A DNA stretch of 54,767 nt, counting the filler, from Bipalium vagum (Eukaryota): assembly GCA_037834085.1 (NCBI GenBank). It is 3 parts of 3 records of this genome, joined end to end, with 100 filler letters (N's around TTAATTAATTAA, not from the genome) between each part and the next. Parts side by side here need not be neighbours in the genome. Positions count along the whole stretch, not along the records: positions 1 to 18,200 come from JBBMKC010036884.1; 2 more parts are not named here. One strand, written 5' to 3'. Below, piece by piece: positions 1-54,767 of the stretch. Position numbers and translations under genes: made by a program. The notes beneath the pieces are model-generated. The model had not been told where the DNA came from, searched no databases, and saw only the letters and a program-made list of their open reading frames with translations. The stretch's first letter is position 1. Each line of letters opens with the position of its first letter.

Positions 1-17
1 AATCTAAAAATTTTGAG

Positions 18-720
18 GTGCGCCTTATGCTTAAGTATGCGTCTTATCTAAAGAATTTAGGAAAAATTAAATACATTCAAATAACACAATTATTTAATAA
101 TAAATCTATGTAATCATAAATAAAGATAAAGATTATATAATTAATACAATAATAATTGATAAAATCCATAAAATATCGATTATAATTAATTAATATTAAG
201 TATAGTATATATTTCATTAAGTATATATTTCACCAGTTCTGTCGTTTTTTACTAACACTTTAAAATTAAAAAAGCAAGGTATAGAAAAGATTTTTTTATT
301 AAACTAGTCTCCATTGCTTTCAATGTTGTTTCCATATTAAAAAGGTTTTCTATTCATAATTTTTAAAATCTTGGAATTTTACTGTTGAAAAAGAAATCGA
401 GACCATTTTTATCATCTTCATGGGATTAAATCCTTTGTGCATCTATTTTAAAAGATGATAATCAAAAGGTAAATCATGAACGTCGATTGTTAAATCGATA
501 ATATAATAGTTAATTGTTTGATATTATTTCTGATGAGATCATTGAATTTAATTGGATCCTCAAGAATAACAATGTGCTGATGTATTCAAAATTTAAAAAT
601 TTCCCGGTAACAAAATTTCAGAGTTCTTTTTTGGATAGATTATCGAACTGTAATACAAATCCAAAGTTTTATGCTATTAAGCTTATTATTTCCAGATATA
701 CTTGCTTAAGTAAAAAATGA
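18..720 (-). mobile_element. Heavily decayed pogo/Tigger-like DNA transposon remnant
   Basis: Repeated GCGYCTTAT motifs at 18-48 resemble pogo-family subterminal repeats. The minus strand gives only faint transposase C-terminal similarity (AMETSLIKKSFLY). Confidence 0.3.
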
Positions 721-1262
721 ACCGAAACCAAAGAGTTCATCAAAAATAATTCAAAAATCAAGATTATCTTAGCCGTTTTTAGTGATTGTATTGGCCTAGT
801 CAATTTTGAAGTTATTCCTGCTTGTCAAACAGTAAATAAGGAATATTTGAAAGCCATACGTCTTTTGAGAAAAGCACTTTGTAAAAAACGACGGATTCTT
901 GAGTAAACAATTCATGGATTTTACACCATGATAATCTAACATCTCTTACTGTCATCATTATTCGTGATTTTTTGGCCAAACATCAAACAAAATTTATTAC
1001 TCAAGCACCATACTCTTCTCATATGACCCCGTGTGACTTCTTCCTTTTCTCTCGGATAAGGTCACTTCATTGGCATGGTTTCGAGTCAGTAGAACAAATT
1101 AAAGAAAAATTCAGACTATTTCGGAAATGGAATATAAAACGGCTTCGACGATTGTAAAAAACAAATATGTTGCACTACCTGGGGACTACTTATCAATCAA
1201 TACCATAAATTTTGATAAGCAAATAAGTATTTTGTGTTTTGAAAATTTTTGAACACTATCAA
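721..1262 (+). mobile_element. Mariner transposase pseudogene, 3' half
   Basis: Translates to SKIKIILAVFSDCIGLVNFEVIPACQTVNKEY, NNSWILHHDN and QAPYSSHMTPCDFFLF (mariner HDN and YSPDLAPxD motifs), with frameshifts and stops. Confidence 0.9.
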
Positions 1263-1619
1263 TATAATATTTCTGAAGTGTAAAGTTCTTATATTTCCAC
1301 TTTAATAAAGTATAGTTATTATTTAGATAACTTTAACGTGTAATTAGTTTATTAAGTATATATAACTGGAAATTACTCAGTTTTTTTCGAGTGCCTAGGT
1401 TGTTTAGTTTCTATTGCGCAGAATACTAGAATTTGAGTAGAATACAAGCAGGATCCGAGCTGAAGTCCACAAAATTGAGTATTATTTAGGATAAAAATAT
1501 CGATTTGTATAAAATTCGTTTTTATTAAAAACTTATTATAATTGTGAATCATTGTATTATTCAATAATTCATTATTGAAATTTGATGAATTTTTTTTAAA
1601 CTAGCACCATTTTATTGTT

Positions 1620-3200
1620 TCAGTAAGAAAGTACAAGGATATAAGAAAATCTTTTTTTAATAATTTGTCGGTTTTTGTGTGATCAATAAAATTTATATTA
1701 TTACCGAAAGAAGTAAAATTTCTTGCACATATAATACACAAAGAAGGGATTCGAACAGATCCAACAAAAATTGAAGCTCAAAAATTTCGAAAGGCCAAAA
1801 TTTATTAATGGGATATGCAACTACTATAGAAGATTCATAAACAAATATTCAAAGAAATCGAGGGCCTTGGAGAAATTGTGTGGAGGCAATAACATAAAAT
1901 TGGTATGGTCTGAAAGTTGTGAGAGAGTATTTTGCGAGATGAAGGAGGCATTAACTAAAGCGCCTATCCTAGGATTCCCGGATATAAAAAAGACATTTAT
2001 TCTGGACACGGATGCCAGTTTCAATGCAATTGGACACAAACAGATAGTTATGGAAATGAAAGAGTTATTGCGTATGGATCTCACGCATTGTCAGCGCATG
2101 AAAAAGGTTACTGCATCACAAGGAAAGAATTACTGTCTATTTACTATTATTTACATTATTTATATGGAAAAAAATTCATGGCAAGAACAAATCATAAAGC
2201 TGTCGTATTTATGAAAAAGATAAACAAACCAATAAAGCCGTAGTTCCAGACGTTGATGAACTACTTAAGTAGTTTGGATATGGATTTGATATATAGACAG
2301 TGTGATAAGCACACCAATGCTGATATGCTTTCAAGAATTAGGTGCGAAATGTGCAGCCAATGTCAAATGCACCACAAAGATCCGAAGACAGAGAAAATAA
2401 AATAAAGGCAGATTAATCAAATTATGAAAATAGATAGGTAGATGTAAATAGCAGGATGGTGTAGCGGAAATCAAGACGATCAAAAAATATTCTAGAAAAA
2501 AAGGTTATGAAATTTCGAATGGAAAATGATGTAGTGAAAACAGGAGGAAAGATTTGGATCCCAAAAGAAAAACATGCATGATAAAAGAAATGCATGTTTT
2601 ATTAACACATGCTGAAGCAGAAAAAATTCGCCAGCTGCATTATCAATAACTATGGCCTGGAAGACCTGAATAATATCACGGCAGAGGTACTAAAACAATG
2701 TATGCCTTTCCAAAAGAATAAAGTAAACACCACAGCAACGAAAGAGGCTACAATTATCTTAAGTGCAAAATGTCCATTTGAAAAAAATTATATTGATATA
2801 TGTGAACCATTTCGAGAAACAATGGACAGGCGAAAATATATATGCGGAATAATAGATCAATATATTCGATATGTAAGTTTGACGGCATCAGTAAACAGGA
2901 TAAAGGAACTATAAAAAAGTGATAATGAAAACGCGAATATTGAGATTTGGAGAGCTAAAGGAATTTCATGTAAACAGAAAAAACGTTTGAATATAGAAGC
3001 TTCAAAAAATCTAATGGACTCAATGAATATAAACTACACGTCTCGAGTCATCACAATACGAATGGAATCATTGAAAGATAATGTCGTACGATCATAGATT
3101 GCATTAACGCTTCAGTAGATGATGATGGTTGGAAGAATTGGAGCTCGAAGTTACTAGATATTGAATATATGATAAATGCAACAAAACAAAAAATGCAACA
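1620..3200 (+). mobile_element. Ty3/Gypsy LTR retrotransposon pol fragment (RT end, RNase H, integrase), degenerate
   Basis: Motifs in order: EVKFLAHIIHKEGIRTDPTKIEA, LTKAPILGFPD, FILDTDASFNAIG, VIAYGSHALSAHEKGYCITRKELL, HTNADMLSR, then integrase remnants IDICEPF/GIIDQY and NTNGIIER. RT-RH-INT order indicates Gypsy. Confidence 0.9.
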
Positions 3201-3617
3201 AAACCAAGGTTTTTTACACAGTTACTTTTGCAACATGAGGTTCAGTATTATTATTATTATTATTCATCAATCCTGGGTATTTTTGACATGATACCGCATT
3301 GATAGGTTCTCCATATGCCAAGAAATAATAACAAAATAATAAAATAAAGTTTTATTTAAAAAGATATACATATCCTAAAATTATAAAAATTTTATCGAAA
3401 TTTATTTTATCTTTAAGGCTTTTATATATAGAAAAGCATAATATTTTTCCTTCAACTTTATATTTTAATATAATATTTTATTTAAAAATAGCAAACCAAT
3501 TACAATTATTTTTATAACTATTTTGCTGTCTGTTAAAAAAGGAACTGTGAAATTATTGATATCATTGAAAAGCTTCTTGGAATCAGGAATTTTTTTTCAA
3601 CATTCTTTTGAATTTAG

Positions 3618-3938
3618 CATTGTCACTGTTCGAATAACAGCTATTCGAAAGATTTATTCCCTATATGTACCGAGCTGCAATCAATTTTTATATTGGACAA
3701 TTCACCGGGTGCATACAGAGATTATCCAGGTTGAACATTTTACAAAATGAATGTTGAAATAATCTCTAATTATCCTTTTCCAGACAATGCTATTCCAATC
3801 AAATCCTGGTTCTCTGATCCAAAGGATACGGAGCTGTTAAACCTATTACCTATTTTGGATGCACTTAGATTTGTTAAGGATGTCCGAACAATGTTAAGTC
3901 GAAATCTCCATCGACATCCGAGTAATATACAATCGTGA
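3618..3938 (+). CDS. CTDNEP1: CTD nuclear envelope phosphatase 1 (Dullard), last two coding exons: 3618-3729 and 3784-3938
   Basis: Spliced across a 54-nt GT-AG intron, the exons read [88 protein letters not shown], matching the conserved CTDNEP1 C-terminus. Upstream exons were not found in the window. Confidence 0.93.
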
Positions 3939-4609
3939 TGATTTTCTTTTTTACCATAAATAAATATAAAGTTAAAGCAAGCTTATCAAAATTTTCTGAC
4001 TAAAAATCACAGTCCTTTCATCATTTTTTAATTGTAGAATTATTTAAAGTATAATCAATTATTAAAGTCTCGGAAAGAAAAAATGTATTTTGACTTGAAA
4101 TTTTTAAGTGTTAGTATTTTCGTTTTGTATTAAAACATGTGCATATATTGGTGGTTAATATTAATTTAATGAATTTTTGACAGTGATTAGAATTCATTCT
4201 AAGTTAGCTTATGACCACAGAAAATGCTGTTTTATTTCACAGAGAGGTTAAATTGTAGATAAAAACAGTTGGGTGAATTTAATGGAAGATTATTTTTGAT
4301 AAATGAATATAAGCTTTTATAAGTCTAATTTAATAAAAATTGACCCAAACCCAAACTCTAATATTTAATTTAAAAAATTAATAAAATATAATTTCAATGA
4401 AATAAAAATGGTGTATTAATTCCACAATCAAAAACTTCTTTTTTCTATTAATTTTATTTTTTTTTACAATTTTATATTTATAAATAAAAGGATTTTCAAT
4501 TTTGAAACTCAATTATTTTTATGTAATATGCATTTTATTATTATAAAAATGACGTAAGCCAAAAAGAATTTATTTTATGTTTCTAATAAAATTTTTCAAA
4601 CCATTTTAT

Positions 4610-4770
4610 TATAATGACTGAAAAGATTAAATTGATTTTAATAATTCAGACAAGATTTATTTATAAATCAATTTTAAAGTTTCATTTCATTTTATTTTCA
4701 TAACAGAGCTGGATATGATTTTCATTTACTTTTTAAGGAATTAATAACAAAATATTCATGTGATTTAAAA
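4610..4770 (+). pseudogene. Protein-primed DNA polymerase B fragment (Exo II region)
   Basis: 4690-4743 reads FYFHNRAGYDFHLLFKEL, the pPolB ExoII motif FHNxxGYDxH. It is preceded by frameshifted IMTE..D*IDFNNSDK. Confidence 0.7.
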
Positions 4771-4830
4771 TATATTTATATTTTATTAATTGTACGAATG
4801 ATTGACAGCAATTAATGTCTTAATTGTCTT

Positions 4831-5234
4831 GTTTTTACCATTGAGTTTTACCATTGATTCCTATTCTTGGAGCTATCTTTGCAGGCTTAGGAGCACCTGG
4901 TGGAGTTGCTGGAGGAGTAGCAACAGCAGTTCAAAAATCAAAAAAGGCTCAAAAAAGTAATACAGAGAAAGAAAAGATTGAATTTGAAAAAAAGAAGCTA
5001 GAAATGGAAGTGGAAAAACTTAAACCTAAAGAGGAACAGAAATATGAAGCAGGTTTATATTATGACCAATATTTTAGAAAAGGATTAAAAGATACAATTT
5101 AAAATTATTCTGAATATAAAAGTTTACAGAAATCTGAAAGGAAAGATTTAAAGGAATTATTACAAAAACTTTGTAAAAATTAAAATTATTAAACAAGGAA
5201 ATTGTTTATATTTTGACTCTTACGAGAAAAGTAA
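4831..5234 (+). pseudogene. Polinton pX/core-like protein with amphipathic Gly/Ala helix and coiled coil
   Basis: Reads (F)LPLIPILGAIFAGLGAPGGVAGGVATAVQKSKK, similar to Polinton GGFLPLIP...GGAAGIA proteins and adenovirus pX. Downstream are AGLYYDQY and a frameshifted GNCLYFDSY. Confidence 0.65.
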
Positions 5235-5542
5235 ATTTAGAGCCGAAGGCTCGTTTTTCTAACTAAAAATTTCCCAATAATATTTTTTTCGGAAACTCAA
5301 AATGTAATTTTAAAAATGATGTTCTTATTTTTTGTGGTTTTTATCATGATAGATTTTTGGATTATGACTGGAGAGATGTAGCTGAAGAATTTAATTTATC
5401 TTATAAAGAGCTAATGAAACAATTAAATTTGAACAAAATAATGATGTTTACTGAATATTTAGATGATGATGAATTATTTATTGAACATGATTAGAAAACT
5501 TAAACGAAAAAATCCAAATATTTAAAATTTTATTTTTAAAAA

Positions 5543-6012
5543 ATGTCTCGATTTAAGATTGTAAAAACAAACACATTACTAGAATTTCTCTGTAAATATG
5601 GAATTAACTCAACTACATATTTTGATTTAATAGATATTGCTGAGAATTTAGAAATACCATTAAGTTTTAATGAAAGATTAAGTAACAGAAAAAAATCAGA
5701 AATTCCATTAATTATTAATTATCAAAATAAAAATCAATACAAATACAAAAAATCAAAATAAATACAATTCATTGGGTTCATTTTTTCTTTTTTTCGGCGA
5801 AGCCTCGTAAAAAAATAGGATACTTTTTTGATTCTTATGGTTAACCACCACTTGAATATTTAGAAAACATGTTAAAGAATATAAAAAATTTGATTTTCAG
5901 TCTATAAAAAAGATTTAGAGTACTGTGGACAATTATCTTTATATATTTTATATCAACTTTTTCAGGGAAAATAATTTGAGGAAATTTTAGAAGATTTGAA
6001 ATGTTATTTTTG
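5543..6012 (+). pseudogene. Adenain-like (Polinton PRO) cysteine protease
   Basis: IINYQN...IHWVHF (His at 5770)...GYFFDSYG*PPLEYL...DFQS...EYCGQLSLY gives the His-Asp-Gln-Cys motif order of adenoviral-type proteases. One stop and frameshifts. Confidence 0.85.
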
Positions 6013-6050
6013 AGAAGTTGAAACTAAAAATTAAAAATTAAATTAAAAAA

Positions 6051-7075
6051 ATGCAAGATGTTTCAGGCAATAAAGTTTTGTTAATATTGCTGAAAATATT
6101 GAATATATTTATACTAAAACTAAACCTCCAATTTATTATGATGATAATGATAATGAAGAAATAAATGAAGAAATTAAAAGTATTCAAAATGACTCAGAAA
6201 ATAAAATTTTAAATGTTACTGGAGATTCAATGAAAGGAATTTTAAATATGAATAATAATAAAATAATAAATATTCCAAATCCTACTGAAGATAATGATGT
6301 AGTAAATAAAAAGTATACAGATGATAAATTAAATATAATAAGAAGTGAAAAAATAATTAATGTAAATGATAAAACAATTAATATTAAAAAAATTTGAAAA
6401 TGACTTAAATGAATTAAATATAAAAATTGAAAATATAGAAAAAGAATTCCTTGATAAAAAACTGAAATCGAAAAAATATATTTCAAAACTGAAAATCTTT
6501 TTTGCAGATGATTATAAAAAATTAAATGAAACATTTAAACCAAATATTTGGCATTCATTTTGGAAATCATTAATATCAAAAAGTATAAATGCTTTTGGTC
6601 TAAATATCACTGCAAATAATGATGGATATTTATTTGGAAATATTTCTAATTCTTTAATTGAACCTTTTACAATAATATTAGTGGCAGAAAAAATTAATTA
6701 TAAAAAAGATAATATTATAAATTTTAGAACAGAAAATAAATATCATGTTTTGGTTGGTATAATAATAATAGGAATTATTTTTTGTTAATGGAAAATCAAT
6801 AGGACGAACAGAAGTAACAGAATCTAAATTTGGAACCGATTTAATATTTTTAAAATGTACTAAATCATTGACTTTTCTAACACATTCACATGTTTTCTAT
6901 AATTCAGAAAACAAATATTCAACAATTTTTCCATCAAGTAGTATGAATTTCAATTTAATTCAAAAAAAATAAAAATTTATGAAATCCTAATTTTTAAAAG
7001 AAGTTTATTTAAAGGTGAAATGGAAGAGATTGAAATTTTTATGAAAAAGTTTTATCCAAAGATACACTACACTGT
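6051..7075 (+). pseudogene. Polinton fibre/tail-fibre-like protein
   Basis: Starts MQDVSGNK and contains GDSMKGILNMNNNKIINIPNPTEDNDVVNKKYTD, a repeat type seen in phage tail fibres and Polinton accessory proteins. Frameshifted. Confidence 0.55.
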
Positions 7076-7160
7076 AGCGTTTTGAGACTTCGTCTCAATT
7101 CTTTACAATGTAAAATATTAAAAAAAATCTACATTTTGTTTTCAAAATTTATATTAAAAA

Positions 7161-7765
7161 ATGGAAATTGAAGCAACTGCTCCTTTTAAAAAACTTTATC
7201 CAAATTTAAAAAATAAATTTATTTATGAAGATTCTAATCCTTTAAAAAAATTAAAAATTTTATAAATGAAAAAAAGGTTTTAGAAGACTTATTAACACAT
7301 TATAAAAAATTAAAATATACAAAAATAGATTCTCATTTAAAATTAGGAACAAATGTTATAAGAGGAATTGTTGGAGTTGAATCTGCAATAGTGACATGAG
7401 TTTCTACTTTAGGTATTGGATTAGTTATTTATATTCCAATTGGTGCTTCAATTTTTACTGCATTAAATTAATTTATTACTGAATCAATTAGTAAAAATAG
7501 TAAAAGTAAAAGAAAAAAACTTTATAGAGAAATTTGTGAATCAATAGAAAATTCAATTAGTAAGCTTTATATTTTTCAAATGAAAGCATTAGAAGATAAA
7601 ATATTAAATAATGAAGAAATTGAACAAGCAAAAATAATTAATAAATGTAAAGAAAAAATTAAAAAAATAAAAAATGGAAATATTATTGAAAATGTTAAAA
7701 ATAAAACAAAGAAAGAATTGAAAAATGAATTGAAAAAAAAATCTAAAAAAGTTAAAAGTTTATAA
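7161..7765 (+). pseudogene. Polinton coiled-coil/transmembrane accessory protein
   Basis: MEIEATAPFKKLYPNL at the N-terminus, a hydrophobic VSTLGIGLVIYIPIGASIFTALNYL segment, then a Lys-rich coiled coil (MKALEDKILNNEEI). Confidence 0.5.
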
Positions 7766-7989
7766 AAAAATTTATTTTATTTTTAAAAAATGAGTGCTTT
7801 ATATAATGGTAAAACTTTTGAATTAAATAAAGTTTTATATTTATTAGAAATTTTTCCTATTTTAAAAATATTGAAATTCAATCTCTTCAAGATATTTATG
7901 ATTTTTTGAAAATTGCATATTATGAATTTCCTTGAAAATAATTATTTAAATTTTTTATTTTAAAATCACACTTGTGGTGCTACTATTTT

Positions 7990-8250
7990 TTTTCAAAAAA
8001 TCGAAATTGGTGCAAATCAAAATTCAATCGATTTTAAAAAAAGAATTGATATATCAACAAAATTACAAGAAGTAAAAAATAAATTTGAAACTAATCAATT
8101 AAAGCAATGGAAAGAAGAAAGAAGACTTCAACAAGATTTAACAATTTTCATAAACCTGTTACTGATGCGGTTAATAAATCTAAACAATAAACAAAATTTT
8201 ACAAAACGAAAATGAAAAAGTTAATAAAAATCTTCTATTTTAACTGAAGA
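7990..8250 (+). pseudogene. Fragment of a conserved Polinton coiled-coil protein (KP[VI]T motif)
   Basis: KKRIDISTKLQEVKNKFETNQLKQWKEERRLQQDL..FHKPVTDAV resembles the FKPIT-containing N-terminus of a common Polinton ORF. Confidence 0.4.
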
Positions 8251-8299
8251 AATTAATGAACAAAACAAATCGAAACTAAAATTAAAGATGAACAGCAAA

Positions 8300-9108
8300 A
8301 AATTTAAATAAAAATGGAAATTTAACTTTTAGTTTATTACAAAAAGCAGATGCTTTAGATTTATCAGAAGCAATTTTAGTTTTTGAAATTGAAATAACAA
8401 ATATAAAAGCAGATGAAAACATTACATTACAAAATAACTTTTTTCCTTATTTATTTTCTAATGAAATTTTAAAATTAGGATCAACAGAAGTAGAAACAAT
8501 TGATTATTTAGGAACTTCAATTTCAATAACAAATTTTGTATTAATTGATAAAAATAAGGATGGAGAAATTTTTGGATGGATTCCTGATAAAATAAAGAAG
8601 GTCCAAATAAAGATAATAAAAGATTTAAAGCAAAAAAAATATCAATTTCAAATAAAAAATTTATTGGTGAATAAAATAAATAAATAATTTATTAAAAAAT
8701 TATAAAAAATTTACTTCATTTAAAATTAATGTTTGGATTTTTATAATTTTTTAATAGTTATATATAATATGCAAGGAGAATTAACTTTTACAAGAAAAAT
8801 AGATATTGATAAAGAAATATTTTATGGAACAAACCAAGATGGAAAAATAAAATTACTTGATTTAAAATTAATTTTTCCAGAATTACTATAAATTCTGAGT
8901 GAATTACAATTAATTTCTAGAATTGATGATGGAAAAAATATAAATGTAAATTTTTGATCAAGACATTGTGAAGAAAGAAATTTAACAGAAGGAACAACTC
9001 AAACTTTACAATTATGTAATATTCCAAATCAACCAATTTAAATTTTTATTGGATTTAGAGAATCCGAATTTGAATATACAAAAAATAATTTCCTTAATAT
9101 AAAATAGA
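8300..9108 (+). pseudogene. Polinton double jelly-roll major capsid protein (MCP), truncated
   Basis: NLNKNGNLTFSLLQKADALDLSEAILVFEIEIT...ITLQNNFFPYLFSNEILKLGSTEVETIDYLG...GWIPD...LKLMFGF...ELTFTR...KIKLLDLKL...PI*IFIGF follows the Polinton MCP motif order. Confidence 0.75.
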
Positions 9109-9120
9109 TTCATTATTATT

Positions 9121-9943
9121 ATTATAAACTATAATTCTTATATTTAAAAAATTTTCAAATTGTTTTAAATCATCAATATTATTTCCAGTTTCTTCAATTT
9201 ATACTTGAGCTATATTGTGTAATTTTATTACCCATTCTTCTTGAATTGGATCACCTCTTCTAATATACCTCATTTTATTATCACGTTCGGAAAAGTTAAA
9301 ATAGCTTTTATTTGTAAAATTATCATAAGTTAAAGAAGTTATTATTGATCTTGCTAAACAGATTGTATCATTATTTTGAATTATGTTAATAGAATTCTGT
9401 GCAAAATTTTGAATTATTAAATTTTTAGAATTTTTTCCACTATAAGATACATCGTTTCTTCCTTTTCATTGATGTTTTGGTATAGTTAAAAAATTCAAGT
9501 TACATCTTCAATATTTAATGTTTGTTCTGATTGTAAAATTTTTTCTAATCTTGTAAATAATCGATTTACTATTCCTTTTTTAAGTAAAGGAAAACAACTA
9601 TATCCTGAATAAATTAAAAGATGTAAAGGTGTCAGTTTAACATTATAATAATTATTATTTTTTGTAATGGTTTCTAAAATACGATTTAAATAATTAGTAA
9701 AAGTTCTTTCTGTAATATCTTTCAGAGAAATTTTAAAGTGATAAACTATACTTAAATGTTTTTTATAATAATGGGAATTTAAATAAGTTATTTTATTACC
9801 TTCAAAACTTATAAATTTTAGATTATAATCATTATGAAATAAATCGTCAGGAAAAGAACATTCTTCAAAAGGTAAAACATTTTTATAGCTTGTCATTCAT
9901 CGAGATTGATGATTGAATTTGCTTGTGTGTTTCGAGTAGACAT
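9121..9943 (-). pseudogene. pPolB N-terminal (terminal protein/vOTU-like) region, truncated
   Basis: ORF 9495-9896 (...RLFTRLEKILQSEQTLNIED) is followed by NSINIIQNNDTICLARSIITSL...RRGDPIQEEWVIKLHNIAQV*IEETGNNIDDLKQFENFLNIRIIVY, typical of a Polinton pPolB N-terminus (IxNxDxxCLARA). Confidence 0.75.
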
Positions 9944-10057
9944 TTTTTAAGAAAAAAATTAATTTTTTCAGTTTTAAATTTTTGATTTTTTAAAATTTTT
10001 TTATACTCAACTAAAAATATTTATTTGTCCCCAGTACAATTTTTTAGACTTTTTCTT

Positions 10058-10240
10058 TTATCTTCCTTTTCTACATTCTATACATTTATTTCTCCTAACT
10101 TCAAAATCTGATAAAGGTAGACATTGATTACAATAATTAAAATTTTTATAAGTATTGTTCTCATATTTTTGTTTTGTATTTTGATAATTATTAAAATTAA
10201 TATTATAACGACATCGTTTACAATATTTTCTTCCTTCCAA
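10058..10240 (-). CDS. Small Cys-rich (3x CxxC) hypothetical protein, probably Polinton-derived
   Basis: YCKRC...YCNQC...KCIEC, upstream of and co-oriented with the pPolB fragment. Confidence 0.35.
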   Translation of the reverse strand: MEGRKYCKRCRYNINFNNYQNTKQKYENNTYKNFNYCNQCLPLSDFEVRRNKCIECRKGR

Positions 10241-10329
10241 GTCTTATTGTTATCAATGGTTATTGTTAGCAACGAGATATAAATCACAGGTTATTGTGAT
10301 ACTCCAAGGTTATTGTTTGTACTTAAAAT

Positions 10330-10615
10330 TCTTTTGATTAATCTTTCAGATCTTGCTGATAACTTTTGGGTCTTCCAATGTGAGCTAAATCCTTTTATGA
10401 TTTATCATTCTCAGAGCCAATAATCTGTGGAGACTGCCCATGATCAACCCATCCTCAACCAACATGTCTAAGTCTGTGTTCAATTCAAACAAATGACAAT
10501 CCTTGATATTTGACTTTATCTTAATAACTCTTGTGTGATTATTGTGTTATGATGCCAATTATAAATTTATATTAATATTCCTATTGGTTATGATGTCAAA
10601 TCATCTTTGATAAAA
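10330..10615 (-). mobile_element. Penelope-like reverse transcriptase fragment
   Basis: Minus strand gives FDI... and VEDGLIMGSLHRLLA (QxxGxxMGSxxS RT motif), degenerate. Confidence 0.5.
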
Positions 10616-11289
10616 AATTAAATAATGAAATATAAATTTATAAATTAATTATAAAACAATTATAAATTATTAAATGTATATATTATATTATTACAAGTAG
10701 TTATACATATTATATTATATTATAAATATGTTATTTATTCTGAAATATTAGTATATTTTTTATAAAAAATGGGATAATGCTTAATAATTAAGATATTATA
10801 GAATTTTAAAAATAGAAAAATAATTAGAAATATTATAGATATAGAATAGAGATCGATAAAATAGAAAAATAATTATATAATGTATAAAAATAGTAAAAAT
10901 AACAATATTTTTTTTAAAAATGTATAAAAGGTTATAAATTAAAGTTAAAAATAGGGAAGACATACTAAAAAATAATCATTACAAAAACGTGAAAAGTGAA
11001 TAGAACCAGCAGATTTTTACGAAAAAAATGAAAATGGAAAATTAGCAAACGAAAAATTAGAAACTTCAATCATACAAAATAACCTCCAATCATCTTGTTC
11101 CGGCAGACCGAACAAGAAATTGTTATGAACAAGAAAGAAAACAATCCTTATTAAAAAAAAGAAAGGGACGTTTAATTTCATAATAAAATAATAAAAAATA
11201 TAAATAATAAATATAATATAATAATATAAATATAAAATAAAATTATATATATATAATATTATAATATTATATTATATATATTTAATTAT

Positions 11290-11830
11290 ACACTTTTAAA
11301 AAAACATTTTCAAACACGCAAAATTTTATTTATACTACTATCTTGAAACATGTTTCGATCTCTTCTTTCAGATCTTCTTCAGTCAATTTTATTCTTCTTC
11401 AATGTCTATCTTCAAATGATATCACTATCGTGATTTTAAAATATTATCTACATTATTATTGGATAAAAGTAAAAGAACTTTTAATTCTAAAAACTTGAAA
11501 AATTCCATTTTTTAATATTAAATTAAATTTTAGAATTATTAATTAAAGAAAACATTAATCATCCATTGATTTTGTGAATTAATTTCTGGTTTCAGTTTTT
11601 TACTTAATAATGATTCGCATATTTTTAGTTTCTTCATTGTTATCAAAGTTGGTTATTACTACAGTAACTTATTTTCATTGGTATAATTATTTCCTTCTCT
11701 TTCATTGCAACTAACAATATGATCCAACAATTTTCTTGTTCTAGGTTTTTGAGAATGCTCACTAATTCGTGTCTTTAGGTGAAGTTGTGTCTATGTTGTC
11801 CTATGTTGTCCCCTATGTATAGATGACTAC
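11290..11830 (-). mobile_element. Penelope-like element 3' end (GIY-YIG endonuclease and pLTR)
   Basis: YIG...HLKTRISEH...LLDHIVSC...NFDN...ICESLL...KPEIN, followed by a 3' UTR containing a hammerhead. Related copies at 40540-40945 and 45400-45850. Confidence 0.8.
11343..11386 (-). ncRNA. Minimal type I hammerhead ribozyme
   Basis: Minus strand reads TTGA-CTGAAGA-A-GATCT-gaaagaag-AGATC-GAAA-CATG-TT-TCAA: full core, 5-bp stem II, palindromic CATG stem III and 4-bp stem I. Confidence 0.85.
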
Positions 11831-12199
11831 TTATATATAATTAAATTAAAGTGTTTTGAAAACAAAATAAAGTTGACTTAATTAATAAATAAAATTATTG
11901 ATTTAACTTTATTATCATAGGAACAAACTTTTTTAAAGTCAAAACAAAGCTTAGCATAACTAATTAACTAATTAAAGGCACAAGTTAGAACTTGAAGATC
12001 AAATAATTTTTTTAATTTCTACTTCTTAATACTTTATATTTTTGTTCATTGTTTCGCACGCTAAGTAAAGGGGTGAGACAATTTTTTTCTTCATTGATGA
12101 CCTCTGAGTCTAAGAGCTAGAGGATTTCTCAACCTAAATAAAAATACAATTTAAAAAAGAATTTTTACCAAGGACGATAGTTACTAATTTGTAACAATC

Positions 12200-12780
12200 T
12201 TTTTTTATAACAATTGACTAAATTTTTATTTATTTAAACTAGTTTTTTCCAGCTTTTTTAATTGAACACGTAAGTAAAAGCCACCTTCATACGTTAAGTC
12301 CAATTCCATTAGCTCCACAATTTTTAGAAACTTAAAAAATCCAAGAAACACAAAGATTATAAGTCTAGGTGGATACCATTCATTGGGTCCATTCTTCTAA
12401 GTATACTATTAGGTCTTGGTATTTCTCCTGGTTAATTCTCCAAGTATTGTCATTTAAAATATTAAACTTTATTTGCATTAATTCAAAGCACTAAAGTTTT
12501 ATTTTCTATAGTATGACTCTTCTGATCAAAGATGACAGTGTGAAAATGTTAACCACTCTATTCTTCAGATGTAAACTTAAACTAAATAAACTCTATATAT
12601 TGATCTTCTGAGTAGGTTGAAGAATTTGGCTCTGAATATAATACATAATCTCTAGGTTATGCTTTATTATCTGATCTAAATAATTCTTTTTTTCTGATCT
12701 TGTGGTACACCGAGATACATATAATGGTTGTCTTTGTCGATCAGGGATACAGACTCCTCTTTAATTTGATCATCAATTTT
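12200..12780 (-). mobile_element. RLE-type (R4/Dong-like) non-LTR retrotransposon fragment
   Basis: Contains EESVSLIDKDNHYMYLGVPQ (RT YxYLG) and DNTWRINQEKYQDLIVYLEEW (restriction-like endonuclease KYxDL), with internal deletions. Confidence 0.5.
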
Positions 12781-13620
12781 ATTATATGATGAGAAAATAA
12801 TATTCACATTTTATAATAAAATATATATATAGATATAAACCTTCCCCAAGAGTAATGTAATTTAAGTCACAATCTCCTCTAAAACCACCTAATATATAAC
12901 TCTGATATGTAACCATTGTCTTTAATATTTATATTTAATACTAAAATCAACGCGTACCCCTTTTGAAACCTAGAGATTACACATGGAGTACTTTTTGTTA
13001 TAAAAAATAGATCAATACTTAAAATACAATTGTGTTTGATGATTTTATTCTGTTTTATTTTCCTTACTTGAAATATCACTTAAACCTAAAACTCTATTTT
13101 TGATCCCTAAATAGTAAGTTCTTATAAATTGTTATTTTTGAATCTTCTTTTCCGAATATTGTAACACATCGAAATTTGGGAAGTTGCTGAATATTTTAAT
13201 ATTTTTTAGTTATTTACTGAAAAGAAATTTTAATGTTATCATTTGAAATAATTTTAAGCAGACGTATTTTACAAAGCTCAGCTTAAGATAAACTAAAAAA
13301 ATCTTTAAATCATTTCATCTAATTATTTTAAATCAAGGGTCAATAAAAATTTATTTATGAGACTTTTGACCTTATTAAATATCAAAATTGGAGTCTGAAT
13401 TGAATTGAACAAAACAAAATTCAAAGTTCTGAGTTGGATATTATCATATATCCTATTTTAATACCTGACATTTCATATAAAATTAATTTCTTGTAATTTT
13501 TTTTTCAAAAATTTTTATAATGGGTACTTTTTAAATGTAGACTAAAATAGAAAGCCGTAAAAAAATTTAAGTACGTTTGCTACATTCTGATCTCATTGTT
13601 TAGCACTGAAATTCAATACG

Positions 13621-13640
13621 ACCAATGAAAACATGGCGTC
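13621..13640 (+). promoter_or_regulatory. Candidate promoter elements: CCAAT box and YY1-like AACATGGCG
   Basis: ACCAATGAAAACATGGCGTC lies about 480 nt upstream of the stathmin-like ATG. Motif match only. Confidence 0.3.
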
Positions 13641-14118
13641 CAATTAACTCAGTTCACGAGGTTAATTTCCACACAGACCCCAAAGATAACCTGCTATAAT
13701 GTATAACCTGTTTTAATTTCTTAATTTACATATAGATTCGTGAAAAAAATGTAAATATGTCAAAAAGACATTTTTTTAAGGAAGTCAATAGAGGATCACC
13801 CCATTTTTCGAACAATTTTGACATGTATTAATAATTAAACGTAAACTTAAAATACTTATACATAAAAGAATTTATTATTTACACGACATCTAAAATGGTA
13901 ATAATTATTTATTGTTTATTTATATTATCATTTTAAGATTTTTGTGCATCTTTATTAATTTATATATTTAAGTATGTTAGTACATATTTATAATACAAAT
14001 TTAAGCGGTATCTTATAACTAATTATTGTTTATTTGTAGTATCATAATAAGATTTATTTTTCTTAATAAAAAGAAATCATTAGGAATCTATATCTTTACA
14101 TATCTCTTCAATTTAGAA

Positions 14119-16598
14119 ATGAGCGAATTGAATACGTCATGTCCGTCATTGTCATATGTTATAGATCTATCTTCAATGGAGATTTCTCCTTTATATAAAG
14201 GAACAAGTGATTCAAATATAAAATCTAGTAGCTGTAATAGTTCATTCATGGACAATAATTTTTGTGATTCCGTATCAGGCCAAGGAGATACATCGATATC
14301 GAAAAAAACCCAGGAATTATTTAAAAAAGTTAATAGAAATCCACTAAGCAAAGATGATATTGAAAGAAAGCTTAAAGAAGCTAATGACAGAAGACGATCC
14401 ATATTGAATGTTACTTTTTTATTATTATAAGGAAATTATTAATTTTGATCATATCGAAATTTTAGGACAAAAAACGTAAAAGCGAAATGGAAATAAATAA
14501 AATTTCAATGGGAATCGAAACCAGGTCGAAACAAATCAACGAGATAATAAATAAGATGAAAATTGAAATAGAGGAAGATATTGCAACGAAATTGGAAAAA
14601 CGTAAACAGTTTTTATGCATGGAACAAATGAAAGCAAAGAGAGAAGTTTGGAAATTCTATTTGTTTATATCCAGAATTTGAAGACATTTTTAAATAAAAT
14701 TATAATTTAACCTTTCAAAAATTATTTGTATAATCTTACAAAAATATGGTAAATGGGTTTTAGTTTATAACTAATTCAATATATTATTGTCACATTATGC
14801 ATTTTTCATCACCGGTTATCAACCATTTAAGCAATGGTTCCATTTCATGACGTTTCAATAAATTTTCACAAACGGAAATTCGGTCATTAAAGTTTTTTTC
14901 CGATAAATTATGAGGCACCCAGATATCCGGGCTAAAAGGTGAATGCGGAAGAATTTCGATCCCGTCGAATTCTGAACTTGTTAGCGTCTTCTTTACTCTG
15001 TGAGGTTTAGCATTATCATAGTGGAACAAAACCCTTTTTCGATGAACCAGTATGATATGTTTTGCTTAAGCTTTTCCAAGACTCGGCTTAGCTGTTTACA
15101 ATATAGATTGGAGATAATAGTACTGCCATCGATAATAAGTTCAAAATGATGCGCACCCTTTGAAAATCTATCAAACACAGATCATTACTTTCTTACCGAA
15201 CCGATTTTGTCTTGGGACTGAAGAAGGAGTTTTACTTCTCGGAACCCATTGCCTTTGGTGGCTTGGATTTATCAAGTATATCCATTTTTTATCAAACGTG
15301 ATAATGAATTCCCAGAATCGAACTTCCATGGGATTCTGCAGTAAGTGGCGGCAAATTTAAACGAGTCGTTTGACTTGTAATTCGGTCAGCTCATATGGGT
15401 CTTGACAAGCATAATCGAGGTTATGCATGTGCCACAAAACTATTTGGTGATTCACATTAAACATTGCTCTCAAATCACGACTGTTAGATGACACAATTAA
15501 GATGGCTAAGCAAGTCCTTATTATCTAACTGTGATGGTCGACCACAACGAGGTTTTACTTCCAAGCTAAGGTCACCAGTTTGAAACTTTTGTACCAACGA
15601 GATACAGCTGTATCGTGGGCTGTTCTTTCACTTTCGAAATCGCATATTTGCAGTTTCCCTGGTAAAAAATCCGCGCTTCTAACAAAGAATTCACAATTCA
15701 TTTTTATTCAAAGTCATCTAAAATTATTTATTTATTAATATAATTTTATTAAATGGTTTACTTATATCTTAAGAAATTTTAAAAATCAGGTTAATGAAGA
15801 TAATGAATTAAGAATATTTAAACAAGTAGTGCTCAAATATTATTACTGATTAGATTTAATATTACTAATATTCTAATATTTTGTAAGTGCTGCAGATTTT
15901 TTGTCTCAACCTATTAATTTATAGACTGAAACCTAAATTCAAATTTATTCTGTAAATTTTGTGGTCGTACATTGTCCTTTTATATTCTTCGTCAGTAACG
16001 TAAGTCTACTTAACTAGTTTTTTGCAATTTCTTTCATCCATACCATTCAGATAATTTTCCTATTGTAAAACGTCGTAAACGAAACAGCAATTGTAATCGT
16101 AAATTTATATATTGCCTACTATATTATATATATATTATTTATTTCTTTGCTTATTTAGAAACTTTAAAAATATTATATTTGTAATTAAATTTTTAATTCT
16201 TGTATGTTATATATTCTTGTTATGAAAAATTGAAGATTTTTTCTTATATCTATTATAATAAATTATATATATAGCTAAATTTTTTATATTTTATTTTATA
16301 TAATAATAATTATGTAATATAATATAATAATAATAATAAAATAAAATTTTAAGATTGAAAAGGTTGAAGGCGCTAAAAAAGCTATCCAGGAAAGATCATT
16401 TGAGGAGCAAATAAAGAGATTTAATAATGATATGGAAAAAAAAGAGAATCTAAGATTTCGCAGGATCTCTAATATTGTGGATAACTGTAAATCACATGTA
16501 AATAGATAATTGTTGTTAAATTCTATAAACTATTCTTTGAAATTTAGATTGATCATGTTAAAAGCATCCGTGAGAAACGAAAATCACAAAACTGCTGA
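14119..16598 (+). CDS. Stathmin-domain protein; exons 14119-14409, 14466-14645, 16354-16497, 16548-16598
   Basis: All introns are GT-AG phase 0 and give one open frame. SYVIDL plus LSKDDIERKLKEANDRRRS matches the stathmin SLEEIQKKLEAAEERRKS repeat. It continues as a long coiled coil and ends RKSQNC*. Confidence 0.8.
14790..15915 (-). mobile_element. Mariner remnants (two fused pieces) in the stathmin intron
   Basis: TIR-like TAATAGGTTGAGACAAAAAATCTGCAG at about 15889-15915. Motifs FHYDNAKPH and HSPFSPDI, then a second piece WVPHNL...LITGDEKCI. Confidence 0.88.
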
Positions 16599-16914
16599 AG
16601 ACTTTGTTTCTTGTTGTTGTTTCTTATTAGATATCTTGAGTGTTTAGATTTAGATAGATTTAAATGTTTGTCCTATGATAAGTTTGATTTATTCTTGAAA
16701 TTATCATTTTAAATTTGAAAATTTTATATATATTATCTATGTCACATATTTCTGCAAAATATCATATTTATGTTTACAAGGTATATTTGTCAATTAATCA
16801 TACAATAAAGATACTTAGAAATGTGCTTTAAATTTTATGAATATATATAAATTTAGTCTAAAAATTGATTCATATTTTTAATAGGTATAATTAGATAAAT
16901 TTTTTATATAAAAA

Positions 16915-17600
16915 ATCCTCGAAGGTTCATGAGGAAATGGTCGGCGAGCTTCATATTTCGAGAAAACCTGTTCGTTGTGTGGTTAAAAGAGATGGGAATA
17001 TCTTTTGAAATTTAGAAATGTTCATTCTCTTACGAATACCGACGTAAGAATGACTTGACAGAAGTCACTCGTTGATAAGGCAGTTTGAAGCTCATGGGGT
17101 TGACACAGTTTTTTACTCTGACGAAGAGATTTTCAGAATTGAATAGTCTTTTAGCCGTCAAAATGACATAGTTCTTACTCGTAATGTATCAAAGATGCCA
17201 GAAGATATCAAAAACATCCGCCGAATTCAAAGCTCAGGAGTGTCAGCAACAGAAAAACGTCCATTGGATTTTGTACCCATTAATGCTCAAAATCATAAAG
17301 AATACATTCTGGAGCCAGCTGTGAAGAACAAGATATGTTACAAGGAGGTCAACTTTCGTTCCAATAAGATGGAGCATCAGGTCACACTTTCAGATGAACA
17401 CAAGAGTGGCTCCGGAACAATTTTTCTAGCTTTCTGAAAAAATAAGAATGGCCTCCTTCCAGCCCAGTATTGGAGAAAAATTCGTGCAGAAATTCTCATT
17501 CAACTGTGTAAAAGTTAAAATGAACATTGAAACGAAAATGGACTAAACTACCAATGGGTGTGGAGCGTACAGCGGTTGAAAGTAGTATGGAATACCAGTC
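16915..17600 (+). mobile_element. Tc1/mariner superfamily (DD37D/maT-like) transposase pseudogene
   Basis: Motifs FYSDEEIFRIE, RQND, GVSATEKRPLDFV, INAQNHKEYILE, FQ*DGASGH, TQEWLRNNF and EWPPSSP. Confidence 0.8.
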
Positions 17601-18200
17601 TTTGAGGACAGAACTCAGAAAACGTACTTTTTGCTTATTTTTTTGCTCGATATCGCTCACTAAAAGTTAAAATGCATATTTTACTCGCAGACACTTGCAA
17701 AAAATAATTATAAAAAAGTGTTCTTTCCTTTAAGACTGGTTTTTCCTAGTACATAAAAATTATTATTTTTATATTTTTTACATGTTTTTATAAGTGTGCA
17801 GTAGTAGTATATACATAAGTGTAAGGTACGGTAAGAAATATTAGTACGATACCATACTTTACCATAAGTAGTAGTATTTTGTATTTTCATATTTTTATAA
17901 TATGTGGTATATGTATACAACATAAAAATATTTATTCTATTTTTCATATTTTTATATTTTTCAAAAAAATAAAAATAAAAATATTAAAATAATTAAAGTC
18001 AAATTATTTTCTAAAAAATGGAAAATCAAACAAAAATATCAAAATTCCCAATAGACTTAAATAATCTTACTGTAGAACTGTTAAGGTTGACCTACTAAGA
18101 TGGTTTAACAAGAACTGAATTACGATTTTAGGTCACTTAACAAGATTACGACTCTCAGAAGGAATTACGGATGAACGTAGGGAACACTACTGACACAATA

Positions 18201-18300
18201 NNNNNNNNNNNNNNNNNNNNNNNNNNNNNNNNNNNNNNNNNNNNTTAATTAATTAANNNNNNNNNNNNNNNNNNNNNNNNNNNNNNNNNNNNNNNNNNNN
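18201..18300. other. Artificial scaffold linker N44-TTAATTAATTAA-N44
   Basis: Exactly 100 nt with a six-frame stop 12-mer at 18245-18256; identical to the linker at 35791-35890. Confidence 0.95.
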
Positions 18301-18569
18301 ATCGATTTCATTTACTTTTTATTTTTATATTTACATAATATTTATTAATACGCACGAACTTATGGACTGACCTAATAGTTTGGTATGGGGTGTAGATATC
18401 AGAAAATTAATTAGAAATTTTGTGCAATGCCAAATCTGAATATCATCATTTTTCTTTTCAAATTATCATTTGATTATTAAAATTATTTAAACAAATCAAA
18501 ATTTATTTAATGTTTTAGAGTTAATAAAAAGTAAGACTTCGCAAAGTTCTAATATAAATAAAATAATCA

Positions 18570-33972
<15,403 letters not shown>

Positions 33973-35735
33973 CTACACACCATTCTTATTAAAAAAAATA
34001 AAACAATATATTTAAAACAGTAAAACATTTTTGTCTTCACATTAGATTTGAATAGATCAATTAACATTTAAAATAATTTATTTGTTTAAATATAATAAAA
34101 ACTGTTATTCATTTTAGTCAAATATTTCAAATAGTTTTCTAAAAGCAACATCCATGACAATTAGCTACTTGACGTTAAAGAAAGAACCAGTCTTTTGTTG
34201 AATACTTTCATAATTTAATTTCTTTTCATTATTTTAAATAAAAATAAATAAATAAATTCATTTAAAAATATTTTTAATTATAACAAAAACAAATGTCAAT
34301 TATTTTTTTAAAAATAAAAAATTCTTTCACAAGCTAAACATTGAAAAATTAGTTAAAGCTCCTTAAATTATGAAGATTCAATCGATTTAACGATGATAGA
34401 ATAATCAATATTCTCTGAAGTCTAAAAGAGTTGAGAATTAAAAATTCTAAGCCATTACGCTTCAATGAATTATTCTGTCAAAACTCTACAAATAATCATA
34501 ACAGAAATTTAATCGTATTGTGATCATCCAAAAGGTTTGAAAAGAACAAAGAAATTTCATTGAGAAAGATCATTTCAACAACCTTATACAGGGCGGCTTT
34601 TATGTTCAATTTCGCTATCTTCAAAATTATTAATATTTGAAGTCTTGACATTGAGATTTATCGATTTAACCATTTTTAGTATCATAATTATTATATTTCG
34701 TAAATAAATAAAAAATTCTTTCAAATGAAAAAAATACCAATACTGTTTTAAAAATGAAAATAAAATATTTGTCTAAATTCATTTTTGATGTTTTCATTTT
34801 CTTTAAGAACTTAATTAAGAAATATATATTATTCCTTGAATTTTCATTAATGAATCAAGCTTTTTAATGGTTTAACAATTTTTTTTAGTAATCCTTGTGA
34901 ACTAATTTTTTCTAAATGTAATTTTTAATTATTTTTAATTGACTTTATAATAAATCCATATAAATCTTCCATTCATTTTCACACACCATCCCAAAACACA
35001 GTTTCACTGTCTCTGGAATTTTAAGGCATTCAATTATCCAAAACATATATCCATTTATAAGTCTTTATTCACAAAAATCCCACAAAGGAAACAGAAAAGG
35101 AATTTAATGTTTTTCGTTCTATAAAGGAAATCTAATTGCAATTCATCTCTCACATTCCCAATCAACTTTATCTCGTATTTCCTACAAAACAAAAATATAC
35201 CGTTTAATAATAATACACTTACTTTCCTTCTTACAGATCATTTTTCAGATCCAACTGAGCTCTTTTCGAATATTATACTAATTTTGTAAAACTTAACTAA
35301 ATACAAATATAATTAATTATAATTAATTAGTTTTTGAGATTCATGCATCATGTAACACACACCATCAATAAATAAATAGTATCAACTAAATTAATTAGGA
35401 TATCAATAAATTTTCCATTTTTTATAGATTAATAATTATTTTATAATGAAAAAAATAGCGAAATTGAAAAAAAGAACCGTCATATAAAGATTTACTATTT
35501 TTTATTAATATTTATTTTTTTCAATAAAATTCTTTAAAATTACAATTGGATTGTCAAACTGAATGGGACAAAAATAATAAATACATATTATTGATGTAAA
35601 ATATTATTTATTATTTTAAATGATTTTATATTCACAATGACTATCCAATTCCAATATTTGAAGTATCATGACGATATATTAAAAATGATCTTGATGAAAC
35701 ACAGGGATATTAAGATGAAGTGAAGTTTAAATTCA

Positions 35736-35749
35736 TTAATAACAATAAC

Positions 35750-35790
<41 letters not shown>
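35736..35790. repeat. (TAA)n microsatellite at scaffold end
   Basis: Seen directly. Confidence 0.9.
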
Positions 35791-35890
35791 NNNNNNNNNN
35801 NNNNNNNNNNNNNNNNNNNNNNNNNNNNNNNNNNTTAATTAATTAANNNNNNNNNNNNNNNNNNNNNNNNNNNNNNNNNNNNNNNNNNNN
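35791..35890. other. Artificial scaffold linker N44-TTAATTAATTAA-N44
   Basis: Same 100-nt structure as 18201-18300. Confidence 0.95.
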
Positions 35891-35999
35891 TTATTATAAT
35901 TACTACTATTATTATTATAAAACATTAAATTTCAATCAATTTGTAAAAATCTAGTTGTAGTTTTTAACTGATTTTACCCCGGTAAAAGAGGTCTATATA

Positions 36000-37870
36000 T
36001 ATGGATAATTTTGGGATCAACAAGTTTAGTTTCTTAAGTTTTCAAGGATAACAAGAATAATGATCATCCATTATGTGACAGTTTAGCTTGAAATAACAGT
36101 CACCCTAATCAAAAGTCGTAAACAACTCTTCAGTTCCGCACAGCCACTGGACCTGTCATCGTAAGTCGGAATTACTGTTTTCTAATTTTCTAAAGGCCAT
36201 AAGAGAAAGACATTGATACAATCAGGATCTGTTCTGGATTAAGTGGACACTTGGAAATCTTAGTTTGGATTAAATAATTTTTCTCTTCGTTTATTATAGG
36301 ACAGAATTATGTTGGTTATGTGGAAAAGAAATATTTATTATGAGAAGCCAAAAATTCTGAATATTTGCTGAAAAAAAAAGTAAAAGATCTCTAAAACAGT
36401 TTTAATAATAATAATAATATATGGTATACCTTGGTATGATCTAACTATTCTTTAAGGTTTTGTAAGTCAATGTAAAAATAAATATCCTAGCTAAAGAATG
36501 AAGATAAATCATCAGAAATACTTATAAAAACATCATATGATACAGCTTTACAACGTACTTTACTACGTAGTTTGTCGATACGAGGCTTTTGAAGCTTTTG
36601 TTGTAATAACTCTGGTTTCACCACCTATTTTGACATTGTAAAGTTTTATTTTGACATCTCTAATAATATCATAATAAACAAATCATAAGTCGAATCATAT
36701 GACAAAAATATTTTTTTCACGAATAATTTCTTTATTAAAACAAATTGGAATGTAAGAAGCCACATTCCGATCTTCACTTGTAATTAATCGTGATCCTTGA
36801 TTCATCAATTCTATTAAATCTTCCTCATTATCAGGTCTTTCCCTTTTAACACATTTTTTCCACTTGGAAAATAGATTTTCGATGGGGTTCAAGAAAGATA
36901 AATAGAAAAGTTAAAACATAATAACAATCAACCTATTTTCTTCAACTAATTTTTTTATTCTTTTACTTTGGTCGAACGGAACGGTATGCATTATTAAGTC
37001 GATTTTTAATGATAATTGGTTTCTAACATGCCTATTAGTTTTTCAATGTATGGATAAATCCATAAGTTCTCATTGAAAGGAATCGTTGTGCAGAATCATA
37101 AAATAATGACTCACGATTCATTACATAACACGTGGAAATATTTCTTGGTCTTAAAGAAGGAACTATTTCTAGGAATGTTATCAGACTGGGAGAATTTTAA
37201 CTTTGATTTGTATTTCCACAAATATAAACCAAGAAAGTCTCCGTGATGCTCTGCTGCTTAACAATTCTTTGTTAACAATTGAAGAAAACCGAGGTCTTAT
37301 CACTTTTCTCCAATAGGCCTAACAGGGAAATATGGTGAAATATACAGAAATACTGTAAAGGGATAAAAAAAAATATTATGAGAAGAAAAATTCCTTTGCA
37401 AAAACCTTTCAGTGTTTCTCATTATCGTTCTTCAGTACAAATGTGTCATTAATTTCCAAAATAAATTCCGAGTCGCCAAATCACTGAAAATCTAATGGAA
37501 AGCTCAATGAAAAGTTGGCTATAGCTCTTATGTAAAATACTTTAAAGTTTATTTGTTTTAATATTCTCTAGGCAATTTTAGACGCTTGTCCAATGACTTA
37601 AATTCTGTAATAAGTGATTGACTTCTCTAAATATTTATGCCATGTAGACTTTTAGAAAGACAAGCAGCAGAGGTCTGTTTACAAGTGGAAATCATTTTCG
37701 CAATAGTTAAGGTCTTCTGAAATGTAATGATGTTTGGTTCCATCTTTTATCCTTCCAATTCATCCTTGCTATCCGAAATTCATTCATTTTTTTGATTTTT
37801 GATATTTTATTCATTCGGGATCTGAAAATACAAATGACACATGGCAGATTTTTTCAGGCCAGTCTCCCAC
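36000..37870 (-). mobile_element. RLE-type non-LTR retrotransposon remnant interrupted by a Tc1-like insertion
   Basis: Degenerate YIRAIANFSLSF (LNxxNKxxAIN region) and HN..VL...STLIQNR.PD (RLE NRPD motif). Confidence 0.45.
36605..37180 (-). mobile_element. Tc1/IS630-like (DDE_3) transposase pseudogene, 3' part with TIR
   Basis: LRPRNIST, FLNPIENLFSKWK and YIPICFNKEII, followed by a terminal repeat at about 36605-36660. Confidence 0.8.
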
Positions 37871-38535
37871 AGTTCTTGAAAAAATATGTGAAATTATACA
37901 CTATTTATTCTGTTGTGATCTCTTTGGGATAAGAATAAAAAATAGTATTAATAAAATTATAATAATAATACTAATAATAGTATAAACCTTTTCATCATAA
38001 TAACATGATTAAAAAAAAGATATATGAAAAATGTTTTATTACTTTTATTTTATCTCCATCCCGGGGCAATCAAAACAACTTTAATCTATGAACTCAGATA
38101 TGCATTTACAAAAATTTTCAAATATTAAGAAAAATAAAAAAATATTAATAGAAATAAAAAAAAAGAAAAAACCTTGTAAAACGTATAGGATTAATGAATC
38201 GAAATAATTATTTGTAATTATTTCCATTTAAGTAATAAAAAATAAGTATTCTTTTATTCATTATTTTTAAAACATAATGGAAAATAAAATTAATTATAAT
38301 TTTCAATTTAACGTGTACCATTTATTATGTTCGGTAATCTTAAAAAAGAAATGTTTTAATAATATTTAATCACAATTTTATAATGATTATTTGCATTTGA
38401 TTCTTAATATTTCTTAAATTATACATGTTTTGTTTTACTGAACAAGGAAATTAATATAAATTTATTCAAGCATAAACATGGTTATGTTTCTATTAACAGC
38501 AACATTGGAATGATCTTACTTTTAGCTAATTAAAT

Positions 38536-38664
38536 NNNNNNNNNNNNNNNNNNNNNNNNNNNNNNNNNNNNNNNNNNNNNNNNNNNNNNNNNNNNNNNNN
38601 NNNNNNNNNNNNNNNNNNNNNNNNNNNNNNNNNNNNNNNNNNNNNNNNNNNNNNNNNNNNNNNN
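38536..38664. other. Assembly gap (129 N)
   Basis: Run of N without a linker motif. Confidence 0.95.
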
Positions 38665-39022
38665 CTTTTAAATGTAATAAAATGATTTTTGTGTGCAACG
38701 CGATTCGAGGTTTTATCAGCTGGTAATGATATTTAACATTTAAATATTATTAAATGAAAACAAAGCAGTTTTTTATAATTAAATTATTTTAAAAATTATA
38801 AGTAGTTAAAATTATCTTTAATTAATCTGAACAATCACTAATAATCCATTGATTTTTAAAATTTCCAATTTTTATATTGATCCTAGCGATTTTTCTTTCA
38901 ACACTGTTTCAAAATAATTTCTCACAATAACTTTTTTTCTTGCACAATTCATGGAAAAATCTAAAACTTTACTGGTACTACTTAATTCTGTATGTTCACT
39001 AATAATTTTCTGTTCTGACAGA

Positions 39023-40280
39023 CACAAGAGGCAGTCTAAAAGTTTCGGGCATGGAGAATATGGAAAGGTTTAGTATAAAATAAAAAAAAGTTAATCAAAA
39101 CATATGTTATTTTAGTACTATATTACTTTTGGTTTTTGTATAAGTGCTAATTTACATTTAAATATAGTATAGGAAGTGGAAAATATGAATTTATCAATGG
39201 AAAACTTTCGAGCAATGATTTTATATGATTTCCGATACGGATTGACAAAGCAGCAATGTCTCGATCGCCTAAGTTTAGCATTTCCTAATGAAGCTCCATC
39301 AAAAACCACGTATCGATGGTTTTATGAATTTAATTCTGGACGCGTCTTTGTGGGTGTTGATTTCAGAAAAGGTGGTCCAAAAACAAGTTTATCCGATGAG
39401 AATATTGAAGTTTTTCGTGAATTAATTGAAGAAGATCGTCGGATAACATATGAAGAAATTCAGACATTATTAAACATATCTCCGACTTCAATTCATTCTA
39501 TTTTACATGAATTCTTTGGTGTCAAAAGCTATCTTCTCGTTGAATACTGCATATCCTTACAATTGATCAAAAATGATATCGTGTTAATTGGTCCAAAGCT
39601 AAGGCTGATAAATTTAATTAATTTATTTTTTTTTGTTTTTAACCTCAAACATGTTTATGACATCGTCAGTGACAATGAATCATGGATATACTCATAGCAA
39701 TCCAAAACAAAGCAGCAGTCAACTGTTTTGGTGTTTTAGGGAGACAAATTATCAATTAAAGTTATTCTATCTTGGAACACCTCCAAGCAAATAGTTGTCT
39801 GTCTCATAGCCAAATGAGGTCATATCGCTACCATTCCTTTAGATGATCGTCGCACAGTTACTTCGAATTGATATATCACAGTTTGGTTGCCTGAAGTCCT
39901 CAAAGAATGGAGAAAAAAATTCAAAACGCTTCATTATGCTTCATCATAATAATGCCACTTCCCATACAGTCCATAAAACAATCGATTTTTTGAGGACTCA
40001 AAACGTTGAATTGTTAAGTCACCATCTCATAGTTCTGATTTGGCACAAAATGACTTCTTTACACCTGGTTCCATAAAAAAATTGCATGGGCAAACAACAT
40101 ATTTTGCACATACCGACTTTGGATTGGAATAAATGTTCCAATGACTGGTTTAACAGAATGCAAAAGTGTATAGGTTGTGACGGAGAATACTTCGAAACAC
40201 AATGTTAATTCGATGTTAATTATTATAATAAATATATGCTGTTGTGTGTCATTCTAGAAACTTTTCGACTGACCTACGTA
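39023..40280 (+). mobile_element. Near full-length mariner element, transposase pseudogene
   Basis: ORF 39176-39697 has FRAMILYDF, LAFPNEAPSKTTYRWFYEF and IVSDNESWIY; downstream are LHHNNATSH and RMQKCIGCDGEYFE. Degenerate TIRs: CAGTCTAAAAGTTTC and GAAACTTTTCGACTG. Confidence 0.92.
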
Positions 40281-40539
40281 TATCGCTATCAGATTTCCAT
40301 TTATTTAGTTCAATGTAAACAATTTTTCCAGGAAGGAATTTTTTACATATCTTTAATATTAAAATAGGATGAATGGTTTTCCTGCATCCAATTTTTGATT
40401 TGAAACCGGACTTCAACATTTGTTGAAAAATCGTTGAAGAACATTGACATATGAGCATTGATGAACAAAGTTTATTAATAACATTGTTACCTTCAATGCT
40501 ATTGTACTGATGTTATGCATTCAGAAATTTTATATTATC

Positions 40540-40945
40540 TATATTCTACTCAATCATCTTCAAATGATATCATAATCGTGATTTTTATAATTTTCTTCAT
40601 TAATATAGGATTAGAGAATAGAAATTTTGTTGTAAAACACCTTTACTTCTTTCTGTTTAACTCACAAACTCTCTGAAAAATATAAAAAATCTTGATATTT
40701 AAAATTTTAAAAAGATTTATAATCTTTAAATTTAAAATAATATTTTTTATTTATATTAAAATTATCAATCAAGGAAAACATTCATTGATTTCTGCTTTCA
40801 TCACTTTGTGAATTAATTTCCAGTTTCATGTTTTGGATCACTAGTGACTCACAATTTTCTTTCTTCGTGATTATTAAAATGTTCCATTACTACACAGAAT
40901 CAAATTTTCTTTTCATTCCTTAGAACTAACAGCGTGATCCAGACC
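40540..40945 (-). mobile_element. Penelope-like 3' fragment (GIY-YIG end and partial pLTR)
   Basis: Shares TCTTCAAATGATATCA..ATCGTGATTTT and TTTGTGAATTAATTTC with 11400-11760. Translates LDHAVSS...NCESLVIQNMKLEIN. Confidence 0.7.
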
Positions 40946-42272
40946 TCTGTTAATGATATATTATACGATTAAGATATAAATAATAAAATAATACTTATTA
41001 TTATTCACTTAAGTTTTTAATATATTTTTATTCTCCTATCACAATTCACAATTTTATCTACCCATCCTACTGATTTCTAAAGTAAAAAATATTTAAAAAT
41101 AAAAATTAATTAAATAATAAAAAGTTTAACATTTAAAAAATAATGTTCCCTCTTCGTCTACGAAGCTTGTATTATTTAACTTAGAAAATAAGATATTCCG
41201 TAAATTCAGACTTACAACAGACCCAGTAACATTTTTTTCCAAAGATTGGGTCTTTTATCTCTGGTTTCATCTAAGTCTGAACCCTAAGCCATTTATTTCA
41301 ATCAAGCACCAGATATTATTTAGGAAGTGTAGTAAATCTTCACTCACAGAATGAATATTTTATGCTTGAGTAAATTTTATGGAAAATATCACAAATAATA
41401 AACGTGTAATATTTATAATTATTTTCTATATTTATAATAATCTATAATTAATAAGTTAATAATAATATTATTTATTTGAAAATATCATATGATATTATTT
41501 TTTAAAACTAATCTGATTTTGTAATGTCCGCTCTAATTTTTGAATACCTCTTAAAAGGTATGAATTTTCGCGTGTAATTTCCAAAAAATTAATGTTATTT
41601 TAATAAATTATTATACAATATGTAATACACTTAACATTACATAATGGGTATTGTGGTACTGCATGCCACCACATTTATATGATATTATATTATCCTCTCC
41701 ATTCTAATCTTTAATACCTTTGTTTAACCAGTGTAACTTTTAATTTCCCAATCCAATCTAATAAATTAATTTCGATCTCTTTCCAAATAATTAAACGTAT
41801 AATTAAACAATAATAAAAATCTCGAGAAAATATTTATTTGGGGAAAGAATTTTGAAATATTCAAAGAATTATTTTCTTTGAATTTAGAGAGATTTCATTA
41901 TATGTAAAATATGAATAAATATATATGTATAAAAATTAATTTGAGAAATAATTTATATTTAAGGTCTTTGGGAAAAAATAAATTATTACTCTTTGAAAAT
42001 GATCTAAAAATAGAAATCTTTTATTAGAGAATATTTACATTTTTATGTGCATTATTCCTAAAATCCACAATATATATATTCATACTTATATTGTACGAAG
42101 AACGGAATTTCCTTTTTAAAATTAAATCAATTTCATTTACATTTTGACAATTATTTTATTTTTATTTTAATTTTGTAAATTTTCTTATCTTTACTCCGTG
42201 TTTTTTTTTAATAAAACAAAAATAATTATAGAAAAAAATGTCTTTTCACTTGTAAAACTTTAAACATTGAGA

Positions 42273-42428
42273 NNNNNNNNNNNNNNNNNNNNNNNNNNNN
42301 NNNNNNNNNNNNNNNNNNNNNNNNNNNNNNNNNNNNNNNNNNNNNNNNNNNNNNNNNNNNNNNNNNNNNNNNNNNNNNNNNNNNNNNNNNNNNNNNNNNN
42401 NNNNNNNNNNNNNNNNNNNNNNNNNNNN
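42273..42428. other. Assembly gap (156 N)
   Basis: Run of N. Confidence 0.95.
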
Positions 42429-44019
42429 GATTGTTAATTTTATTATAATTATTTTCATTTTTATTATTGGTATTATTATTATTATTATCAATATACAAGG
42501 CTTATATGAGGGCAGAAAGTAATTAAAGCAATGAAGTAAAATAGATAAAGTTTTGCTATTTTTCCTGATTGAAGTACAGGTGATCACTTGACAAAATCAG
42601 GTTTCTGAAAAATTCATGTGAAAGAAAATCATTGTGAAGAAAAATCATTCCAAACTGAACCTATTTTATTAATTTATTGATTAATATCATATGAGAAATA
42701 AAAGAAATATGAGGCCATTAAAGATACACTGCTGCGTCGGTGTGGTTTATCAAAGGCTAATATAATAATGATAATACATTTACATCTCACTGGGATTAAG
42801 GAATTACTACAAACAGAGCCCGCGTCGGCATAGTAAAGAGTCCGGTGCGTTAATTGCAGAAATTGAAAATCAATTAAAGAATGGGAAAAGGGAATTTTAA
42901 TTTATGCCCACTGACACAAAGAAGAACTACGGAATCCTGCTCAGGTCGGGCGAGTGAGGAAGGAGTTTGGTAAAATTGAACGACAGATATTCATTAGGAT
43001 AACTGGGAAAAGTATGTTCTCTTAACGGTCGAGGATGGGGAAAGCGTTTTCCATTGTGGTGTATGAAATAAAAATTTAACATAAAAAATGTTTGGTAGTG
43101 TAGCAGTTCATTACTAAAATGATAAAATAATATAAAATTTAGTAATAAAAGGATTTAGGATAGAAAATCTTACCTACATAAGGATTTTAGTTTCATGCTC
43201 ATCCGACGAGCAGATTCCTATTTTATAAGTCTGCTCGTTTATCTTGAAAGATCAAAGTCTGTAGACAGGCAACGGGAACTTCTCCTTAGAATTCGTATCG
43301 GAACAACAAAGATTAAAATAAGGCTTTCTTAGCCACAGGTTTTATATTTTATAAAATTAATAAACTTTTCGTAATATATTATTATCATATTTGTAAAATG
43401 AAATTAATTTTAATTATATGACTTATATTAAACAAATAAAACGCCTAAAATTGTTGGTATTCATACATTTGGTTATTGTTGTTTAAATCGTCTTCTTCGA
43501 AAATATGTAAACATCACTTTGTATACGTTTGAAAATGATGATATTTTTTAAAAAGATAAAAAATAATATTAAATAAAAAAAGAACTTTCGAAATATTCTA
43601 AATAGAGCGCTTCATCATTAAATATATTAAAGAATCAATCGGTTTACCGCAATTCTTAAACTTTTACTATAATAAATAATATAAAGTTGACAAATTTAAT
43701 TAAAATGATAAAAATATTTTATAGAAATAAATTTAATTAAAACCTTTTCCCATTCCATTTCAATTTTGATTATTTGACAATTATTGCCAATCTACGGAAA
43801 AATATTTATTAAGACAGGCTAAATAAAGTCGGAGGAAAAAACAATGTGCACCGTTTACTTCTCCAAATAATAATAATTTTTATTAATATTAATATTACAG
43901 TGTTTCTCAGACCAATTTGAAAATGTTTCATTCAATTTAAAAAAAATAGAAATGAAATCAATAGACATCAATTTCCAGAAATTTGAGAAACCCAATTTTG
44001 ACACACAAAATTATATTTA

Positions 44020-45160
44020 ACCAACAACATAGTCATCATCATTTTACAACAACTGTCTCCCATCTTAAAACAAGCTTTTCAATGCCTTTTTTTAAAAAAA
44101 CTTTCTGATTTCGACTTTTAACATCAGCAAGGGAACGATATTTTTCCCTGTCCAAAAATTTTGGAGTGAATGAAATAAGTAGTAATCATATGATGCGTAA
44201 TCAGAGGAGTTAGGAGGATGCGGTAGAACTTCCCACTGAAGTTGTCGTATCTTTTCCTGGGTCTTCTTTGCTGCATGAGGTTTAGTGTTATCGTTTTGAA
44301 GGAAAACATTTATTCTATTAACACGTCTGGATGTTTTTTTGCAATCTGTATCAGTTAAATGCCTCAACTGATCACAGTAAACATTTGCGGTACTCTTTTA
44401 GCCAGGTTTGAAAAACAATCCCGTAGATGTTTCACCAAATTTGTAGTAAAACTTTTTATGCATGAATATTTGGTTTTACGACTGATACTGGTCGTTCTTT
44501 AGCAGATAACCATCGACGTTTACGCTTTTGATTATCATGGAGGATCCATTTTTATCTCCGGTTATGATTCAGTGCAAAAACGACTTCTTTTGTTGTCTAC
44601 TTAACAATGAATTACAGATCGTTATGCACTGTATCTTGATCGAATCTGACAAAATATGTGGAACCCAAACTCCTTCTCTCAAGGCTTTTTCCATTTCTTT
44701 TAAGTGATTATATACTGTTGATTTCGGTACTCCAATGGCTTTTGCAATGTTCTCAAGACTTTGTTGTGGATCTGATCCCACTATCGATTTTTATGCGTCA
44801 TAATCTATGGTAAATGGCCTACAAGATTTTGGGTCATCTTTGAAATCTATGTTTCTATTTTTAAATTTTGAAAACCATCGCTGAATTTTGCACACGCTCA
44901 GGACATTTGAATAGACTGCATTAATATTTCCAGTAGTCACTGTTGCACTATTTTTCTTCATCAATTAAAGTAACATTCAATTTCGGAGATGGTCTTCTGT
45001 TGGTTTATCGTCAGACATTTTTTTCAGTAAACGATCAAGAAAAATGATTTCCGATATCAATCAACTATAACATGTCATTTAATTTAAATTAAAAATCTTT
45101 TCAAATACTCAAAGGGAAATTATATAAGAAAAAGACATTACTTTTCGTAATACCTAATAT
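44020..45160 (-). mobile_element. Near full-length mariner element, transposase pseudogene
   Basis: TIR TATTAGGTATTACGAAAAGTAATG near 45135-45160. Motifs IQRWFSKFK, GVWVPHILS, IITGDK.WILHDN, FLQNDNTKPH and LPHPPNSSDYASYDYYLF. Confidence 0.92.
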
Positions 45161-45399
45161 CATTATTATTTATTTTATTATTTATATTTATATAATTAAA
45201 ATTTTTTTCTCAGGTCGATATATTTTGAGATTTTTTGCTGATCATTTTAAAATTAAGTGTTTGTCTTTTATGTTTCTTTAGTTTTCTTTAATGGTTTTAA
45301 GCAATTTTTTACTTATAAAAGACAGATGGTTTTTGTGAGGAACATTTGTTGCTAAACTTCGGTTTAATTTCCCTATATTCTTCTTTTTCCACCGATTTT

Positions 45400-45850
45400 T
45401 TTTCTTTGAATTGTGTTGTGCGAAAAGGGAAAGTTAATGCTGAAGAATTTCGAATACTTATGAATAATTTTGATAATAACGATAAACGGAAGATATGTGA
45501 ATCGTTATTAATAAAAGAGCGGCAACCGGAGATCAATATTCAAACTGGAGAAAGTAAAAGCCAATGGGTGGTCAATGTTTTCTCAGATTAATTAATTTTT
45601 AAAGTTTTTTTTAAAAAGAGAAGAGAATTTTTTAAAAATTAAAAATAATAATTTCCACCATTCAAAATTTTACAAAATATTTAAATTAAAAATTAGACCG
45701 ACGCTTAGATAAATAAAGTGTGTTGTTTTAAATATGAATGACTGATGATGAACTGATAATAGTTCGAAACATGTTTCTTGTTAATAAATCTTTGGAAAAA
45801 ATTTGTTCAAAACTATTGAAAAGCGTGTATTTAAAAAAAATATATATAAC
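45400..45850 (+). mobile_element. Penelope-like element 3' end (GIY-YIG C-terminus and pLTR)
   Basis: FRILMNNFDNNDKRKICESLLIKERQPEINIQ, followed by a UTR containing a hammerhead. Confidence 0.8.
45737..45780 (+). ncRNA. Minimal type I hammerhead ribozyme
   Basis: ATGA-CTGATGA-T-GAACT-gataat-AGTTC-GAAA-CATG-TT-TCTT: full core, perfect 5-bp stem II, one mismatch in stem I. Confidence 0.8.
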
Positions 45851-45879
45851 CACCTTCTGTTTACGGATCCACTAATAAA

Positions 45880-46690
45880 AATAGATCATTTTCAAAGAAA
45901 GATGCATCCTTTTCATTGAAAAATCTTTTCACTACTCTTTGGACTATATCTTCTGTCTTGTTAAATGTTTTCTCCAGTGAGTAAACAAAAAATCACTAAG
46001 ACAAAAGTCATACAGTTTGTTTGAAACTAAAAAGAATCCGTTTCCAGCGAGAACACCCTTAGATTATTGATTTCAATGATTTCCGAAGTTAATCTTTAAC
46101 ACAGCATTTTTATTTCAAAACAGAGTAACGATGAAGCATTCTCGATGAAATGTTTCTTAACCAAGTATGTTTAATGGGCTTTCCTGGAACAGAGCCTTCA
46201 GAAGACTCTTGGTTGCTGTATGGAATATAATATTCTGCATTATAATATTCTTCAAATAACTCTGCTCAAAAGCATGGAATAGGGTCAGATATTTTGACAA
46301 TACCGCATTCGCTTTTCTCATACCTTTATGAGACGAATCGACTGTATAATTTTCTGATTTCAATGCTCTGCGACATGTTCTAAACACCATCTTTACTTAA
46401 AATAGTTCTAATAAATAACTCTCTTTTTTCACAATAATCTTTAATTTTTCGAATTTCGCTTTGCCAATTTCGATTGATCGTCCACTATTTTCTTCATTTA
46501 ACATTTATCCAGTCAAAAAATTTTTGATCCAATTATAAATAGTAGCCTCACATAATGGTTTATTTTCATATGCCAGCGTGAGGCTGAAAAAATATCTTTT
46601 TTTTGTCCTCCTCAGAAGAAAAACCGATTTACGCTGATAAACTCAACTTGGTAGTACATTTCAAAGAAAGTGCCGTAAATAATGTCATTA
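45880..46690 (-). mobile_element. Decayed mariner element
   Basis: LTLAYENKPLCEATIYNWIKNF matches the mariner N-terminal HTH region; the rest is degenerate. Confidence 0.55.
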
Positions 46691-47019
46691 CACGGTTATT
46701 ATCTAGAGCAAATCCTATAATATTTGCTTATATATTACTTGTTTTATGTAGAAAATTTTATAGACTTTAATTTTATTTCTGTACGATTCTGGACTTTTAT
46801 TCATATCAAATATTATTTTCATCAATGATTTTTAAATTTCAAATAATATGAAATTTTAAATCAATATAATCAAAGAATTAAAATATTTATTCCATATTTT
46901 TAACATGATTAACTATTTTTGTCAGTGATCAGATAACTTCTAAGTCATTCGTAAAATAGTTCTCACAAAATGTACAACAAACATAAAATGCTTTTCATAA
47001 AAATTTTAAAAATAGTTAA

Positions 47020-47150
47020 GAATATAAAAAATATTAAAAAAATATAAAAATATAAAAAATAATAAAATATTAAAAATTATAAAAATATTAAAAATTATAA
47101 AAATATTAAAAAATATTTAAAAAATATAAAAATATAAAAAATATAAAATT
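47020..47150. repeat. AT-only minisatellite (AAAATAT(T)A units)
   Basis: Seen directly. Confidence 0.7.
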
Positions 47151-47422
47151 ATATTGTACTGGTTGGAAAATGGTGAAGTAAGTTAAATTTTCAGTTTTCT
47201 TATTTTTAGTATTATTTTAAAAAATCAATAAATATTTTTTTTCGTTTATTAATAAATATCCTTTCGGCTTAAAAAAATAAAGTCAAAATCAAAGCTTCTG
47301 TGAATTTGACATTCCTACAATAAGCAAAACAAACAACAAAAGACAAAAGACAACACTTCTTTAATAGTTAACAATTGGATTTCTATTATATGATATTTTT
47401 AATTCACCATACATCTATTCAG

Positions 47423-50400
47423 TTACGGAGATATGACTCCAAAAACCGTCGTGGGTAAGATTCTCGGCGGTATTTGCTCATTATCAGGTCTTCTTGTGAT
47501 TGCTCTTCCGGTCCCGGTAATTGTATCCAATTTTAGTAGGATTTATCACCAAAATCAAAGAGCTGATAAAAGAAAAGCTCAGCAGGTTGGACAATTAAAT
47601 TTTATATTGTTTGTCTGTTAACGAATCTTTCAATTCAATAAAACAAATATTCACCGTCGATTAAAACAACATAAAATATCAAGTTTATTTTAAAATTTTA
47701 CCAAAAGCCGATCGATATTTTCATCTGATAAATAATATATATAAATTTATCAGCCAAAGTGGCAGTCTGGTTTGGAACGATAGTGCAAATAATAGTAATA
47801 ATAATAATATTATTATTATTACTGAACATTTACACATTGTCCTCTGTTTGTCAATAATTTTCCTCAATGTTTCAAGCCAATTTAATTTAAAATGAAAATT
47901 AATATTTTACAGTACATTTTTGGCTTCAGCCTAAATTTTTGACCTCCAAATTGGAAAGCAACTTAAAAACAAATCAGAAAGAAACGTTTACGAGAATTGA
48001 CTGAAAACAGTCAAACTGTAATTGCCATTGAACAATTAGTTAAAATCGATATCGTAATTAATAATTAAATTTCCTTAATTATTATATTGTATATCATACC
48101 ATAGAATTACGATTGTAAGACTTGATATAATTCTTGTCCAATATTTTGTTTGTTTTAGTCAAGGCCAACTATCAATAGTTTGTTTGAATCAACATGATTC
48201 AAACTAAATTACAATAAATAAATAAATAAATAATCTCCAAGTAAACATAGACAATCAGTGGCCAGAAATCTAAATTAATAACGAGAACTTGATCCCAGAA
48301 ATATCAGCAATGTTTATATAATAAACCTGGGAAAAGACCTTTTCAAATATTTGCTGTTCTGTGACAAGTGTTTTAAATGACAAAATTCGTTGATTTCTCA
48401 AAACGTCTTTATTTGAACAGATTGGATTACGGATTTTCTTTTCAATAATTTTCATTTTTTTTATTACAAATGTTTTTCATTTTATATTTAATATTAATAG
48501 AAAAATATTGACGAATGCTTATCAATGTATATGGGTAAAGTAAGGAGGTCATGACAGTTCTGAGGTTAAGAAAAATTTAGAATTAAAAAAGAATTCTTCT
48601 GATGTCATTTTTCATATTTTATTTTTATTTGAATTCTTTTTAATCTTTATAATTTCTTTTAGAAATATATTTTTATCATTGATTGATTTTATTATAGAAC
48701 GCAATATTTTGTTGATTGATTTTTTGAACGATTTTCATTATTTAATTAAACTAATATTTATAGGGAAAATTGATTATTTCTATCATTATATCATTAAATA
48801 TCTTTTAAATCTTATCAATTATATATTTTATTATTATTAATATTTTTATTATAATAAAATTTTATTTATTAAACAAATTTGACGTACACAAGGCTCATAA
48901 ATTAAATAAGCAAGCACAAATATCTTAAATATAATCAACCAGCATTGGTTTATGATAAATTTTAATCAGCGTTAAAAATTTATTTTCTTCAATCTATATA
49001 AAATTAAGAAAATATTCAATAGTATGGCAGCTCCAAATCTTAGGCGATTTTTCAATGTTTGATATTTCACAAGACTTTAAGAGTGCATTTGATTTCCTTT
49101 TATTAATTCCAATATTGATTAATTGATTTATTACAACCAGATATATAGTCCCAAGAGATCCAATAATCAGCGTCTTCAGTTGGATATTAATCAGGATTTG
49201 TCAGTTTAATTTTCCTTTTCAAGTCCTAATACTTTACGAAATTTTCATTATAACTGATATCAAAGTTTCGTAGAGTCAATTGGAAATTTTAAATAAACCA
49301 AGTAAATAATCATCTACTCTACGTTTGTAATGATCAAATCTACTCTCTTTTGAATCTTAAACCTATTGATATTGTATATTTTTCTGTACAATCAGTTCTG
49401 GTCTTTGAAGTTCTTTGAAGATTTTTTCCAGTCAAATATCATGTCTTTGTCTAATTACGGAAGATTTCTATTGCACATGAGTCATCGATTCATTCTCAGA
49501 ATGAAAGCATCTGCATAGGCGAGCTTGGCCTTCATTATTAAATGGATGATCATTGATTGCAAATGCGTTGGTTCTGGCTTTGAGAATAAATGTAAAGCTA
49601 AACTTTCCAGTATTTTACGAAAAATGCTCTTGTTTGTTGATGGGATAAATTATTATTATAATAATAATTATTTATTATTTTAATTTTGAATATTAATATT
49701 TTACTTATTACTTTTTTTTTATTATTTTAATTTTCATTTTAATATTAATAATAATATTTTTATTTTTTCATAATGCTTAAATAAGTTTTTTCATATTTTT
49801 AATCTTAAATATGTAAAATAAACATTTTTAAACCACAAATCTTTTTGTAAAAGAGAGAAGAAAAATCCATAAGAAACCTTTGGAAACTCAATAAATTTAT
49901 TAATTTTTATAAAAATATTTTTTTAAAAAATTGCAATTTTCATTAAAAAGGTGTCTTAATTTAACAGAATTTGAAATATTAGTTGACTTTTAAATAAAGA
50001 TTTTAAATAAATCAATTAAATCAAGTTAAACAAAAAATTAATTGACTGACCATTTTTCTTAGTCTGAAATAAAATATCATATTTTAAAATAATCTTTAAA
50101 GTTTTATCTTTTACAATTTTTTTATATAATATATTTTTTCATATAAGCATATTTAAATTGAATTAAAAGAATATCTTTTGAAAAAATATTATTATAAAAT
50201 ATAAGTAATAAATAAAAATACTTTAATTTTACATATTAAAAATGTACATATTATTTTGATATATATTTTTTAGATTTAATAATATTATAATAATATTATT
50301 TAATTATCCACAATAAAAAATAAAAAATAATAATATTTTTAAAATGAAATTTCTTTGATATTTCGTAAAAAAGAGAATAAAATATATATTCAATTTATTT

Positions 50401-53400
50401 TCATAAACTTATATTTATATAAAGATTTCAATAGTATAAAAATATAATAAAAAAGTATTCCTAAATTATTTACACAAATAATTAATCAATAAAATCTAAA
50501 AATGAATGCTTCTTGATATTGAGAACAGCTTTTCCTGTCCTTTCAACACAGTAAACATTTTATACATAAAATTTGTATCATAGTTTTCTTGTTCAAAGAT
50601 ATAGACCATTTTCTCCAGGGATTTTATTAAAGAAATATTTGTTAGAAACAAAAAAAAGAAAACAAAAACATGATATATGTTTTCTGTTGATTAACATTAA
50701 CAGGCTGCTCTGTCTCGAAATCAAAAAATATATATATATAATAACAACTAATAATCAACAAAAAAGTTTAACAGTATAAAAATGAAGAAAAATATTTTTA
50801 GTCATTCATAATTGTTTTATTTGATTAAAAAGGGTTTTAAAGTCAAAAACATATGTTCCATATGATTTCAGTCATTTGGTAAACATTTAATAACGGGAAT
50901 TTTTATTGACAAAGTTAATGGGAAATAAAAACAAGATCAGTTTTGGTTATTCTATGAAGGCCTTTTTAAAGTTTTTATTTTAATTTTTTCTGTCTTCATG
51001 AAATTGCTCATTTGCCGAAACCGACCCCTTGAACGGTCCGACATTCCGGAATTAAGTCCAAGCATGTCTCAACACAACCGAATTTAATCGATTAATTGCT
51101 CTCTAATGTGAACCTTTTTGCATAGTAATAATAATATAATAATATTAATCGATCTTTCCAAATCGGATTAATAAATAAATGTTACATTATTTGTTGACGC
51201 GAAAGACACGTGTTGATTTGTCTGGGACAACAAAAATTAATCGAAATTTGAGTCCAAGCAAAATTTTATTTGAAAAGTATTAGTTTTATAAACCATCCGT
51301 TTTTGAGGACTTCCGGTTTTCTAAGATCTTAATATTTTTCCCCATTTTCCTTACCTATTAAAATCCTTGTGTAGTCTCCATATTCTCTGAGAACATGGTA
51401 ACAAACATTTTTTATCAATATTACTTTCAATCGATCATAACTAGAACTGTTTAACGTTTATATTAATGAAAATAAATTAATAATAACAATTAAATAATTT
51501 ATATTAAATGTTATTATTATTTTTGATTAATATTAATTTTAATATTTATATAATTTTAATAAAATAATAATTTTTATATTACAATCACTAATTTTAATAA
51601 TCCTAATTATTTATCAATATTATATTTATATAAATTTAATATTATATAATAAATATAATATTAAATTATTTATATGAATATAACTGGTAAATTATTATAT
51701 AAATTGTAAATTATTGATTTATATAAATATTTCTAATAATTAAAAAAGATATTAATGATAATATTGGTTATGAATCTTTAAATTTCCGTTATTTATTATC
51801 ATATAATAATAATAAGTATTTTTTTCATATTTTTATTTCATCACTGTCCTGTCTTCAGAAAGCTCGAAAAGCTCGAATTATCCTTGCCAAACAATACAAT
51901 AGTATAAATTTTATTCAAAACAAAAATAACGACGAAATGAAACGTCGGTTACGTTGTACCGAATTTGCCAAGGCTCACCAAATTGATAATCCAGAATCAA
52001 CAGCTCATGGTGAAGATGGTTGGCAAGACAGCTTGCTTAAGATTCAGCATCACCATCTTCTCACTTGTCTAGAACAAGTGACAGTAGGTCTATTTTACCA
52101 TTAGTTTAGTTATTTATGTAATCAATTTGTCAAAATTATTTTATATAACGCAATTATTTCATTAATAAAAGTAAAATAGTTTAGTTTTATTGGGTATGTT
52201 CAACTGTTTATTCAAATTGATTAAATTTCTTCGTTCCTATTCATAAAATATTAAATATAATATATATTATAACTGTTCTTCACTGTCATTGCAAAATTAA
52301 GACCAATTCACTCGATGGTTGTAATCGTGACCTGAGTCTTTAACAGAAAAATAACCTGCTTAAAATAAGTTAGCAAATAAGAGAATAACATGAAGAATAT
52401 GCTCTATACTATCGAACATTTTGAAGCTTGTTTACGGAATAACTAAATCATCATTATATTTTCAATTCAACTTAACACAATCCATGACAAAAACGGCGGG
52501 AACTTCTTCGGTCACCCAATATTTCAAAATGTGCTACACACACCCACTTTTAAATGAAATTAGTTTTTGTCAATTATCAGGTCAGATTAATAAGTTGAAT
52601 TTTAATGTAAGGAAACCGAACAAAATTTCTGTTCAATCCAATAAGTTAAGATAACAACCACATTTTATCTAGAAATGAGCTAAAATATTGTTCTGAACAG
52701 ATTATTTTATCATTATTGTTCATTAAGTAAAATCGATCATATCTTACTAAGATAAAATTCTTAAATTTGATAAAGGACTGATGAGATCAACCTTTAACAT
52801 TTCTGATGATAATTAGCATTCAATGAAACTTGGATAATAGGGTTGAAGAAGTTCTCAGTATTACAACGAAGAGTTGCTGGAAAAAAATTAATTCTGTAGA
52901 TTATATAAAACTCACTTATTCACTTCTTATAATAGTGGTTTTGAGAATGAAATCTTGGTATTCCTTAACATTTTAAATTGTCAAGCCCAGATAAAGACTC
53001 CTAACCAGTCCTAAAACCCTTTTACTGGTCCCTGCCTGTTGCGAAAAAACAGCATTAATAAATCTGTTTCACTGTTTTATTAAATATAAAAACAATAAAT
53101 ATTCTGAAAAAAATATTAATTTTCAAATTATCAAAAATTAGTTTGTTTTAATTAACTGAAAGATTTATATAATTTTTTCATAAATAAAATTAATTTATTT
53201 GTTACATCTTTTATGAATTAAAAATTATTGTTTTCAAAGGAATCAGGAAACCTTTTATCAACTCCATTACAAATGTAGCTCATGACATTAATTCTTTGTT
53301 TAAGTCTACCTCTGCAATCATCAAATGTATTGCTAATTATGTTATATATTGTAATTATAAATAAAATATAAAAACTGGGGTCATTATTTTGAGTAATTTT

Positions 53401-54305
53401 TATTATTCTTCATGACATTGAAAACTCAACAAAAATAAAATGCTCCAAAATCTCAGTCGTCAAAGAGGCAGATTTCTTTCTTGGTGGAATTCATTTTCCT
53501 CCTCAACGATTAAAGAAAGTAATTCCTAATCATGACCACTACTTTGAATAATGTACCTTTTACGATTTATATTTAAATAAAGACAAAAGGATTACATCCA
53601 ACTCATACACCTAATCATAGTCCATAATATAGCATAGTAAAAATACTTATTCCGAGAAAGAAATAACCCTATCTACAGAATCATTATTGAAAGTTTTCTT
53701 TGATAAACTCCGTCCTTTAATCTGAACCCATCTCTGGAGGAGGTATCCAAAAATAGTCTGTGTTTATTAAGAAAGTATTGTTGCCCCTATCCTATATTGA
53801 TAAGTTATGTGACATTTGTAAAAATCAAAAAATATTTTTAAATTTCTTTTTTTAATTTTCCTCAATGATATAATTAATTAGTATAAATCAGCAGTAACAG
53901 TTCTTTCTTTATCTAATTTCAGAACTGCCGTCTGGTAGATGAAGCTTTCGCAGATCAGACGAAAAGTGGTCATGAATCGAACGATCTCGTGAAATGGGAT
54001 CGGAGTTCATTAATGAACAATCAAACGTCTCTTCCCAAAAATCACAATTCGCTTGAATGGTTTTGTGGAAATTGTTTAGGGCGCAATCAAAAAGTAAATC
54101 ATTGTACTTATATGGAGATTAATTAGAGAATTTTCGGTTAAGAGAGATATCAATTTGAGGAAACAGTGCCACAGCCAAGAGGTTTCACTGAATACAAGAT
54201 CGTTATGCAGATTCAAAAACGATACGTTTGATGAAGATGGGGAAGGGATAAATAACAATGATACTAATGATTATATAATATCTCCTGCTGTAACTATTCA
54301 CTACG
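47423..54305 (+). CDS. Shal: Voltage-gated K+ channel Shal/Kv4 (KCND), partial; exons 47423-47585, 51859-52083, 53923-54093 and probably 54143-54305
   Basis: (G)[65 protein letters not shown]...[20 protein letters not shown] is diagnostic Kv4 pore-S6-C-terminus. All junctions are GT-AG and in frame. The T1-S5 exon(s) were not found. Confidence 0.95.
47830..49640 (-). mobile_element. Highly decayed retroelement (probably Penelope-like) pieces in a Shal intron
   Basis: Two coding-like patches (47830-48420 and 49000-49640) with only faint RT-like similarity. Confidence 0.3.
52270..53820 (-). mobile_element. Penelope-like RT remnant in a Shal intron
   Basis: Ordered degenerate motifs DRGNNT (DKG), [10 protein letters not shown] (KxHK..PLRP) and SFLDK (FLD). 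Confidence 0.5.
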
Positions 54306-54767
54306 GTAAGATTTCAATTGACAAGTGTACTACTGCCGTAGTAGTAGTAGTAGTATTAATGAAATTTCTGGTTGAAAGGAAATCAACAGATATACAAAAT
54401 AAATAAATAATTTTTATTGAAACTCAATTTCAGTTTTACAGGAATTATTGAAGCATTTTAAACACTTTAAATTGTAAATAAAAAATATTTTTAAAATAAA
54501 AATCTCATAAATTTAGCTTGAAAATTCTTTTTAAAATTATAAATAAATAAATAAATAAGCTAAAAAATAAAATAAAAAATGTAAAATTTATTAAACAAAT
54601 AATAAATTAATATCTTATCTTCATGAAATGATTAAATAAACCAATGTTCTTAAATATCATAGAATTTATTATTAATATTATTATTAAAATAATATTAAAA
54701 ATTAATATTAAATAAAAACATAATTAAAATATTATTAATATTAAAATTGTGATTTAATTCATTTTAG

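Follow-up and report, generated by a model that had tools for sequence, protein, structure and literature searches.

An active Polinton replicates with a protein-primed polymerase, packages its DNA with an ATPase, matures its capsid with a protease, and inserts with an integrase. Two Polintons of Schmidtea mediterranea, Polinton-1_SM and Polinton-2_SM (15-16 kb), are both listed in the accessible Table S1 of PMC4028283 as having the capsid, the penton, the ATPase, and the protease. Planarian Polintons are capsid- and protease-encoding elements of high copy number, and the available part of PMC8532177 describes them as piRNA targets that are awakened during cell differentiation. Accessible portions of further sources report a Maverick expansion in Dugesia and, for the Rhabditophora, Orthopolintovirales insertions in flatworms (bioRxiv 2025.04.19.649669); our literature search for planarian Polinton capsids retrieved no dedicated study. 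Alpha adintoviruses (Starrett et al. 2021) carry a double jelly-roll capsid, an adenain, and a protein-X-like gene, and the accessible text of PMC8502044 gives a PF03175 polymerase, a PLA2 domain, and an rve integrase as their hallmarks. With respect to decay, the part of PMC8097293 available to us classifies 96% of 3,511 vertebrate Maverick loci as decayed relics.

The locus presented here lies in a stretch of 54,767 nucleotides, filler included, the whole of which is referred to as the window. It is very probably a dead, internally deleted Polinton (Maverick, adintovirus-type) in an animal chromosome, one of many diverged copies and likely the result of insertion by the element's own integrase. 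Its family resembles the planarian Polintons in high copy number and in encoding capsid and protease, but this copy is a 5.6-kb relic, i.e., much shorter than the two elements of S. mediterranea, with which it was compared by description only. The capsid, adenain, and protein-X-like gene are shared with Alpha adintoviruses, whereas a PLA2 domain, integrase, ATPase, and penton were not found in the window. Stops, frameshifts, and lost terminal repeats are found here as in vertebrate Maverick fossils, e.g., the human chromosome 7 relic in the accessible text of PMC8502044; the latter differ in host group and capsid lineage, and no orthologue is available here for dating the insertion. The gene cluster recognized in the preliminary description is genuine (Table 1).

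Table 1. Features of the relic and of its left flank, with positions along the window
Feature	Position	Strand	Evidence
Host NIF-family phosphatase gene, last exon (left flank, outside the element)	3777..3938	+	Pfam PF03031, E 3.8e-9, above cut-off
Protein-primed polymerase piece, ExoII motif, Alpha (PF03175) type, 93 bases	4684..4776	+	L003 alignment
Adenovirus protein-X-like core protein gene	4845..5226	+	phmmer and frameshift-aware scores
Open stretch, 75 codons, without family match	5267..5491	+	
Adenain-type maturation protease gene	5543..6013	+	Frameshift-aware alignment, catalytic motifs, relatives' profile and fold
Fibre-like protein gene, broken	6051..6969	+	PHROG matches, gene order
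Gene for a transmembrane and coiled-coil protein, with 2 stops	7244..7765	+	phmmer, frameshift-aware score
Broken stretch with KPVT motif at 8152, putative gene	7790..8290	+	Start context
Double jelly-roll major capsid protein gene	8292..9104	+	Pfam profile, frameshift-aware alignment, relative's model
Broken gene like the terminal-protein/viral OTU region of a polymerase	9090..9943	-	P0023 homology, motifs
Broken ORF with three CxxC motifs	9977..10243	-	Motifs at 10222, 10132, and 10084

The assignment to the Polinton/adintovirus elements is supported by the capsid and protease genes. The capsid translation, with X at stops, matched Pfam PF21738 (E 5.7e-7, 29.5 bits, above the cut-off of 27), which bears out the claimed major capsid protein at its place, and frameshift-aware alignment with the unbroken relative P0003 scored 409, compared with at most 51 for eight shuffles of the DNA. 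The aligned part holds seven stops and two frameshifts and spans residues 33-289 of 413; the last ~120 codons are gone. Identity to unbroken relatives amounts to 78% (P0002), 42% (P0003), and 39% (P0004). The predicted model of P0003 (pLDDT 87.5) is a double jelly-roll and matches the capsids of PBCV-1, mavirus, and iridovirus. A hexon or virophage-type capsid was rejected, because the likeness of Adenoviridae and virophage capsids to this model is at fold level only, with 6-15% identity among the listed matches.

The protease gene contains two stops and at least two frameshifts, and its scores of 143 and 116 exceed those of shuffled sequences (at most 38, 20 shuffles each). The proposed H-D-Q-C residues could all be located, spread over three frames: His at 5770, Asp in FDSYG at 5827-5841, Gln at 5898, and Cys at 5924. 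The window's own protease pieces had no Pfam match, and in a search of PDB sequences the protease profile reached adenain at E 0.62 only. For the relatives, hhalign established a link (94%, E 1.4e-7) with a Peptidase_C5 protein, which itself matches Pfam at E 2e-11, and the top five PDB matches of the predicted model of the protease relative from locus L003 are adenovirus proteinases. The test set beforehand was thus passed, in that the capsid protein matches the double jelly-roll profile and the protease relatives resemble adenovirus proteinase by fold; the Polinton/adintovirus assignment holds.

The remaining plus-strand genes are documented to different degrees. The protein-X-like gene, which has no start and holds one stop and one frameshift, was found where it had been proposed (phmmer 37.4 bits versus 6.9 for the decoy; frameshift-aware scores of 152 and 128, shuffles at most 41), and its relatives match Pfam Adeno_PX below the cut-off (E 5e-4 to 0.03). 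It was called pX in the preliminary description and is distinct from the Polinton PX, which is the penton in the accessible part of PMC4028283. The transmembrane gene corresponds to the gene that follows the fibre-like one in locus L021 (phmmer 32.8 bits, decoy 2.0), and its part at 7244-7630 scores 120 compared with at most 41 for shuffles, which substantiates the earlier call. A fibre-like protein is likewise borne out by PHROG tail-fibre and head-decoration families, the best tail-fibre matches having E 6.4e-6 and 7.2e-6. The matched part of that gene is confined to 6170-6394, 22 of 73 residues are identical to the L021 gene downstream of the L021 protease, and positions 6366-6785 gave no lead from Atlas or PHROG. 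Since unrelated ORFs reach 70-75 at 6137-6496, which was taken as low-complexity noise, the call rests on the PHROGs and the gene order and not on the score of 77.

Two further stretches found no family or clear relative. The unknown ORF of the preliminary description (5267-5491) is multi-copy in sequencing run X1; it had no Pfam, NCBIfam, or PHROG match under E 0.05, and none of the relatives' 166 ORFs scored 55 or more. For the supposed KPVT protein, the motif is present in the sequence and the start context resembles that of other genes (repeat D5); it matches a small ORF of locus L018 weakly (45, shuffles at most 39) and does not match its L003 counterpart, for which 6 of 50 shuffles reached the score.

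Relatives of these genes are accompanied by an rve integrase, an A32 ATPase, a penton, and a PF03175 polymerase. Metagenomic Polintons that carry integrase and polymerase contain matches to four genes of the window (protease, protein-X-like, fibre-like, transmembrane), and Alpha hallmarks occur among them: rve (E 5.8e-13) was detected in locus L002 together with PLA2 and Pox_A32, and L003 has DNA_pol_B_2 (E 1.2e-10), a whole polymerase matching PF03175. An A32 packaging ATPase and a penton are present in L002, L018, and L021, and the order protease-fibre-transmembrane is the same in L021 as in the window. In a quick capsid tree of 33 rows, computed without bootstrap and without named Polinton sequences, the window copy grouped with P0002 (99) and then with P0003 and P0004 (100), and this set was nested in a larger group of 18 rows (100) to which L002 and L003 also belong. 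The tree did not include P0014, which is the capsid of L003, the fragmentary capsids of 19 loci, or P0007-P0009, which are near-identical to P0006. The capsid module is likely of Alpha-type affiliation. The earlier suggestion of a probably undescribed lineage is not supported, given relatives at 78% and ~40% identity in public assemblies and published planarian Polintons and Mavericks. Among the proteins found, the capsid lineage has only three close relatives. No relative was found in a viral contig collection scanned with the capsid, the protease, the minus-strand ORF, and its homologue P0023, nor in a genome contig collection; tblastn of the capsid piece against phages gave no match, and an Atlas value of 0.96 for this piece is under the recognition level and a lead only.

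Most of the virion-morphogenesis module had been claimed, which is overstated: two of four core virion genes are present, the penton and the packaging ATPase were not found, and the capsid is truncated. In the window, the integrase (rve) reached at best 1.4 bits and a score of 56, the packaging ATPase (three queries) at most 57, and the penton (four queries) at most 60, compared with a decoy maximum of 61; a palm domain was not found either. The best inverted match of the flanks had 70-80% identity over 41-77 AT-rich bases, and no matching pair of end motifs or target duplication was found. The locus thus lacks what characterizes an intact (potentially active) Maverick, i.e., terminal repeats, end motifs, a 6-base target duplication, and unbroken core genes. 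All genes aligned over at least 100 codons carry stops or frameshifts, and the longest stop-free stretch between 4600 and 10250 has 140 codons. That a viral gene recruited by the host, e.g., the fibre or capsid piece, survives among the stop-free stretches of 131-140 codons is hardly credible, because the gene to which each of them belongs is longer and is interrupted by stops or frameshifts. This copy is presumably incapable of producing particles or of inserting anew.

The insertion of the window copy by its own integrase stays putative because of the missing terminal repeat, end motif pair, and target duplication. Deletions would then have removed the ends, the integrase, the ATPase, the penton, and most of the polymerase, with joints possibly near 4780-4845 and 9090-9104, and decay without selection may have followed. 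The protein-X-like gene and the protease of L018 enclose the ATPase, the penton, and a second conserved gene; the window has only ~300 unassigned bases at the corresponding place.

The chromosomal context is documented by run X1, which may be the window's own source. Zero-difference contigs cross both flanks (3162-4888 and 10186-11000, depth 18.4 and 15.3), the left one joining the host phosphatase exon to the element, and the host genes on the flanks are this phosphatase gene and a BEACH gene. A total of 11,286 contigs align to 3000-11000, i.e., 1,235 at ≥99% identity, 2,902 at 95-99%, 3,920 at 90-95%, and 3,229 under 90%, and the summed depth, which does not equal copy number, is 3,484-27,007 over 4869-10208 compared with 31-56 over 3534-4334. 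The diverged contigs together with the bridged flanks indicate that the relic is integrated and belongs to a family of high copy number, and the expectation of other copies elsewhere in the genome is supported accordingly. None of the listed X1 contigs covers the whole stretch, which would fit an artificial junction of host DNA with a free virus or a contaminant, but this explanation is highly improbable in view of the flanking contigs and of genes broken throughout, which a replicating virus could not tolerate. An apparent X1 joint from 7221 to 4712 was discarded as a diverged copy of 4650-4750 placed on an AT-rich look-alike.

The polymerase-like pieces are less straightforward. The proposed ExoII fragment was confirmed by its alignment with the L003 polymerase (residues 701-731), in which 14 of 31 residues are identical and whose score of 72 none of 50 shuffles reached (at most 41). 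On the minus strand, the gene running from 9943 to ~9090 had been described as a polymerase N-terminus; it is a real broken gene (E 2.2e-13 and a frameshift-aware score of 596 against P0023), but a polymerase assignment finds no backing from any profile, and the terminal-protein and OTU names rest on motifs and PMC11161782. Its Cys motif resembles that of the viral OTU domain, and it ends before the His strand, at the junction with the capsid gene. Alpha adintoviruses combine an OTU-PF03175 polymerase with a capsid module of Mayetiola class. Unlike the ExoII piece and the capsid, which group with Alpha-type L003, this gene barely matches the Alpha polymerase of L003, whose OTU region it approaches weakly (50, shuffles at most 47).

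The opposed orientation of the two polymerase-like pieces and their unequal match to the same reference, good for the ExoII piece and weak for the OTU piece, suggest that the stretch may join two elements. Tentatively, two Polintons in tandem or nested arrangement could have been joined by deletion, one contributing the ExoII piece and the capsid module and the other the minus-strand terminal-protein/OTU gene and the CxxC ORF, which would refine the reading as a dead Polinton and not replace it. Both genes meeting at 9090-9104 are cut there, two X1 contigs continue for ~200 unaligned letters past 9112 and 9123, and tandem integration and double replicases are described in the accessible part of bioRxiv 10.64898/2026.10.13.758929. 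On the other hand, X1 depth is similar in both halves, and both share an A-run start context (5543, 6051, 7161, and 7790 on the plus strand, 9943 on the minus strand), as expected of one family.

The only real homologue of the minus-strand gene among 1.84 billion representatives is P0023, the other three of four matches being repeat or LRR proteins. P0023, a single sequence on one 2,107-base contig, starts with Met and contains, within its 333 residues, CxxC pairs as well as the Cys and His motifs, but terminates with neither an exonuclease nor a palm domain; it compares with the L003 polymerase at E 0.67 and had no match among PDB sequences. For the OTU-like piece itself, tblastn against plasmids gave no match, and a word-indexed search against longer proteins yielded 0 of 108 candidates. 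The short P0023 and the separate Alpha-type ExoII piece on the other strand would fit a free-standing terminal-protein and OTU-protease gene beside an Alpha-type polymerase gene instead of a polymerase front. This is rather unlikely, as P0023 may be truncated, either because its contig stops there or because it comes from another dead copy with a stop, and its domain names come from motifs only. A whole flatworm Polinton family in which the terminal-protein and OTU-protease region is its own gene, and the Alpha-type polymerase is encoded on the opposite strand, is improbable. If true, the split terminal protein, so far known from adenoviruses, would have arisen by a second route, or one replicase would have been caught in the course of replacing another; a free-standing OTU-like gene would be relevant to the origin of terminal proteins as genes of their own, and a literature search for a stand-alone OTU gene retrieved no dedicated study. 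The adjacent CxxC ORF has its motifs but no family or clear relative, its match to the CxxC ORF of L002 being at chance level (7 of 50 shuffles as good).

Apart from the one minus-strand gene, the locus is ordinary and of an already known kind, i.e., a broken copy of a widespread element class, and as it stands, one more such relic carries little weight. Its use as a marker is based on the reads, which show a large, diverged Polinton family in the host; should the latter be a planarian, a survey of the family would be possible in a group whose Polintons are targeted by piRNAs. An Rfam search of positions 1-20000 gave 0 matches. In run X2 (share 0.06), which supports no claim on host or habitat, 310 contigs align, and one of them is identical to the host exon at a depth of 2.6.

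The Bipalium vagum element is a relic of a known class, and its preliminary description as a fossil Polinton/adintovirus-like virus was correct as to class. Directly supported are the broken genes, the Polinton nature of the relatives, the integration of the element between host sequences, and the presence of many diverged copies. An active Polinton replicates by a protein-primed polymerase, inserts by its own integrase, and may make capsids. The window copy, in turn, would have lost its ends and modules through deletion and may now be in neutral decay.

The capsid gene, read in frame 3 with X at its seven stops, passed Pfam profile PF21738 (E 5.7e-7, 29.5 bits; cut-off, 27 bits), and no other match exceeded its cut-off in the 21 element segments that were scanned. 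Searching with it revealed two relatives, P0002 and P0003, among 912 candidates. P0003 is an unbroken protein of 413 residues (39% over 264 versus the window capsid), and as a query it yielded 19 proteins from 6,064 candidates, each of which carries PF21738. Its structure model (pLDDT 87.5, pTM 0.88) matches capsid structures from PBCV-1, from mavirus, and from an iridovirus at E about 1e-14, as well as those of MELD, adinto-, and giant viruses. The double jelly-roll type is supported by the profile and by the fold of this relative. Frameshift-aware alignment of the window capsid to P0003 covered residues 33-289 (114/252 identical; seven stops, two frameshifts), with no match in the window for the last ~120 residues. 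A quick tree built from 33 capsids placed the copy in the window with P0002 (99), then with P0003 and the related capsid P0004 (100), inside an 18-row group (100) including the metagenome loci L002 and L003.

With the capsid alignment as the pattern, 34 metagenome loci were obtained from 259 pattern matches. In L002 there are genes for an rve integrase that includes a PLA2 domain, for an A32 ATPase, and for a protein-X-like product, and in L003 for a protease and a PF03175 polymerase of 1,403 residues. L018 and L021 encode an ATPase, a protease, and a putative penton of 257-261 residues, so named because on visual comparison it resembles the pentons aligned in the PMC4028283 supplement. These loci are ordinary Polintons. 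In L002:5191-6513, the PLA2 domain is fused ahead of the integrase and the protein-X-like gene is separate, whereas in PMC8502044 the fusion partner of PLA2 is protein X. At L029:7730-10825, a tandem pair of divergent capsid-like genes precedes a Peptidase_C5 protease.

Alignment of 166 ORFs (≥60 residues) of the related loci to both strands of positions 4400-10400 gave clear matches for the capsid (up to 346), protein-X-like (up to 196), protease (116-143), and transmembrane (120) genes and the polymerase ExoII piece (72), with the reversed region as a decoy scoring at most 61. The scores for ATPase (57), penton (60), and integrase (56) did not rise above the decoy, and phmmer across the whole window agreed with this. 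The window alignments are collinear, and introns are therefore not needed. The adenain-type protease family connects to a Peptidase_C5 protein, the model of a relative (pLDDT 91.9) has adenovirus proteinases as its top five matches (E 3e-4 to 7e-3), and the window contains the His, Asp, Gln, and Cys motifs, spread over three frames. The order protease, fibre-like, and transmembrane gene is common to the window and L021. The fibre-like gene matches PHROG tail-fibre families; its later part, with many short hydrophobic runs, gave no lead in any search and may, as an impression from sequence, be a beta-sandwich head. At five gene starts, the ATG is immediately preceded by an A-run with a T-rich stretch ahead of it, possibly a promoter or start context of the element family. 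A 13-base tandem duplication at the beginning of the protein-X-like match lies near a likely joint with the ExoII piece.

Coordinates of features in the window
Feature	Position	Strand	Remark
Gypsy-type RT-RNase H relic	1735-2240		decayed retrotransposon spanning 1735-2914
NIF-phosphatase exon, host	ends 3938		
ExoII piece	4684-4776	+	
Tandem duplication, 13 bases	4833-4857		
Protein-X-like gene	4845-5226	+	
T-rich/A-run start context	5527-5545, 6035-6053, 7145-7163, 7774-7792	+	
T-rich/A-run start context	9943-9960	-	
Fibre-like gene, later part	6366-6969		
Capsid gene	8292-9104		
Minus-strand ORF	9498-9896	-	
Stathmin-like stretch, host gene	14023-14430		E 0.009, below cut-off
BEACH-domain exon, host gene	19983-20501		E 1.7e-28
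Mos1-type mariner relic	39173-39697		Mos1 HTH profile match
Mariner-like transposase relics	903-1157, 14790-15065, 44092-44397		judged by eye

For the minus-strand ORF, four proteins were found among 1.84 billion representatives, of which P0023 was the only real homologue (E 2.2e-13); the other three were rejected as repeats. The alignment to P0023 continues past a frameshift to about 9090, scoring 596 against no more than 59 for shuffles. The capsid gene ends at the same place, which would be a deletion joint of two convergent genes. P0023 has a Cys motif, further along a His motif, and CxxC pairs, arranged like the OTU domain of Polinton polymerases set out in PMC11161782, but profile and structure searches with it gave no match, and its likeness to the L003 polymerase (E 0.67) is not a real one. 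The protein ends at residue 333, whereas the ExoII piece, on the opposite strand, matches L003. The P0023 motifs look similar to those of Beta-type polymerases. The joining of two elements would account for this, and tandem integration has been published (bioRxiv 10.64898/2026.10.13.758929); so would a swapped replicase, with Alpha/Beta module swapping described in PMC8502044, or a free-standing minus-strand gene.

With a GC content of 0.175-0.346 per kb, the window is rich in AT, and fragments of host genes and of animal transposons also occur in it. Sequencing run X1 contains 0.43 of the sampled words, and of its 11,286 contigs aligned at 80% likeness, 89% were under 99% alike. Summed X1 depth reached thousands over 4869-10208 versus 31-56 over 3534-4334; such depth does not equate to copy number, and the window may itself derive from X1. 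Contigs with zero differences span 3162-4888 and 10186-11000. Since thousands of distinct variants are present in X1, the element belongs to a family that is large and diverged. The search for terminal repeats and end motifs of the element in the window found none. Positions 3000-3266, near the gypsy-type relic, are highly multi-copy in X1.

Table S1 of PMC4028283 lists Schmidtea Polintons that carry capsid, penton, ATPase, and protease, Mavericks have expanded in Dugesia genomes, Orthopolintovirales insertions are reported in flatworms (bioRxiv 2025.04.19.649669), planarian Polintons are piRNA targets (PMC8532177), and vertebrate Maverick loci are mostly decayed (PMC8097293). The family of the window element is probably unnamed. 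In run X2, whose label gives a different organism, a contig aligning within 3678-3918 at depth 2.6 is identical to the host exon, and the element is present in faint copies; this is a trace of this animal's DNA.
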